A stretch of 64,000 bases of DNA from an uncultured Thermoleophilia bacterium (lineage in GTDB: Bacteria > Actinomycetota > Thermoleophilia > UBA2241): contig CAVQSP010000020.1 in NCBI GenBank assembly GCA_963715985.1, positions 226,279 to 290,278 on the forward strand, written 5' to 3'. This document shows, piece after piece, positions 1-64,000 of the stretch; within the stretch, counting starts at the first letter, position 1; the number at the start of each line of letters is the position of its first letter. Made by a program: the position numbers and the translations under genes. Under the pieces are notes generated by a model, which was not told the origin of the DNA, searched no databases, and saw nothing but the letters and a program-made list of their open reading frames with translations.

Positions 1-59
1 GCTCGTCGGCCGGACGGGCTACAGCCGGCGGGTCGCCCCAGCTCTCCTCAGAGACTCGA

Positions 60-1142
60 TCAGGCACGGGCCGGAGGCTCGGGGGCCGCGGGCGGCTCCG
101 GCACCGCGGGCGGCGCCGGCGGCGCCGCCGGGGCCTGGACGGCGGCGTCGGGCGCCGACGGCGTGGCCAGCGGCGGAGGTACCGGCGCGTACCCTTGGCC
201 GCCTGTGAGCGGCGGCGCAGCCGCCGGCGGAGCCGGAGGCGGCGGCTGCGCGGCAGGCGGCATGGGCGGCGCGGCCGGCGGCGCATACGGCGTGGCGCCC
301 TGGGAGTACGCCGGGACGCCGGGCACGACCGGCCGGTAGCCGGTGACGGCGTCGATGAGCTCGCCCTCGCCGCGGGCCTGGAAGTACATGGCCACCACGT
401 ACGTCAGCACGAAGGGGTAGAGCAGGATGGTGGCGATGGCTCCGACGAACGGGATGAAGCCGAGCACGCTGCTCACGGCCCCGACCACGACCCAGAGCAC
501 GAAGAGGATGAGGAACGTCCACCACCAGCCGCTGCCCCGCACCAGGCTGCGGCTCTCGGGCAGCGCCTCGGAGACGCCGATGCCGCGGTCCACGATCGCA
601 GGGAAGACGTACACCCAGCTGATGCCGAGGTAGATGTACGCCACGATGGCGACGAGCTCGAGCACGATGCCGAGAGCGAGCACGACCCACACCTGGGTGA
701 CGGCGCCCACGACGATGATAGCCGCCGGCACGAGCATGATCAGCCCGAGGATGATGCCGATCAGCACGTAGGCCCACACCACGCGGCCAAAGATGCGGAA
801 GCCGCTGAAGGCGTCACCGTAGGCCATCTCCCGGCCCTCGCGGACGCGGCGCAGCACGCCCTCCAGGAGGCCTGCGAACAGCGGCACCGTGAGGAAGATG
901 GACACCAACACCACGACCACCATGCCGATGCTGAGCGCGATCCAGCTGGAGGTGTCAACGCTGGTCACGTCACCCTGTGCGTTGGTCTGGAAGCCGCTGA
1001 TGCTGGCGCCGATGGTGATCGCCATGACCACCGTGACGGCCACGGCGGGGATGATGCAGGCGATGATCATGCCCACCATCAGCGGCCCCACGTCCTTGGT
1101 GAACAGGCCCCACGCGTCCCGGAACACCTTGCCCAGGTCCAT
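60..1142 (-). CDS. Multi-pass membrane protein with Pro/Ala-rich C-terminal tail
   Basis: 360 aa ORF, about 6 hydrophobic segments, GGAGGAG SD upstream; paralogous to the adjacent upstream gene. Confidence 0.8.
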   Translation of the reverse strand: MDLGKVFRDAWGLFTKDVGPLMVGMIIACIIPAVAVTVVMAITIGASISGFQTNAQGDVTSVDTSSWIALSIGMVVVVLVSIFLTVPLFAGLLEGVLRRVREGREMAYGDAFSGFRIFGRVVWAYVLIGIILGLIMLVPAAIIVVGAVTQVWVVLALGIVLELVAIVAYIYLGISWVYVFPAIVDRGIGVSEALPESRSLVRGSGWWWTFLILFVLWVVVGAVSSVLGFIPFVGAIATILLYPFVLTYVVAMYFQARGEGELIDAVTGYRPVVPGVPAYSQGATPYAPPAAPPMPPAAQPPPPAPPAAAPPLTGGQGYAPVPPPLATPSAPDAAVQAPAAPPAPPAVPEPPAAPEPPARA

Positions 1143-1184
1143 CTCCTCCTCCTTCTTCCTGTTCCTGGTCGCCGACGCCGCCGG

Positions 1185-1923
1185 TCAGCGGCCTCGCTGC
1201 GAGGGAGTGGCCGCGCGCCCGATGGCGGCGTCCACCATGGCCCCCTGCCCCTCGGCCTGGAAGTACATGCTGATCACGTAGGCCACCGCGAACGGGGCGG
1301 CCACGAGGCCGATGATGACACCCACCACCGGGATCACGCTGAGCAGTCCCACGATGACGCCGACCACGATCGCTCCCACCAGCCAGGTGACGAAGGTCGT
1401 CATGTACCCGAGACGCGCGGCCATGTCCTTGCTCTGGGCCATCGCCGTGCCCACGCTGAGGCGACGATCTCCTATCAGCGGGAGGGCGAAGATCCACAAC
1501 GTCGTGAGGATGAGGCCGGGGATGATGAGCAGTGCATAGCCGATCGCCGATGATGACGCCGAGGACCACGGCGGCCACGGCGAAGGCGCCGATCTGGTCG
1601 AAGCTCTGCATGTCGGTGTACTCGGCGGCGCGCCCCTCGCGCACGCGCCGCAGCACCATCTGGAACGTCACCGCGTACATCCACGAGTACACGACGATGG
1701 TGACCAAGCCCACCAGCACCGTGAAGAGGAAGCCGGCGCCGAACCCGAACCCGGTGAAGCTGAGGGAGAAGGCGCCGAGACCCTGGACGCCGCCCAACGC
1801 CAGACCGACGACAGCGCGAACGACGCCCACGATGACGGCGGCCACAAGGGCCGTGACCGCCAGCGGTCCCCAGTCGAGCCTGAACAACCCCCACGCGTGC
1901 GTGAAACACTTGCCGATGTCCAT
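1185..1923 (-). CDS. Membrane protein, paralog of 60..1142 (one frameshift near 1545)
   Basis: Starts MDIGKCFTHAWGLF (cf. MDLGKVFRDAWGLF); removing one base near 1545 joins it to ORF 1185..1499, which contains YVISMYFQAEG (cf. YVVAMYFQARG). Confidence 0.75.
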
Positions 1924-2010
1924 CCCGTGAGCCTCCCGCCTAGCGCCCCGACGTTGCACCCGGACCTGAGGGTGTGTTCGGCCCCACCCCCTGCTACCCT
2001 TGAGGATGTC

Positions 2011-2982
2011 ATGCGCGAGTGTACCCGCAGGGACTTTCTCAGAATAGGGGCAGCGGCGGCGACCGGTACGGCCCTGGCGGCCGCCGGCTGCGGGGGGCCG
2101 TCCGGCCCGGCCGCGGATCCGCCGGACACGGCGCGCCTCTCGCCCTCCCCGGATCCAGCCGGAGGGCAGCCCGCGCCCGCTCGCCTCAGCGTAGCCCGCG
2201 GCGGCGACGCCGCCGCCATCACGGCCGCCGCCGTCGCCGCCCTCGGCGGCATGCAGACGTTCGTGCGCCGCGGCGACGACGTCGTCATCAAGCCCAACAT
2301 CTGCACCGGCTACCACGGGCCGGAGTACGCGGCCACCACCAACCCGGACGTGGTGGGCCAGCTCGTCGGCCTCTGCCGCGCGGCGGGCGCCGGCCGCGTG
2401 CGCGTCATGGACACACCGTTCGGCAGCAGCGCCGACGAGGCCTACTCCGTGAGCGGCATCCAGGCCGCCGTGCAGAAGGCCGGCGGCACCATGGAGCTCA
2501 TGGCCCCGTCGGGGTTCAAGAACTTCCGCATCCCCGACGGTCGCGACATCACGGAATGGCCCATCTACCGGGACATCCTCGCCTGCGACGTGCTCATCAA
2601 CGTGCCCATCGCCAAGACCCACGGCCTCACCCGGCTCACGCTGGGCGGCAAGAACTTCCTCGGCGTCGTCCTCTCCCCCGGCGACCTGCACAGCAACATC
2701 GGCCAGCGCACGGCCGACCTCGTGAGCGTGTGCCGGCCCACGCTCACCGTCATCGACGCCTACCGCATCCTCACGGCCAACGGCCCGACGGGCGGTGACC
2801 TGAACGACGTCGAGAAGCTGGACACCGTCATCGCCAGCACGGACATCGTGGCCGCCGATTCGTACGCCGCCACGCTCTTCGGGCTCGGCGGCGCCGACGT
2901 CCCCTACGTGCGCGCCGCCGCCGCCATGGGACTCGGCGAGATGGACCTGGAGAAGGTCGACATCCGCAAGGTCAGTGCCTGA
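2011..2982 (+). CDS. DUF362 family protein with Tat (lipoprotein-type) signal
   Basis: TRRDFL twin-Arg motif, LAAAGC lipobox-like, VVIKPN, TTNP and NVPIAKTH..TLGGKN motifs; TGCTACCCT -10 just upstream. Confidence 0.85.
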   Translation: MRECTRRDFLRIGAAAATGTALAAAGCGGPSGPAADPPDTARLSPSPDPAGGQPAPARLSVARGGDAAAITAAAVAALGGMQTFVRRGDDVVIKPNICTGYHGPEYAATTNPDVVGQLVGLCRAAGAGRVRVMDTPFGSSADEAYSVSGIQAAVQKAGGTMELMAPSGFKNFRIPDGRDITEWPIYRDILACDVLINVPIAKTHGLTRLTLGGKNFLGVVLSPGDLHSNIGQRTADLVSVCRPTLTVIDAYRILTANGPTGGDLNDVEKLDTVIASTDIVAADSYAATLFGLGGADVPYVRAAAAMGLGEMDLEKVDIRKVSA

Positions 2983-3130
2983 CCAGCTCCCGGCTCGCCC
3001 GTTTGGGTCGCGCTCCCCAGCGGCATCTCCCATGTTCACCCGATGGACCCTGGGCTTCCCCCATGTGAGACCGGGGACAACCTAACCAGGCACCGGTGCG
3101 GGCGGCCGGTCGCGAAACGAGGGGGGAGCC

Positions 3131-3682
3131 GTGGAATCGCTGGAGATCCTGGAGCGAGAACACCGCATGGTGTCGCTCGTGGCGGACGCCGCGCGCCGTG
3201 ACGTCGACCGTGCCCTCAAGACCGGCGTGGCCGACACCAAGGAGATCGACGAGCTCATCGAGTTCCTGCGCTACTTCATGAACTCGTGCCACGCCCCCAA
3301 AGAAGAGGACCTGCTGTTCACGATGCTCCACCGCCGCGGGCTGGCGTGGGACGCCTCCCCGCTGTGCGACCTCGTGCGTGAGCACGAGGAGATGCGCGTG
3401 ATGCTCGACTCGGCCTCCGACTGGCTCCGGCCCGTCGAGGCCGGCGAGGCCGGCGCCCTGCAGCCGTTGCTCCACGATCTGGCGATGTACCTGGATCTCC
3501 TGAAGCAGCACATCGCCACAGAGGAGGACGTCGTGTACCCCCTCGCCCGTGAGCGGCTCACGGCCCACGACTTCGCTGAGCTGGGCGAGAAGTTCTCCAC
3601 CATCGCCTGTGAAGAGCTCGACGAGGGCATCCACGCGTACTACGCCGACATGGCCCACCATCTGGCGGGCGCAGCGGCGTGA
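3131..3682 (+). CDS. Hemerythrin domain protein
   Basis: EH, HxxKEExLLF, EHEE and HIxxEExxxYP motifs. Confidence 0.85.
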   Translation: MESLEILEREHRMVSLVADAARRDVDRALKTGVADTKEIDELIEFLRYFMNSCHAPKEEDLLFTMLHRRGLAWDASPLCDLVREHEEMRVMLDSASDWLRPVEAGEAGALQPLLHDLAMYLDLLKQHIATEEDVVYPLARERLTAHDFAELGEKFSTIACEELDEGIHAYYADMAHHLAGAAA

Positions 3683-3766
3683 GGAGGCGCCGGCGGCGGG
3701 GCTCCTCGGAGCCCCGCCGCCGGCGCACACGCACGGGCGCCGGGCGGTCCCCCCTCCCGGCGCCCG

Positions 3767-4595
3767 TCACTCGTTCAGGAGAGGGCCGTCCTGCTCCTCG
3801 ACCTCCGCGTGCCAGGAGACGCGCGTGCCTACCTTGGCGCGGAGCCTCCAGGCCAGGCTCTTCGGGGCGGCGTCGAGAGCGGCGCTCAGGCGCGCGATAG
3901 CCTGAGCGACGCGGTCCCGGTCCGCCGCCTCAAGGCCGAAGCCGTCCAGCTCGTCGCGGCAGCGTCGCAGATTGACGGTGACGTCGTACCACAGGCCCCA
4001 ATCACGCGCGCACAGGGCGGCCGCATAGCTCAGGTCGATCGCCCCGCGCGACGTTCCCATCCGCCAACGGCAGATCCTTGAGCAGCGTGATCACGTCCCG
4101 CACGTCCCTGCTCTCCAGACGCGCCACCTGCAGCTTGGTCAGCAGGAGGTCCGCCGAGCTGATCGTGTAGGGCTCGAGTGCGAGCCGGTCGCGCAGATCC
4201 ACGGCGTGGTCCATGCGGAACACGTCGTAGAACACGTCGGCGTGATCGTCGTCGTGAACGGTGCCGCCTCCATGCGGAAGCTGGTGGACGCACCTGCGCA
4301 CGAACTGGGCCTGGCCCATGATCGTGGCTTCGCGCACCTCACGCCGCTCGGCATAGCCCAGCGCGGCGAACAGCTGCGCCACCTGTAGGGCCTCAGCACG
4401 CAGGCCGACCAGGTCGAGGTCCGAGTGGTCGCGGCCGCAGAAGTCGAGCACTTCGCAGTGGTCGCGGACGGCGAGGCCGCCGAGCAAGCGCAGCGTGAGG
4501 CCACGCTCCCGCGCGGCATCCACGATGCGGCGGCCCTCGGCGGCCATCTCTGCGGCTGCGTCCGAGGCGACAGTTCTGTGCGCGTACACACTCAT
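3767..4595 (-). CDS. Nucleotidyltransferase-fold protein (frameshift near 4060)
   Basis: LRLLGGLAV..DxDL motif and DLLLTKLQV in one frame; C-terminal CARDWGLW..KSLAWRLRAKVG in ORF 3767..4060. Confidence 0.65.
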
Positions 4596-4651
4596 AAGGC
4601 CCCTATCCCCATCGGAGCCCCGATTGACGCATGGATGTCGGCGAGCCCGGT

Positions 4652-5686
4652 TCAGGAGCGCGGCCAGGGCGGAGGCGGTGGGATGAGCGACCACCCCACC
4701 ACGTCCTCCTCCTCGCGCACCGCGATCCACTGGAGCACCGAGAGGGTGTGCTCGGCGATCGGCGCCAGGACGTGGTCCTCGCACGCCGCGAGCCCCTTCA
4801 GGCCGTCCAGGAGGTCCATGCCGTGTTCGAAGACCGCGTGGGGGTCGTCGTGGCGCACGCCCAGGCGCAGGAGCCGCAACGCCTCGAGGACGCGCGCGTC
4901 ACGGTCGCGGAGCATGGCACCGGGCCCGTCGGCGCCCGCCACCGCAAGCACCGGGAGCCAGGCCTGCTGCACCCGGCGCACGCGCAGCTCCACGCCGCCG
5001 AGCCGGTCCACAAGCCTGGCCACCAGCGCCCGGGCGGCGCGCCAGCGCCCCAGCCCGGGGGAGCCGCCGAGGCGTTCGAGCTCCTCACGGAGCGCGTGGC
5101 CCACTACCGTCAGCTGCGCACCCTCTCTTGCCAGAGAGTCCAGCGGGTGGCCCTCAGGGGGGCCGCCCAGGGGCTCGCCCCCGGTCTGCGCCTCCAGCAC
5201 CTCGCAGAGACGGGGGTCGCCCGCCGCCGCCTGCCTGGCGGCGATCGAGAAGGCCGCGTCGAGCGCCTCTGCCTCGCGGGCGTCTACGCCCGACGTCACC
5301 TCGCGCAGCCGCGCGGCCAGGTCCACCAGTGAGCCGCCGCGCTCGAAGTCCAGGGCGATGTCCCCGAGCTCCCCGAGTCGGGGGTCATCTGGGCTTACGG
5401 AGCCGGGATCGTCTACCGTCACCGGCGACGTGCCGGTCTCCCGGGCGATCTGGGCGGCGATATCGCCCACCAACCGCCGCCACGTCATGTTCATCTCCAC
5501 GGCGAGGTCGCCGAGGGTCGCGATCCTCGCCCACCTCGCCGGAGCGCCCGGGTCGGCGACGCGCCGGAACGCCGGATGGTAGCCGGGAAGAAACGCCGCC
5601 AGAGAGGGGTGTGCGCGCAGAAGCGCGAACACGGTGGTGCGTGGTCCCAGTACGATGCCGGCCCTCTGCTCGTCGCCGCCCGCCAC
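4652..5686 (-). CDS. DUF1858/DUF438-like protein (degenerate hemerythrin-like, no PAS domain)
   Basis: N-terminal TTVFALLRAHP..ATLGDLA (DUF1858-like), GHPLDSLAREG (DUF438-like); GAGGAGG SD before GTG 5686. Confidence 0.6.
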   Translation of the reverse strand: MAGGDEQRAGIVLGPRTTVFALLRAHPSLAAFLPGYHPAFRRVADPGAPARWARIATLGDLAVEMNMTWRRLVGDIAAQIARETGTSPVTVDDPGSVSPDDPRLGELGDIALDFERGGSLVDLAARLREVTSGVDAREAEALDAAFSIAARQAAAGDPRLCEVLEAQTGGEPLGGPPEGHPLDSLAREGAQLTVVGHALREELERLGGSPGLGRWRAARALVARLVDRLGGVELRVRRVQQAWLPVLAVAGADGPGAMLRDRDARVLEALRLLRLGVRHDDPHAVFEHGMDLLDGLKGLAACEDHVLAPIAEHTLSVLQWIAVREEEDVVGWSLIPPPPPWPRS

Positions 5687-5897
5687 CGCCTCCTCCTCGC
5701 CACGGACACGGCCCTGCACCCGGACCAAGGGTACCAGCCTTCAACAAGAGTCCGCCCGCGGCGTGGCCCGACGGGGTGCCCGCGGCGTGGCCCGGCAAGG
5801 GGCCCGCGCCGCGGCGCCGGCCCGCTGGCGGCGCGGCGCGGGCGGTGGTACCCTGTCGCTCCCGCCCGCCTCCCCTTCCCCGCGCGGGCGCCGGCCC

Positions 5898-7841
5898 ATG
5901 AGCATCGTCACCTTCAACAACGTCGAGAAGTCCTTCGGGGGCCAGCGCCTCTTCACCAACGTCACCTTCGCGATCGACGGGCACGACCACGCCGTGCTCG
6001 TCGGCCGCAACGGTACCGGCAAGACCACGCTGCTGCGCCTGATCGCCGGGGACGAGCATGCCGACAGCGGGACCATCGCCCGTGCCCGCGGCAGGCGCAT
6101 CTGGCTGCACGAGCAGACTCCCGAGCTGGAGGCGGACCGTCCCGTGCGGGACTACCTGCTCGAGGCCTTCGGCGAAGCCGTGCAGCTCGAGGCGGAACTG
6201 CGCGCCACGGAGGAGAGCCTCTCGGGTCTGGCGGAGCACAGCCCCGGGCTCCGCGACACGATGAAGACGTACCAGCAGCTGCAGCGGCGCTTCGAAGCCG
6301 CCGGCGGGTACTCGTACCGCAACCGCCTCACGGGCGTGGTGGAGGGCCTCGGTCTCCCCGAGGAGATGCTGGACCGCGGCCTGTTCTCGCTCTCCGGTGG
6401 CGAGCTCACGCGCGTGACGCTGGCCCGCGCCCTGCTGGCCGACGCCGACCTCCTGCTGCTGGACGAGCCCACCAACCACCTCGACATCGACTCCGTCGAG
6501 TGGCTCGAGGGCTTCCTGGCGGACTATCCGCGCGCCTTCCTCCTCGTGACCCACGACCGCCGCCTCCTCGAGAAGGTGGGGCGGCGCGTACTCGCCGTGG
6601 AACACGAGCACGTGGAGGTCCAGGGTGGGGACTTCGGCACCTATCTGCGTGAGAGCGAGGCGCGCCTCGCCCTCATGCGCCGCGAGTACGAGCAGGATCT
6701 GGAGAAGATCGCCCAGCTACAGCGCTACTACGACCGCTTTCACGCCAAGAAGGACAAAGCCAAGCAGGCCAAGGCCAAGCTCACGCAGATGGATCGCATC
6801 AAGAAGGGACTGCGTGAGCCGCCGCGTCAGACCAAGAGCTTCAAGCTCGGCCTGCCGCAGCCGCAACCGTCCGCACGGGTGGTGCTGGAGATGAAGACGC
6901 CGGCGCTGACGGTCGGCTCCGCCGACGAGGCCGCCGGCGTGCGCACGCTCGTGAGGGGCATCGACGTGGTGCTCGAGCGCGGTGAGAAGGTCGCCCTGCT
7001 GGGCGCCAACGGGTCCGGCAAGACGACCCTCGTGGAGACGGTCGCCGGCCTGCGCAACCTTGCCGACGGAGCCGCACACCTGGGCCACAACACACGCGTC
7101 GCGTACTACTCCCAGCAGGGCCGCGAGCTCGACGAGTCGGCCACGTGCCTGCAGACCGTGCTGCCCCTCGTGGGGCAGGACGAGGAGCAGGCGCGCAAGC
7201 TGCTCGGGCGCTTCCAGTTCGGCGCTGAAGAGGTGGAGAAGCGCGTCGAGATGCTGTCGGGCGGCGAGCGCAGCCGCCTCCGCCTGCTCACACTCCTCGT
7301 CGGCGACGCCAACCTCCTGCTGCTGGACGAGCCCACCAACCACCTCGACATGGGCTCGGTAGAGGCGCTCGCCGACGCTCTCGAAGACTACACCGGCACC
7401 ATCCTGCTCGTGACCCACGACCGTCACCTCATCGACCGCGTGGCCACCCGCGTCCTCGAGATCCACGACGGCGGCCTGTTGAACCACCTCTCGTCGTCCC
7501 GCTACTGGGAGGCCCGCACGGCGCGCCTCCCGGACGCCGACGAAGTAGCCACCGCTCCGGCCGCGAGTCGCAGCGCGGCGCCCGCCGGCGCCGCCAAGAC
7601 GCGCCAGACCAAAGAATCGGCCGAGGAGGCGCGGCGGCGGCGCGCGCGCTTGCGCGGCGTCGAAGCCGCCATCCTGCGCGCCGAGAAGCGGCTCGGCGAG
7701 ATCGACGCGGAGCTCGCCGAGCCGGAGACCTACGCCGAGCGCGAGACCCTCAACCGGCTGCTCGACGAACGAGGCATCGTGGAGGGCCAGCTCGGCCGCG
7801 AGTACGCGGAGTGGGAGCGGCTCGTCGACGAGGGCGGCTGA
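5898..7841 (+). CDS. ABC-F family ATPase (Uup/YheS-like)
   Basis: Two NBDs (GRNGTGKT, GANGSGKT; LSGGE; LLDEPTNHLD x2), no TM segments, C-terminal coiled coil. Confidence 0.93.
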   Translation: MSIVTFNNVEKSFGGQRLFTNVTFAIDGHDHAVLVGRNGTGKTTLLRLIAGDEHADSGTIARARGRRIWLHEQTPELEADRPVRDYLLEAFGEAVQLEAELRATEESLSGLAEHSPGLRDTMKTYQQLQRRFEAAGGYSYRNRLTGVVEGLGLPEEMLDRGLFSLSGGELTRVTLARALLADADLLLLDEPTNHLDIDSVEWLEGFLADYPRAFLLVTHDRRLLEKVGRRVLAVEHEHVEVQGGDFGTYLRESEARLALMRREYEQDLEKIAQLQRYYDRFHAKKDKAKQAKAKLTQMDRIKKGLREPPRQTKSFKLGLPQPQPSARVVLEMKTPALTVGSADEAAGVRTLVRGIDVVLERGEKVALLGANGSGKTTLVETVAGLRNLADGAAHLGHNTRVAYYSQQGRELDESATCLQTVLPLVGQDEEQARKLLGRFQFGAEEVEKRVEMLSGGERSRLRLLTLLVGDANLLLLDEPTNHLDMGSVEALADALEDYTGTILLVTHDRHLIDRVATRVLEIHDGGLLNHLSSSRYWEARTARLPDADEVATAPAASRSAAPAGAAKTRQTKESAEEARRRRARLRGVEAAILRAEKRLGEIDAELAEPETYAERETLNRLLDERGIVEGQLGREYAEWERLVDEGG

Positions 7842-7870
7842 CCACCCGGCAGCGTGCTACCCTAGCGCCG

Positions 7871-8755
7871 ATGTCGCGCCGCACACCCCCTCACGCGCCG
7901 CCCGACCTGGACCCGGCCGTGGTCTCCGCCCTTCAGGAGCGCATCCTCGGCTGGTACGCAGCCAACCGCCGCGACCTGCCCTGGCGCCGCACCGCCGACC
8001 CCTACGCCATCCTCGTCAGCGAAGTGATGCTGCAGCAGACGCAGGTCTCGCGCGTGGTCCCCAAGTACGAGGCCTTCGTTGCCGCCTACCCGGCCCTGGA
8101 GGACCTCGCTGCCGCCCCGCTCGGCGACGTACTCACGCTGTGGCAGGGGCTCGGATACAACACCCGGGCGCGCCGCCTGCGCGAGTGCGCGACCGCCGCG
8201 GTGGCGGCCGCGACGTGTGCGGCCGCGGCGGATGAGCTCGCGCGGGAGAGTGACGCGCGCCGGGCCGCCCTGCCGCGCACTCTGGACGGCCTTCGCCGTC
8301 TGCCCGGGCTGGGGCCGTACACGGCGCGCGCGGTGCTCATCTTCGCCCACAACGACGACCTCGCGGCGGTGGATGCCAACGTGCGCCGCGTGCTCACGCA
8401 CGAGCTGGTCCTGGGGCTGGACCTCGCGGACCGCGACCTGCAGGCCGTCGCGGACACCGTGCTTCCCCACGGGAGAAGCAGAGACTGGCACAACGCCTTG
8501 ATGGACTACGGCGCCCTGGTGCTGACGGCGCGCACCACGAGGATCCCGTCGCGCACGCAACAGAGCACCTTCGAGGGGTCACGGCGCTGGCACCGGTCCC
8601 GCCTCCTGCGCGCACTCCTCGAGCACGGTCCCATGCACGAGGCTCAGCTGCCCGCGCTGCTCGGCCTCGACGAGGGCGCCGCCGCCGAGATCATCGCCGT
8701 CCTGGAGGCGGACGGCCTCGTCTGCAGGGACGGCGGCGCGATCCACGTCCCCTGA
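7871..8755 (+). CDS. mutY: A/G-specific adenine glycosylase MutY-like, lacking the 4Fe-4S motif
   Basis: RDLPWR, ILVSEVMLQQT, WQGLGY, HhH LPGLGPYTA, VDANVRRV, ALMDYG; apparently leaderless (TACCCT 7 nt before ATG). Confidence 0.8.
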   Translation: MSRRTPPHAPPDLDPAVVSALQERILGWYAANRRDLPWRRTADPYAILVSEVMLQQTQVSRVVPKYEAFVAAYPALEDLAAAPLGDVLTLWQGLGYNTRARRLRECATAAVAAATCAAAADELARESDARRAALPRTLDGLRRLPGLGPYTARAVLIFAHNDDLAAVDANVRRVLTHELVLGLDLADRDLQAVADTVLPHGRSRDWHNALMDYGALVLTARTTRIPSRTQQSTFEGSRRWHRSRLLRALLEHGPMHEAQLPALLGLDEGAAAEIIAVLEADGLVCRDGGAIHVP

Positions 8756-8780
8756 GCGGGCCGGCAGGCGTGCGCGTCGC

Positions 8781-9101
8781 TCAGGTGCGGAACATCGTCA
8801 GGAGGAAGACGAGCTCCTCCCGCGCGCGCACAGCGTGCCGCAACTCGGCCGGCATGTAGTACAGCTTGCCGGGTCCCGTCTCGTACTCGACTCCGCCGAG
8901 CACTACTGTGCCCGCTCCGCGCAATACCTGGATCACGGCCGGGACGCTGGCCGTGTGCTCACTGAGCTCCTGCCCGGGCGCCAGCGTGAAATGGATGATC
9001 TTGTGGTGGTCGTTCTCGACGATCGACTTGCTCACGATGCCCTGGTCGGCTACCTGCGTCATCTCGTCAAGGTCGACGACCAGCGGCTCTGACCCGTCCA
9101 T
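8781..9101 (-). CDS. Cupin domain protein
   Basis: GQELSEHT and MPAELRHAV cupin motifs; GGAGG SD. Confidence 0.85.
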   Translation of the reverse strand: MDGSEPLVVDLDEMTQVADQGIVSKSIVENDHHKIIHFTLAPGQELSEHTASVPAVIQVLRGAGTVVLGGVEYETGPGKLYYMPAELRHAVRAREELVFLLTMFRT

Positions 9102-9168
9102 GATTGCCTCCGTTTCGCGAACGTGTGGATGCTCCCCCTGAGACTACCCCGGCCCCACGACGCCGAAC

Positions 9169-9182
9169 TTGACCTTCGTCAG
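9169..9182. promoter_or_regulatory. Crp/Fnr-family site TTGAC-N4-GTCAG upstream of cupin gene
   Basis: TTGACCTTCGTCAG; centred about 41 bp upstream of the start implied by the minus-strand -10 TAGTCT (9141-9146). Confidence 0.45.
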
Positions 9183-9209
9183 GCGCGTTGGCGCCTGCTA
9201 TCACGGTGT

Positions 9210-9256
9210 TTGACATTCACGCAAGGGGGAGATATAGTTTGTGATGAACTTCACAG
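9210..9256 (+). promoter_or_regulatory. Sigma70 promoter with overlapping Rex/Crp-type operator
   Basis: TTGACA (9210) -17 bp- TATAGT (9233); TTGTGATGAACTTCACAG at 9239-9256. Confidence 0.8.
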
Positions 9257-9283
9257 TAATGGACTATTTTTAGGAGGGTCGCC

Positions 9284-9424
9284 ATGACGAATATCGCCAC
9301 GATCATCAAGCGTTTCTTCGAGGGTACCGGTCACGTCGTGAGCACGCCCTCCGGCGACGCTCGCGGCCACGTCCGCGAGAAGGACTTCATGACACAGGAC
9401 CTCACCGCCGGCACGCGGTTCTGA
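9284..9424 (+). CDS. Small peptide 1 (46 aa) MTNIATIIKRFFEGTGHVVSTPSGDARGHVREKDFMTQDLTAGTRF
   Basis: TAGGAGG SD, high-GC third positions, paralog of next ORF; below ORF-track cutoff. Confidence 0.8.
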   Translation: MTNIATIIKRFFEGTGHVVSTPSGDARGHVREKDFMTQDLTAGTRF

Positions 9425-9446
9425 TCCGGTCGACAGGAGGCCACCC

Positions 9447-9584
9447 ATGCGCACCAACGTCATTCGCTCGATCGGCCGGTTCTTCGCCGGCACCGGCGCC
9501 GTCATCGCCACGCCCTCGGGCGACGCCCGCGGCCACGTCAGGGTCTATGCCGACACCACTGTGACCCGAGGCCGCAGCTTCTGA
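9447..9584 (+). CDS. Small peptide 2 (45 aa) MRTNVIRSIGRFFAGTGAVIATPSGDARGHVRVYADTTVTRGRSF
   Basis: AGGAGG SD; shares RFFxGTGxVxxTPSGDARGHVR with peptide 1, with synonymous codon differences. Confidence 0.8.
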   Translation: MRTNVIRSIGRFFAGTGAVIATPSGDARGHVRVYADTTVTRGRSF

Positions 9585-9593
9585 GACACACGA

Positions 9594-9690
9594 GCTGCGT
9601 GCGACCCCCCCATTCGCACGCAGCCTCTCTCGAAGGCCTCCCGCTCCCTGGCCCGGCCCACCACGCCAGGGGATCTCGCGGGAGGCCTTC
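9594..9690 (+). terminator. Two tandem hairpins after peptide 2 (first with C7 loop)
   Basis: GCTGCGTGCGA-CCCCCCCAT-TCGCACGCAGC and GAAGGCCTCCCGC...GCGGGAGGCCTTC. Confidence 0.55.
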
Positions 9691-9726
9691 TGTATGCCTC
9701 ACCCATCGGCGCGAGTCGAGACTCGT

Positions 9727-9773
9727 TTGACAGATGATGGATTGTGGAATACATTTTGTGCAGGAAAGCACAA
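9727..9773 (+). promoter_or_regulatory. Second sigma70 promoter with overlapping Rex/Crp-type palindrome
   Basis: TTGACA (9727) -17 bp- TACATT (9750); CATTTTGTGC-AGGAAA-GCACAAAATG palindrome (core 9756-9773). Confidence 0.75.
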
Positions 9774-9803
9774 AATGCCATTGATTACGCTGAGGAGAAG
9801 GCC

Positions 9804-9962
9804 ATGAACACCCGACTGGGCCGCATGATCGATCGACTGTTCTTTGGTGGTAGCCGGTCGGATGACGTGAGCCTGCATGAGTCGCAGACCACGCGCCACG
9901 CCCGTCCCGGCGTCGAAGACCCTGCCCGGTACGACAGCGGCGCCTCGGTCTACTTCCACTGA
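9804..9962 (+). CDS. Small peptide 3 (52 aa) MNTRLGRMIDRLFFGGSRSDDVSLHESQTTRHARPGVEDPARYDSGASVYFH
   Basis: GAGGAG SD, own promoter, RLFFGG N-terminus resembling RFFxG of peptides 1/2. Confidence 0.7.
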   Translation: MNTRLGRMIDRLFFGGSRSDDVSLHESQTTRHARPGVEDPARYDSGASVYFH

Positions 9963-10012
9963 CACTCGCGGGTGCGGCCGGCTGACGCCGGCCCGCGGCT
10001 CATACGCGCGCA

Positions 10013-10064
10013 AAGGCCCCCGGCCGCTCCACCCGACGAGTCGGGTGGAGCGGCCGGGGGCCTT
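10013..10064. terminator. 25-bp perfect inverted repeat, probable bidirectional terminator
   Basis: AAGGCCCCCGGCCGCTCCACCCGAC-GA-reverse complement, between convergent genes. Confidence 0.75.
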
Positions 10065-10099
10065 CTTCACGTACGCATGTCTCTGGAAGTGATGCAGCC

Positions 10100-11413
10100 T
10101 CAGGCCGGGAAGTACTCCGGGTAGCTGCGCGGCTTGGTCTTGCGCCGCTGGTAGGTGTGCGCCAGTTCGAGGAAGATGCCCACGTCGCGCTCCAGGTCGC
10201 CCTGGGTGCCGTCGAAGTAGAAGACGCGGATGGGCATGTTCTCGAGGTCCTTCTGCAGGCTGGGGTACACGGCCTCGGTGACGATGCCGTTCATGCAGGT
10301 GAACGGGCTGATGTCGATGATGCCGTCCGCGCCCTTGCCGTACAAGTAGACGGCCTTGCCGCTGCTCAGCACCATCTCCCCCAACGCCCCGGTGTAGGGC
10401 AGGTACGGGTAGCTGAGCTCGAGCACCTGGCCGACGTCCTCGGGCTCCTCGTACCCGACGAAGTCGTCGTGGAACGGGCCGTACAGCGCGTGTTCGTCGG
10501 AGCGCATGATCCTGCTCTTCAGATAGCGGTAGGCGTTGTCCTTGGAGAAGCGGCGCTTGGTCTCGATGAGGCGGCGGCGCTGCTCGTCGTCCGTGTACCA
10601 CACCCACTCGCCGATGTCGGCCAGCCAGCACTCCCCGCCCTGCTCCTCGACCACACGGATCAGGTCGAAGTTGGAGAAGGTGTTCTGGCGGCAGAAGATC
10701 TCGCCGACCACGCCGATGAGGGGCCGCGAGCGGTCGTAGGCGGCCGGGATGGCGCGGAAGCGGTCGCGGGCGGCCAGCATGGTCGGCAGGATGGCCGCCA
10801 TACGCTCCTTGTGCGAGACGCCGTTGAGGCTGACGGCCTCGCCGACCTCCTTGAGGCTCTGATGGTAGGCCGCGTCGGTGCTGCCCTTCTCGAGCTCGTA
10901 GGGCCGCGTCTTGAGCAGGAGCTTCATGAGGATGTCCTGCGTGAGCACGGCCCGCCAGGCCGTACGGATGAGGTCGCTGGAGTAGCTGCCGATGGACGAG
11001 TAGCCGTCGCTCGAGGTGATGGTGATCACCGGCACGTCCGCGTAGCCGAGCTCGCGGAACTTGGCATTGATGAGGTGCAGGTACTGACCGAAGCGGCAAG
11101 GCCCGTTGGCCGTGGGCATGAGGAAGGCGACGTTGTCGCGACCCTCGTCCTCGATGATGCGCAGGAAGTCGCCCATGGTGATCTTCTGGGGGTAGCACTC
11201 GTCACCCGACGTCACGCGGCCACCCAGGTCGAGCGTGCGCTCGTCGGAGTCGCTCGTGGGCCACGCGTCGAAGCCGATGGAGCGGATGGCCGCGGCCAGC
11301 AGGTAGGTGCCGCCGTACGGCATCTGCGGCAGATAGAGGCGCCGGCCCTCGAGGCCGAAGTCCTTGATGGCCTGCTGGATGCGCGCGTCCTGCACGACGT
11401 CACTTGGCGACAA
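10100..11413 (-). CDS. PlsR-like reductase/dehydratase subunit (2-hydroxyacyl-CoA dehydratase-related)
   Basis: GDECYPQK, GPCRFGQY, VVGEIF, PFTCMNG motifs; overlaps end of upstream activase gene. Confidence 0.75.
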   Translation of the reverse strand: MSPSDVVQDARIQQAIKDFGLEGRRLYLPQMPYGGTYLLAAAIRSIGFDAWPTSDSDERTLDLGGRVTSGDECYPQKITMGDFLRIIEDEGRDNVAFLMPTANGPCRFGQYLHLINAKFRELGYADVPVITITSSDGYSSIGSYSSDLIRTAWRAVLTQDILMKLLLKTRPYELEKGSTDAAYHQSLKEVGEAVSLNGVSHKERMAAILPTMLAARDRFRAIPAAYDRSRPLIGVVGEIFCRQNTFSNFDLIRVVEEQGGECWLADIGEWVWYTDDEQRRRLIETKRRFSKDNAYRYLKSRIMRSDEHALYGPFHDDFVGYEEPEDVGQVLELSYPYLPYTGALGEMVLSSGKAVYLYGKGADGIIDISPFTCMNGIVTEAVYPSLQKDLENMPIRVFYFDGTQGDLERDVGIFLELAHTYQRRKTKPRSYPEYFPA

Positions 11414-14400
11414 CGGCCACCTCCTCCTCGGGGGCGCAGAGGTGCTCGCGCGCCTCGCCGGCCTGCGACCACCAGCGCAGGAACCCCTTACTGTCCAGGT
11501 AGGCCTCGCAGCGCGTCATGGCTCCGGCGTCGTTCTGATGCTCGTCGAACTGCAGTGTGAGGAACGGCTTGCCGGAGGCCTCGCGCACGTAGTGCTTGAT
11601 GTACGAGTCCGGGCCGCACTTGAAGTTGGTCATGTAGATGATGTGCAGGTGGTCCTGCCCCTGCACGTAGGTGGCGGCCTGCAGGATCTTGCGCCCGTAG
11701 TTCCAGTACATGTTGGGGACGACGGGGCTGACGTCGATGCCCTGGATGGGCAGGAAGTCCAGCGGGATCACATTGACGCCGTAGAACTTGCGCAGCTTGC
11801 GCGGGATGTCCATGTTCACGCCCTTGTCGTACATGTTGTACGGGCGCCCGATGAGCACGATGCCCAGCTCGCCGGAGCGGCGAAGGGTGTCCAGGGCTTC
11901 GTCGCCGGCGACACGCAACGCAGCGCGGAACTCGTCCTGGGCCACGAAGGCGCGGTCCAGAGCGGCGCGCAGCCGTCCCTTGCTCACTCCCAGCGTGGCG
12001 GCCATCGGAGCGAGGTCGCGGAGCAGACCCTCGCGGCCCTCGCGGAACATCACGCGCGGGGCGAGGAACTTGTCCTTGTACTGCTGGAGCGCCGGGGCGG
12101 AGCGCACCACGAAGGGCAGCGTCTGGCCCCACGGGCAGGCGTGTGAGTTGTAGGAGGTGAACTCGCTCTCCTCGTTGACCTGGTTGGGGAGGAAGACCCA
12201 GTCCACGCCCTGCTGCAGCAGCCACTGCGCATGACCGTGCGCCACGCGGATGGGGAAGCAAGGCTCGGCCACGGTGAGGTCCACCCCGGCCTCGCGGATC
12301 TGCTTGTCGCTCTCCGGCGACAGCACGGGGCGGACGCCAAGGTCCGCGAAAAGCGTCGCCCAGAAGGGCAGCCTGTCGTACGTGTACATGGCGCGCGCCA
12401 GGCCGACGGTGGGCGCGGACTCGCCCAGTCGCGCGCGCGCCTGCTCGTACGCCGCCAGGAGCTTCTCCTCGCGGAACGCTACGAGGTCGGCGATCACGGG
12501 CTCCTTGTCCACCTTGGCCGGCTTGCGATACCGGTCCGAGCACTTGTCGCCCCAATACGTCTTCTGGCCCTCGATGGTGAACTGGCGCACATCGCACTCG
12601 TTGGAGCAGGCCTTGCAGACGAAGTCGACCACGGTGTAGTCCACCTCGCCGAGGTCCCAGCCGCGGAACGAGCTGGGCTCGCCGGTGCGCTGCACGCGCT
12701 CGCGCGCGAGCAGGGCCATGCCGAGCGCGCCGATCACGCCGTTGTGCGGCGGCACGATGATCTCCTTGTCCAGGATCTGGCTGAAGGCCGCGGCCACGGC
12801 GTCGTTGTAGGCCGTGCCGCCCTGGAAGAAGATGCACTCCCCGACCGTGCGTTCGCGCACCAGGCGGTTGAGGTAGTTGGTCGCGATCGAGAAGGCGAGC
12901 CCGGCGACGAGGTCGTCGCGCCGGGCCCCACGCTGCTGGTACGCCATCACGTCCCGCTCCATGAACACCGTGCAGCGCTCCCCCAGGCGGATCGGAGCCT
13001 TGGAGCTGAGAGCCAGCTCGGCGAACTCGCCGATGATGTTGATGCCGAGCTTCTCTGCCTGCTCCTCGAGGAACGACCCCGTGCCGGCGGCGCACGCCTC
13101 GTTCATGGCGAAGTCCACGACGATGCCGTCCTGCAGGCTGATGAACTTGGAGTCCTGGCCGCCGATCTCGAAGATCGTGTCGACCTGACGGCCGATCTTG
13201 CGGCTGATGAAGTCGGCGCCGGTCTTGTGGGCGGTGATCTCGTCGGTGATGATGTCCGCCCCGCACAGCTCGCCGATGAGCTCGCGGCCCGAGCCGGTGG
13301 TGCCCACACCCAGGAGGTTGATGCGCGCCCCGAGCTCTTCGTGGATGTCCTGCAGGCCCTTGGTCACCACTTCGACCGGACGCGCGTCGGTCTTGGTGTA
13401 GATCTCCTTGATGACGCGCCCGTCGTCGTCGATGACCACGAGATTCGTGGACACCGAGCCGATGTCGATACCCATGAAGACGTCGATCGGCGCGCCGTTG
13501 CCTGCGAACTCGAAGGGTTCGGCCATGTCGCGCAGCAGCAGCACCTTGTCCATGGAGAGCGGCTCGGTCACGGGGAAGTCGGCGGCCGGCAGGCGGCTGG
13601 CGTCCAGCGTGGACATGGCCGCGCGCACCGACTCGTAGTCGGCCTCGATGAGCGCCGCTCCCACGGCGCCGAGCTCGGCGTGATACTCGGGGATGAAGAG
13701 GTCGCCGGGCTCCAGGTCGAAGGCCTCCAGGAGCGCCTGCACCGCGCCCTTGTTGGCGGCTACGCCGCCGATGAAGGCGATGGGCGGCTCCACGACCTTG
13801 CCCTTGGCGATGGTGCCCTTGAAGTTGCGCATCACGGCGTCGCAGAGGCCGCGCAGCACCTCGGGCGGCTGATAGCCCTTCTGCTGGGCGTGGATCATGT
13901 CCGACTTGGCGAACACGCTGCAGCGCCCGGCGATACTGGCGGCCTTGCCGGCATCCAGCACGATGTCGCCGACGTCCTCGATGTCGTAGAGCAGGCGGCT
14001 GGCCTGCTGGTCCATGAAGGAGCCGGTGCCGGCGGCGCAGTCGCCGTTCGACTGATAGTCCGTGATGCCGTGGCAACGCGCCTCGTCGTCCGGCTCGAGC
14101 CTGATGAACTTGGAGGTCTCGCCACCCATCTCGAAGATCGTCCGCGTCTCCGGATACAGAGCGCTGACGCCGCGCGTGATCGCCTTGAACTCGTTCTCGA
14201 AGCTGGCCGTGAGGGCCTGCCCGATGAGCCGGCCGCCCGACCCGGTGACCCGCACGCCGGCGATCTTGCCCTCGGGCAGCACGGCGACGAGCTCGTCGAG
14301 CAGCGCCTGAGTGGCTGCGCCCGGGCTGCCCTTGATGCGACGGTAGCGCGCCACGAGCACGGGCCGGCCGTCGACCATGGTCAGACCGTCGGCGGGAAGC

Positions 14401-14516
14401 TCGAAGAGTTCGGGATGCGCGGAGAGGAGATCGGAGTAGAGAGTGAGGTCCTCAGCCTCTCCGGCCAAGGCCGCTTTGAGGCTGATGCAGCCGATGTCGA
14501 TACCGAGAGAAGTCAT
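11400..14516 (-). CDS. PlsA/Ger-like protein: two CoA-activase (BadF/BcrAD) ATPase domains plus DUF2229
   Basis: GIDIG x2, CAAGTGSF x2, RCSVF/RCTVF, CxxCxNxC, CFPIRVAHG, FKCGPDS. Confidence 0.85.
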   Translation of the reverse strand: MTSLGIDIGCISLKAALAGEAEDLTLYSDLLSAHPELFELPADGLTMVDGRPVLVARYRRIKGSPGAATQALLDELVAVLPEGKIAGVRVTGSGGRLIGQALTASFENEFKAITRGVSALYPETRTIFEMGGETSKFIRLEPDDEARCHGITDYQSNGDCAAGTGSFMDQQASRLLYDIEDVGDIVLDAGKAASIAGRCSVFAKSDMIHAQQKGYQPPEVLRGLCDAVMRNFKGTIAKGKVVEPPIAFIGGVAANKGAVQALLEAFDLEPGDLFIPEYHAELGAVGAALIEADYESVRAAMSTLDASRLPAADFPVTEPLSMDKVLLLRDMAEPFEFAGNGAPIDVFMGIDIGSVSTNLVVIDDDGRVIKEIYTKTDARPVEVVTKGLQDIHEELGARINLLGVGTTGSGRELIGELCGADIITDEITAHKTGADFISRKIGRQVDTIFEIGGQDSKFISLQDGIVVDFAMNEACAAGTGSFLEEQAEKLGINIIGEFAELALSSKAPIRLGERCTVFMERDVMAYQQRGARRDDLVAGLAFSIATNYLNRLVRERTVGECIFFQGGTAYNDAVAAAFSQILDKEIIVPPHNGVIGALGMALLARERVQRTGEPSSFRGWDLGEVDYTVVDFVCKACSNECDVRQFTIEGQKTYWGDKCSDRYRKPAKVDKEPVIADLVAFREEKLLAAYEQARARLGESAPTVGLARAMYTYDRLPFWATLFADLGVRPVLSPESDKQIREAGVDLTVAEPCFPIRVAHGHAQWLLQQGVDWVFLPNQVNEESEFTSYNSHACPWGQTLPFVVRSAPALQQYKDKFLAPRVMFREGREGLLRDLAPMAATLGVSKGRLRAALDRAFVAQDEFRAALRVAGDEALDTLRRSGELGIVLIGRPYNMYDKGVNMDIPRKLRKFYGVNVIPLDFLPIQGIDVSPVVPNMYWNYGRKILQAATYVQGQDHLHIIYMTNFKCGPDSYIKHYVREASGKPFLTLQFDEHQNDAGAMTRCEAYLDSKGFLRWWSQAGEAREHLCAPEEEVAVVAK

Positions 14517-14810
14517 GGGTGAAAGACGTGTACCTCCTGCGGGCCGAACCCGCCTAGCCGACCAAAAAGACTACCGTCCCCGGCGGTCTCCCGCAAGCTG
14601 GCTGAACAAGAGTACGTTACTCCTGTTTCTCAGTCAACGGCCCGTCCGGCGGGCCGGCGGGCCTATGCGCCATCGTGCACCCGGGTGACCGCGGTGATGT
14701 CATCCCCCCGCGCTCTTCGTGAGCCTGTGAGAGCGGCCGGCGCGCCGCTACGCTGCCTGCACGGCGCGCCGGCCGGCCGCCCCCGGCAATCTCCATCCCT
14801 GGGAGCACCC

Positions 14811-15602
14811 GTGAACGAATCGACCACGCTCACCAACCGCGAGCGCCGCGAGAACGTCGCCTTCCTCGGCCAGGCGTTCGCCGCGGCACAACGCCAGCCG
14901 GCCGACGTGCTCGACGCCGACGAACGCGAGCGCTTCGCCGCCGAGCCCGGCGAGCAGGCCAGGCTCTTCTTCAAGCTCCTGTGCTACGGCGCCCTCGCCG
15001 CGCAGCCCGCCCCCGAGGCCGTCGTCGACGCCGACTGGCGGCGCCTCGAGGCGGCGGGGGTCGTCGACGCCCTGTTCGCCGACGAGTTCGACCTCAAGCG
15101 ATACGCCCTCGACCCTCCAGTCTCGCGCACCGACAGCAAAGGCAAGGTCATCGACTTCGTCCGCCTCGCCGAGGCGCGCGACACCTGGAGCAGGCTCCTG
15201 CCGCAGCCCGACGACCCGGACGTCGCCGTGGACGTGCTGCACGCGTCCTCGGGGGGCGCGCTCAAGTCGCGCGCCTTCTGGGCCGTGCGCGAGATGCGGC
15301 GCCACAAGCTGTGGCAGGACGAGGACCTGGACCGCTATGCCTGCGTGCCGGACGGCCGCGTGCGCAAGCGCGCCGTGCGCATGGGTCTCATCGATCTGCC
15401 GGAGAAGGCGGACACGTTCGCCGACATGAAGGCGGTGTCACGAGCGCTGCACGCCGTGTTGCGTCTCGGCGAGGCACCCGATGGGGCCTTCGACCTGCCC
15501 ATCAGCACCGCCGACATGCGCTGCGAGATCTGCGACGCGGCGCGCATGGCGGCCTGCCCCATCCCGCATTGCCGCTGGCGCCGGGAGCACGCCGTCGCCT
15601 GA
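14811..15602 (+). CDS. Hypothetical protein, possible HhH-GPD-like fold with C-terminal Cys cluster
   Basis: GGGAG SD before GTG; VPDGRVRKRAVRMGLI resembles the HhH-GPD PD-helix; CEIC-x7-CPIPHC. Confidence 0.5.
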   Translation: MNESTTLTNRERRENVAFLGQAFAAAQRQPADVLDADERERFAAEPGEQARLFFKLLCYGALAAQPAPEAVVDADWRRLEAAGVVDALFADEFDLKRYALDPPVSRTDSKGKVIDFVRLAEARDTWSRLLPQPDDPDVAVDVLHASSGGALKSRAFWAVREMRRHKLWQDEDLDRYACVPDGRVRKRAVRMGLIDLPEKADTFADMKAVSRALHAVLRLGEAPDGAFDLPISTADMRCEICDAARMAACPIPHCRWRREHAVA

Positions 15603-15838
15603 GGTGAACACCCCAGAACGCCGCCGGAGCCCCGCCGGAGCAGAGGGAGGCTCCGGCGGCCTCGTGGAGCCGTTTCTGCGCGGAGATGGCGTCAAGCTGC
15701 GGTGAGCGGCCCGGCGGAAGTCAGGTGAGAGACCCACCCCTCTCTAGTGCGGGCGCCCTATGCTCACCGCGCCTCCGAAGGGAGATAACACTGGTGAGAG
15801 TCGAGTGGAGCGACTCGCTAGCGGAGAAAGGGGGCGTC

Positions 15839-15982
15839 ATGAGCGGCTGGGAGATCCTCGCATGGCTCGCCGTGGCCGTAGTGACCATCCTCCGCGTTGC
15901 GCTCGTGGTCGGGCTGATCGCCTTGATCGTCCTGGTCGCGCGCGGCGTATGGAACTATCACGCGCCACAGCCGATGTCCTGA
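15839..15982 (+). CDS. Small membrane protein (47 aa)
   Basis: GAAAGGGGG SD; MSGWEILAWLAVAVVTILRVALVVGLIALIVLVARG hydrophobic. Confidence 0.6.
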   Translation: MSGWEILAWLAVAVVTILRVALVVGLIALIVLVARGVWNYHAPQPMS

Positions 15983-16040
15983 CGTCACAGCTCTGACGTC
16001 ACAAGCGTGAAGCGCCGGCTCGAGAACATGGGCCGGCGCT

Positions 16041-18506
16041 TCAGCGTACGGTGAGTCGCGTCACCGCCGGCGCGCTCTGCCCGTTCCCCGCCCGATCCAG
16101 AGCGGCGAACGTCAGCGTGTAGACGCCCGGCGACGTCGCCTTCCACGTGCACGTCGCCGGCTTGCCCTGTTTGACCCATCCACACGCGACGGTGCCGACC
16201 GCGGCGCCGCCGGCGTCCGTCACCGCGACCGTGACCTTCACCGTCGAGCTCCAGGCGTCACGGACGGTGAACGAGACGTTGGCCGCCTTTCCTGGCTTGG
16301 CCGTCGCCTCCGCGGGCACGGTGAACTTCGGCGCGCTGCGGTCGACCGTGACCGGAGCGCTCACCGACGTCTCGCCTTCAGCGCCGTCCGCGAGCACCTG
16401 CAGCCGGTAAAGGCCGCTTGCGGCCGCGCCGCCGCCGGAGACCGTGCCGTCCCAGACCACCTCGTGCGTACCGGCGACCATCGTCCCCGCCGACAGCGTG
16501 CGCACGACGTCGCTCGCCCTCAGCACGTTGAGCGTCACATCCGCCCGCCGCGTCAGCTTGAAGGCCAGCGTCGCCGAGTCCTTGACCCCGTCGGCGTTGG
16601 GCGAGAAGGCCGCCGGCGTGAGCACCGGGAACCCGAGCGTGCGGTCCACGATCACCGCGCGCCGCACCGAATCGCTGTTGCCGGCGAGGTCACGCATCTC
16701 GACGACGATCACGGCTTTGCCTTCAGGGGCGTCCACGAGCTTGCCGCCGTCGTTGACGCGCCCGTCCCAGGGCACCGTCCTCGAGGAAGCGCCGACGCTG
16801 CGCCAGCCCATGAGCGTGCGCACGACGCGGTCGTTCTCGTCCACCACGGTCACCCGCGCAGTGCCCGCCTCACCGGGCTTGAACGTGACGCCGGCCACGT
16901 CGTCCTGCCCGTCCCCGTTCGGGCTGAACGGGGTCGGCGAGACGGCGGCGCTCTGCAGGCGCGGCGGCGTGGTGTCCACGTACACCGCCGCGGTGGCCGG
17001 ACGCGCCTCTCCGTCCGGGCTCGTCGCGTCTACGGTCAGCGTGTACGTGCCGTCCGGGACCCTGGCGCCGTCGTTGTCGTGGCCGGACCAGCTGGCCTCC
17101 ACGGTCTTCCCCGTACCGCTGACGCTGCGGACCACGGTCCCCTGGGCATCGGTGATGCGCATCTTCCAGTCTGCGTCCTGCGACAGCCGGCAGGTCACGG
17201 CGATGGTGTCGCGCACGCCGTCGCCGTCCGGGCTGATGAACGGGTCGCCCAACTCGACCTCGAAGATCTTGGGCTGGCCCATGGCGGCGACCGTCTTGCG
17301 GATCTCCGGGAGGAGGGCGTACAGACGGTTGCCCGGGCACTCGGTGTAGTTGGCGTCGCGGTGCCCTGCGATGGCCGGTAGCGTGACGCTCTCGCCGGTC
17401 GAGAACTTCTCACCGTACCCGCAGGTGAGCGTGCCCGTACCCTGCGGGTCCACGTGATGAACGTCGAGCTTCCAGGCGAGGAGGCTCTCGAGCGCCTGGA
17501 TGGTGGCCGACGTGGGCGTGACCTTGCTGTACGTACCGATGACGGAGACGCCGAAGCTGTGCGTGTTGAACCCCAGCACCTGCGCCCCGATGACCCCCTT
17601 GGTGACGCCGCCGTAGCGGCCCTCGTACACCGTGCCGTACTTGTCGACGAGGAAGTTGTAGCCGATGTCGCTCCAGTGCAGCGCCTTTGTGTGGTAGTAG
17701 TAGGCGCCGCGCACGACTGAGGCGGCCTCCGCGCGCGAGTAGTCGTTGCCGCTGGCGGTGTGGTGCACGAAGGCCACGACGGGGTCGGCGTAGTCGGGCG
17801 TCCCGGTGCGCAGGGATTCGTCCGCTCCCCACTCCTCGCGCGTCACGATCGCCGGCTTGTCGGTCATGGCGGCGGCCGGCTGCACGGCGCCGAGCCCGGC
17901 GACGACCGCCACCGTACGGCGGATCACGCCCAACGCCACGGCGCCCGCATCGGCCTGCTCCGTACTGTCGATGGCCACGACCCTGACGTCGCGCAAAGCG
18001 GCGGGCGCAGCGTCGCGGGCGGGCCGCGCGGCCACCTGCACGAACCGGCCGGGGCCGGTCCACAGGGCCTCGATGAACGCCTGCGGCGTCCGCGAACCAG
18101 CCTCGGCCTGGACGTCGAGCGAGGCTGTGTACCAGCGGCTCCACGCGCGGCCGTCCAGACTCGTGCGGATGTCGACGAGGACGCGGTCCGCGTGAGCCGG
18201 GGTGCTGCAGGTGACGCCGATCATGGTGAAGCGCAGGCCGGCGTCCACAGTGACCGCGCCCGCGCCGCGCACGGCCTGACTCACGTCGCCGGCCGCCGTG
18301 CGCGCCGCGGAGGCGGCCGGGGCGGCCACCGGCAGCCCGGCCGGGACGGCGATGGTGGCCGAGTGCACCTGCGGGGTGCGTACCCACGCGGCCACGGCTT
18401 CGCTCACCCGCGGGGCGCACCAGATCGCTGCGAGCGCCGCCATGAGGGTGATGATGGAAACGGCCGCCACGCGTGCGGCCCGCTTGTGAGCTCGAGCTCT
18501 CGCCAT
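16041..18506 (-). CDS. Secreted N-acetylmuramoyl-L-alanine amidase (Amidase_2/PGRP) with FlgD-type Ig repeats
   Basis: Signal peptide; VHHTA, WSDIGYNFLVD..YEGR, GHRD..TECPG; three (F/I)SPxxDGxxD...W(D/S)G modules. Confidence 0.88.
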   Translation of the reverse strand: MARARAHKRAARVAAVSIITLMAALAAIWCAPRVSEAVAAWVRTPQVHSATIAVPAGLPVAAPAASAARTAAGDVSQAVRGAGAVTVDAGLRFTMIGVTCSTPAHADRVLVDIRTSLDGRAWSRWYTASLDVQAEAGSRTPQAFIEALWTGPGRFVQVAARPARDAAPAALRDVRVVAIDSTEQADAGAVALGVIRRTVAVVAGLGAVQPAAAMTDKPAIVTREEWGADESLRTGTPDYADPVVAFVHHTASGNDYSRAEAASVVRGAYYYHTKALHWSDIGYNFLVDKYGTVYEGRYGGVTKGVIGAQVLGFNTHSFGVSVIGTYSKVTPTSATIQALESLLAWKLDVHHVDPQGTGTLTCGYGEKFSTGESVTLPAIAGHRDANYTECPGNRLYALLPEIRKTVAAMGQPKIFEVELGDPFISPDGDGVRDTIAVTCRLSQDADWKMRITDAQGTVVRSVSGTGKTVEASWSGHDNDGARVPDGTYTLTVDATSPDGEARPATAAVYVDTTPPRLQSAAVSPTPFSPNGDGQDDVAGVTFKPGEAGTARVTVVDENDRVVRTLMGWRSVGASSRTVPWDGRVNDGGKLVDAPEGKAVIVVEMRDLAGNSDSVRRAVIVDRTLGFPVLTPAAFSPNADGVKDSATLAFKLTRRADVTLNVLRASDVVRTLSAGTMVAGTHEVVWDGTVSGGGAAASGLYRLQVLADGAEGETSVSAPVTVDRSAPKFTVPAEATAKPGKAANVSFTVRDAWSSTVKVTVAVTDAGGAAVGTVACGWVKQGKPATCTWKATSPGVYTLTFAALDRAGNGQSAPAVTRLTVR

Positions 18507-18647
18507 GTCGATTCCGGCAGACTCAGTTTCGACAGGGTAGCACGAAACCCTCAGCCGGCCACCCGGGGCCCGGCCACGAACGAGAGACGGGCGGCGGGGC
18601 GCTGCTCGCGCCCCGCCGCCCGCGGGATCCAGGCTCGTACGGCCGCG

Positions 18648-20039
18648 TCAGGGAACCGGCGCGTGCTCGCAGGCCTTGTGCCCTGCGCTCTCTTCCTTCT
18701 CGGCGCTCAGACAGCTCCAGATGGGGCTGTACAGGTGATCGACCTTCCGGGAGTACTCGTCGAGCTCGTCCTGGAGGTCGGTGATCATGACGTCGCCGCC
18801 CGGGTGCGTAGGCTTGGCTCCGGTGGCCGCCATGATCTCACGGGCCTGATTGGGGTTGTCGATCCACATGCACGGCATCAGCAGGTTGTGGTTGAACGGC
18901 TGCCGCCGCCGGATCTCCTTGAAGAAGTCCGAGTTGAACGCCTCGAGGAGACTGACGTCGCGGATGTTGTCGGTGGCGAAGTGCGTGAAGATGCACGGCT
19001 CCACCCAGCCGCCGCTGTTGATGTGCATGTAGTGCTTGCCGGCGATGCAGCCGTTGACCCACGGGGCGTCGCCCCAGAAGTCGATCGGGAAGATCGGCTT
19101 GGTGTCGCGGATGCGGTGGATGTCGATGCGGAACTGGTTCCGCTCCTCCGCCGTCAGCATCATGCTGGTGTCAGGGTCCCGGCCCACCGGCATGTAGAGG
19201 AAGTGCCACGCCAACATGGCGCCCTTGGCGATGAGCGGATCGACGAAATCGTCGCTCACGATGGCCTTCCACGTGTCGCGCGTGACGGTGCACGAGTAGC
19301 CGAACAACACGCCGGCATCGCCCAGATGGTCCATGATGTCCATGACCTGGTCGTGCACGCCGGGGCCGCGACGGTGGTCCGTCAGCTCCGGCGAGCCCTC
19401 GAGGCTGAGCATGGGGGCGATGTTGCCGATCTTGGCGAGCTCGTCGATGGTGTCGTGGTCGAGGAGCGTGCCGTTGGTGAACACCTGGAAGTAGGCGTCC
19501 TTGTTCTCCTGGGCGAAGTCGAGCAGTTCGTCCCACATGAACGGCTCGCCGCCCAGCAGGGTGAACAGATAGACGCCCATGTCGTTGCCCTCGTCCACGA
19601 TCTTCTGCATCAGCTTGCGGTCGAGGTCCTGGTCGGGTGCGTACTCCGCCGCATAGCAGCCGTCACAGGTGAGATTGCAGCGCATGGTGGGACTCATGAG
19701 GATCGTCGTCGGCGCCTTGCAGCCCGTCTCGTCGATCAGTTCCCTACGCTTTGCCACGCCACGAAGAAGGGTGTTGACGATAAGACATTCAATAAAACGG
19801 TCGCGGCAGCGCGGGCTGAGTCTGGACGAGACGTGCCTTGCGATAGTGAGCGCCGGGTGGTCCTCCTGGACCTTCTCTGCGACGAATCGCACTGAGCCCT
19901 TGTACTGGTCGGGGGTGATCTTCTCGGCCAGGTTGAATGCCTTGACGATCTTGGTCTTGTCGTCACTGGACGCCAACTTGAGCATCTGGTTGATCACTTG
20001 CCTCTGCACCGCGGTGTAAAGGCCGTCCGTACGGCTCAT
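18648..20039 (-). CDS. Radical SAM protein with SPASM/twitch-type C-terminal Cys
   Basis: CNLTCDGC, GGEP, GCIAG..EPCIF..PCMWIDNP; AGGAG SD. Confidence 0.9.
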   Translation of the reverse strand: MSRTDGLYTAVQRQVINQMLKLASSDDKTKIVKAFNLAEKITPDQYKGSVRFVAEKVQEDHPALTIARHVSSRLSPRCRDRFIECLIVNTLLRGVAKRRELIDETGCKAPTTILMSPTMRCNLTCDGCYAAEYAPDQDLDRKLMQKIVDEGNDMGVYLFTLLGGEPFMWDELLDFAQENKDAYFQVFTNGTLLDHDTIDELAKIGNIAPMLSLEGSPELTDHRRGPGVHDQVMDIMDHLGDAGVLFGYSCTVTRDTWKAIVSDDFVDPLIAKGAMLAWHFLYMPVGRDPDTSMMLTAEERNQFRIDIHRIRDTKPIFPIDFWGDAPWVNGCIAGKHYMHINSGGWVEPCIFTHFATDNIRDVSLLEAFNSDFFKEIRRRQPFNHNLLMPCMWIDNPNQAREIMAATGAKPTHPGGDVMITDLQDELDEYSRKVDHLYSPIWSCLSAEKEESAGHKACEHAPVP

Positions 20040-20329
20040 GTCTCTCCTCCTCTCCTGTTCGCGCGCCCGTGCCCGGCGAGCGCGGCTCCTCGGCCGTCAA
20101 ATGACCGTACGCAGGGGGAGGTGAGGCGGCGCGGCGGAGAGACCCCTCCGCCTCGAAACGTCGGCTCCCCCCGACGGCATTCGGGCAACCATGTGAACAT
20201 TCTAGCACCCGCTCCGCCGGAACAGGTGACATTCGTGGCCGCCGGTGCGTGCACCGGCCCGGCGGCCACCCGCCCCGGGGCTGCGTCCGGCGTGGCAACA
20301 CATGCGTTGCCAATTCGTCTAGAAGAGTC

Positions 20330-20357
20330 TTATGTTTCCCCGACTCCCAGCCGATAG
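20330..20357 (+). promoter_or_regulatory. Sigma28/WhiG-like promoter
   Basis: TTATGTTT...GCCGATAG directly upstream of the riboswitch; -35 imperfect. Confidence 0.5.
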
Positions 20358-20364
20358 ACACTCT

Positions 20365-20445
20365 TGATAAGGGCAAACCTGTCGTGAGGCAGGGACGCAA
20401 AGCCAGAGGTCTTGGATGTTCAAGATAGCTCGGTTGCCGGATTCG
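20365..20445 (+). ncRNA. c-di-GMP-I (GEMM-I) riboswitch
   Basis: GGGCAAACCTGTC-GTGA-GGCAGGGACGCAAAGCC..GGTCT..AGATAGC..GGTTGCCG matches GEMM-I core with GNRA loop; G at the position equivalent to Vc2 G20. Confidence 0.9.
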
Positions 20446-20588
20446 ATCTTCGCCCTTGCGAACGTCGCCTTCTGCCCCGGACCTCAGCTTCACGCACCCG
20501 TCGCACGCCACCGGTGACCCACGTGATCTACCGCCGCGACCTCCAGGGGCCGGCCGGTCAAGGGAGTACCGAAGTGGAGGCGAAAGCG

Positions 20589-22223
20589 ATGAACCTCAGG
20601 ATCATCGTCCTGGCCATCGTGGCGGTGAGTCTCCTGATGCTGCCCGGTGTGGCGTTGGCCGACAACGAGCCGGCCGGCAAGATCGACACCAGCGTCCAGA
20701 CCGTTCTCGAGGCGACCGGCGGCAACGTGGCCGTGCCGGTCATGGTCCAGGCGCCCGGGGCACTCGACCAGGTGCAGGCGACGATCCCGCTGGGCGTGGA
20801 CGTCACGCAGATCCCGATCGTGGACAGCCTCGCCGCGTATCTGACGCCCGAGGAGATCAAGGCGCTTGGGAAGGCGAGCTTCGTCACGCAGATCGTCGCC
20901 GACAACCTCGTCTTCGGCATGAGCTACCAGAGCACGATGGACGTCACCAACCTGAGCATCGGGCTCGGCGATGTGGTCGCCCCACGTGACGGCGGGCCGG
21001 ATGGCGCGGGCGTGACCGTCGCGATCGTCGACAGCGGCATCGCCACGAACACCGATCTCGCCGCCAGCCGCATCGTCGGCTGGAAGGACTTCGTGAACGG
21101 GCAGGAGACCCCGTACGACGACGCCGGCCACGGCACCTTCGTCGCCGGCCTCATCGCCGGAGACGGCACCGCTTCGCTGCCGCTCGAGAACGGCGGCACG
21201 GCGAGCGTCCAGTTCCGCGGCGTCGCGCCGGCGGCCAACGTCGTCGGCATCAAGGTCCTCGACGAGGTCGGCCAGGGCCGCACCTCGGCGCTCATCGCGG
21301 GCATCGCCTGGGCGATCGCGCACAGGAACGACTACGACATCCGCGTCCTCAACCTCTCGATCGGCGGCAACCCCGTGTGCACGGTGACCAAAGACCCGGT
21401 CGCCCTGGCGGTCGAGGCCGCATGGCGCAGTGGCATCACGGTCGTGTGCGCGGCGGGCAACGAGGGTTCCTTCGGGTCGGGAGGCGTCCTCTCCCCCGGC
21501 AACGACCCCTTCGTCATCACCGTCGGCGCGACCGACAGCCAGGAGACGTCAGCGACCGCGGACGACACCGTGGCCAAGTACAGCTCCGCCGGTCCGACGC
21601 TCTTCGACGAGATCGCCAAACCAGATGTGGTGGCGCCCGGCAACCGGCTCGTGTCGGTGCGCACCGTCGGTTCGTACATCGACACGAACTTCCCCGCCAA
21701 CGTCATCCTGCTGGAGAGCTACGAGACGAGCGCCAGCGCAGGCGCGGCGTCCAACTACCTCATGCTCTCCGGCACCAGCACCTCCTGCCCGGTCGTCGCC
21801 GGCGCCGCCGCTCTCATGATCGGCGAGGATCCGACCCTGACCCCTGACGACGTCAAGGTGCGCCTGATGGGCACCGCCGACCCGGTCGCCGGCGCCACTG
21901 CCGACCAGCAAGGGGCCGGCCTGATCGACGTCGACGAGGCTCTCCAGAGCCCGGCACACTCCACCGGCTACGCCCTCTCTGCGTACCTCGGAGACGGCAA
22001 GAAGCACTTCAAGAACGGCGACTACAACAAATGGGAAAAGCGCGTGTGGGAGAAGTACGGGTGGACGAAGTACAAGTGGACCAAGTACAAGTGGACGAAG
22101 TACAAGTGGACGAAGTACAAGTGGACTGAGATCGCCTGGACCAAGTACAAGTGGACCAAGTACAAGTGGACGGAGTACGAGTGGGCCAAGTACAAGTGGA
22201 CCATCCTGATCGAGGGCCAGTAA
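20589..22223 (+). CDS. Secreted S8 (subtilisin/AprX-like) serine protease with C-terminal Trp pentapeptide repeats
   Basis: Signal peptide ending ALA; triad IVDSG, GHGT, SGTS; AAGN; tail of WTKYK repeats. Confidence 0.92.
   Translation: MNLRIIVLAIVAVSLLMLPGVALADNEPAGKIDTSVQTVLEATGGNVAVPVMVQAPGALDQVQATIPLGVDVTQIPIVDSLAAYLTPEEIKALGKASFVTQIVADNLVFGMSYQSTMDVTNLSIGLGDVVAPRDGGPDGAGVTVAIVDSGIATNTDLAASRIVGWKDFVNGQETPYDDAGHGTFVAGLIAGDGTASLPLENGGTASVQFRGVAPAANVVGIKVLDEVGQGRTSALIAGIAWAIAHRNDYDIRVLNLSIGGNPVCTVTKDPVALAVEAAWRSGITVVCAAGNEGSFGSGGVLSPGNDPFVITVGATDSQETSATADDTVAKYSSAGPTLFDEIAKPDVVAPGNRLVSVRTVGSYIDTNFPANVILLESYETSASAGAASNYLMLSGTSTSCPVVAGAAALMIGEDPTLTPDDVKVRLMGTADPVAGATADQQGAGLIDVDEALQSPAHSTGYALSAYLGDGKKHFKNGDYNKWEKRVWEKYGWTKYKWTKYKWTKYKWTKYKWTEIAWTKYKWTKYKWTEYEWAKYKWTILIEGQ
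22032..22202 (+). repeat. 15-bp coding tandem repeat (TGGAC[C/G]AAGTACAAG) encoding W-x4 repeats
   Basis: 12 Trp at exact 5-residue spacing. Confidence 0.95.
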
Positions 22224-22264
22224 CAGTCCCGGCTGCGGCACTGAAGCGAGACAGAGAGACGGCC

Positions 22265-23752
22265 GTGCGGCAACGCACGGCCGTCTCTGTTCTCGTGGGC
22301 CTTCTCACCGTCGCCGCGGCGGGGGCGGCGGCGGCGGCGCTGCTCCGGGACCCCGCCCCGCTGACGGTGGACATCGTCGCCTTCGTGATCCTCGCCACGC
22401 TCGCCGATCTGCGCGAGATCAAGATGCCCCTGGTCGGCATCGTCACCCTGTCGTTCGTCCCGGTGCTCGCCGCCCTCATCGTGCTGGGGCTCTGGCCGGC
22501 CATCGTGGTCGCAGCCATCTCGGGGCTCGCCAGCGCCTGGTACATGCGCGACCCGGTCAAGATCGTCTTCAACGTCTCCAACTACATCGTGTCGACCTAC
22601 CTGGCCGGGATCCTGTACCTGGCGCTCACTCCGGCAGGCGGCAGCTTCATGAGCAAGGTCCTCCCCACGTTCGGCGCGACCATCGTCGACTTCCTCGTCA
22701 ACACGGTGCTGCTCGCCCTCGTCATCGCGCTGGCGAGCAGAAGGAATCCCTTCGCGGTCTGGCGGCAGAACTACCAGTGGGGCCTGCCGAGTTACCTCAC
22801 CGGGTCCACGCTCGCGCTGCTCCTCGCCGCCCTGTACCTGTGGCTCGGCGTTCCCGGCATGCTGCTCGCCATACCGCCCGTCTACCTCATCTACTACTCC
22901 TACGACATCTACGTGAAGCGCGCCAGGGAGCGCGTCACCTTCGACGCCGAGCGCGACTCGTTCCACGTGGAGCTCGCCCAGTCGATCGAGCTCCACGACG
23001 AGCTCCGCGCCGCTCAGCTCAAGGTGGCGGCCGAGATCGAGCGCGCGCGGCGCATCCAGACGGACCTCCTCCCCGCCTCCACTCCCGACGTGGCAGGCCT
23101 CGGCCTGGCCCAGCACATCGAGTTCCTCGGAGAGATGGGCGGCGACTACTACGACTACATCCCGTTCGGGGACGGACGTCTGGGCATCGTGTGCGGCGAC
23201 GTGATGGGCAAAGGTCTCGCCGCCGCCCTCATCATGGCGATGGCGCGCTCGCTGCTGCACACCGCCATCGCTCCCGGAAGGAGCCCGGGCGCGGTGCTGG
23301 CGGAAGTCAACGACGGCCTGGCGCGCGACCTGGAGGGCCAGCGCCTGCCGTACTTCGTCACGCTCGTGCTGGCCGTGTACGACCCGGCCACCCGGCACCT
23401 GGCGGTCGCGGGAGGCGGGCACAACCCCCTGCTCGTGGTCTCGTCCGGCGGCGTCGAGCGCGTACCCTCCCGGGGTGCGGCCCTGGGCGTGCGCCCGGGC
23501 CTGCAGTTCCCCGAGGACGACGTGGTCCTCAAACCGGGGGCCACGGTGGCCCTCTACACGGACGGCCTCACGGAGGCCCGCGACCCGGGCGGCGCACTCC
23601 TCGGCCAGGAGCGCCTTGAGGCCATGCTGGCCGACTCGGAGCAGGGCTCGCTCGACGCCACCCTCGAGGCCGTCTGGGGCCGGGTGGCTGCCTTCCGCGG
23701 CGCGGCGCCGGCGGGCGACGACGCCACGCTGCTGCTCGCGCGTCTTGTGTGA
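22265..23752 (+). CDS. Membrane-anchored SpoIIE/RsbU-type PP2C phosphatase
   Basis: Multi-TM N-terminal domain, coiled coil, GGDYYD, GDVMGKG, YTDGLTEA, GDDATL. Confidence 0.9.
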   Translation: MRQRTAVSVLVGLLTVAAAGAAAAALLRDPAPLTVDIVAFVILATLADLREIKMPLVGIVTLSFVPVLAALIVLGLWPAIVVAAISGLASAWYMRDPVKIVFNVSNYIVSTYLAGILYLALTPAGGSFMSKVLPTFGATIVDFLVNTVLLALVIALASRRNPFAVWRQNYQWGLPSYLTGSTLALLLAALYLWLGVPGMLLAIPPVYLIYYSYDIYVKRARERVTFDAERDSFHVELAQSIELHDELRAAQLKVAAEIERARRIQTDLLPASTPDVAGLGLAQHIEFLGEMGGDYYDYIPFGDGRLGIVCGDVMGKGLAAALIMAMARSLLHTAIAPGRSPGAVLAEVNDGLARDLEGQRLPYFVTLVLAVYDPATRHLAVAGGGHNPLLVVSSGGVERVPSRGAALGVRPGLQFPEDDVVLKPGATVALYTDGLTEARDPGGALLGQERLEAMLADSEQGSLDATLEAVWGRVAAFRGAAPAGDDATLLLARLV

Positions 23753-23797
23753 GCCACGGCGACGCGAGAGTATCTACCTGACTCCCCACGAAAGGAC

Positions 23798-24577
23798 GTG
23801 ATGGCCGAGCCCGCGCCCGACCAGCCCGCCTCCCTGCAGGTGCTCCGGTACAGAAGTGGAGACTCCGAGGTCCACGCCGTCCTCGGCGATCTGGACCCCG
23901 AACTCCGTCACGACGATCTGGTCGCCCACGCGTCCGAAGCGCTCAACAGCGAGACGTTCGTCTGTCTTGCCGTGGCTCAGGACGACGACTTCGTCGCCGA
24001 TGAGCTCTGCTTCGTGCCCCAGGGCGAGTGCTGCGAGATCCTCAGCATCCGCACGAGCGGCTGGAAGCGTCATCACGGCGACCACCGACGCAGCCTCGTC
24101 GAGATCCTCAACACCCTCGCCGCCGCCGTCGCCTGCGGCAAGCTCCGCATCCTCGACGGCGCGCAGGTCGACGAGGAGGCGCACGCGGGGGAGCTCGTGC
24201 GGACGTTCGACGTCGCCGATCCGGGCGGCCTCGTCCTCGCGCGCGACGCCGTGAACGAGGTCATGCTGCAAGCGGGCGTCGATGAGATCACCCGGCAGAA
24301 GACGATCCTCTGCATCTCGGAGGCAGTGACGAACATGCTGCTTCACGGGGGCGGCCACGGCTCTGTGACTCTACGGCGGCCGCCCGGACTTCTGCGCATC
24401 GTGGTCGCCGACGAAGGCTCGGGGCTCAACTTCCTGAACTGGATCGATCCTCCCACCGTCAAGGGGCAGGCCTCCATGGGCTACGGCTTCAAGATCATCC
24501 TCGACAACCTCGACGCGGTCGGTCTGCACGCGAGTCAGACCGGCACCACGCTGCTGCTGGACCGCGTCATCGACTGA
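23798..24577 (+). CDS. Anti-sigma factor/Ser kinase (RsbW/RsbT-like HATPase_c) with extra N-terminal domain
   Basis: SEAVTNMLLHG, VADEGSG, SMGYGF boxes. Confidence 0.8.
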   Translation: MMAEPAPDQPASLQVLRYRSGDSEVHAVLGDLDPELRHDDLVAHASEALNSETFVCLAVAQDDDFVADELCFVPQGECCEILSIRTSGWKRHHGDHRRSLVEILNTLAAAVACGKLRILDGAQVDEEAHAGELVRTFDVADPGGLVLARDAVNEVMLQAGVDEITRQKTILCISEAVTNMLLHGGGHGSVTLRRPPGLLRIVVADEGSGLNFLNWIDPPTVKGQASMGYGFKIILDNLDAVGLHASQTGTTLLLDRVID

Positions 24578-24589
24578 GGCAGGACAAGT

Positions 24590-24901
24590 ATGCTGCGGAC
24601 ATCGATAGCGCAAGGCCCGGCGCCCACCGTGTTCCTCGCCGGGGAGATGGATCTGGACTGCGCCGACACCCTCCGCGAGGCGGTGGCGGAGGCGGCCCGC
24701 GGCGCCGAGACGGTAGTGCTGGACTTCGCCGACGTGTCGTTCATCGACTCGTCCGGCACCGGGATCTTCGTGCGTCTCTGTCTCGATCTGAGCAGCCAGG
24801 GCACGCCGATCGTGGCGCGCAACCTGTCGCCGGCCGTGCGCGGCGTGTTCGACATGTTGCGCGTGCGCGAGCTCGTGGGCGAGGACGTCTTCCCCGGCTG
24901 A
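24590..24901 (+). CDS. STAS domain anti-sigma antagonist (RsbV/SpoIIAA-like)
   Basis: LAGEMD, LDFADVSFIDSSG phospho-Ser motif. Confidence 0.9.
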   Translation: MLRTSIAQGPAPTVFLAGEMDLDCADTLREAVAEAARGAETVVLDFADVSFIDSSGTGIFVRLCLDLSSQGTPIVARNLSPAVRGVFDMLRVRELVGEDVFPG

Positions 24902-24943
24902 GCGCGCACTGCGGACGCGCCGGCGGTCCCGGCTGTCCGCCGG

Positions 24944-27050
24944 TCAGCGCACCGTCAGCCGTGCCTGGGCGACGCTGACCGCTCTGTTTGCGGCCGCGTC
25001 GGTCGCCTGCGCTCTCCAGGTGTACGCGCCCTTGGCCAGCGCCGCCTTGAAGCGATAGGTCAGCGCGACGTTCATCGGACGCGTGCCGAGGGCGATGGTC
25101 TTCACCGTCCTGCCGCTCGTGCGGATCTGGATGGCGACCGCAGCGACCCCACAGCTGGGCTGGTCGTCGTCCACGCGGAACCTGAGGGTCACCGTCTTGC
25201 CGGCCCTGACCGAGGCGGGCGAGGCACTCGTGCTCGGCACCGACGTGTCGATGTTCACGTACCCGGTCCGTGTGGTCTCCGCGGCGCCGAGCACGTCCAC
25301 GGACGAATAGGCGACGAGGTGGCTGCCCGCCCCGGAGACCAGGAAGGGCGCGCCATACTGGGTCGCGGTCGCACCGTCGACCGAGAAGTCGGTGCGCGCC
25401 ACCCCCGCGCCCGCATCCTTCGCCGTGAGCGTGACGGTGAGGGCGCTGTTGCGCCACGCGCTGGTGGCGCTGGACGCCAGCTCCGGGCTGGCCGTGGTCA
25501 CCGGCGGGGCGAGGTCGATGTTGACGTAGGCGGTGTGGCCGGCCTCCGCGTTGCCGGCCGCGTCCACCGACGAGAAGACGACCGCGTGGCTGCCGCCGCC
25601 GGAGACGACGAACGGCGCGCCGTACACGGTAACGGCGCCGCCGTCCACGGTGTAGGTCGTCCGTGCGACCCCCGAGAGGTCGTCCGTAGCCGTGAGCGTC
25701 ACGGTCAGGGCGCCGGAGATCCACCCGCCGGTGGCGCCGGCTGAGAGCGGCGGGGACGCGACCGTGAGCGGCGGCACCTCATCGATGTTCACGTAGCCGC
25801 GGCGGGGGACCTCGGAGTTCCCGGAGGCGTCCACCGAGTAGTACGTGATGAGGTGGCTGCCGGGAGCGCTCACCGCAAAGGGGATGGTGTACACGAGGGG
25901 CTCGCCGCCGTCGACGGTGTAGAAGGTGGTCGCTATGCCTGAGCCGGCGTCACCTGCCGCCAGCGTCAGGGTGACGCCGCTGGCGCGCCATCCGGTGGTG
26001 GCGGTCTCGGCCAGCGCCGGCGAGACAGTGGTCACCGGCGCCAGTCCGTCGATGGACAGCTTGCGCACGGTGCTGTTGGCGGTGTCGGCCACGTACACGT
26101 CGCCGGCGGCGTCGCAGACAAGGCCCTGCGGGCCGCCGAAACGCGCCACGGAACCGGCGCCGTCGGCGCTGCCGGGATCGCCCGGGGAGCCGGCGAGCGT
26201 GACCACGCCCCCCGCCCCGTCGAGCTTGCGCACGCAGTCGTTGTCCGTGTCGGCCACGTAGACGGTGCCGGCGGCGTCACAGGCGACGCCGCCCGGATAA
26301 CTGAGTCCGGCATCCGGGCCGGCGACGTCGCTCACAGCCGCCGCCGGGGGCGATGGCGACGATCCTGCTCCCGCCCGTGTCCGCCACGTACACGGTGCCG
26401 GACGAGCCCCAGGCCACGCCCAGCGGCGAGGTGAGACCGGCCGCGGGCCCTGCCACAGTCGTCACCACGCCGGCCGGCGTGATCTTGCGCACGGCGCCGT
26501 TCTCGGTGTCGGCCACGTACACGTTGCCGGCGGCGTCGCAGGCCAGGCCCGCCGGGTAGCAGAACCGCGCCGCCGCGCCGGCGCCGTCGTCGCTGCCCTG
26601 TTCGCCCGACAGCCCGGCGAGCGTGCTCACGGCGCCTCCGGGGGCGATCCTGATGATCACGTGGTGGTACGTGTCCGCCACGTAGACGTTGCCGTCGGCG
26701 TCGCAGGCGACCCCCTGGGGATAGCTGAGGCCCGCGGCCGCCCCGGCGATGGTACTGACCACCCCTTTGGGGGTGATCTTGCGCACGGCGTCGTTGTCGG
26801 TGTCGGCCACGTAGATGTTGCCGGCAGCGTCACACGCCACGCCGAAAGGCCCGCTGAACCTGGCTGCCGCGCCCGCCCCGTCGCTGCTGCCCGTGGCCCC
26901 GGCGGCCCCGGCAACCGTGGACACGGTCACGCCGGCCGCGGCGGCCCGCGGCGGCGCCGCGGCGGCCATGCACATGCATACGGCCAAGAGCACCACCAGA
27001 CCCACCACGGACCCCGTGGCCGGCAGGTCCAGTCGTCGTGGGCGGCTCAC
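24944..27050 (-). CDS. Secreted NHL-repeat beta-propeller protein with Ig-like repeats (frameshift near 26335)
   Basis: Signal-like N-terminus, repeated PxGVACDAAGNxYVADT, three T.Y.VDG..Y..PF.VS..GSH..YxSVDxxG modules. Confidence 0.8.
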
Positions 27051-27147
27051 TCGAACACCTCCGGGGGATCGCCCGGCGGGGCGGCCGGGTGACGTTTGCG
27101 CCTGCGCCGTGCCCGTGGACGCGGTCAGGCAGATGTCCGTCTTCCAG

Positions 27148-27175
27148 ATATCGGCAGCCGTGCGCCACATGCTTA
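27148..27175 (-). promoter_or_regulatory. Sigma28/WhiG-like promoter for NHL gene
   Basis: TAAG-N16-GCCGATAT on minus strand. Confidence 0.55.
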
Positions 27176-27266
27176 GGCCCGCCGGCCGCCGCCACCGCGC
27201 CATGTGAGCGGGACGCCCGGACGCTGACGGAGCCTCGGCGCGCCACGCCGCAAGGCACCGACGGCG

Positions 27267-27572
27267 TCAGTCGTTGCGAAGGGGTCCGACGCCGGCGAGC
27301 ACGACCAGCGAGGCGACGTCCGCAGACGCGCTTACGCTGGAGACACAAGCTTCGCCGCGGTAGACACTGCCGTCGCGCGCGAACAGCGTCAGCAACATGG
27401 ACGAACCTTGGGCGAGGTGCTGCTGGAACTCGTCGAGGTTCTCGGGCGACTCGACCCTGAGGCACCACGCGCCGGGGCAGCTGGACTCGTTGACGAGGCG
27501 AGCGCTGAGAAAGCCTATCTCGCGATGCTCGTGCTTGATCTTGAGCAACCGTCCCGCAGGTGTCTCGTGCAC
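27267..27572 (-). CDS. Hypothetical protein (101 aa)
   Basis: GAGGGGGAG SD, globular-looking composition. Confidence 0.6.
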   Translation of the reverse strand: MHETPAGRLLKIKHEHREIGFLSARLVNESSCPGAWCLRVESPENLDEFQQHLAQGSSMLLTLFARDGSVYRGEACVSSVSASADVASLVVLAGVGPLRND

Positions 27573-27831
27573 TGCCGTCTCCCCCTCATCGCTGCTTCTC
27601 TGGCACTCTTCCCCCGAGTCGGGGAGGCCAGACGCCGTGCGAGGAGAGGCACCGGTGCGACTCCACAGCCCTGCGGCTCAGGGGGACCGACAGCGACAGG
27701 CGGTCAGGGACGTATGAGCGTGACGCTCAACACACGCATCGACCTGACCCGCCCACGCGCTACGCCTCGCCGGGGGCGCGGCGCTTGCAGGTCATGCGCG
27801 GGGCGCCAGACTGCCGGATCCAGCTCGCAAC

Positions 27832-28507
27832 TCAATCCAGATGCCTCTGGAGTCCATCCAGAATGAGGTCGAGCCCGAATTCGAAGTCGGCGCTTTCGTC
27901 GTAGCCATAGTTCATCGCGTACTCGACGACCATCTCCCTGAGGTACGGGTACTCATCGGCGGGTATCGCACGCAGAAAGCCCTCCGCCACTTCCTCGGGC
28001 TTGATGTCGCGTTCGGCAGCCGTGTTGAGTTGCTGCCGACCGAAGCCGTAGATGTAGCTGTCGAGGACCGAGAACGCACGAGCGGCCAGTTCGAGCGAGA
28101 ACCCGGCGCGCCGGAGGGTCCCCACCACCCAGTCGAAGTAGCGCAGCCTCGCCGGTCCGCTGCTCTCTCGAGAATCGATCAGACCGCTCGCCCACGGGTG
28201 ACGAGAGAAGACCGACTGGGCCGAGATCGCCCTCCGGCGCATGGCCTCCCTCCAATCGACCGTGTCCGTGGGAAGCTCGATCTCGCTCACGACGAGGTCG
28301 ACCATGCCGTCGAGGAGGTCGTCCTTGTTGGCCACGTGGTTGTACAGCGACATCGCCTCGACGCCGAGTCTCAGCCCGAGCTCGCGCATCGTGAGTGACT
28401 CGAGGCCGTCCTCGTCGGCAAGCAGGACGGCGGCGCGCGAGCACTCGCTCCCTGCTGAGCGGTACTCGGGACCCGGGACTCGGCGTGGGTCGTGTCGGCA
28501 CGGGCAT
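27832..28507 (-). CDS. TetR family regulator with TetR_C domain (frameshift near 28440)
   Basis: PLSRERVL then LTMRELGLRLGVEAMSLYNHVANKDDLLD HTH; FEFGLDLILDGL. Confidence 0.85.
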
Positions 28508-28538
28508 CTTCCTCCTCGGGCTCTGGCGTCCAAGCCAC

Positions 28539-28579
28539 TTGACATACTTACGGCGTAAGCATTACACTTACACTGTAAG
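28539..28579. promoter_or_regulatory. Promoter with two TetR operator palindromes
   Basis: CTTACGGCGTAAG (28547-28559) and CTTACACTGTAAG (28567-28579) overlapping TTGACA..TACACT between divergent genes. Confidence 0.75.
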
Positions 28580-28636
28580 TATACAGCTTACCCGTCTGAG
28601 CGGGAAGCGCAACATCTTCGACGAGAGGAGACCGAG

Positions 28637-29380
28637 ATGAATTCGTCCGTCGGTGGGAGCAAGCGGCAACAGAGGGTGGGGGGCATGGCAGCACTCTACC
28701 TGGCTGCAGCCTTCGTGGTGGCGATGTTCTACTTCCTCGTGTTCGTCAAGTACCCGAGTGTGGTGGATCCCGTTGAGAAGGTGACCCTGCTCGTGAGCAA
28801 CCACGACAGCATGCGGGTCATGTATCTGGTCACGTACGTCATCTTCGGCATCGTGCTGGCCGTCCTGGCGCTGGCGCTCCACGCACGCCTGAAGGACGAA
28901 GCCCCGGCCTTGGCTCAGGCGGCGACCGCCGTGGGACTCATATGGGCCTTCGTGCTCGTTGCGAGCGGGTTGATCTTCAACGCCGGCGCGGCGGCGGTCG
29001 TCGGGCTCCACGGCACCAGTCCGGACCAGGCCGTGGCGGCCTGGCAGGCGATCGAGCCCGTGGCCCAAGGCCTCGGCGGATCCGGCGGTGAGCTGCTCGG
29101 CGGTCTGTGGGTCCTGCTCGTGAGCGTGGCTGCTCTGCGCACCAGGGGACTGCCCAAAGTGCTGAACTGGTTCGGAGTGGCGATCGGCGTCGTGGGTGTC
29201 CTCTCAGTCGTGCCGGCACTCAACGAAGTGGCGTACGGCTTCGGGCTGCTGGAGATCGTGTGGTTCGTGTGGCTGGGCATCGTCATGCTGCGCACGAGGT
29301 CACGCGTCGCCGCTCCGGCGAGGCAGAGAGCTGAGGCCCTCGAGCCAGGGAGTAGCTTCCTGCCTTCCACTTCGCTCTAG
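28637..29380 (+). CDS. DUF4386-like membrane protein
   Basis: About 6 TM segments, GGSGGELLGGLW, divergent from TetR. Confidence 0.7.
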   Translation: MNSSVGGSKRQQRVGGMAALYLAAAFVVAMFYFLVFVKYPSVVDPVEKVTLLVSNHDSMRVMYLVTYVIFGIVLAVLALALHARLKDEAPALAQAATAVGLIWAFVLVASGLIFNAGAAAVVGLHGTSPDQAVAAWQAIEPVAQGLGGSGGELLGGLWVLLVSVAALRTRGLPKVLNWFGVAIGVVGVLSVVPALNEVAYGFGLLEIVWFVWLGIVMLRTRSRVAAPARQRAEALEPGSSFLPSTSL

Positions 29381-29490
29381 CAACGGCATGCAGCAGAGAG
29401 CGCGCCCCGCTCGGGTACTCTGGACAAGGGAGACGTCGGGGCGCGCTCCAGCTGATGCCGAAACACGTCGGACAGGCCAGGTGAGGCACG

Positions 29491-29685
29491 ATGATCAAGG
29501 TCAGCATGCGCTCTGCCGCGCGAGAGGACGAGCAGTTCCTCTCCTCGGTGTACTGCGGCAACATGCGCCACGTGGTCGAGCAGACGTGAGGCTGGGATGA
29601 CGCGTGGCAACTCGCTGAGTTCAGAGTGACGCAGGTCGAACCGCCCTTCGTGCGCATGCGCCATGACACGCGGTCGGCTGACTGA
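29491..29685 (+). pseudogene. GNAT acetyltransferase remnant
   Basis: MRSAAREDEQFL..VEQT*GWDDAWQ with in-frame TGA at 29587 and missing core. Confidence 0.5.
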
Positions 29686-30020
29686 GACGCGCACCGAGCA
29701 GAACGCCCGATGGTCTGCCGCGCGGCGGCAGCTCCTCCGGCCGCGCTCCTCTCCCTCCACCGGGGTATCGGCCCCGGACCCGGCACAGGCTCGCCCGTCG
29801 ACGTTCGGCCGGCGGGACGTCGGGCCGGCTACCACCTGAGGGTGACGGGTCAGGGGCCAGCAGTAGTCTTGGCCTCCCCCCACGGTGGCCGCGGCGGCGC
29901 GTGAATACCCCTCCGCCGCGCTCCGTCATCCACCACCGCCGGGCGATTCGCGCTCGGAGTCCCCGCCGTAGTCTCAGGCCGCAGGGGACTCGTCAATCGC
30001 GCTCAAGAACGGAGTGGAGA

Positions 30021-30467
30021 ATGGACACGAACGAACGCACCGCCGGAATGCCGATGCCGCAGAAGCTCTCGCTGTTGTGGATCTTCATCATGTTCAACAT
30101 GGTCTTCGCGGACATTCTCTCCTTCATGTATCCCGGAGTCCTGAAGGACGTGCTGGCAGGGTACGCCGGCTCCATCCATTTCACTCCAGGTTTCTTGCTG
30201 GCAGCAGCGGTGGCGACTGAGATCCCGATCGCCATGATCGTGCTGTCCCGGGTACTGAAGCACGGAGCGAATCGGTGGGCGAACATCGTGGCGGGCGTGA
30301 TCACCATCGCGTACGTCGTAGGCGGTGGATCGCTCAATCAGATCCATTACCTCTTCTTTGCAGCCGTGCAGGTCGCGTGCGCTCTGCTGATCGTCTGGTC
30401 CGCGTGGAAGTGGCGTAGCCCTGCTACCTCGACGATCCCGGCCGTCGCGGTCGAGGTCGAGAGATGA
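30021..30467 (+). CDS. DUF6326-like membrane protein
   Basis: KLSLLWIFIMFNMVFADI, EIPIAMIVLS, NRWANI. Confidence 0.75.
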   Translation: MDTNERTAGMPMPQKLSLLWIFIMFNMVFADILSFMYPGVLKDVLAGYAGSIHFTPGFLLAAAVATEIPIAMIVLSRVLKHGANRWANIVAGVITIAYVVGGGSLNQIHYLFFAAVQVACALLIVWSAWKWRSPATSTIPAVAVEVER

Positions 30468-30646
30468 CTACGATGAGCTCAGAACGAAGAGCCGCGATCG
30501 CCGTCGGCGCTCTACAGAGTCGCAACGGCCGCAGGTCTGCCGGCTGCCGCCGCTCTGGGGTCCTTGCTGCAGGGCCCGGGCGCTCTGGCCAGTCTCGTTG
30601 CACATGGATCGAGGAAGGCCGCGGCCGGTGAATGAGGCCGGCGGAG

Positions 30647-30722
30647 TGGTGGCGAGGGTCAGAATTGAACTGACGACACCACGATTTTCAGTCGTGTGCT
30701 CTACCAACTGAGCTACCTCGCC
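30647..30722 (-). tRNA. tRNA-Phe (GAA), CCA encoded
   Basis: GGCGAGGTAGCTCAGTTGGTAGAGCACACGACTGAAAATCGTGGTGTCGTCAGTTCAATTCTGACCCTCGCCACCA cloverleaf. Confidence 0.97.
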
Positions 30723-30873
30723 ACCGGGAAGAACGCAGCTCCCGGAAGAGCGCGCCCCATGCTACCCACGGGGCCGGGGACGGTCAACCGGAGCGGGGCG
30801 CAGGATGAGCGCAGGGCGACCCTGTCAAGGCGTCGGCAGCCAAGCAGCCCGGCCGGCCGGCGCCGGTCTCGCC

Positions 30874-31587
30874 TCACCAGCCGGTGGTGTCCAGCTCCGA
30901 CGCCTTCTCCACGCTGTCCGGCTCTTCCTCGGGCAGGAAGGCTTTGATGAGGTCCTTCTCCTTGCCTCTGGGGACCAGGCACAGTACGTAGTCACCGGCG
31001 AGGATCATCGTCGAGCCGCGCGCCACCAGCGCCTGCCCGGCGCGCACGATGGCGGCCAGCAGGACCCCGGACGGCAGGTCGATGTCCTGCACATACGCGT
31101 CGGCGAAGGCCGAGTTCTCGCTGACCTCCATCTCCACGAGCTCGAGCCCTTCGTGGCGCAGCGACAGCAGGTGCACGAACTTGTGTTCAGGCAGCTCGTG
31201 CATGATGAGGCGCAGCATGGCGGTGGTGGCGCACACGGTGTTCTCGACGCCGAGCAGATCGAAGGTCGCCTGGTTGAAGGGGTTGTTGACGCGGGCCACG
31301 ATCTTGGGCACGCCGAACTTGAGCTTGGCGATCTGCGAGATGACGATGTTGTCCTCGTCGTCGCCGGTGACGGCCACGATCATGTCGCAGCGGCCGATGC
31401 CGGCCTTCTCGAGCACCCAGACCTCGGTGCCGTCGCCGAACACCAGGCCTTCCTGTCCCAGCTCTTCCTCGATGAGGTCAAAGCGGCTCTTGCGCTGTTC
31501 CACCAGCACGATCTCGTGACCGAGTTGCTGGAGCTGGCGCGCGGTGTTGAGACCGACCTTGCCACCCCCGACGATGAGCACGAACAC
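30874..31587 (-). CDS. trkA: TrkA family K+ uptake regulator (RCK_N + RCK_C)
   Basis: IVGGGKVG, VTGDDEDN, ARVNNP. Confidence 0.88.
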   Translation of the reverse strand: MFVLIVGGGKVGLNTARQLQQLGHEIVLVEQRKSRFDLIEEELGQEGLVFGDGTEVWVLEKAGIGRCDMIVAVTGDDEDNIVISQIAKLKFGVPKIVARVNNPFNQATFDLLGVENTVCATTAMLRLIMHELPEHKFVHLLSLRHEGLELVEMEVSENSAFADAYVQDIDLPSGVLLAAIVRAGQALVARGSTMILAGDYVLCLVPRGKEKDLIKAFLPEEEPDSVEKASELDTTGW

Positions 31588-31590
31588 CGC

Positions 31591-32013
31591 TCAGCCCTCC
31601 GCTCTCGGCAGCTGACAGGACCGTACGGCGTCGAGCAGGGAGACGCGCACGTCACGCGTGGGGCACACCGTGCGGATGCCGGCCTGCGCGAACAGCTCGG
31701 CGCGCAGCGGATCGTAGACGCGGGCCACCACGCACTTGACGCCGTAGCGCTTCTGCACGATCTGGGAGACGACGATGTTGGTGTTGTCGCCGTCCGTGCA
31801 GGCGACGAAGGCGACGGCCTCCTTGACACGCCCCGCGCGAAGGACGTCCCAGTCAAGCGCGCGGCCGACGATGAACTCGCCGGGGAAGTCGTCGCCGAGC
31901 AGGTGGAACGATTCGGGACTCTCGTCGATGATGACGACGTCGAAGCCCTGGGAGACGAGATCCCGTGCGAGCCCGGATCCAACGCGCCCGCAGCCTGCGA
32001 TCAGAACGTGCAT
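31591..32013 (-). CDS. TrkA family protein (RCK_N only)
   Basis: IAGCGRVG, TDGDNTN, ARVYDP. Confidence 0.85.
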   Translation of the reverse strand: MHVLIAGCGRVGSGLARDLVSQGFDVVIIDESPESFHLLGDDFPGEFIVGRALDWDVLRAGRVKEAVAFVACTDGDNTNIVVSQIVQKRYGVKCVVARVYDPLRAELFAQAGIRTVCPTRDVRVSLLDAVRSCQLPRAEG

Positions 32014-32023
32014 GCCTCACCTC

Positions 32024-34243
32024 TCACTGGTTGGGCCCGGAGTCCCGGCCGGCGTCCGGCACGCCGGCGCTATCGCCTGCGCCCTGCGCGGAACGGCCCG
32101 GGGTCGTGGGGCCGACATCGAGGGACGTGGAGCCCTCGGGCATGTAGCTCTTGGGCACGAGATTGAGCAGGACCTCACACGGCGCGTGGTCGATGACGTA
32201 GTCGGTGGTACGGCCGAACACAAGGTCGCCGATGCGACGCTTGCGAGCGGTGCCCAGGATGATGACCTCCGAGCGTCTCAGCTCGGCCTCCTCCACGATC
32301 GCGCGCCCCGCCTGCCGCGCGGTCACGATGTGCGGAGTGAACCTGACCTTGAACGTCTGCGCGATGACGCCGGCGGACTTGAGGATCTTGTCCGCCTTGG
32401 CGCGTTCGTTGACGAGGCGCGCCTCCAGCGGCAGGTTCAGCGGTACCTCGATGACATACATTCCAACGATGGACGAATTCTTCTCCGTTGCCAGCTGGCA
32501 GGCAAGCACCATCATCTCGTCGCTGATCCGTGAGCCCACGATGGGTACCAGGATCTGGTGATAGTCGATGTCGGCCTGCATGGACTCGGGCACGACGACC
32601 TTCTCCAGCGTCTTGGTCAGCGAGTAGCCCTTGGCCTTGCGGTAGACGACGTACATGAGCAGGCCGGCGCCCATCCAGATGAAACCGATGGTGCGCCCGA
32701 ACGGATGCGTGGCGACGACGACGCACCACACCGTGAAGGTGCCGAGCCCGCCGACCACGGCGAGCACCGGCACGGACATCTTGCCCACGCGGATGTTGAG
32801 CGGCGTGCGGAACGGCCGCGGGTAGTCAGGCTCCTTGTGGCGCAGCCAGACCACCGAGACGTGAGCGACTGTGAACGAGATCATCGCGCCAAAGGCATAC
32901 AGGTCGGCGAGCAGGCTGATCGTGTTGCCGGGCAACAACAGCAGGACGCAGGCGACGCCGCCGAAGACGATGATCGCCACGTAAGGGGTGAGGCGTTTTG
33001 GATGGATGCGGCCCAGCTGCGGCGGCACCTGCCGGTGCTGCCCCAGCGAGTAGGCGAGCCGGGACACGCCGATCAGGCCGGCGTTGGTGGCGATGAGCAG
33101 GATCGTGGCGGCGAGGATGCCCACCCACGGCATCAGGATGGTCTTGAGCCAGCCCAGGTCCGTGGGCAGAAAGCGCACGATGCCGACGACGGGGTCCTCC
33201 TTGTAGACGCTGCCCAGCAGCGACCCGTACAGCTTCGTGTACTCCGTTCCCCCCTGGGTGAACGTCTCCGCGGCGGGCTTCTGCGCCGGGATGACCCACC
33301 GGCCTCCCGTCAGCTCGGCGGGGACGTACACGTCGGCGCTCGTGTTGCCCGGTGGCGGCGTACCCTTGAACACGAAGGGCCCGTTGGGTTCGTCCTTGCT
33401 CTTGGCCACGACCTCGACGGGCACGGTCTGACCGGTCTTGGCGTCGACGACGAGCACGTTGGGCTTGACCGGCATGGCGGACAGCGCCGTCATCGAGATC
33501 CCCAGGTAGACGACGAGGACGGCGATGAGCACGAGGTTGATGGCCCGCGGCACGTCACGGTCGGGGTTCGCCGCCTCCTCCGACATGTTGGAGATGGTCT
33601 CGATGCCCGTGTAGGCGATGGTCCCGATGGAGATGCCATAGATGAGGTGCGCCCAGGTGGGCGCGACACCGATGTGGACCTGGTCGATGAGCAGCTTGGG
33701 CTGGAGCAGCAGGACCACACCGATGACCATGAGCAGCACCTGCGTGCCGAGGTCGAGCAGCGCGAGGACGATGTTGAGCCGCGCCGCTTCCTTGATGCCG
33801 ACGACGTTGATCGCAACGAGGGCAAGGATGGTGACGATGCCGCCGATCGAGTTGTACGGGAAGGTCTTGAGGGCCGGCCAGAAGACGGCGAGGTAGTTCG
33901 GGACGAAGTAGGCGCTGATGGCCACGGTGACGATGTAGTCGAGCATCAAAGCCCAGCCGGCGCCGAAGCTGACGAACTCGTTGAAGGCGCGGCGCCCGAA
34001 GCTCGACGAGCCGCCGGCCTCAGGCACCATGGCCGTCGCCTCAGCGTAGGACCAGGCCGTGGTGCAGAAGAGAAGGCCCGTCAGCAGGAAGACGACCGGC
34101 GTCACGCCCAGAGCCCACAGTGCGACGAGGCCCAGCGCGTAGTAGATGGACGAGCCGACGTTGCCGTACGCGGTGCTGAAGAGCGCGGGTACACCGAGGA
34201 CCTTCTTGAGGCTTTCGCCCTCTCTGTGCTTTCTGCGCGCCAC
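32024..34243 (-). CDS. APC family permease fused to universal stress protein domain
   Basis: YGNVGSSIYY, AYTGIE, C-terminal USP (ILVPI..FGRTTDYVIDHAPCEV). Confidence 0.88.
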   Translation of the reverse strand: MARRKHREGESLKKVLGVPALFSTAYGNVGSSIYYALGLVALWALGVTPVVFLLTGLLFCTTAWSYAEATAMVPEAGGSSSFGRRAFNEFVSFGAGWALMLDYIVTVAISAYFVPNYLAVFWPALKTFPYNSIGGIVTILALVAINVVGIKEAARLNIVLALLDLGTQVLLMVIGVVLLLQPKLLIDQVHIGVAPTWAHLIYGISIGTIAYTGIETISNMSEEAANPDRDVPRAINLVLIAVLVVYLGISMTALSAMPVKPNVLVVDAKTGQTVPVEVVAKSKDEPNGPFVFKGTPPPGNTSADVYVPAELTGGRWVIPAQKPAAETFTQGGTEYTKLYGSLLGSVYKEDPVVGIVRFLPTDLGWLKTILMPWVGILAATILLIATNAGLIGVSRLAYSLGQHRQVPPQLGRIHPKRLTPYVAIIVFGGVACVLLLLPGNTISLLADLYAFGAMISFTVAHVSVVWLRHKEPDYPRPFRTPLNIRVGKMSVPVLAVVGGLGTFTVWCVVVATHPFGRTIGFIWMGAGLLMYVVYRKAKGYSLTKTLEKVVVPESMQADIDYHQILVPIVGSRISDEMMVLACQLATEKNSSIVGMYVIEVPLNLPLEARLVNERAKADKILKSAGVIAQTFKVRFTPHIVTARQAGRAIVEEAELRRSEVIILGTARKRRIGDLVFGRTTDYVIDHAPCEVLLNLVPKSYMPEGSTSLDVGPTTPGRSAQGAGDSAGVPDAGRDSGPNQ

Positions 34244-34258
34244 CTCAGTCCACCTTGA

Positions 34259-34420
34259 TCACGTCATGTAGCGCCAGCGCAGCACCGCGAACACCACGAG
34301 CAGCACGCCGGCGAGCAACTGGATCGAGAGTGGCCACACGCCCCCCCAGGCGCCGCGCACGATGAGGAGCACGCCGAGGACACCCATGATGGTGGTGATG
34401 ATCTTTCGCGCCGTCCACAT
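34259..34420 (-). CDS. Small 2-TM membrane protein (53 aa)
   Basis: MWTARKIITTIMGVLGVLLIVRGAWGGVWPLSIQLLAGVLLVVFAVLRWRYMT; GGAG SD; ends 15 nt before APC start. Confidence 0.7.
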   Translation of the reverse strand: MWTARKIITTIMGVLGVLLIVRGAWGGVWPLSIQLLAGVLLVVFAVLRWRYMT

Positions 34421-34617
34421 GCTCCACTATCCGCAGAAAAGCCGGTCCGGGTGCGGACCGGCTTGCCCGCACAGTAGCACCGTGTGACACCCGGTACAAG
34501 ATGTCCCATTGAGCCTGAGGATCGCCGTTCTCCACGGCCGGACCAGACCGCGCCGGGGGCGGCCGTACGGCCGCCCCCGGCGCCTCCAGAGGCGGAGCAG
34601 GAGCTCCGCCGGAACGT

Positions 34618-36774
34618 CTACTTGATGAGGAACGGGATGACGAGCAGGGCCACGATGTTGATGACCTTGATCATCGGGTTGATGGCCGGGCCGGCGGTGT
34701 CCTTATAGGGGTCGCCGACCGTGTCGCCGGTGACGGCGGCCGCGTGGGCGTCGGAGCCCTTGCCGCCGTACTCGCCGTCCTCGATGAGCTTCTTGGCGTT
34801 GTCCCAGGCGCCACCGCCGCTGGTCATGCTGATGGCCAGGAAGATGCCGGTGATGATGCAGCCCATGAGCACGCCGCCGAGCACTTCATAACCGTGCTGG
34901 CGGAAGGCGATGCCGATGATGATCGGGGTCAGCACCGGGATGGCGGCCGGCAGCAGCATCTTGCTGATCGCCGACTTGGTGACGATGTCGACGGCCTTGG
35001 CGTAGTCCGGCTTCTGGCTGCCGTCCATGATGCCGGGCATCTCGCGGAACTGGCGTCGGACCTCTTCGACGACCTGGCCGCCGGCCTTGCCCACGGCCTT
35101 CATGCAGAGCGAGGCGAAGAGGTACGGGAGCATGCCGCCGATGAAGAGGCCGGCGAGCACCCAGGGATTGTCGATCATGAACGAGATGACGCCCTTGAAG
35201 TCGTACTTCTGCAGGAAGTGCTCCTGCAGGTCGAGCGTGTACGAGACGAACAGGATGAGCGCGGCGAAGCCGGCCGACCCGATGGCGTAGCCCTTGGTGA
35301 TGGCCTTGGTGGTGTTGCCGACCGCGTCGAGGGGGTCGGTGGTCTGGCGTACCGACTCCGGCATGTTCGCCATCTCGGCGATGCCGCCGGCGTTGTCGGT
35401 GATGGGGCCGTAGGCGTCGATGGCGACGATGATGCCGGTCATGGAGAGCATGGCCATGACGGCGACGGCGATGCCGTAGAGGCCGGCCTGCCCGCCGCCG
35501 GCGGCGGTGTAGCTGACCAGGATGCCGGCGGCGATGACCAGCACCGGCAGGGCGGTGGACTGCATCGAGACGGCGAGGCCCTGGATGATGTTGGTGGCGT
35601 GGCCGGTGAGGCTCGCCTTGGCGATGCTCTTCACCGGGTCGTAGCGGCTGGCCGTGTAGTACTCCGTGATGACCACGATGAGGGCGGTCACGACGACGCC
35701 GGTGACGGCGGCGAGGAAGAGCCGGTTCACGCTGGGGACGCCGAAGGCCGCGGCGGCCTTGTTGCCGAGCATCCACTGCGTGATCGGATAGAAGAGCACG
35801 ATGGCGATGACGGCGGAGACTGAGAGGCCCTTGTAGAGGGCGTTCATGATGTTGTTGCTCTTGCCGAGCCGCACGAAGAACGTGCCGATGATGCTGGCGA
35901 TGATGCTCACGCCGCCGATCACGAGCGGGTAGAGCACCGCCGGCTTGTACACGACGTCGGCGTTGACGTGGATGAGCAGGCCCTTGGTGATGCCGGTGAC
36001 ATCCACCGCTCCGCGGAACGTGAGGAAGGCGAGGAGCATCGCGGCGACGGCCGTGACGGCGTACGTCTCAAAGAGGTCGGCGGCCATGCCGGCGCAGTCA
36101 CCGACGTTGTCACCGACGTTGTCTGCGATGACGGCCGGGTTGCGCGGGTCGTCCTCGGGGATGCCCGCCTCGACCTTGCCGACCAGGTCGGCGCCCACGT
36201 CGGCGGCCTTGGTGAAGATGCCGCCGCCGACGCGCGCGAACACGCTGATGAGGCTGCCGCCGAAGCCGAGGCCCACGAGGGCGGCGACGTCGCCGGTGAT
36301 CCAGTAGTAGACGCTGACCCCGAGTAGCGCCAGGCCGACCACAAGCAGGCCGGTGACGGCGCCGCCGCGGAAGGCGACGGTGAGGGCCCGTCCGAGGCCC
36401 TGGCGCGCAGCCTCGGCGGTACGCACGTTGACGCGCACGCTGACCATCATGCCGATGTAGCCGGCGGCGGCCGAGAGGCAGGCGCCGACGACGAACCCGA
36501 CGGCGGCGTGCCAGCCGTAGGTCCAGTCCTTGCCGACGCCGAGCGCCACGAGCAGGACGACGAAGACGACCACCCCGACCATGGCGATCGTGCGGTACTG
36601 CCGCGCGAGGTAGGCCTTGGCACCTTCCTGCACGGCGCCGGCGATCCTCTGCATGACCTCGTCGCCGGCCGGCAGCGCGAGCAGCCACCTGATGAGCAGG
36701 ATGCCGTAGACCACGGCGATCAGCCCACAGATGACTGCCACGAGAATGGCGTTGTTGGACACGAACGAAGACAC
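34618..36774 (-). CDS. hppA: Membrane H+-translocating pyrophosphatase, K+-independent type
   Basis: [26 protein letters not shown] (Lys signature), [10 protein letters not shown]. Confidence 0.95.
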
Positions 36775-36921
36775 TGCGTAGCTCCTTTCCCGACTCCACA
36801 TGGAGCTCTCCGCGTGTCACCCGGCGGTCGGCCCCACCCCTCGACGCGCCGGCGCCCCCTGGCGCCTCTCGCGTCGTTCCTTTCCAGAGACCACGCTGCC
36901 TGCGAGGCAGCGCGGCTCGCG

Positions 36922-37791
36922 TCACCGCAGGTACTTGCCGATCAGAAGGTCGAGCTTCTCCTTCGTCGCGGCCGGAATGAGATCGGCTGGCGTGTTGATG
37001 GCGAACTCCACGGCATGACGGCAGGCGCAGTCGCGCTCCTCGTCCAGCGCCTTGACCACGTGGCGCACGATGGCCTGAGCGGTCTCCACGTTGCGGCGCA
37101 CGTTCTCGAGGACCGTCTCCAGCGTGACGTCCTCTTCGCCCTCGTACCACACGTCGTAGTCGGTGACCATGGCCATGGTGGCGTAGCACAGCTCCGCTTC
37201 GCGCGCGAGCTTGGCCTCCTGCAGGTTGGTCATGCCGATGATGTCGAAGCCGAGCTGGCGATACACCTTGCTCTCGGCCCTCGTCGAGAACTGTGGGCCC
37301 TCGATGCACACGTAGGTACCGCCCTCGTGCACGGTCGCGCCCACTGCGCGCCCGTGCTCGACGAGCAGCCGGGAGACGTGGGGGCAGAAGGGATCGGCGA
37401 AGCCCATGTGCACGACCACACCGTCCCCGAAGAACGTGCTCGGCCGCGCCTTGGTGCGGTCGAAGAGCTGGTCCGGGACCACCACGTCGAGCGGCTTGAG
37501 CTCCTCGCGGAGGCTGCCGACGGCGCTGGCGGAGAGCACGGAGTGCACGCCCAGCGCCTTCATCCCCCAGATGTTGGCGCGGTAGTTGACCTCGCCCGGG
37601 AGGATACGGTGCCCGCGCGCATGACGGGGCAGGAACGCGACCGGCACACCGTCGATGTCGCCGAGGAAGTACGAATCGCTGGGGGGTCCGAAGGGAGTGT
37701 CGATGGCGACCTCGCGAGCGTTGTCGAGCAGCTCGTAGAAGCCGGACCCGCCGATCACCCCGACCTTGGCAGAATCGTTGACGGCCGCCAC
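36922..37791 (-). CDS. mtnP: S-methyl-5'-thioadenosine phosphorylase
   Basis: IGGSG, PRH, NYRANIW, EGPQFSTRAES, GMT, VTDYD. Confidence 0.92.
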   Translation of the reverse strand: MAAVNDSAKVGVIGGSGFYELLDNAREVAIDTPFGPPSDSYFLGDIDGVPVAFLPRHARGHRILPGEVNYRANIWGMKALGVHSVLSASAVGSLREELKPLDVVVPDQLFDRTKARPSTFFGDGVVVHMGFADPFCPHVSRLLVEHGRAVGATVHEGGTYVCIEGPQFSTRAESKVYRQLGFDIIGMTNLQEAKLAREAELCYATMAMVTDYDVWYEGEEDVTLETVLENVRRNVETAQAIVRHVVKALDEERDCACRHAVEFAINTPADLIPAATKEKLDLLIGKYLR

Positions 37792-38056
37792 AAATCCCTC
37801 CCTGTAGACCGGTTGCCGGGCGAAGTATACAGGGCTGGAGGCGAGGCACAAAGGAGCGCTGGTGCTATCCGCCATACGGATACCCCAACCGTATGCCGAA
37901 ACGGCCACTCTCAACGCGGGCGATGCGCCGGAGTGGCTCAGGAGGCCGCGCGCGACGCGCACGCGAAGTGATACTGTCTTGTCGCGACCCCACCCGAGAG
38001 CCGCTCTCCCCCGCTCCGCGGGCCCCGGCGGCATGGTTTGAGTGAAGGAGTCAATC

Positions 38057-38752
38057 GTGCCGAAGAACAAGGTCGTTCCCATCGAGGAGGCGATGTCGCA
38101 CGTCAAGAGCGGCATGAGCATCGCCGTCGGCGGGTTCATCGGTCAGGGCGACCCGCTCACGCTCATCGACTACCTCAAGACGATGGACGTGAAGGACCTG
38201 ACGATCTACGAGAACGACGCCGGGTACCGCGAGCGCGGCGTCGTGGAGCTGGTCAAGCAGGGCAAGATCAAGAAGGTGGTGGCCAGCCACGTGGGCACCA
38301 CCCCGGAGATCGGCAAGGCCATGAACGAGGGCCGCCTCGAGGTGGAGCCCACACCGCAGGGCACCCTTGCCGAGATGATGCGCTGCGGCGGCGCCGGCCT
38401 CGGCGGCTTTCTCACGCCCACAGGCGTCGGCACGGTGGCCGAGGAGGGCAAGCAGATCATCGAGCTCGAGGGGCGCAAGTACATCCTCGTCCCCGCTCTC
38501 AAGTGCGACATCGCCATCGTGCGCGCGCACGCCGGCGACACGTGGGGCAACCTCATCTTCCGGGGCACCTCGCGCAACTTCAACGTGCCGGCCGCGATGT
38601 GCGCCGAGTACACGATCGCCGAGGTGGAGAACCTCTACACGCTCGGCGAGCTCGACCCCAACGCCATCCACACCTCCGGCATCTTCGTGAACGCGGTGGT
38701 CCGCTCAGATGTCGAGTACTGCACGATCCGGGAGGAGGTCTTCAATGGCTAG
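38057..38752 (+). CDS. Family I CoA-transferase subunit A
   Basis: VGGF, PQGTLAE, GGAG, GNL..NFN. Confidence 0.9.
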   Translation: MPKNKVVPIEEAMSHVKSGMSIAVGGFIGQGDPLTLIDYLKTMDVKDLTIYENDAGYRERGVVELVKQGKIKKVVASHVGTTPEIGKAMNEGRLEVEPTPQGTLAEMMRCGGAGLGGFLTPTGVGTVAEEGKQIIELEGRKYILVPALKCDIAIVRAHAGDTWGNLIFRGTSRNFNVPAAMCAEYTIAEVENLYTLGELDPNAIHTSGIFVNAVVRSDVEYCTIREEVFNG

Positions 38753-39464
38753 CCGGCGCAGCAACGCTAGCGAGCGGGGCCCCGAAGGTGCACCGCTCAT
38801 TAGCGCGAAGACGGTCATCGCCGCCCGCGCCGGTCGCGAGCTCAAGGACGGGCAGATCATCAACCTCGGGATCGGTCTGCCGACGCTCATCGCAAACTAC
38901 GTCCCCGAGGGCGTCGACGTCGTCATCCAGACCGAGAACGGCGGCATCGGCGTCGGCCCCGCGCCCGAGCCGGGCTGCGAGGACCGCGACCGGGCCAACG
39001 CCGGCAACCAGCCCATCACGCTCATCCCGGGCGGCAGCTACTTCGACTCCGCCACGTCCTTCGCCATGATCCGCGGCGGCCACCTGGACGCCACGTTCCT
39101 CGGCACGCTGCAGGTCGACGAGAAGGGCAACATCGCCAACTGGATCGTGCCCGGCAAGATGCTCGCCGGCATGGGCGGCGCCATGGACCTGGTCACCGGC
39201 GCCAAGACCGTGTACATCGTCAGCGAGCACTGCTCCAAGGACGGCGCGTCCAAGCTCATGAAGGAGTGCACGTTCCCGCTCACGGGCGCCGAAGAGGCGG
39301 ACGTGATCATCACCGAGCGCGCCCTGTTCAGGCGTGTTCCCGCGACGGGCTGGGTACTGGAAGAGGTCGCCGCTGGGTACACCCTCGACGACATCGCCGC
39401 CTGTACGGACATGGCCTACACGGTGGCAGAGCAGGTCAAGCTCGACGCTTTCGGCGGCGAGTGA
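38745..39464 (+). CDS. Family I CoA-transferase subunit B
   Basis: NLGIGLPT, catalytic TENG, IRGGH, GMGGAMDL. Confidence 0.9.
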   Translation: MASRRSNASERGPEGAPLISAKTVIAARAGRELKDGQIINLGIGLPTLIANYVPEGVDVVIQTENGGIGVGPAPEPGCEDRDRANAGNQPITLIPGGSYFDSATSFAMIRGGHLDATFLGTLQVDEKGNIANWIVPGKMLAGMGGAMDLVTGAKTVYIVSEHCSKDGASKLMKECTFPLTGAEEADVIITERALFRRVPATGWVLEEVAAGYTLDDIAACTDMAYTVAEQVKLDAFGGE

Positions 39465-39492
39465 ACCGCGAGGAAGTCAAGGGAGCTCGGTC

Positions 39493-39705
39493 ATGCCCGA
39501 CCTCAAGAAGAAGTTCAGCCGCAGCGACTGGAAGGACTGCTGCGGCAAAGGCTGCAAGAAGTGCGAGATCGCGCAGACGTACATCGGCGTGTACGGCAAG
39601 TCCAAAGGACTCGAGAAGCTGAACGAGGACCGCGCTGCCATGCACGCCAAGAAGGGCGGCAAGCTCAAGGGCGGCAAGAAGAAGGGCGGCGGCAAGAAGT
39701 CGTGA
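39493..39705 (+). CDS. Small Cys-motif, Lys-rich protein (70 aa)
   Basis: DCCGKGCKKC motif, KKGGKLKGGKKKGGGKKS tail; stop overlaps ppx start (GTGA). Confidence 0.7.
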   Translation: MPDLKKKFSRSDWKDCCGKGCKKCEIAQTYIGVYGKSKGLEKLNEDRAAMHAKKGGKLKGGKKKGGGKKS

Positions 39706-41273
39706 TCGCCGCCGCAGCCGAGGTCCTCGGCTGCCTGGACATCGGCACCAACTCGGTGCGCCTGATGGTGGTGCGCATCGAGCCGGGCGGCACGTGGAGC
39801 ACGCTCACCGTGCAGAAGGAGCCCGTGCGGCTGGGCGAGGGCGAGTTCGGTGAGCGGAGCGCCCTGCAACCGCAGGCCATGGACCGCGCGGTGCTCGTCT
39901 GCCGCACCTTCGTCGAACTCGCGCGCGCGCACGGCGCGACCAGCTTCGTGGCCGCCGCCACCTCGGCCACACGCGAGGCCGCCAACCAGACGGTCTTCGT
40001 GCGGCGCCTGCACGAAGAGGCCGGGCTTGACGTGCACGTCGTCTCGGGCAAGGAGGAGGCCCGCCTCATCTTCCTGGGCCTCCTCAGCAGGATCCATCTC
40101 GGTGATCAGCGCGCGGTGGTCATCGACATCGGCGGCGGCAGCACCGAGGTGGCTCTCGGCACCGCCGACGGGGCCGCCTACCTCGAGTCGCTGCGCCTCG
40201 GCGCGATACGCCTGAGCAGCGAGTTCCCCGAGGTCCTCGGCGGTCGCGCGGTCTCCGGCAAGGTGTACGAGGACATGCGCCGCCGCGTGCAGGTCGAGTC
40301 GGCGCGCGTGCGCCGCGACCTCGCCGGGCGCCGCATCGACGTGGCCTACGGCACCTCGGGCACCATCCGCAACCTCGCCAGCGTCATCGTGCGGGTCCTC
40401 AGGGACGGAGCTCCGCAGCGGGAGGACACGATCACGCTGGCCGAGCTGCGCAAGATCAGCAAGCTGCTCCGCGGGCTCGACCTCGAGGAGCGCCGGCGCG
40501 TGGCCGGCCTCAACCCGCTGCGCGCCGACATCGTGGTGGCCGGCGCGGCCATCCTCGACGCGGTGATGGAGGACCTCGGCCTGAAGGAGATCCGCGCCAT
40601 CGCCGAGTGCGGGTTGCGCGAAGGCCTGGTCGTGGACCATCTCGCGCGCGCCGCCGCGCCCGGCTCTCCGGGCTCCCCCACGGTACGCGAGCGCAGCGTG
40701 GTGCAGCTGGCGCGCGCGTGCGCGTTCGACGAGGAGCACGCGCGGCACGTCGCCGCGCTGGCCCTGGAGCTCTTCGACTCGTCGCGGGCGGCCGGCCTGC
40801 ATCGCTACGGCGCCGCGGAGCGCGAGCTCTTCGCGCACGCGGCGCTGCTGCACGACATCGGCACCTTCCTCAGCTATGCGGACCACCACCTGCACAGCTA
40901 CTACCTCATCCGCCATGCAGACCTCGTGGGGTTCGACGAGAGCGAGATCGCGGCCATGGCGGCTATCGCGCTCTTCCACCGCAAGTCACGCCCGGGCGGC
41001 AGGCACGAGGCGTTCGAGGGGCTCGACAGGCCGTGGCGCTCGCGGGTGCGCGTGCTGAGCGCGCTGCTGCGCCTGGCCGAGTACCTCGACCGCGGCCACG
41101 CCCGGGCCGTGGCGCATGCCGCCCTCCAACGCGACGCCGGGAGGGCGCTCGTCCTCGCGGTACAGCCGGCGTCGGACTGGCACCTGGAGCGCTGGCGTCT
41201 GGAGAACCGCCGGGAGACGCTGGAGAAGGCGCTCGGGCGCGACCTGACCGTGATCGAGGTGGACGGCGCCTGA
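39702..41273 (+). CDS. ppx: Ppx/GppA exopolyphosphatase with HD domain
   Basis: DIGTNS, ATSATREA, DIGGGSTE, GLREG, LLHDIG. Confidence 0.92.
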   Translation: MIAAAAEVLGCLDIGTNSVRLMVVRIEPGGTWSTLTVQKEPVRLGEGEFGERSALQPQAMDRAVLVCRTFVELARAHGATSFVAAATSATREAANQTVFVRRLHEEAGLDVHVVSGKEEARLIFLGLLSRIHLGDQRAVVIDIGGGSTEVALGTADGAAYLESLRLGAIRLSSEFPEVLGGRAVSGKVYEDMRRRVQVESARVRRDLAGRRIDVAYGTSGTIRNLASVIVRVLRDGAPQREDTITLAELRKISKLLRGLDLEERRRVAGLNPLRADIVVAGAAILDAVMEDLGLKEIRAIAECGLREGLVVDHLARAAAPGSPGSPTVRERSVVQLARACAFDEEHARHVAALALELFDSSRAAGLHRYGAAERELFAHAALLHDIGTFLSYADHHLHSYYLIRHADLVGFDESEIAAMAAIALFHRKSRPGGRHEAFEGLDRPWRSRVRVLSALLRLAEYLDRGHARAVAHAALQRDAGRALVLAVQPASDWHLERWRLENRRETLEKALGRDLTVIEVDGA

Positions 41274-41295
41274 GGCGCCGCCGCACCGCAAGCCC

Positions 41296-43186
41296 TCAGA
41301 TCTCCGCGATCACCGTGGCGAGCTCGCGGCTGAAGTCGCTGCCCCCCACCGTCGGCCACACCTCGGGGAACCCGAGTACGAGCCGCTCCATCTCCTCCTG
41401 GCGCGCCGCCAAGTAGCGCGCGGCCCCGGGCGCCACGATGACCTCGAGCGGGCCCGGCAGGTCGTGGCCGCTGTGCCGCCACGTGCCCCAGGTGAGGAAG
41501 TCGCGCAGGATGCCGCAGGTGACCACGGCGTCCTGCAGGTCGCCGAGGTGGTCCTGCAGGTTCTTGACCTTCTTGATGAGCGGACGGGCGCCCTCGCCGA
41601 GCACGTCCTCGAAGAACTCGAGCGTGTAGCGGAGGCCCTTGCACCCCTTGCGGAGGGCGTGGAAGCGGGGCAGCGGCGTCTCCAGCCCGCCGAGCTGGCC
41701 CTCGAAGGCCCAGACCTCGCCCATGTCGCGGTACAGCACGCCGGGCAGCACCTGCGCCACGCGCTGGGGACGCGGGTCGCCGGTCTGCACCGCGGCGACG
41801 CGCTCGAGCGGCCCGTCGACGAGCTCGCGGAACGTCTCCACGAACGTGCGGTACCGTCCGCTGTCCAGGTACGCGACCAGGTGCTCGCGCTGCTTGTCGC
41901 GCTCGGCGCGGCACGCCGCGAGCAGGTCGTCGAGGTCGCCGGCGTGCTCCGGCGGCAGGGTGTCCAGGTAGTCCTGCGTCTTCTCCTGGAAGACGTCGAG
42001 GTCACGCACGGCGCCGAGCACCCGCCCCGTGCGACGCAGTCCCTTGAGCACGGGGCGCAGCTCGGCGCGGCCCAGGTAGTCGTCGAACACGCGCAGCGCC
42101 ATGCGCATGCGCCGCGTGGAGACGCGCATCACGTGCAGCTCCTCGGAGTCCTCGCCCAGACGCGTGCCATCCTCGTGTTCAAGCATGCGGTCCAGGTGGA
42201 AGGCGAGCGTCTTGACGGCCGCTTGCACCATGGTGTCCGAGGCATGGATGCCGGGGCGCTTCTTCTTCTCGTCGGCCTCGGGCGGGTCCGCAGGCGCCGC
42301 CGCGACGGCGGGCGCACCTGCCTCGGGAGCCGCGCCGGCCGGGGCCGCCCCGTAGATGCCTGCGCCCTCGGCGCGGTACCGCGCCGCCCAGTACCGCACG
42401 CGGCGCGTGGAGAGGCCGGCGCGCGCGGCGGCGGCCATGGTGCCGAGCCCTTCGTCGAGCGCCAGGAGCGCCACCGCCCGGCGGGCGCGGGCGTCGTCGC
42501 CGGCCGCATACGTCTCGTGCAGGGCACGCTCGTCGGCCGGGAGCAGGCTGCCGCCCTCGCCCGGCGGCCGTCTCGGCGGCCTCCGTCATCTCCAGCGCGC
42601 GCGCGAACTTGGCGCGCGTCTCCGGTGTGAGGCCGGGCTCGCCGGCGAGCGCCGCGGTCAGTCTCTCGAGGTCGTCGTCGCGGCCTGCGGCGCGCAGCTC
42701 GACCTCGACTTCGAACCAGCGCCGGGCACGTCCGCCGGCGGCCACGGTGACGTCGTCGAGGCTGAGCTCGGCCACTTCGCGTTCGCCTTCGTAGACGCGC
42801 CGCGCCACCCGCTCCTGCTCCAGGAAGAGGAAGGGCTCCAGCGGCGCCCCGCCGGCCACGCTCTCCACGCGCTCGCGCAGCTCGCCGCGCGGCCACTCGG
42901 CCGGCGGCACGTCCGCGACCACGAGCGCCTCGAGCTCTTCGCGGCGCAGCACGCCGCCGGCGCCGCTCACGAGCTGCTTGAGCGTGATCTTGACGCCGCC
43001 GTCGGTCTCCCGCCGGCGCAGGTAATACCCCGCGCCGAGGAAGCGCCTGTCGGCAGTGTCGAGAAAGGTGTCGCGGTCGCGGCGGCGCTCGCCGGGGTCG
43101 ACCTCATACCCTGCCAGCGCCGGGGTGTTCGTCAGGCGGTCCAGCGTCTCCGCATCCGCCACCGTGTATTTGGCCTCGACCTCCAC
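41296..43186 (-). CDS. CYTH-HTH-CHAD protein (frameshift near 42560)
   Basis: N-terminal EVEAK..DT..LRRR..EVEVE (CYTH); RAVALL..GLSTRRVRYW (HTH); HxMRVxTRR, RDLDV, HxLR, LQDHLGDLQD (CHAD). Confidence 0.75.
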
Positions 43187-43190
43187 GACG

Positions 43191-43679
43191 TCACACCCCC
43201 GCCAGCTGTGACGGCGTGAGCAGCCACGCGAGCACGCCGCCGTCCAGTCCGGGGCCGCGCACGTCCACGCGCGCCAGCCCGCCCTTCTTCATGTCCACCC
43301 GCCCCCCGCCGATGAGCTCGGCGATGGTCAGGCTGAGATCCGGTTCGTGGCCCACCACCATGAGGTTCTCCACCCCCGCGTGGTCGGCGACGATCCGCGC
43401 CAGTACTTCCGCGTCCAGGCCGTGACCGAGCCGTTCGTCGTCGACGAGCACGTCGCGCAGCCCGAGGCCGTCGGCGACGAGCTCGGCAGTCCTCCGCGCC
43501 CGCGCGAGCGGGCTCGTGACGATGAGCTCGAGACCGGGCGTGAAGCGGCCGACGGCGGGGGTCTCGGCAGCTATGAGCCTCTCGCCCTCGTCGGTGAGGG
43601 GGCGCAGCCCGTCCGCCTTGTGCCAGTCGCCACGCGCCGCGGCCTTGCCGTGCCGCAGGAAGTACAGGCGCACCGTCAC
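43191..43679 (-). CDS. sixA: SixA-like phosphohistidine phosphatase
   Basis: RHGKA, RPLT, SPLARA..TA, VGHEP. Confidence 0.88.
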   Translation of the reverse strand: MTVRLYFLRHGKAAARGDWHKADGLRPLTDEGERLIAAETPAVGRFTPGLELIVTSPLARARRTAELVADGLGLRDVLVDDERLGHGLDAEVLARIVADHAGVENLMVVGHEPDLSLTIAELIGGGRVDMKKGGLARVDVRGPGLDGGVLAWLLTPSQLAGV

Positions 43680-45913
43680 TCCTCGCCCTGCCGCAGCACG
43701 GCCTCGCGCGCCTGCGTCACGAACCACTCCTGGGCGTTCAGGTGCTCCTCGCCGTCGCCCGGCCAGACGTGCTCCCAGACGCCGTCGGCGTGCAACACGC
43801 GGGTCTTCATGTTGTCGCGCATGTACACCGGGAGGATCTCGTCGCGGATCTTGCGCAGGATGCCCTTGTCCCGTACGGGGAAGAGGATCTCCACACGCCG
43901 GTTGAGGTTGCGCGGCATGAGGTCGGCGCTGCCCAGCAGCACCTCCTCCTCCCCGCCGTTGCGGAACCAGTAGACGCGGCTGTGCTCGAGGAAGCGCCCG
44001 ACGATGCTGCGCTCCGTGATGTTCTCGCTCACGCCCGGGATGCCGGGGCGCAGGCAGCACATGCCGCGCACGTTCAGCTCGACCTTGACCCCGGCCTGGG
44101 AGGCGCGGTACAGGCGGCGTATCATGGGCTTGTCCACGAGCGAGTTCATCTTGAAGATGAGGTGGGCCTCCTCCCCGTTCTCCGCGTGCGCGATCTCGCG
44201 GTCGATGCGCTCCTCGATGCCGCGGCGCATGGCCGCCGGCGCCACCAGGAACTTGCGGTAGTCCCCGGCGGTGGCGTAGCCCGTGAGCGAGTTGAACACC
44301 ACCGAGGCGTCCGCCCCGAGGTCCTCGTCGCAGGTGAGGTAGCCCAGGTCGGTGTACTGCTTGGTGGTGACGCTGTTGTAGTTGCCGGTGCCCAGGTGTA
44401 CGTACCGGCGGATGCGGTCACCCTCGCGGCGCACGACGAGCATGATCTTGGAGTGCGTCTTGAGGCCGACCAGGCCGTACACCACGTGCACGCCCTCGCG
44501 CTCCAGGGCCTTGGCCCAGCCGATGTTGCTCTCCTCGTCGAAGCGCGCCTTGAGCTCCAGGAGGACGGCCACCTGCTTGCCGTTGGCGGCGGCCTCCATG
44601 AGCGCGTCCACCACCGGGGCGTTGCGGCCCACGCGGTACAGCGTCGTCTTGATGGCCAGCACGTCGGGGTCGTTGGCAGCGGTGGTGACGAAGTCGACCA
44701 CGGGGTCGAACGAGTCGTAGGGGTGGTGAAGCAGGATGTCGCGGTGGCGGATGGCGGCGAAGATGTCCGGGGCCTCGGCGCCCTCGAGCACCGGCGGCGT
44801 GGCCTGGAGGAGCGGCAGGTACGAGAGCTCGGGCCTGTCGATGCGCTGCAGGTCCCACAGGCTGCTGAGGCCCAGAGGCTCCTTGACCGTGTACATGTCC
44901 TCGTCGGAGAGCTCGAGGTTCTCGGTGAGGATGCCGCGGATGCGCTCGGGCATGTTCTCGCTCACGGTTACGCGGATCACCGAGCCGAAGCGGCGGCGGC
45001 GGACGAAGCTCTCGATGGTCTCGAGGAGGTCGTCCGCCTCCAGCTCCTGGATGGCCAGCTCGGCGTCCCTGGTGACACGGAAGGCGTGGGACTCGAGCAC
45101 TTCCATGCCCGGGAAGAGCGACTGCAGGTTGGCGGCGATGACCTGCTCGAGCCAGGTGAACCACTGCTCGGGAGGGGCCTCGCCGCCGTCCTCCGACAGG
45201 CTCACGTGGCCGGCCGGCGCGGCGACGGGCACGAGGCGCGGCACCGGCGACCCGGGCACCTTGACGCGCGCGAAGCGCTCCTCGCCGCTCTGGTCGCGGA
45301 CCAGCACGGCGAGGTTGTGGCTCATGTTGGAGATGTGCGGGAACGGCCGCCCCGGGTCGAACGCCAGCGGCGTGAGCACCGGGAAGATCTGCTGCTCGTA
45401 GTACGCGTCCAGGGCCGCCCGCTGGCTGGCGTCGAGCCGCGCGTAGTCGACGATGTGGATGCCGGCGGCGTCGAGCTCGGGGAGCAGGTCGGCGAAGCAC
45501 TGGCGTGCCTCCTGCATGAGCCCCCAGGCGCGCTCGCGCACGATGGGCAGCAGCTTCTGCGGCGTGTAGCCGTCGGCCGAGACCTCGGTGACGCCGGCCT
45601 CCACCTGCTGGCGCAGGCCGGCGATGCGCACCATGAAGAACTCGCCGAGGATGGAGCCCACGATGCCGACGAACTTGACGCGCTCGAGCAGCGGGTTGTT
45701 GGCGTCGCGGGCCTCGTCGACGACGCGCTCGAAGAAGTCGAGCATGCTGAGCTCGCGGTTCATGAACAGCGCGGGGTCGCGCAGGTCGGCGTCGATCTTC
45801 TCCGCCGCCGGGAGCGCCTCCGCGCCGAACTCCTCGTGGGCCGCCTGCGTGGACTGCTTGATCGCCTGCCGGCCGTGGTACTCGTCCGCGCGCGTGCGGT
45901 TGTCGCCCCCCAT
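43676..45913 (-). CDS. ppk1: Polyphosphate kinase 1
   Basis: NRELS, HHPYDSF, ELKARFDE, KTHSK, GTGNYN, GRFLEHSR. Confidence 0.96.
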   Translation of the reverse strand: MGGDNRTRADEYHGRQAIKQSTQAAHEEFGAEALPAAEKIDADLRDPALFMNRELSMLDFFERVVDEARDANNPLLERVKFVGIVGSILGEFFMVRIAGLRQQVEAGVTEVSADGYTPQKLLPIVRERAWGLMQEARQCFADLLPELDAAGIHIVDYARLDASQRAALDAYYEQQIFPVLTPLAFDPGRPFPHISNMSHNLAVLVRDQSGEERFARVKVPGSPVPRLVPVAAPAGHVSLSEDGGEAPPEQWFTWLEQVIAANLQSLFPGMEVLESHAFRVTRDAELAIQELEADDLLETIESFVRRRRFGSVIRVTVSENMPERIRGILTENLELSDEDMYTVKEPLGLSSLWDLQRIDRPELSYLPLLQATPPVLEGAEAPDIFAAIRHRDILLHHPYDSFDPVVDFVTTAANDPDVLAIKTTLYRVGRNAPVVDALMEAAANGKQVAVLLELKARFDEESNIGWAKALEREGVHVVYGLVGLKTHSKIMLVVRREGDRIRRYVHLGTGNYNSVTTKQYTDLGYLTCDEDLGADASVVFNSLTGYATAGDYRKFLVAPAAMRRGIEERIDREIAHAENGEEAHLIFKMNSLVDKPMIRRLYRASQAGVKVELNVRGMCCLRPGIPGVSENITERSIVGRFLEHSRVYWFRNGGEEEVLLGSADLMPRNLNRRVEILFPVRDKGILRKIRDEILPVYMRDNMKTRVLHADGVWEHVWPGDGEEHLNAQEWFVTQAREAVLRQGEE

Positions 45914-46074
45914 CGCCCGCTCACCTCCTCCGTACGCGCGCCTCGCGCGTCATCTTCGTCTGGACTACTAAGTATATGACGCCACGGGACCCGCTGCCCG
46001 GACGGCACGACGCGGCGGCCCGGGCGGCCTACCCTCTGGTAAGCCGCCCGGGCCGCCGCGTCACGAGCGTGTTC

Positions 46075-46308
46075 TCAGAAGCCCATGTTCTCCACGCGCT
46101 CGATGCCCGGCACCACGTTCTTGAGGTGGCGCTCGACGCCGTTGGTGAGCGTGAGCTGGGACATCGGGCAGCCGGCGCAGGCGCCCTGGAGGCGTACCTG
46201 GACGACCCCGTCCTGCACGTCGACAAGCTCGATGTCGCCACCGTCGGCCTGGAGGGCCGGACGGATGTCGCCGAGAGCCTGTTCGACCTGCTCCTTGAGT
46301 TCAGTCAT
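46075..46308 (-). CDS. NifU-C/Nfu Fe-S carrier
   Basis: IRPALQADGGD, GACAGCP. Confidence 0.9.
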   Translation of the reverse strand: MTELKEQVEQALGDIRPALQADGGDIELVDVQDGVVQVRLQGACAGCPMSQLTLTNGVERHLKNVVPGIERVENMGF

Positions 46309-46314
46309 TTGTTG

Positions 46315-46761
46315 TCACCTCCTCGAGGTGCTCGGGCGGCCCTCGGTGCCCACAGGGCACCGACGCTGATCGGCGAGGGCCGCGAACGTCACAGTCTGTA
46401 GTTCTTGCGTGAGGAGCGTCTCGAGACCGCTCCAGAACTGATGGGTGTCGCAGCCGTCGTCGCCGCACGGTTCTACCCGCTGGCGGCAACGGCAAAGCAG
46501 GATGGGTCCTTCGACGGCCTCGTACACGTCCCGCACGGTGATGTCGGCGGCGGGACGCGCCAGCATGACGCCGCCCTGTTGCCCGCGCATGGTGCGCACG
46601 AGGCCTGCCCGCGCGAGATCCTGGATCACCTTGGCAAGGCGGGCGCTGGGGATGCGCTGCGCGGCGGCGATGTCACTGGTGTGCACCACGGCTCCCGCCT
46701 CGTGACGGGACAGCTCGAAGACGGCGCGCACGGCGTAGTCGGCCTGGGTGGAGAGCTTCAT
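46315..46761 (-). CDS. Rrf2 family regulator (IscR-like)
   Basis: YAVRA, RGQQGG, AVEG, C-terminal Cys residues. Confidence 0.88.
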   Translation of the reverse strand: MKLSTQADYAVRAVFELSRHEAGAVVHTSDIAAAQRIPSARLAKVIQDLARAGLVRTMRGQQGGVMLARPAADITVRDVYEAVEGPILLCRCRQRVEPCGDDGCDTHQFWSGLETLLTQELQTVTFAALADQRRCPVGTEGRPSTSRR

Positions 46762-46857
46762 GACCCCTTTCTACACGAAAAGGAAAACAATGTCCAGTTA
46801 GTCCGCTTTGACCGTCGTCGAGGGAGGACGCGAGCCGGAGTCAGGCTGCTGCGGACG

Positions 46858-48909
46858 TCAGCTTTCGTCCCAGGCCCAGGCGAGGTTGCGGGCGTGCGAT
46901 GCCTCGTACACCGGGTCCACGGTGACGCCGTCGGCGACGAACTGCGCGGCCGGCAGATCGAGCTCGTGCCTCCCCACGCCCCTGCCCTTGGCCTCGGCCA
47001 CCGCCTCGTGGACGCCGACGATGTACCGCTCGTTGGCGTCGATGATGGACTTGGGCCTGGGCAGGCCGTGGCTCGGCACGATGAGGTCCGCAGGGAGTTG
47101 CTTGAGCTGGCGCAGCGTGCGCACCCAGATCTCCGTGGCGTCCCGCTGCGCGAAGCTGGGAAGGGGCCACTCCACCGTGTCCCCAGCCAGGAGGATGCCG
47201 GCCGCGGCCACGAACACCACGAGCGAGTCCTCGCTGTGCCCCGGCGTGTGGATGAGGTGCACCGTCTCGGGCTCGTCGGTGTAGGTGAGCCGGTCGCCGA
47301 AGGTGATGGTGGGCAGCGGCACCCCCTCCGGAGGCTGCTCGGGGATCGCCTCGTCGGCGGTGGTGCCCTGTGCCACCATGAGCCGCGGGCAGGTGCGATG
47401 CGCCACGATGTCGCCGCCGGCGAACGCGGCGTTGCCGTACACGTGGTCCCAGTGGTGATGGGTGTTGACCACGACCACGCGGCGGCCGCCCGCCTGCCGC
47501 TTGAGGAGGGCGAGCACGGGCTCCATGTCCTGCGGTCGCGAGAGCGTGTCGACGACGAACGCCCTCGACGGCGTGAGGACCACGGCGCTCACCGTGGGGA
47601 AGCCTTCGGCGACGATGCGCTCGGTCCACACGTCTGGTGCGAGATGGTCCACGTCCCCTCCTCTCAAGTCAGACTGGCCGACGACCACGATGTGCTCCGG
47701 CGCCGCGGTGATGACCTCGAGCCCGGCCTCCGTGACCACCCAGGTGTTCTCCACCCCGACGGCTCCCAGACCGGGCAGGACGAACTTGGGCTCGAGCGCG
47801 AAGACCATGCCCGGCTCGAGCTCGAGCTCGTTGGCGGCCAGCACGGGCAGCTCGTCGAGCTCCAGGCCCACGCCGTGCCCGATGAACCTCACCTGGGCCG
47901 CGCCGTGCCCCATGAAGTCGGCGGCGAGGCCTTCATCTGCGGCGGCGGCCACGGCGGTCTCGTACAGCGTACGACAGGTCACGCCGGGACGCGCTGCAGC
48001 CACCACCTCGGCCTCGATGCGCAGGGCGGCCCCGTAGGCACGGGTCAGCTCCGCCGGCATCTCGCCCAGCGAGAACATGCGCGTGAAGTCGGTGATGTAC
48101 CCCTCCCGCACCGCCACGAAGTCGAACACCACGGGCTCGCCGCGGCCGATGCGCCTGAAGCTCACGCCCTGGGCCACGGCCGCACTCAGCCCGGTGCCGG
48201 CCAGCGGCGTGTCCAGGTAGCTGCCGGCCGTGCCGCTCACACCGGTGAGCAGCTGGCCGTAGAACATCTCCTGGTTGAAGCCACGCATGCGGATGATGCC
48301 CTCGTGGCCAAGGCGGCGGGCCTCGGCCTCCACGAGACCGGCGAACTGCGCCTCCGTGAGGCCCTCTCGCAGGATGCCGGGGATGCGCTCGTACACCGCC
48401 GTGGTGAGCGCGGCCGCGGCACGCTGGCGCGCGATCTCCCAGGCGGACTTGACCGCCCGCAGGCGCATGAGGTCGCGGCCCACGTCGTGGGTCTCGGCCT
48501 CGGGGAACAGGCGCTCGAGGCGACGGAACTCCGCCACCGGCAGCACGTCCAGCTCCAGCCCGAGCCGGACCGGCGCACGGCCGTGGCGGGCGGCGACCGC
48601 CGCCGGCAGGTCGCGCAGGTCGCCGAGCTCGACCACGGCCGCGAGCGGCGACTCCAGGCGTGCGCGTTCGACGAGCTTGCGCACGAACAGCGTGGCCTCG
48701 CCCGCAGCCGGCACGTAGAGGAACGAACGCTGCACCGTGCCGCTGAAGTAGTACAGGTCGGCGTTCTGCACGATGAGGGCCGCGTCCAGGCCGCGCGCGG
48801 CCAGCACGTCCTGCAGCGCGGCGAGGCGCCGCGACGTCTCAGTGGCGGGGACGAGCGAGGCACCGGGCTCGAGGAGCGGCGGCGCGACGGACGGATCGCC
48901 GGCGTTCAC
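46858..48909 (-). CDS. Xaa-Pro (M24) peptidase joined in frame to an MBL-fold hydrolase
   Basis: Creatinase_N + DFTR, GHGVGLELDE, EP, GVEN; then THHHWDH, TPGHS, AGD, PSHG. Confidence 0.8.
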   Translation of the reverse strand: MNAGDPSVAPPLLEPGASLVPATETSRRLAALQDVLAARGLDAALIVQNADLYYFSGTVQRSFLYVPAAGEATLFVRKLVERARLESPLAAVVELGDLRDLPAAVAARHGRAPVRLGLELDVLPVAEFRRLERLFPEAETHDVGRDLMRLRAVKSAWEIARQRAAAALTTAVYERIPGILREGLTEAQFAGLVEAEARRLGHEGIIRMRGFNQEMFYGQLLTGVSGTAGSYLDTPLAGTGLSAAVAQGVSFRRIGRGEPVVFDFVAVREGYITDFTRMFSLGEMPAELTRAYGAALRIEAEVVAAARPGVTCRTLYETAVAAAADEGLAADFMGHGAAQVRFIGHGVGLELDELPVLAANELELEPGMVFALEPKFVLPGLGAVGVENTWVVTEAGLEVITAAPEHIVVVGQSDLRGGDVDHLAPDVWTERIVAEGFPTVSAVVLTPSRAFVVDTLSRPQDMEPVLALLKRQAGGRRVVVVNTHHHWDHVYGNAAFAGGDIVAHRTCPRLMVAQGTTADEAIPEQPPEGVPLPTITFGDRLTYTDEPETVHLIHTPGHSEDSLVVFVAAAGILLAGDTVEWPLPSFAQRDATEIWVRTLRQLKQLPADLIVPSHGLPRPKSIIDANERYIVGVHEAVAEAKGRGVGRHELDLPAAQFVADGVTVDPVYEASHARNLAWAWDES

Positions 48910-48943
48910 GGCAGGCGTACGGGACGAGCGGGGACGGCTCGCT

Positions 48944-49915
48944 TCACATCACCGGGAAGGACACGGTGCGCCAGAGCACCAGGACCACGAGGACGGCCGC
49001 CACGGTGGCCAGCATGGCGGCGTCGCGCGCGCCCCATGGGGCGCGAAGGTCACGCCGCCCGAACCCTGTGAGCGCCTCCACGGCGAGGACACCGCCGATG
49101 AGCCCGCCGATGTGCCCCTGCCAGGAGATGCCCGGCATCACGAAGGTGATCACGAGGTTGATGAGGATGACCGTGCCCATACTGCTCAGGGCGCGGCCGG
49201 CCGCGCTGTCGCGGAAGTGGAAGCTGTACATGAAGAGGGCGCCGAAGATGCCGAAGATGGCCGTGGACGCGCCGATGGTGACGGAGAAGGGCGCGGCCAG
49301 CAGGTACACCGCCACGTTGCCGGCCACGCCGGCGACAAGGTAGATGGCGATGTACTTGCCGCGCCCGGCCAACGCTTCGAGGAACGAGCCGCCCAGGTAC
49401 AGCGCGTACATGTTGAACGCGATGTGCAGCAGGCCGCCGTGCAGGAACATGGCCGTGAAGAGGCGCCAGTACTCGTGCTTGACCGCCACGTAGGTCGGCA
49501 CCAGGGCGCCCATGTCCACGAGGGTCTGGGTGGAGCCGCCGCCCATCACGCCCACCGCGCCCAGCACCATCTCCGCGAGGAAGATGACGACGTTGATGCC
49601 GATGAGCACCTTGGTCACGGGGGCGGCGCCGGACATCATGCCGCCGCCCGCACTCCAGCGGGAGCGCACTTGGCCACGTGTGATGACCTTGGCCCGGGAG
49701 CCTGGGCCGCGCTGCTCGCGCACGCACTCGGGGCAACGGAAGCCCACCGGGGCCGGGATCATGCACTCGTGGCAGATGGGGCGGCCGCAGTTGGAGCACG
49801 AGACGCCGGTCTCGCGACTCGGGTGCCGGTAGCAGTGCTGCACCTGGAGGTCCGGGGGCAGCTGCGTCTCGAAGTCGGGCGGCATGTCGGCGCCTGGATA
49901 CTGAGGGGTGCTCAT
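48944..49915 (-). CDS. Rhomboid protease with N-terminal B-box zinc finger
   Basis: CYRHP..CxxC..CxxC..CPEC; WRL, H..FN, GAS, GHIGG. Confidence 0.92.
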   Translation of the reverse strand: MSTPQYPGADMPPDFETQLPPDLQVQHCYRHPSRETGVSCSNCGRPICHECMIPAPVGFRCPECVREQRGPGSRAKVITRGQVRSRWSAGGGMMSGAAPVTKVLIGINVVIFLAEMVLGAVGVMGGGSTQTLVDMGALVPTYVAVKHEYWRLFTAMFLHGGLLHIAFNMYALYLGGSFLEALAGRGKYIAIYLVAGVAGNVAVYLLAAPFSVTIGASTAIFGIFGALFMYSFHFRDSAAGRALSSMGTVILINLVITFVMPGISWQGHIGGLIGGVLAVEALTGFGRRDLRAPWGARDAAMLATVAAVLVVLVLWRTVSFPVM

Positions 49916-50349
49916 GAGACGCCCTCAGCGGGCACGCCGGAGAAGAGCTCCCGCAGCCAGGCGGGCATACGGACCGCGCGCCCGCTGGCCCGCTCGCAGA
50001 CGGCGTGCCTGGTCCAGCCGGTGGCCAGCAGCAGCCCGTCGCGCGTGACCTCGTAGTCGAACGCGAACGAGACGGGTCCCACGCTGGAGACCTGCAGCGA
50101 CACGTCCAGGAGGTCGTCGAGGCGCGCGGGACGCAGGTACTTGACGCGCGCCTCCACCACCGGCAGCACCACACCCTTGGCCTCTACGTCGGTGACGGGG
50201 CGCCCCAGGCTGCGCAGCAGCTCGATGCGCGCCACCTCGAAGTACGTGAGGTAGTTGGCGTGGTAGACGACGCCCGAGGCATCGGTCTCCGCGTACCGTA
50301 CGCGGACGCGCGTCGTGAACGTGGTCGTGTGCGGGAGGGGGTCGCTCAT
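49912..50349 (-). CDS. YbgC/FadM family acyl-CoA thioesterase
   Basis: RYAETDASGVVYHANY; leaderless (TACACT 8 nt before ATG). Confidence 0.88.
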   Translation of the reverse strand: MSDPLPHTTTFTTRVRVRYAETDASGVVYHANYLTYFEVARIELLRSLGRPVTDVEAKGVVLPVVEARVKYLRPARLDDLLDVSLQVSSVGPVSFAFDYEVTRDGLLLATGWTRHAVCERASGRAVRMPAWLRELFSGVPAEGVS

Positions 50350-50424
50350 CGTCCCGAAGTGTAGCACGGGGGCGGGGCGCCGAAGCGCCCCGCCCCCAGG
50401 GATACCGCGTGAAGAGGTCCGGGT

Positions 50425-51699
50425 TCAGGCGAACGCGACGCTCGCGGCCTCGGTGAAGATGCCGAAGGCCAGGTCCAGGTCCTCGTCGCTGATGTTGAGC
50501 GGCGGCAGGAAGCGGACGCAGTTGCCGTAGGACCCGGCGCCCATGAGGATGAGCTTCTTCTTGGAGCACTCGGCGATGAACGCCTTGGCCGCCGCGCCGT
50601 TGGGCTCCTTGGTGCCCGGCACCACGCACTCGATGGCGTTCATGAGGCCCTTGCCGCGCACCTCGCCGATGCACGGGTGGACCTGCTGCAGGTCGCCGAA
50701 GAAGGCGCGCAGCTTCTCGCCCTGCCGGGTGGCGTTCTCCAGCATGCCGTCTTCTCTCATGGCCTCGATGGTGGCCACGGCGGCGGCGCAGGCGACGGCG
50801 TTGCCGCCGTAGGTGCCGCCCATGGAGCCGGGCAGCGTCTTGTTCCACAGCTCCGCGGGAGCGGCGATGGCGCCCAGCGGGTAGCCGGAGGCGATGCCCT
50901 TGGCGATGGTGATGATGTCCGGCTCGACGTCGTAGTACTCGTGGCAGAACCACTTGCCGGTGCGGCCGAAGCCGGCCTGGATCTCGTCGATGATGAGGCA
51001 GGCGCCGATCTCGGTGGCGATGGCGCGCAGCGCCTGCATGAACTCCTTGGTGGGCACGATGAAGCCGCCCTCGCCCTGGATGGGCTCGACGATGATGGCG
51101 GCCACGTCGTCGCCGTAGATCTCGGAGCGCAGCACGCGGCGCACGTCCTCGATGGCGTAGTCCGTGGGGTCCTCGCTGGCCGGCGTGCGGTACGGATAGC
51201 AGTAGCGCGCGTGATAGATGCTCCCCACGAGCGGCTCATGGTGGCCGCGGTAGTGCACGGCAGAGTCGGTGAGCGCCATCGTGAGGTGGGTGCGCCCGTG
51301 GAACGCGCCGTGGAAGGCGATGATGCCCGGGCGCCGGGTGGCCTGCTTGGCCAGCTTGATCGCGTTCTCGACGGCCTCGGCGCCCGAGTTGGCGAACATG
51401 AACTCGTCGTGCGTCTCGGGGACGATCTCGTGCAGCATCTCGGCGAGCTGGAGCATCGGCCCATGCCGGTAGATGTTCATCTGCGCGTGCGCGACCTTGG
51501 TGGCCTGCTCCTGCACGGCCTTGACCACCTTGGGGTGGCAGTGGCCCGTGTTCATCACGGCGATGCCCATCACGAAGTCCAGCCACTTGCCGCCGTCAGT
51601 GTCGTAGACCCAGCTGCCCTCGGCGTGATCCAGGGTGATCGGCGCCACCGGTCCAAGGAAGTGGGGCATGTGCTTCATGTACGCGGGCTTGTCCGACAT
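50425..51699 (-). CDS. Class III aminotransferase (4-aminobutyrate aminotransferase-like)
   Basis: NSGAEAVE, FHGRT, EPIQGEGG, DEIQAGFGRTG, AKG, GGTYGGN. Confidence 0.9.
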   Translation of the reverse strand: MSDKPAYMKHMPHFLGPVAPITLDHAEGSWVYDTDGGKWLDFVMGIAVMNTGHCHPKVVKAVQEQATKVAHAQMNIYRHGPMLQLAEMLHEIVPETHDEFMFANSGAEAVENAIKLAKQATRRPGIIAFHGAFHGRTHLTMALTDSAVHYRGHHEPLVGSIYHARYCYPYRTPASEDPTDYAIEDVRRVLRSEIYGDDVAAIIVEPIQGEGGFIVPTKEFMQALRAIATEIGACLIIDEIQAGFGRTGKWFCHEYYDVEPDIITIAKGIASGYPLGAIAAPAELWNKTLPGSMGGTYGGNAVACAAAVATIEAMREDGMLENATRQGEKLRAFFGDLQQVHPCIGEVRGKGLMNAIECVVPGTKEPNGAAAKAFIAECSKKKLILMGAGSYGNCVRFLPPLNISDEDLDLAFGIFTEAASVAFA

Positions 51700-51900
51700 G
51701 GATGAACCTCCATCGACGACCGTGCTGCAGACGTAGGGACCGCCATGAAGGGGGCGCTCCGATGCGCCCGATCCTCCCCATGGCTCGCCTGCATCTTAGC
51801 AAAGGGTCCCTTGTGTCGATGTTCCAAGTCCACACACGGAGGACACCATTTACCCTCCCCCGTTGTCCAACATGTCCAAGAATGATCCGTGTGTTCGATG

Positions 51901-51946
51901 TTGACAGGAGGTGTTCGAAGGTGGAGAATCGTGACAGATTTCACAG
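51901..51946 (+). promoter_or_regulatory. Promoter with Rex-type operator upstream of rex/hydrogenase operon
   Basis: TTGACA -17 bp- GAGAAT; TCGTGACAGATTTCACAG at 51929-51946. Confidence 0.7.
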
Positions 51947-51999
51947 CGTTTGTGCCGTAACGAACACAGGTCCGTCTTTTCAGGGGAGCCGGGGCCGAC

Positions 52000-53040
52000 G
52001 TGGTATCGAGGAAGACCGTTTCGCGCATGAGCCGCTACAGGCGGCTACTATCGTCCCTTCGCGCCGAAGGCGTGGCGAGTATCTATTCGCACCAGCTCGC
52101 CCGCCACGCCGCCGTCAGCGCCGCGCAGGTGCGCCGCGACCTCATGGTGATCGGGTACTCCGGCAGCCCCAATCGCGGCTACGACGTGGACGCCTGCATC
52201 GCCAGCATCGGCACCTTCCTGGACGGCACCGCGCGCCAGGAGGTCGCCCTGGTCGGCGTGGGCAACCTGGGGCGCGCCGTGCTCGCCCACCTCGAGGACA
52301 AGACGCCGTCGGTCGGCATCGTGGCGGCGTTCGACGCCGACCCCGAGCTGGCCGGCACCATCATCCACGGCGTGCGCTGCTTCGCCGCCGCCGACATGGA
52401 GGATTTGGTCCGCGACCTGGGCGTGCAGATCGCCGTGCTCACCGTGCCCGGCGACCAGGTACAGGCGGTGGCCGACGTGCTGGTGCGCGCAGGGGTCAAG
52501 AGCCTCATCAGCTTCTCCCCCGTCCCGCTGCACCTGCCCAACGACATCTTCGTGGAGTACATGGACATCACGGCGGCGCTCGAGTCGGCCGCATACTTCG
52601 CGCGGCTCGGCGGCGAAGCGGAAGAGGCCGTGAGCGCCGCCCAGATCGAGCCCATGGTGAAGAAACTGGAATCCCTGCTCGCGAGGTCGAAGATGAAACT
52701 GGAAGAGTTGGCCGAGAGCATCGGCGCTCGTGTGATCACTCCCGGCGGCCCCGGCGGCACCGAGGTCACGCGCATCTACGCAGGCGACCGCGTCAGCGAC
52801 CTTCTCAACGAAGCCACGGACAAGACGCTGCTGGTCAGCAACCTGGCCAGTGTCCAGATGCTGCGCGTGGCCGAGATCATGGACGTGCCGGGCATCTGCT
52901 TCGTCAACGGCGTGGAGCCGGACGACGAGGTGGTGGAGCTGGCCCGCGAGAGCGGGACGCTGCTGCTCGTCTCGCCGGCCGGCGTGTTCGAGACCTGCGG
53001 CCTCATCTACCGGTATCTCTCCGAGGAGAGGAGCGCCTGA
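52000..53040 (+). CDS. rex: Redox-sensing repressor Rex fused to a C-terminal DRTGG domain
   Basis: SRYRRLL, QVRRDL, GY, GVGNLG; then AGDRVSDLL..LLVSNL..ICFVNG. Confidence 0.88.
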   Translation: MVSRKTVSRMSRYRRLLSSLRAEGVASIYSHQLARHAAVSAAQVRRDLMVIGYSGSPNRGYDVDACIASIGTFLDGTARQEVALVGVGNLGRAVLAHLEDKTPSVGIVAAFDADPELAGTIIHGVRCFAAADMEDLVRDLGVQIAVLTVPGDQVQAVADVLVRAGVKSLISFSPVPLHLPNDIFVEYMDITAALESAAYFARLGGEAEEAVSAAQIEPMVKKLESLLARSKMKLEELAESIGARVITPGGPGGTEVTRIYAGDRVSDLLNEATDKTLLVSNLASVQMLRVAEIMDVPGICFVNGVEPDDEVVELARESGTLLLVSPAGVFETCGLIYRYLSEERSA

Positions 53041-53043
53041 GCC

Positions 53044-54604
53044 ATGGAGCGCCTCTCGTACCCCATCGAGAGCGGTGACTACGCCGGCGCCGGCGCGGCC
53101 TCCCGCGACCTCAAGCGCCACCTCAAGCGGATCGGCGCCGAGGCCGACGCGGTGCGCCGCGCCATGATCGCCGCCTACGAGGCCGAGATGAACGTGGTCA
53201 TCCACACGGGCGGCGGCGGGCGGCTGGACGCCACCGTGAGCGACGGGCAGCTGGACGTGGACGTGGTGGACGAGGGGCCCGGCATCCCCGACGTGTCCGC
53301 GGCCATGCGCGAGGGCTTCTCCACGGCCTCGGCCGAAGCCCGCGCCCTGGGCTTTGGAGCCGGCATGGGGCTGCCCAACATCGCCCGCAACAGCGACCGC
53401 GTCAAGGTCACGTCGGCGACCGGAGAGGGCACCACGTGTGAGCTTCTCCATCGCCCTGCGCCCCGAGGCCGCCGACCAGGGCGCCCGGCCGAGCTCGCTG
53501 GGCGTCGTGCCCGAGCTGTGCAGGGACTGCCGCCACTGCCTGGTGGCCTGCCCCACGGCCGCTGTGCGCGTGCGCGACGGGCGGCCGTCGGTGCTGCCGC
53601 ACCTCTGCGTGGACTGCACCTGCTGCATCGGCGCCTGCGCGCCGCGCGCGCTGACGCTGCTGGACGCGCCCGCCGCGCTTGAGGCCGGCGGCGTGCTGGC
53701 CGTTCCGCCGGCGCTCCTGGCCGGCTTCGGCGACCACGCCGCCGACATTGTGCTCGACGAGCTGCGTGCCCTCGGGTACGACGAGGTCGTCGTGGCGCAC
53801 CCCTACGAGGACGCGCTGCGCCGCGAGGTGCTCGACCTCGTCGCCGGCTCCTCCCTGCGAGCGCCGGTGATCTCGCCGGTCTGCCCTGCCGCCGTGAGCC
53901 TCATCGAGCTCAAGTTCCCAGCCCTGGTACCGCACCTGGCGCCGCTGGCCTCACCGTGGGAGGCGCTGCAGCGCGACCTCGGGGACCGCGAGGCCACGTT
54001 CGTGGTCTCGTGCCCGAGCCAGCGCACTGCCCTGCTCGCACAGCAGCCCACCGACCAGCGCCGCACCGTGACGCCCGGACTCGTGCGCGAGGCTGTCCTC
54101 CCCCGCCTCACGGCGCGGCACGAGACGGCCGCCGCGAGGACGCCGCGGCCGCAGGCGGCCGGCGCCGACGACCTGCTCGTGGTCAACGGCGTCGCGCACG
54201 TGACGGCCGTGCTGGAACAGATCGAGGACGGCGTGCTCACCGGCGTCGCCGCCGTGGAGCCCTATCTCTGCGACGGCGGCTGCTTCGGCTCTCCGCTGCT
54301 CGCGGAGGACGCCTTCGTGGCCACCTGGCGCTGGGGCGCCGCCGCGAGCAGCACCGCCGACGGCGGCCGCAGCGTGGAACGGGCGCGCCCGTTCCGCCCG
54401 CGCCCCGGCGTGCGCCTCGACGAGGACATGGCCGTGGCCATCCGCAAGCTCGGCGAGCTGGACGCCGCCGCCCGGTCCCTGCCCGGCAAGGACTGCGGCG
54501 TGTGCGGGGCACCGACCTGCGCGGCCCTGGCCGAAGACATCGTGATGGGCCGCGCCACACGCGCGGCGTGCCCGTACGTGGAGAACGAGGAGGGGAGCGT
54601 CTGA
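53044..54604 (+). CDS. Anti-sigma-type Ser/Thr kinase joined to a degenerate FeFe-hydrogenase-like Fe-S protein (frameshift near 53435)
   Basis: YEAEMN, DEGPGI, GFGAGMGL; then 2x CxxCxxCxxxC, SPVCP, LCDGGC, LPGKDCGVCGAPTC. Confidence 0.75.
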
Positions 54605-54957
54605 TGAAGCTCGAGGAAGTAGCGAGGAAGCTCGACCTGGCCGTATTGACGCCGGAGACACCGGCCATCGCCGAGGCTGACATCACCCGCGGGTACGCGT
54701 CGGACCTGCTGAGTGACGTGCTCGCGCACGCCCCGGAGGGCGGCCTGCTCGTCACGCTGCAGGTGCACCTCAACGTCATCGCCGTGGCCAGCCACGCGGA
54801 GCTCGCGGCCGTGGTGTTCGCGGGCGGGCGCCGGCCGGAAGCCGACGTGATCGCGAAGGCGGCCGCTGAGGACATCGTGCTCTACGTCGCCGCCGACGAG
54901 ACCTTCGACGTGGTCGGCCGCCTGTACGAGCTGGGCGTCAAGGGGTCCCATGCGTGA
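54604..54957 (+). CDS. DRTGG domain protein
   Basis: GYASDLLSDVL, LLVTLQVHLN. Confidence 0.85.
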   Translation: MKLEEVARKLDLAVLTPETPAIAEADITRGYASDLLSDVLAHAPEGGLLVTLQVHLNVIAVASHAELAAVVFAGGRRPEADVIAKAAAEDIVLYVAADETFDVVGRLYELGVKGSHA

Positions 54958-55697
54958 ACGTCTGCCTCGCAGACCTGCACGTGCACACCGCGCTCTCGCC
55001 CTGCGCCGACGGGGAGATGACCCCGCCCGCCATCGTGGAGAGGGCGCTCGCTGAGGGCCTGGCCATGATCGCCGTCTGTGACCACAACAGCGCCCGCAAC
55101 ACCGCCGCCGTCCAGGCGGCCGCCGGCGCACGTCTTGCCGTGCTGGCCGGCATGGAGGTCACGACCGCCGAGGAGTGCCACGTGGTGGGCCTCTTCCCCG
55201 ACGCCGGAGCGGCCGCGGCCGCCGGCCTCGAGGTAGGGGCGACGCTGCCGTGCACCGACGACGGCTACGAGGCCTTCTTCGGCGAGCAGCTCGTGCTGGA
55301 CGCCGGCGGCGCCGAGGTGGCCCGCGAGGACCGCGCCCTGGCCACGGCGACCACGCTGGACGTGGACGCCGTCGTGGCGCTCATCCACCGGCACGGCGGG
55401 CTGGCCGTGGCCGCGCACATCGACCGCCGCAGCTTCGGCGTCATCGGCCAGCTGGGCTTCTTCCCCGACGCCGCCGGCTTCGACGCCGTGGAGGTCTCCC
55501 GCCACGTGGCGGACGACGCCGCGGCCGAAGTGCCGACTTCCGCGTCCACGGCCTGCCGCTGGTGCACTCGTCCGACGCCCACTACCTGGCCGAGATCGGC
55601 GTGGCGCGCACCGCGGTGCGCTGCGAGCGCCCCGGCTTCGACGAGCTCGCGCTGGCGCTGGCCGGCCGCGAGGGCAGGAGCGTCGGCGCATGCATGA
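54954..55697 (+). CDS. PHP domain phosphoesterase (frameshift near 55530)
   Basis: DLHVHT, CDHN, AHIDR, SSDAH in second frame. Confidence 0.82.
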   Translation: MNVCLADLHVHTALSPCADGEMTPPAIVERALAEGLAMIAVCDHNSARNTAAVQAAAGARLAVLAGMEVTTAEECHVVGLFPDAGAAAAAGLEVGATLPCTDDGYEAFFGEQLVLDAGGAEVAREDRALATATTLDVDAVVALIHRHGGLAVAAHIDRRSFGVIGQLGFFPDAAGFDAVEVSRHVADDAAAEVPTSASTACRWCTRPTPTTWPRSAWRAPRCAASAPASTSSRWRWPAARAGASAHA

Positions 55698-56224
55698 CCT
55701 CTCGCTGTACCTGCTGGAGGTGATCGAGAACTCCGTGCGCGCCGGCGCCACGGTGATCGCCACGACCATCGTCGCCGACCGCACCGCCGGGACCCTCGCC
55801 ATCGACGTGCAGGACGACGGCCCCGGCCTCCCGGTGCGAGCCGGAGGAGGCCCTCGACCCGTTCTACACGACCAAGCAGCGCAAGAAGACCGGCCTCGGC
55901 CTGAGCCTCTTCCGCCAGGCGGCGGAGGACGCCGGCGGCGGCCTCACAGTGGGCCGGTCGGAGGAGCTGGGCGGCGTCGCCGTCCACGCCTGGCTGGCCC
56001 TGGACAACGTCGACCGGCCGCCGCTCGGCGACGTGGCGACCAGCATCCTCACCATGGTCGCCACGAACCCGGAGATCGACTTCCGGGTGGACCTTGTCGA
56101 CGGCGACGAGCGCGTGGAGGTGCGCGGCAGCGAGCTGCCGCGCGGCTCCCCGCCCTCGTCGCCTACCAGCGAGACCCTGACCACGACAACCACGCGCTGC
56201 GGGACAGCCCGCAGGATCAAGTGA
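55690..56224 (+). CDS. HATPase_c protein of hydrogenase regulatory cluster (frameshifted)
   Basis: ENSVRAGA, DDGPG, DPFYTTK..GLGL, DRPPLGD. Confidence 0.75.
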
Positions 56225-56235
56225 AGGAGAGCCGC

Positions 56236-56836
56236 ATGAGTGAAGAAGTCAAGGGGTGCGCCTGCTGCGCCGAGGAGCCGACGGAGGAGGAGCTCCTCGC
56301 GCGCCTGGACGCGGTCATCGCGGACTACCGGGGCAAGCCCGGCGCCCTGATCCCCGTGCTGCAGATCGCCCAGGGCATCTTCGGGTACCTGCCCGAGGTC
56401 GCCCTCAAGCACATCGCCATAGAACTGCGCAAGCCGTACAGCGAGGTCGCCGGCGTGGTCGGCTTCTACTCGTTCTTCACCACCGTGCCGCGCGGCAAGC
56501 ACCTCATCCGCGTCTGCCTGGGCACCGCCTGCTACGTGCGCGGCGGCGTCGCGGTGCTCGACGCCCTCAAGAAGGAGCTCGGCATCGACGTCGGCGGCAC
56601 CACCGACGACCGCCTGTTCTCGCTCGAGGTCGGCGCGCTGCTTCGGCGCCTGCGGCCTCGCCCCGGTGATCATGGTCGACGACGACGTGCATCACCGCGT
56701 CAAGCCCAAGCGCGTCAACGAGATCCTCGCCCAGTACGCCGAGGAGCCCGTCCTGGCGGAAACGAGCGAACGGAGTGAACGGCGTTCCGCGGATCAGTCT
56801 GCGGAGCCGGTCGCGAGTAGCGTGAGGAGCGCCTGA
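56236..56836 (+). CDS. HydC/NuoE-like 2Fe-2S subunit (frameshift near 56635)
   Basis: LIPVLQ, FYSFF, VCLGTAC, RCFGACGLAP. Confidence 0.85.
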
Positions 56837-56837
56837 C

Positions 56838-57211
56838 ATGGCCGACAAGATCACCAGCCCCGACGAGCTCATGGCGCTGGCCGAGAAGGCCAAGGCCGAC
56901 ATCGACCTGCGTGAGGGCCGCAAGGAGCGCCAGGTCACCGTGCACATGGGCACCTGCGGCATCGCCGCCGGCGCGCGCGGCATCGTGGCCGCCTTCATGA
57001 CCGAGATCGCCGCCGCCGGCGTCACCGACGTCAGCCTGCACCAGTCCGGCTGCGCCGGCCTCTGCGAGGAGGAGCCGATGGCGACCGTCACGATGCCCGA
57101 CGGCACGCTGTACCGCTACGGGCTGCTCGACACCGAGCAAGGTCCACGCGATCGTCGGCAGACCACCTCGTCGGCGGGACGCCCGTCGACGCCTACCTCA
57201 TCCAGACCTGA
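56838..57211 (+). CDS. Thioredoxin-like 2Fe-2S ferredoxin, HydD-type (frameshift near 57140)
   Basis: [20 protein letters not shown]. Confidence 0.82.
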
Positions 57212-57228
57212 GAGCGAGTGAACCGACT

Positions 57229-60200
57229 ATGGCTGATGTGAGAAGTCAACTTCCTGATCTGCACCGGCGGCGGCTGCATCGCCTCCGGCGCGCTGGACGT
57301 GAGCGAGGCGGCACGCACCGAGCTCGAGAAGCACGACCTCGCCGGCGAGGTCGGCGTCGTCGAGACCGGCTGTCTGGGCCCCTGCGTGCAGGGTCCCGTG
57401 GCGCTCGTCTACCCGGACGGCGTCTTCTACCAGAACGTGCACGTCGAGGACGTGCCCGAGATCGTCGAGGAGCACCTGCTCAAGGGCCGCGTCGTCGAGC
57501 GCCTCGTGAGCCACGCGCCCGGCACCGACGGACCCAGGCCGAGATGGACGACATCCCGTTCTTCAACCGCCAGGTGAAGATCGTGCTGCGCAACTCGGGC
57601 CTCATCGACCCCCTCAAGATCGACGAGTACATCGCCCGCGAGGGCTACCAGGCGCTCGCCAAGGTGCTCACCGAGATGACCCCCGAGCAGGTCGTCGAGG
57701 AGGTCCTCGCCAGCGGCCTGCGCGGCCGCGGCGGCGCCGGCTTCCCCACCGGCATGAAGTGGCGCTTCGCCCAGCAGCAGGAGAACGACACCAAGTACAT
57801 CCTCTGCAACGCCGACGAGGGCGACCCGGGCGCGTTCATGGACCGCTCGGTGCTCGAAGGCGACCCGCACTCGGTCATCGAGGGCATGGTCATCGGCGCC
57901 TACGCCATCGGCGCGCACAAGGGCTACGTCTACGTGCGCGCCGAGTACCCGCTGGCCGTCGAGCGCCTGGAGCACGCGCTCGGCCAGGCCCGCGAGTACG
58001 GCCTGCTCGGCGACGACATCATGGGCAGCGGCTTCGACTTCGACCTCGAGATCCGCATGGGCTCCGGCGCCTTCGTCTGCGGCGAGGAGACCGCGCTGAT
58101 GACCTCCATCGAGGGCAACCGCGGCGAGCCGCGCCCGCGCCCGCCGTTCCCGGCCGTCAAGGGCCTCTGGGGCAAGCCCAGCGTGCTCAACAACGTCGAG
58201 ACGTTCGCCAACATCGCGCCCATCATCCTCAAGGGCGCCGAGTGGTACGCCGGCACCGGCACCGAGAACAGCAAGGGCACCAAGGTGTTCGCGCTCGGCG
58301 GCAACGTGCAGCACACCGGCCTCGTCGAGGTGCCGATCGGCATGCAGCTCGGCGAGATCATCTACGACATCGGCGGCGGCATCCCGAACGGCAAGGAGTT
58401 CAAGGCGGCGCAGCTCGGCGGCCCGTCCGGCGGCTGCATCCCCAAGGAGCACCTCAACGTGCCGGTCGACTACGAGTCGCTGCAGGAGCTCGGCGCCATC
58501 ATGGGCTCCGGCGGCCTCATCGTCATGGACGAGGACACCTGCATGGTCGACATCGCCCGCTTCTTCCTCGAGTTCACGCAGGAGGAGAGCTGCGGCAAGT
58601 GCCCGCCCTGCCGCGTGGGCACCAAGCGCATGCTCGAGATCGTCGAGCGCATCTGCGACGGCGAGGGTGAAGAGGGCGACATCGAGCGCCTCATCGCCCT
58701 CGGCGAGTCGATCAGCGCAGACCGCGCTCTGCGGCCTCGGCCAGACGGCGCCCAACCCGGTGCTCTCCACCATCCGCCACTTCCGCCACGAGTACGAGGC
58801 GCACATCCGGGACAAGTACTGCGAGGCCGGCGTCTGCGCGACGCATGTTCAAGGCGCGCTGCTCCAACGCGTGCCCGGCCAGCGTCAACATCCCCGGCTT
58901 CGTGTGCCTGGTCGGCGAGGAGCGCTACGACGAGGCGCTCAAGCTGCACCGCGAGCGCAACCCGCTGGCCAGCATCTGCGCCCGCGTCTGCTTCCACCCC
59001 TGCGAGAGCAAGTGCCTGCGCGCCGGCCTCGACGGCGCCGGTCGCGATCCGCCACGTCAAGCGCTTCATGGTCGAGCAGGAGAAGGACGCCGCAGCTGCC
59101 CGAGATGCACGGCGAACGACGAGAACGCGGCCCGCAAGGTGGCCGTCGTCGGCGCCGGGCCGGCCGGCCTCTCGTGCGCCTACTTCCTCGCCCGGCTCGG
59201 CTACAAGCCGATCGTGTTCGAGGCCGAGCCCAAGGCCGGCGGCATGCTCGTCCAGGCCATCCCGGCCTACCGCCTGCCGCGCCACGAGCTCGAGCGCGAG
59301 ATCAAGATGATCGAGGACATGGGCGTCGCGCTTCGAGTACGGCAAGGCGCTCGGCCGCGACTTCACGCTGCAGAGCCTCAAGGACGAGGGCTACGAGGCC
59401 GTGTTCGTGGCCGTCGGCGCTCCGCAGGGCATGGGCATCGGCATCCCCGGCGAGGACGGCCCCGGCGTGTACGACGGCCTCTCCTTCCTCAAGGAGTACA
59501 ACGTCAGCGGCAAGGGCGACGGTGGGCAAGAAGGTGGCCGTGATCGGCGGCGGCAACGCGGCCATCGACGCCGCCCGCACCGCCCTGCGCCTCGGCGCCG
59601 AGAGCGTCACGATCCTCTACCGCCGCACGCGGGCGCAGATGCCGGCGTGGGGCGAGGAGATCGACGCCGCCGACCTCGAGGGCATCGAGATCATGACGCT
59701 CGTCGCCCCGGAGGAGATCGTCCGCGACGCCAGCGGCAAGGTCACCGGCGTGCGCTGCAAGGAGATGGCGCTCGGCGACTACGACAGGAGCGGTCGGCGG
59801 CGCCCCGTGGCCGGCCACAACCCCGACTTCGTCGTCGAGGCCGACACCGTCATCGCCGCCATCGGCCAGTAGCTCGACGCGCCGGCCGTCCTGGACGGCA
59901 CGCCGGTCGAGCTCAACCGCTGGGGCTACCTCGCCGCCGACCCGGACACCGGCCAGACGTCCGTCGACTGGGTCTTCGCCGGCGGCGACGCCGCCACCGG
60001 GCCGTCCTCGGTCGTCGAGGCCATCGGCGCCGGCGAGCGGGCCGCCGCCGGCATCGACGAGTTCCTCACCGGCGCCAACCACGCCTTCTGGCGCCGCGAC
60101 GTCGAGCCGCCGACCTTCTTCGACCCCGACGCCGACCCGCAGCTGGTCGACCGTCACGCGGTCGAGGAACTGCCCGTGGCCGCTCGCGTCACCAACTTCG

Positions 60201-60304
60201 ACGAAGTCGAGCTGAGCTGGGCCGCACAGGTCGCCGTCGCCGAGGCCAGGCGCTGCCTGCGCTGCGACTACGGCAAGTACTGCTCTGCGAGCAAGGAGCG
60301 CTGA
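57229..60304 (+). CDS. HydB/NuoF-like flavoprotein fused to a GltD/NfnB-like FAD oxidoreductase (several frameshifts, in-frame TAG at 59870)
   Basis: [25 protein letters not shown], ESCGKCxPCR, CGLG; then CxxxCP, CARVCxHPCE, [25 protein letters not shown]. Confidence 0.82.
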
Positions 60305-60307
60305 AGG

Positions 60308-62081
60308 ATGCCGACACTTACCATTGACGGGATCACCGTCGAGGTCCCCGAGGGCACCACGGTGCTCCAGGCCGCCCGGCAGGCCGGCGTGAAGATCCCG
60401 ACCCTCTGCTACCTCGAAGACGTCCAGTCCATCGGCGCCTGCCGCGTCTGCCTCGTCGAGGTCGAGGGCGCCCGCACGCTGGTCGCCTCGTGCAGCCAGC
60501 CGGCGACCGACGGCATGGTCGTCAAGACCAACACCGGCAAGGTGCGCGACGGCCGCCAGACGGTCGTCGAGCTGCTGCTCTCCGAGCACGACGGCGACTG
60601 CCAGGTCTGCGGCCGCACCGCCGACTGCGAGCTGCGCACGCTGGCCCACGACCTCGGCATCGGCGAGCTCCGCTACGAGGGCGAGAAGACCCTCAAGATG
60701 ATCGACGACAGCACGCCGGCGCTCATCCGCGACACCGGCAAGTGCATCGCCTGCCGCCGCTGCGTCACGGTGTGCAACGAGGTCCAGGACGTCGGCGGGC
60801 TGTTCGCCCAGGGCCGCGGCTTCGCCACCCTCATCGGCCCGGCGTTCGCGCAGGACCTGAGCGACGTCGTCTGCGTGCAGTGCGGCCAGTGCGCCGCCGT
60901 GTGCCCGGTGGGCGCCATCCAGGAGCGCAACCAGATCGACCAGGTCTGGGACGCGCTCGAGGACCCGACCAAGACCGTCATCGTGCAGACCGCGCCGGCG
61001 ATCCGCGCCGCGCTCGGCGAGTGCTTCGACTACCCGCCGGGCACGCTGGTGACCGGCAAGATGGTCGCCGCCCTGCGCCGCCTGGGCTTCGACGCCGTGT
61101 TCGACACCAACTTCACCGCCGACCTCACGATCATGGAGGAGGGCACCGAGCTGCTCGTGCGGCTCAAGAAGGCGCTCGTCGACGGCGAGCAGGTGGCTCT
61201 GCCGCAGTTCTCCAGCTGCTCTCCGGGCTGGATCAACTACATGGAGCACTTCAACCCCGACATGCTCGACAACCTGAGCACCTGCAAGTCCCCGCAGCAG
61301 ATGTTCGGGGCGATCGCCAAGACCTACTACGCCGAGAAGATCGGCGTGAAGCCCGAGGACATGGTCGTGGTCTCGGTCATGCCGTGCACCGCCAAGAAGT
61401 ACGAGGCGGCGCGTCCGGAGATGAACGACAGCGGCGTGCGGGACGTCGACATCGTGCTCACCACGCGTGAGCTCGGCGCGCATGATCACGCAGGCCGGCA
61501 TCGACTTCCGCGGCCTGCCCGACGAGGAGATGGACGCGCCGCTGGGCATCAGCACCGGCGCCGCCGACATCTTCGCCAACACCGGCGGCGTCATGGAGGC
61601 GGCCCTGCGCACGGCCTGGGAGATCGTCACCGAGACGCCGTTCCCGTTCCCCAACCTGCACGTCGAGCCGATCGAGGGCCTCGAGGGCGTGAAGGTCGCC
61701 ACCGTCAAGGTCGAAGGCGCCAAGGGCGACTGGGCGTTCCTCGAGGGCGCCGACCTCAAGGTCGCCGTGGCCCACGGCCTCGGCAACGCGCAGAAGGTCA
61801 TCGACCAGGTCAAGAACGGCGAGGCCGAGTACCACTTCGTCGAGGTCATGACCTGCCCCGGCGGCTGCATCGGCGGCGGCGGGCAGCCGCGCTTCACGAC
61901 CAACGAGGTGCGCAAGGCGCGCATCGCGGCCATCTACCGCGAGGACGAGGGCCGCGAGCTGCGCAAGTCGCACGAGAACCCCGCCGTGTGCGCGCTCTAC
62001 GAGGAGTACCTCGGCGCGCCGTGCGGCGAGATCTCGCACCACCTCCTGCACACCCAGTACTTCGAGCACGACCGCGTCTGA
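60308..62081 (+). CDS. hydA: [FeFe]-hydrogenase catalytic subunit, group A3-type (frameshift near 61470)
   Basis: 2Fe-2S, His-ligated and two 4Fe-4S motifs; H-cluster motifs SSCSPGW, MPCTAKKYE, EVMTCPGGCIGGGGQP. Confidence 0.92.
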
Positions 62082-62228
62082 GACGCGGCGGAACATCCGG
62101 CCGGCCCGCGAGGGCCGGCCGGACCCGGCGGGGCGAGGTGACCCTGAGCGCCTCGCCCCGCCACCGCGGCCCTCGCGGCCGGCCGGGACGAGAGAAGCGA
62201 CAGCTATACTGAAAGCGGACCATGACCG

Positions 62229-62627
62229 GTGAGCACCCTCATACTGATCGTCGACGACGACTACGACTTCCTCGAGATCAACCGCTTCATCCTCGAGGAC
62301 GCCGGCTACCGCGTGGTCACCGCGACCAACCCCGCGGAGGCGCGGGACGCGCGTCGCCGAGGAGGCGCCGGACCTCGTCATCACCGACCTGATGATGACG
62401 AGCATCGACGCGGGCTTCGCCTTCGCCGCCGAGCTCAAGAGCGACCCGCGCACCGCCGGCGTCCCGGTCATCATCTCGACCTCGGTGAGCAGCGCGCTGG
62501 GCCTCGACTTCAGCCGCAGTCGCCCGAGGACCTGGAGAAGATGAACGTGGACGCCTATTTCGACAAGCCCATCGACGCCCGGGCGCTGGTCGCCAAGGTC
62601 GCGGAGCTCCTCGGACGTCCCCGCTGA
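62229..62627 (+). CDS. Single-domain response regulator (frameshifted)
   Basis: LIVDDD, PDLVITDLMM (second frame), FDKP. Confidence 0.78.
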   Translation: MSTLILIVDDDYDFLEINRFILEDAGYRVVTATNPAEARDARRRGGAGPRHHRPDDDEHRRGLRLRRRAQERPAHRRRPGHHLDLGEQRAGPRLQPQSPEDLEKMNVDAYFDKPIDARALVAKVAELLGRPR

Positions 62628-62647
62628 ACGGCCGGTGCGACACGCTG

Positions 62648-64000
62648 ATGAACGAGGACAAGGTCGCCTACCTCCAGCTGGTCACGACGATCCAGGAGAA
62701 GTGCCGGCGCTGCTACACGTGCGTGCGCGAGTGCCCGGCCAAGGCCATCAGATCCTGGACGGCCAGGCCAAGGTCATCCAGAGCGCTGCATCGGCTGCGG
62801 CAACTGCGTCACGGTCTGCAGCCAGAACGCCAAGCAGGTGCTGACGGCATCGAGGACACCGAGGAGCTGCTCGCCGGCGACGCGCCCGGTGGCGGCCATC
62901 GTCGCGCCCAGCTTCCCCGCCGAGTTCACCGACTGCGACACCGGGCGCTCGTGGCCGCCCTGCGCGAGCTGGGCTTCGCGCAGGTGCACGAGGTGGGCTT
63001 CGGCGCCGACCTCGTCGCCGCCGAATACCGCGATCTGCTCCCGTCCGACACGGATCGCTACATCGCCACCACCTGCCCGGCCGTGGTCACCTACGTGCGA
63101 AAGTACCACCCGGACCTGCTCGACAGCCTGGCGCCCATCGTCTCCCCGATGATCGCCCTCGCGCGGGTCATGCGCGCCGCTACGGGCCCGAGCGCGGGTC
63201 GTCTTCATCGGCCCTTGCATCGCCAAGAAGGGCGAGGCCGCCCACGACGAGGTGGAGCGGCGAGATCGACGCCGTGCTCACGTTCACCGAGCTGCATCAG
63301 ATGCTCGACCCCTCATCTTCACCTCACCCCCGACTACATCACCGAGCCGCTGCCGTTTTTGACCCGCCGCACGGTTCGCCCTGGGCTCGCTCTTTCCGCT
63401 GGCCCGCGGCCTGCTCCAGGCGGCCGACCTGCACGAAGACCTGCTCACCGCCGACATCCTCGCTCGCCGACGGCCGCGACAGCTTCGCCGACGCGATCGA
63501 CGACTTCGCCCACGAAGACTCCGACGTGCGCCTGCTCGACATCCTCACCTGCCAGGGCTGCATCGGCGGCGTCGGCTTCACGCGGCGACGAGCTCGCTCT
63601 ACCGGCGGCATCGTGCCGAGCAGCAAGCCGCTACGCCAGGGGAACGCGAGCTTCGACTACGATCACGAGACCTGGCAGCAGGACCTGGCCCGCTACGCCG
63701 ATCTCGACCTCTAGCCGCACCTCAACAGCGCCCACGACCAGCGCTCGTCGACCAAGCCGACCGACGACGAAGCTCGAGACGACCTCCTCGCCCCGCATGG
63801 GCAAGTCACGACCCGAGGACCAGCTCAACTGCGGCGCCTGCGGCCTCGACCAGTCGTGCCTCGCGCACGCGGTCGCGGTGTTCCACGGCATCGCCGAGAT
63901 CGAGATGTGCCTGCCGTATCTCCGTCGAGCGGCTGCTCTGGACCACGGTCGACTGACCTCGAGGAGCGCTACCGCTCGCTCGAGAGCACCAAGGAGGCCC
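62648..64000 (+). CDS. Putative sensory [FeFe]-hydrogenase (HydS/group C-like), heavily frameshifted, truncated by window end
   Basis: CRRCYTCVRECP, CIGCGNC, ATTCPAVV, GPCIAKKGE, LTCQGCIGG, LNCGACG, EMCLPY. Confidence 0.72.
   Translation, partial: MNEDKVAYLQLVTTIQEKCRRCYTCVRECPAKAIRSWTARPRSSRALHRLRQLRHGLQPERQAGADGIEDTEELLAGDAPGGGHRRAQLPRRVHRLRHRALVAALRELGFAQVHEVGFGADLVAAEYRDLLPSDTDRYIATTCPAVVTYVRKYHPDLLDSLAPIVSPMIALARVMRAATGPSAGRLHRPLHRQEGRGRPRRGGAARSTPCSRSPSCIRCSTPHLHLTPDYITEPLPFLTRRTVRPGLALSAGPRPAPGGRPARRPAHRRHPRSPTAATASPTRSTTSPTKTPTCACSTSSPARAASAASASRGDELALPAASCRAASRYARGTRASTTITRPGSRTWPATPISTSSRTSTAPTTSARRPSRPTTKLETTSSPRMGKSRPEDQLNCGACGLDQSCLAHAVAVFHGIAEIEMCLPYLRRAAALDHGRLTSRSATARSRAPRRP

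Follow-up and report, generated by a model that had tools for sequence, protein, structure and literature searches.

What does the gap of 998 bp between a cupin gene (start at position 9101) and a convergent gene (stop at 10100) encode, and what would switch its contents on? The gap (9102-10099) is part of a 64-kb window, by which we mean the whole stretch of DNA analysed here, on contig CAVQSP010000020.1 of an uncultured Thermoleophilia bacterium, whose genome (G000; 4.35 Mb, 88.8% complete) has a G+C content of 70%. The original prediction, that about 1 kb hides three ORFs of 45 to 52 codons with strong Shine-Dalgarno sites, was borne out: the gap holds ORFs for 46, 45 and 52 amino acids, all on the plus strand and split over two separately terminated units. 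The first unit contains p1 (9284-9424, 46 aa, type A) and p2 (9447-9584, 45 aa, type B), the latter with its own AGGAGG; the second contains p3 (9804-9962, 52 aa), which belongs to a separate micro-protein family. For p3 the ORF list gives a GTG start at 9744; the ATG at 9804, behind GAGGAG, yields the 52-aa protein, and this start matches 7 of 8 database relatives. The GC3 of the small ORFs is 0.77 to 0.89 (0.85 for p1), as in the genome's own genes. The divergent neighbour of p1 is the cupin gene (106 aa). On the other side lie convergent genes for a DUF2229-like protein of 437 aa and then for a protein of 1038 aa with a double BcrAD_BadFG plus DUF2229; from their domain content, we take the two to be PlsA/PlsR-like. 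This order of cupin gene, peptide genes, DUF2229-like gene and BcrAD_BadFG-DUF2229 gene, with the cupin gene always the divergent neighbour, was the same in 17 of 17 loci, and the synteny around the peptides was identical throughout the 16-kb loci of these relatives. A role as leader peptide or attenuator was ruled out, since neither unit has a co-directional gene downstream.

Judged from how the three ORFs vary among relatives, they are real protein-coding genes under purifying selection. A search with p1 gave significant matches in 21 of 24 genomes of the same genus, and of 89 genomes from the order, a profile of the p1/p2 family found members in 56 (g1, 47/53; g23, 7/13; g24, 1/3). The p1/p2 family is present in 3 of the 11 genera of one uncultured Thermoleophilia family; the p3 family is rarer. 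G004, G007 and G010 have type B without type A. The median dN/dS was 0.19 for type B (143/153 pairs) and 0.29 for type A (14/15 pairs), and that of p3 was 0.27 (versus G056). Indeed, the entropy of type B per codon position was 19.9/8.1/37.6, with the third position the most variable, each of the other five frames across the type B region has stops in 4 to 13 of 18 sequences, and the peptide alignments have length differences but no frame breaks. The original argument that synonymous codon differences within TPSGDARGHVR point to selection on the protein was confirmed, as p1 and p2 differ there by 4 bases over 11 codons, all of them silent, and dN/dS is about 0.2 to 0.3. A comparison with relatives for homologues, dN/dS and promoter conservation, proposed together with the prediction, also came out in its favour (17 of 17 loci syntenic, dN/dS of 0.19 to 0.29, promoter design in 19 of 19 loci). 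Gene callers seldom annotate these small ORFs. A search of 5.8 billion sequences with p2 returned 19 protein clusters. Two large proteins (1239 and 1414 aa) are among 38 representative hits.

Each unit begins with a promoter and a palindrome. Promoter P1 (9210..9238, plus strand) has TTGACA, a spacer of 17 bp and TATAGT, and promoter P2 (9727..9755, plus strand) has TTGACA, 17 bp and TACATT. That such near-consensus promoters are unusual in GC-rich DNA held true, as P1 and P2 are the only two matches to TTGACA-N17-TAnnnT in the window, with 0.01 expected. Straight after the -10 of P1 and over the expected transcription start lies operator 1 (9239..9256), the 18-bp palindrome TTGTGATGAACTTCACAG; operator 2 (9756..9773) reads TTGTGCAGGAAAGCACAA. 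The predicted TTGTG-type box over each start site was likewise found: TGTG-N8-CACA occurs in the window only at 9240-9255 and 9757-9772 (0.77 expected), and each box begins 2 bases past the -10 hexamer. Operator 2 is an exact TTGTG-N8-CACAA, one of only 6 such sites in the 4.35-Mb genome (about 0.74 expected); operator 1 deviates, with CACAG as its right arm. The leader of the first unit (9257..9283, plus strand) is short and T-rich, with the Shine-Dalgarno sequence AGGAGGG and a conserved GTCGCC spacer, and its context GGAGGGTCGCC-ATG was seen again in relatives; with a fold z-score of +1.24 it is less structured than shuffles. After p2 follows a terminator-like hairpin (9632..9690, plus strand; z = -6.6), then UUCUGUAU, and a smaller hairpin (9592-9627) lies upstream of it; G056 has a hairpin at the same place. 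The p2 hairpin lacks a run of 5 T and was therefore not listed by a simple terminator scan. The p3 unit is closed by a perfect 24-bp hairpin (10013..10064; z = -7.9) that faces the convergent DUF2229-like gene.

This design is kept in relatives. A -35 of TTGAC(A/T) at 17 to 18 bp from a TAnnnT-like -10 was found at the place of P1 in their loci (19 loci, one of them cut within the -35 by a contig end; the alignment comprises 16 relatives). Each 3-kb locus has one TGTG-N8-CACA in 19 of 19 relatives, always at the position of operator 1, and the promoter-plus-box design was found in a second genus as well. P2 has a counterpart in G056, TTGACG-17-TACACT. Over 27 cassette sites the arms TTGTG and CACAA are near-invariant: although only TGTG-N8-CACA was used to choose the sites, 26 of them have the flanking T and 25 the flanking A. 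At the first inner position 17 sites have C, 5 have A and 5 have T; at its mirror 21 have A and 4 have T.

Which regulator would read this palindrome? The consensus of the Rex box is TTGTGAA-W4-TTCACAA (PMC2883068). With the Rex operators of S. coelicolor, B. subtilis and S. aureus the boxes have in common the 18-bp palindrome, the TTGTG/CACAA arms, the spacing and the overlap with a strong promoter; they differ in the textbook inner AA/TT, which the cassettes do not conserve (A in 5 of 27 and mirror T in 4 of 27 cassette sites). TTGTG-N8-CACAA occurred 50 times in 15 genomes, compared with 6 times for the reversed control. In G000 the excess of TGTG-N8-CACA is mild (32 sites, 18 of them intergenic, versus 19 and 7 for the reversed control). 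When G000 alone was scored with the Rex consensus, the six best sites (12 of 14 positions) were all intergenic, with mixed genes downstream. TTGTG-N8-CACAA precedes cydA in G001, G015 and G021 (where cydA was identified by sequence likeness only) and, with one mismatch, in G000, in which it is also found upstream of genes for GAPDH and alanine dehydrogenase/PNT. An operon for an HdrA-like FAD/Fe-S protein and the gene of a second, long Rex-family protein described below have the same promoter-plus-box design with one or two arm mismatches, and multihaem cytochromes and a hemerythrin are also preceded by the motif. Rex, also known as YdiH, is encoded in G000 in canonical form: the 213-aa protein, encoded on contig 11, scores 256 bits against the NCBIfam Rex model NF003995 (cut-off, 126) and aligns with solved Rex chains with E values of 1e-49 to 1e-40, and its recognition stretch QIRKDFSYFGEFGTRGVGY is conserved. 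Of 31 genomes of the genus, G000 included, 30 gave a Rex match at E ≤ 1e-20. These data support TTGTG-N8-CACAA as the putative Rex operator of this lineage. The Rex-type operators originally proposed are supported by the TTGTG/CACAA arms, by the genes that the motif precedes (cydA, gap, ald and Hdr) and by the canonical Rex; the inner A/T positions do not support them.

Alternatively, the palindrome could be read not by Rex but by a regulator of the CRP/FNR family, such as a cAMP or oxygen sensor, and the cassettes would then answer that signal. TGTG-N8-CACA is the core spacing of CRP sites too. Moreover, the CRP/GlxR targets of mycobacteria and corynebacteria include cydA, gap and aminotransferase genes of the serC type; with cydA and gap thus under CRP/GlxR in other actinobacteria, the content of the regulon is compatible with a CRP-type reader. 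The cydA box stands ahead of the -35 and not over the start, so that one mechanism does not fit all sites, and both there and in the serA/aminotransferase spacer the box is at or upstream of the -35, the place of an activator. HTH_Crp_2 is matched by seven stretches of G000, but only two of them look like CRP/FNR, one with an FNR-like ETLSR helix and one with an in-frame stop, and the remaining five are ArsR-, MarR-, DtxR- or GntR-like. An FNR-like ETLSR helix reads TTGAT-N4-ATCAA. No convincing CRP was found in G000, although the assembly, at 88.8% completeness, may simply lack the stretch with such a gene. At the cassettes themselves, only 5 of 27 sites have the A of the CRP half-site TGTGA, while 26 have the outer T and 25 the outer A that typify Rex boxes. 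A promoter so close to the consensus can also do without an activator, and the position of the box over the start speaks for repression. In addition, the regulon would be small (32 TGTG-N8-CACA sites in 4.35 Mb). We consider a CRP/FNR-type reader unlikely.

If Rex is the reader, the genome offers two proteins of that family. A long, diverged Rex paralogue (52000..53040, plus strand; 346 aa, with the Rex domains in residues 2-202 and a C-terminal extension) adjoins a hydrogenase-like gene. It is preceded by a promoter and box (51901..51946, plus strand) that reads TTGACA-17-GAGAAT and then CGTGACAGATTTCACA and is conserved in the loci of 19 relatives; a second palindrome follows, TTTGTGCCGTAACGAACAC here and GTTCGTTCTGTAACGAAC in most relatives. 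The claim that the same box precedes this rex-hydrogenase operon near 51929 was half right: a promoter with a box does stand before a Rex-family gene, but the box reads TCGTGACAGATTTCACAG, with CGTGA instead of TGTGA as its left arm. The long paralogue is absent from G003, G004, G007, G010, G017, G020 and G024, and all of these genomes except G024 still have the peptides and the box. Operators 1 and 2 probably have another reader; because relatives without the long paralogue keep peptides and box, the canonical Rex is the likely one.

Transcription of the cassettes had been assumed, and RNA-library contigs agree with it. In the stretch from 9150 to 10100, contigs from 4 RNA libraries (3 studies) cover only 9286-9552 and 9769-10019, although carry-over of DNA is possible. 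p1 is covered by a contig at 9286-9484, and two contigs, one of them at 9356-9552, bridge p1 and p2; p3 is covered by contigs at 9769-10019 and 9784-10017. Further contigs have a depth of 31 to 39, and their loose ends read as the type B C-termini of relatives. The stretches without an RNA contig (9150-9277, 9566-9757 and 10046-10100) fit two short transcripts, with the reservation that absence from contigs proves nothing.

p1 and p2 are clear paralogues by sequence. Type B has the invariant pattern FFxG...V..TPSGDARGH, type A the near-invariant KDFMxxDLT, and the p3 family conserves MNTRLGRMID..FFGG and EDRARYDSG. The three had been described as related, which holds for p1 and p2; the homology of p3 did not stand (hhalign of p3 versus p1/p2: probability 5.9%, E = 0.0064, collinear), and p3 appears to be a separate family that has only the N-terminal pattern in common with p1/p2. 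Counted from Met1, R4, I9, F13 and G15 are in register in type A, type B, p3 and one more cassette type, which G002 and G014 carry. The N-terminal helix and mid-section are conserved, the last 12 to 18 residues vary, and type B has two C-terminal types. All three peptides end in or next to Phe, as had been noted, in the window but not in relatives, many of whose peptides end in GR, GH, AR or RV. None of p1 to p3 has a cysteine, a signal peptide or a membrane span; they have 6 to 7 K+R, 2 to 7 D+E and no long hydrophobic run, and their N-terminal 18 residues have a mean hydrophobicity between -0.24 and 0.23. No hydrophobic membrane-spanning stretch, as expected of a type I toxin or membrane micro-protein, was found in p1 to p3. 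AlphaFold2 predicted, with low confidence (pLDDT 56 and 59.5), a helix at residues 2-20 of p2 and 4-13 of p3 and no structure in the remainder. The amphipathic moment of the helix exceeded that of shuffles in p1 (0.0025) and p3 (0.0125), but not in p2 (0.32). In line with the original remark that no family was recognised, Pfam, NCBIfam and PADLOC gave no family match at E ≤ 1, PHROGs gave one chance-level match (p3, E = 0.22), the family profile reached at best E = 0.25 against PDB sequences, and the ESM Atlas gave no usable match. Our literature search found nothing on Rex-controlled micro-proteins or on this peptide family, which is weak evidence because papers are not searchable by sequence.

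On balance, we think it probable that the locus carries two cassettes whose strong promoters are shut by Rex and released by NADH and which encode small partner-binding proteins. Cassette 1 would consist of P1, operator 1, p1, p2 and a terminator, and cassette 2 of P2, operator 2, p3 and a terminator. Since P1 and P2 are near the sigma-70 consensus in a genome of 70% G+C, both would be expected to fire strongly unaided. As long as NAD+ dominates, a dimer of the canonical 213-aa Rex would sit on the palindrome and block RNA polymerase. Once oxygen or another electron acceptor is exhausted, for example in waterlogged soil, NADH would build up and Rex would leave, and the unstructured short leaders and strong ribosome-binding sites would then allow a burst of three small soluble proteins. 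Each would have one N-terminal helix and a disordered tail with the motif of its family, TPSGDARGH (type B), KDFMxxDLT (type A) or EDRARYDSG (p3), and would, under reductive stress, bind and modulate at least one larger partner. The combination of a helix with a disordered tail that holds an invariant motif, in proteins without cysteine, signal or membrane span, makes partner binding the likeliest action, and the models suggest partner-binding effectors.

Could the partner be encoded next door? A heterodimer of p1 and p2, or an oligomer of p2, might act on the cupin or on the PlsA/PlsR-like pair and tune lipid or redox metabolism under anoxia. p1 and p2 are paralogues, apparently co-transcribed, with different invariant motifs, and the order of cupin, peptide and reductase genes is the same in 17 of 17 loci. 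The formation of plasmalogens by plsA/plsR is a trait of anaerobic life (PMC9702350). However, adjacency is of little weight, because the entire 16-kb neighbourhood is syntenic; the peptide genes are convergent with the reductase genes, with a terminator between them, and type B occurs alone in G004, G007 and G010. The originally suggested modulation of the PlsAR-like enzyme or of the hydrogenase-like gene fared no better, position being its sole link to the peptides. A partner next door strikes us as rather improbable.

The suggestion that the peptides are RiPP precursors, with the helix as leader, a variable C-terminal core and a maturase nearby, is still harder to uphold. The conserved N-terminal helix and mid-section, the variable last 12 to 18 residues and the presence of a small divergent cupin gene in 17 of 17 loci would suit it, and genes for a radical-SAM/SPASM protein (18648-20039) and an S8 peptidase (20412-22223) lie 9 to 11 kb away. 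But the radical-SAM protein stays below every curated peptide-maturase cut-off (best score, 77.6 bits against a cut-off of 500), and no maturase is in or beside the cassettes, both of which are closed by terminators; nor is a transporter or immunity gene adjacent to them. The peptides are without cysteine, and their most invariant motifs (TPSGDARGH, KDFMxxDLT and EDRARYDSG) sit in the would-be core, whereas most cores are hypervariable. The likeness to RiPP precursors ends with the small size, the conserved helix at the N-terminus and the greater variability of the C-terminus; with no maturase accompanying the peptides, this part of the original prediction found no backing, and we give it little credence.

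Finally, chance ORFs over a conserved element that is only a non-coding RNA or regulatory region would agree with rare annotation and the mere 19 protein clusters that p2 found in 5.8 billion sequences, but are hardly conceivable given the third-position variability and dN/dS of 0.19 to 0.29, which mark coding DNA, the unbroken frame in the alignments, the stops in the other five frames and the strong Shine-Dalgarno sites at the right distance; in addition, Rfam gave no gathering-score match in five related box-bearing loci and, in the window, sub-threshold matches on terminator hairpins only.

Rex-switched cassettes for partner-binding proteins, the reading that we prefer, can be set beside known systems. 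Rex regulons have been described as sets of enzymes and respiratory complexes. The motif before cydA, ald, gap and a rex-family gene and a Rex with a conserved DNA-reading region are common to those regulons and to the one proposed here, which differs in that its best-promoted putative members encode proteins of about 50 residues without known family. Cytochrome bd has small subunits, CydX and CydH, which are hydrophobic membrane peptides with a single pass and have their genes in the cyd operon; like them, the peptides here would be small proteins co-regulated with cydAB, but they are charged, look soluble and are encoded in units of their own far from cydA. A further parallel is MntS of enterobacteria, a protein of 42 residues whose repressor is MntR. 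In both cases a protein of about 40 to 50 residues, which would act by binding a larger protein, would be made once a metabolite-sensing regulator lets go of its gene; the differences are that there is no sequence relation, that the signal here would be NADH/NAD+, and that the cassettes here are paralogous and multi-copy, with an N-terminal pattern in common. MntS is induced at low manganese (PMC4361602).

What is solid is the new small-protein family; the switch that probably governs it is of a known kind. More tentatively, and with considerable doubt, the micro-proteins could be redox-stress effectors whose common N-terminal helix docks on a hub (the ribosome, RNA polymerase, the membrane or a respiratory complex) and whose tails are swappable, with cassettes of promoter, operator, leader and ORF duplicating and diversifying as units. 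If so, nothing under the Rex switch of this abundant wetland and soil lineage would be promoted more strongly than the micro-proteins. The compact module of promoter, operator and leader could find use in high-G+C actinobacteria as a redox-responsive part for tightly switched expression. The best promoters with a Rex-type operator here belong to genes for proteins of about 50 residues, which gene callers mostly overlook; if the proposed explanation is true, it would add a post-translational arm to NADH/NAD+ sensing and would give a handle on the anoxia response of the uncultured Thermoleophilia, which are common in wetland and soil metagenomes.

The window lies on contig 20 of G000, a metagenome-assembled genome (MAG) of 4.35 Mb with a G+C content of 70%, a completeness of 88.8%, and a contamination of 7.3%. 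Between the start of a divergent cupin gene (106 aa, 8781-9101, minus strand) and the stop of a convergent gene (437 aa, 10100-11413, minus strand) lies a gap of 998 bp with three small ORFs on the plus strand, p1 (9284-9424, 46 aa), p2 (9447-9584, 45 aa), and p3 (9804-9962, 52 aa). For p3, we chose the ATG preceded by GAGGAG, a start that 7 of 8 database relatives share. The 64 kb contain two copies of the promoter sequence TTGACA-N17-TAnnnT, one at 9210 (P1, before p1-p2) and one at 9727 (P2, before p3), with 0.01 expected, and two copies of the palindrome TGTG-N8-CACA, at 9240 and 9757 (operators 1 and 2; 0.77 expected). Each palindrome begins two bases past the -10 hexamer of P1 or P2, and both promoter regions have a G+C content of 44 to 45%, compared to 69% in the window. 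The p1-p2 unit is closed by a hairpin at 9632-9690 (z = -6.6) and the p3 unit by one at 10013-10064 (24-bp perfect stem, z = -7.9), and both leaders have less structure than shuffled controls. Since each unit has a promoter, an adjacent palindrome, and a strong closing hairpin, the gap contains two complete cassettes: P1, operator, p1, p2, and terminator, followed by P2, operator, p3, and terminator. Two details of the original prediction need correction, and all others are present in the sequence: near 51929, the left arm of the box, which was taken to be of the same type, is CGTGA and not TGTGA, and the C-terminal Phe of the peptides is not a conserved feature among the relatives. A further block in the spacer from the cupin start to P1 (9144-9185: TACCC, about 22 bases, CTTGACCTT(C/G)GTCAG) includes the inverted repeat TGAC-N4-GTCA and is kept with few single-base variants in 17/17 aligned loci (the window and 16 relatives); it may be the promoter or operator of the cupin gene.

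The promoter-operator arrangement was also found in the relatives. Each of 19/19 3-kb loci had exactly one TGTG-N8-CACA, in every case immediately downstream of a TTGAC(A/T)-17/18-TAnnnT-like promoter; a T-rich leader and GGAGGGTCGCC-ATG come after the palindrome. The design extends to genus g23, with four exact boxes and one with a single mismatch in the seven g23/g24 loci examined. In 27 cassette sites, picked solely by TGTG-N8-CACA, the flanking T (26/27) and A (25/27) are nearly constant, whereas the next inner positions vary (left A in 5/27, right T in 4/27), and therefore the motif was defined as TTGTG-N8-CACAA. We counted 6 copies of it in G000, where composition predicts about 0.74, and 50 copies in 15 genomes of the genus, compared to 6 for the reversed control. 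A conserved design of promoter and predicted operator is well supported.

Significant matches to p1 were found in 21 of 24 genomes of the same genus but not in 16 genomes from other families of the class (best E value, 0.04). A profile built from 32 members and searched against 89 genomes of the order, G000 included, detected the p1/p2 family in 56 of them (g1, 47/53; g23, 7/13; g24, 1/3; the remaining eight genera, 0/19). According to the record titles, 34 of 35 related loci are from uncultured Thermoleophilia, Actinomycetota, or Actinomycetes MAGs, and one, a 3.5-kb contig, is labelled Proteobacteria. Most genomes have a tandem pair, a p1-like type A with a near-invariant KDFMxxDLT upstream and a p2-like type B with an invariant FFxG..V..TPSGDARGH downstream; type B stands alone in G004, G007, and G010. 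Variability of type B by codon position was 19.9/8.1/37.6, and the median dN/dS was 0.19 (143 of 153 pairs usable), with 0.29 for type A (14/15 pairs). Each of the five other frames of the type B region contains stops in 4 to 13 of 18 sequences, and GC3 is 0.85 in p1, 0.89 in p2, and 0.77 in p3. That the three ORFs are genes is well supported. In G011 (L021), type B is extended (93 aa) and type A interrupted, and the neighbouring activase and ABC-F genes are in many frame-shifted pieces in G013 and G011 (L021, L034/L041), probably as a result of long-read assembly errors rather than biology.

Four RNA libraries, all consisting of assembled contigs, were examined out of six indexed with a small share of words. 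The p3 unit was matched by a 251-nt contig from X15 (9769-10019, 4 differences) and a 234-nt contig from X17 (9784-10017, 6 differences), and p1 and p2 were spanned by a 197-nt contig from X16 (9356-9552, 2 differences) and a 199-nt contig from X18 (9286-9484, 5 differences), the latter two libraries belonging to one study. Additional X16/X18 contigs with a depth of 31 to 39 matched the conserved core only; their loose ends look like type B C termini of other species, such as RVPNGTMFD and NVPIDTMYD. No contig in the four libraries covered the promoter regions, the inter-unit spacer, or the flanks. These data fit two short, abundant transcripts with cotranscription of p1 and p2, the contigs showing neither ends nor strand and DNA carry-over being possible.

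The three peptides had been proposed to be related. This holds for p1 and p2, which form one family, but homology of p3 was not accepted because the profile comparison, although collinear from residue 1, gave a probability of only 5.9% (E = 0.0064). Among 53 other genomes of the genus, p3 had one significant match, in G056 (64% identity; dN/dS, 0.27), where the three-ORF layout is the same and the p3 orthologue has its own promoter (TTGACG-17-TACACT) and box (TGTGCTCAACTTCACA). It also matched eight metagenomic protein clusters and was found in none of the 17 syntenic 16-kb loci. We regard p3 as a separate and rarer family. A fourth microprotein (40 aa, MFDRT.TAIGTVFSGVS...RQR...PRR) is encoded elsewhere, in G002 (L141, contig 2, ~197221) and G014 (L152, contig 311, ~2660), behind TTGACA-17-TATA(T/C)T, a TTGTG-N8-CACAA box, a T-rich leader, and GAAGGAGG, a design like that in the window. 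Read by eye, R4, I9, F13, and G15 are in register from Met1 in types A and B, p3, and the fourth ORF, a possible common pattern that we treat only as a lead.

Pfam, NCBIfam, and PADLOC gave no match to the peptides at E values of ≤1, PHROGs gave only a single chance-level match to p3, the best match in PDB sequences had an E value of 0.25, and the ESM Atlas gave none. Among 5.8 billion clustered proteins, p2 matched 19 clusters, all unnamed or hypothetical, and the family profile matched 38 of 1.84 billion representatives, of which 36 have 35 to 77 residues and the other two are large, the match to them being short and repeated. We rate the peptides as a new small-protein family, or rather as two or more families with a common cassette design.

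AlphaFold2 with family alignments predicted one N-terminal helix (residues 2 to 20 in p2, 4 to 13 in p3) and no further structure, at low confidence (pLDDT of 56 and 59.5, respectively). The helix is amphipathic beyond shuffles in p1 and p3 but not in p2, and cysteine, a hydrophobic span, and a signal peptide are absent from all three sequences. A helix and a disordered tail with an invariant short motif are what one expects of small proteins that fold onto a larger partner, as these peptides may do. The neighbours are uninformative in this respect, since synteny extends over the entire region, with the order ABC-F, HhH-GPD glycosylase, cupin, peptides, DUF2229-like, double activase-DUF2229, ORF, and amidase identical in 17/17 16-kb loci. 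A role as leader peptides is excluded because neither unit has a gene downstream, and a reading as RiPP precursors is improbable, no maturase lying in or next to the cassettes. At 10100-14516 (minus strand), a 1,038-aa protein with two BcrAD_BadFG ATPase domains and DUF2229 precedes the 437-aa protein, which has a weak DUF2229 match; judged by domain content alone, we take this pair to resemble the anaerobic plasmalogen synthase PlsA/PlsR. Farther away (18648-22223), a radical-SAM/SPASM gene (463 aa, below every curated maturase or haem-synthesis cutoff) and an S8 (mycosin-like) peptidase gene are divergently oriented, with 370 bp between them; in G010, this pair directly adjoins the ORF after the activase.

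In G000, a strong promoter combined with the box is present at only five places: P1, P2, the promoter of a long paralogue of the NADH-sensing repressor Rex, the copy of that promoter on contig 22, and the promoter before an HdrA-like FAD/Fe-S oxidoreductase operon. The motif, exact or with one mismatch, also precedes cydA in G001 and G015 (Pfam confirmed) and in G021 and G000 (by sequence). It likewise stands before genes for GAPDH (G000; 15 nt ahead of the ATG), alanine dehydrogenase/PNT (G000), multihaem cytochromes (G000, G021), and a hemerythrin (G015). In five genomes (L136 in G042, L147 in G064, L149 in G001, and, by motif list, G002 and G015), it lies between serA and a gene for a class-V aminotransferase, with the box (TTGTGCATCTGGACACAA) overlapping a -35. 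The leader downstream of the box, conserved over about 200 nt (ATGCG.G..C....CACATCGCCCGTCGTGACGGCTGG...), had no Rfam family at gathering score and may be an undescribed cis-regulatory RNA. Another box, TTGTGACATTCTGCACAA, precedes a conserved leader (TGATTGCGG...CCGTCCTGTACAGTGTTTT) and a 107-aa ORF (MEEL.LAVPG.WADHHVL...) without a Pfam match on G000 contig 11 (141059-141521) and in G019 (L140), and recurs in G001 and G064.

In S. coelicolor, cydABCD is a Rex target. Targets established elsewhere include the cyd operons, the alanine dehydrogenase gene, gap, and the rex gene (PMC2883068; PMC6018154). The reading of the boxes as Rex sites is reasonably supported by the content of this predicted regulon. 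G000 encodes a canonical Rex downstream of hemL (213 aa, 256 bits against NCBIfam Rex) whose DNA-reading stretch resembles that of solved Rex proteins. The long paralogue (52000-53040, 346 aa) is 32% identical to it; its reading stretch has diverged, and it is extended by about 140 aa at the C terminus. The paralogue is absent from G003, G004, G007, G010, G017, G020, and G024, and all of these but G024 retain peptides and box; therefore, the canonical Rex is the likely reader. Two observations speak against a simple Rex picture: the sites lack conservation of the textbook inner A/T positions, and at cydA the box sits upstream of the -35. A CRP/FNR-type regulator is considerably less probable: of seven HTH_Crp_2 matches in G000, only two are CRP/FNR-like, one with an FNR-type helix and one with an in-frame stop. 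Some other protein takes up the small remaining probability. The long paralogue (51901-53040 with its promoter; L086-L107) is followed by a gene whose [FeFe]-hydrogenase-like and Fe-S domains are weak. The promoter of the paralogue, TTGACA-17-GAGAAT-C-GTGACAGATTTCACA, is nearly identical in the loci of 19 relatives, and a second, different palindrome (GTTCGTTCTGTAACGAAC in most relatives) comes after it, which points to a pair of operators or to a distinct specificity of this paralogue. At the end of contig 22 (~38966-40100), the promoter and gene of contig 20 are present again, the gene being in three frame-shifted pieces (91 to 99% identity), either as assembly redundancy or as a second strain in the bin. 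Overall, with the canonical Rex as the favored reader, the peptides would sit under a known type of redox switch, as predicted.
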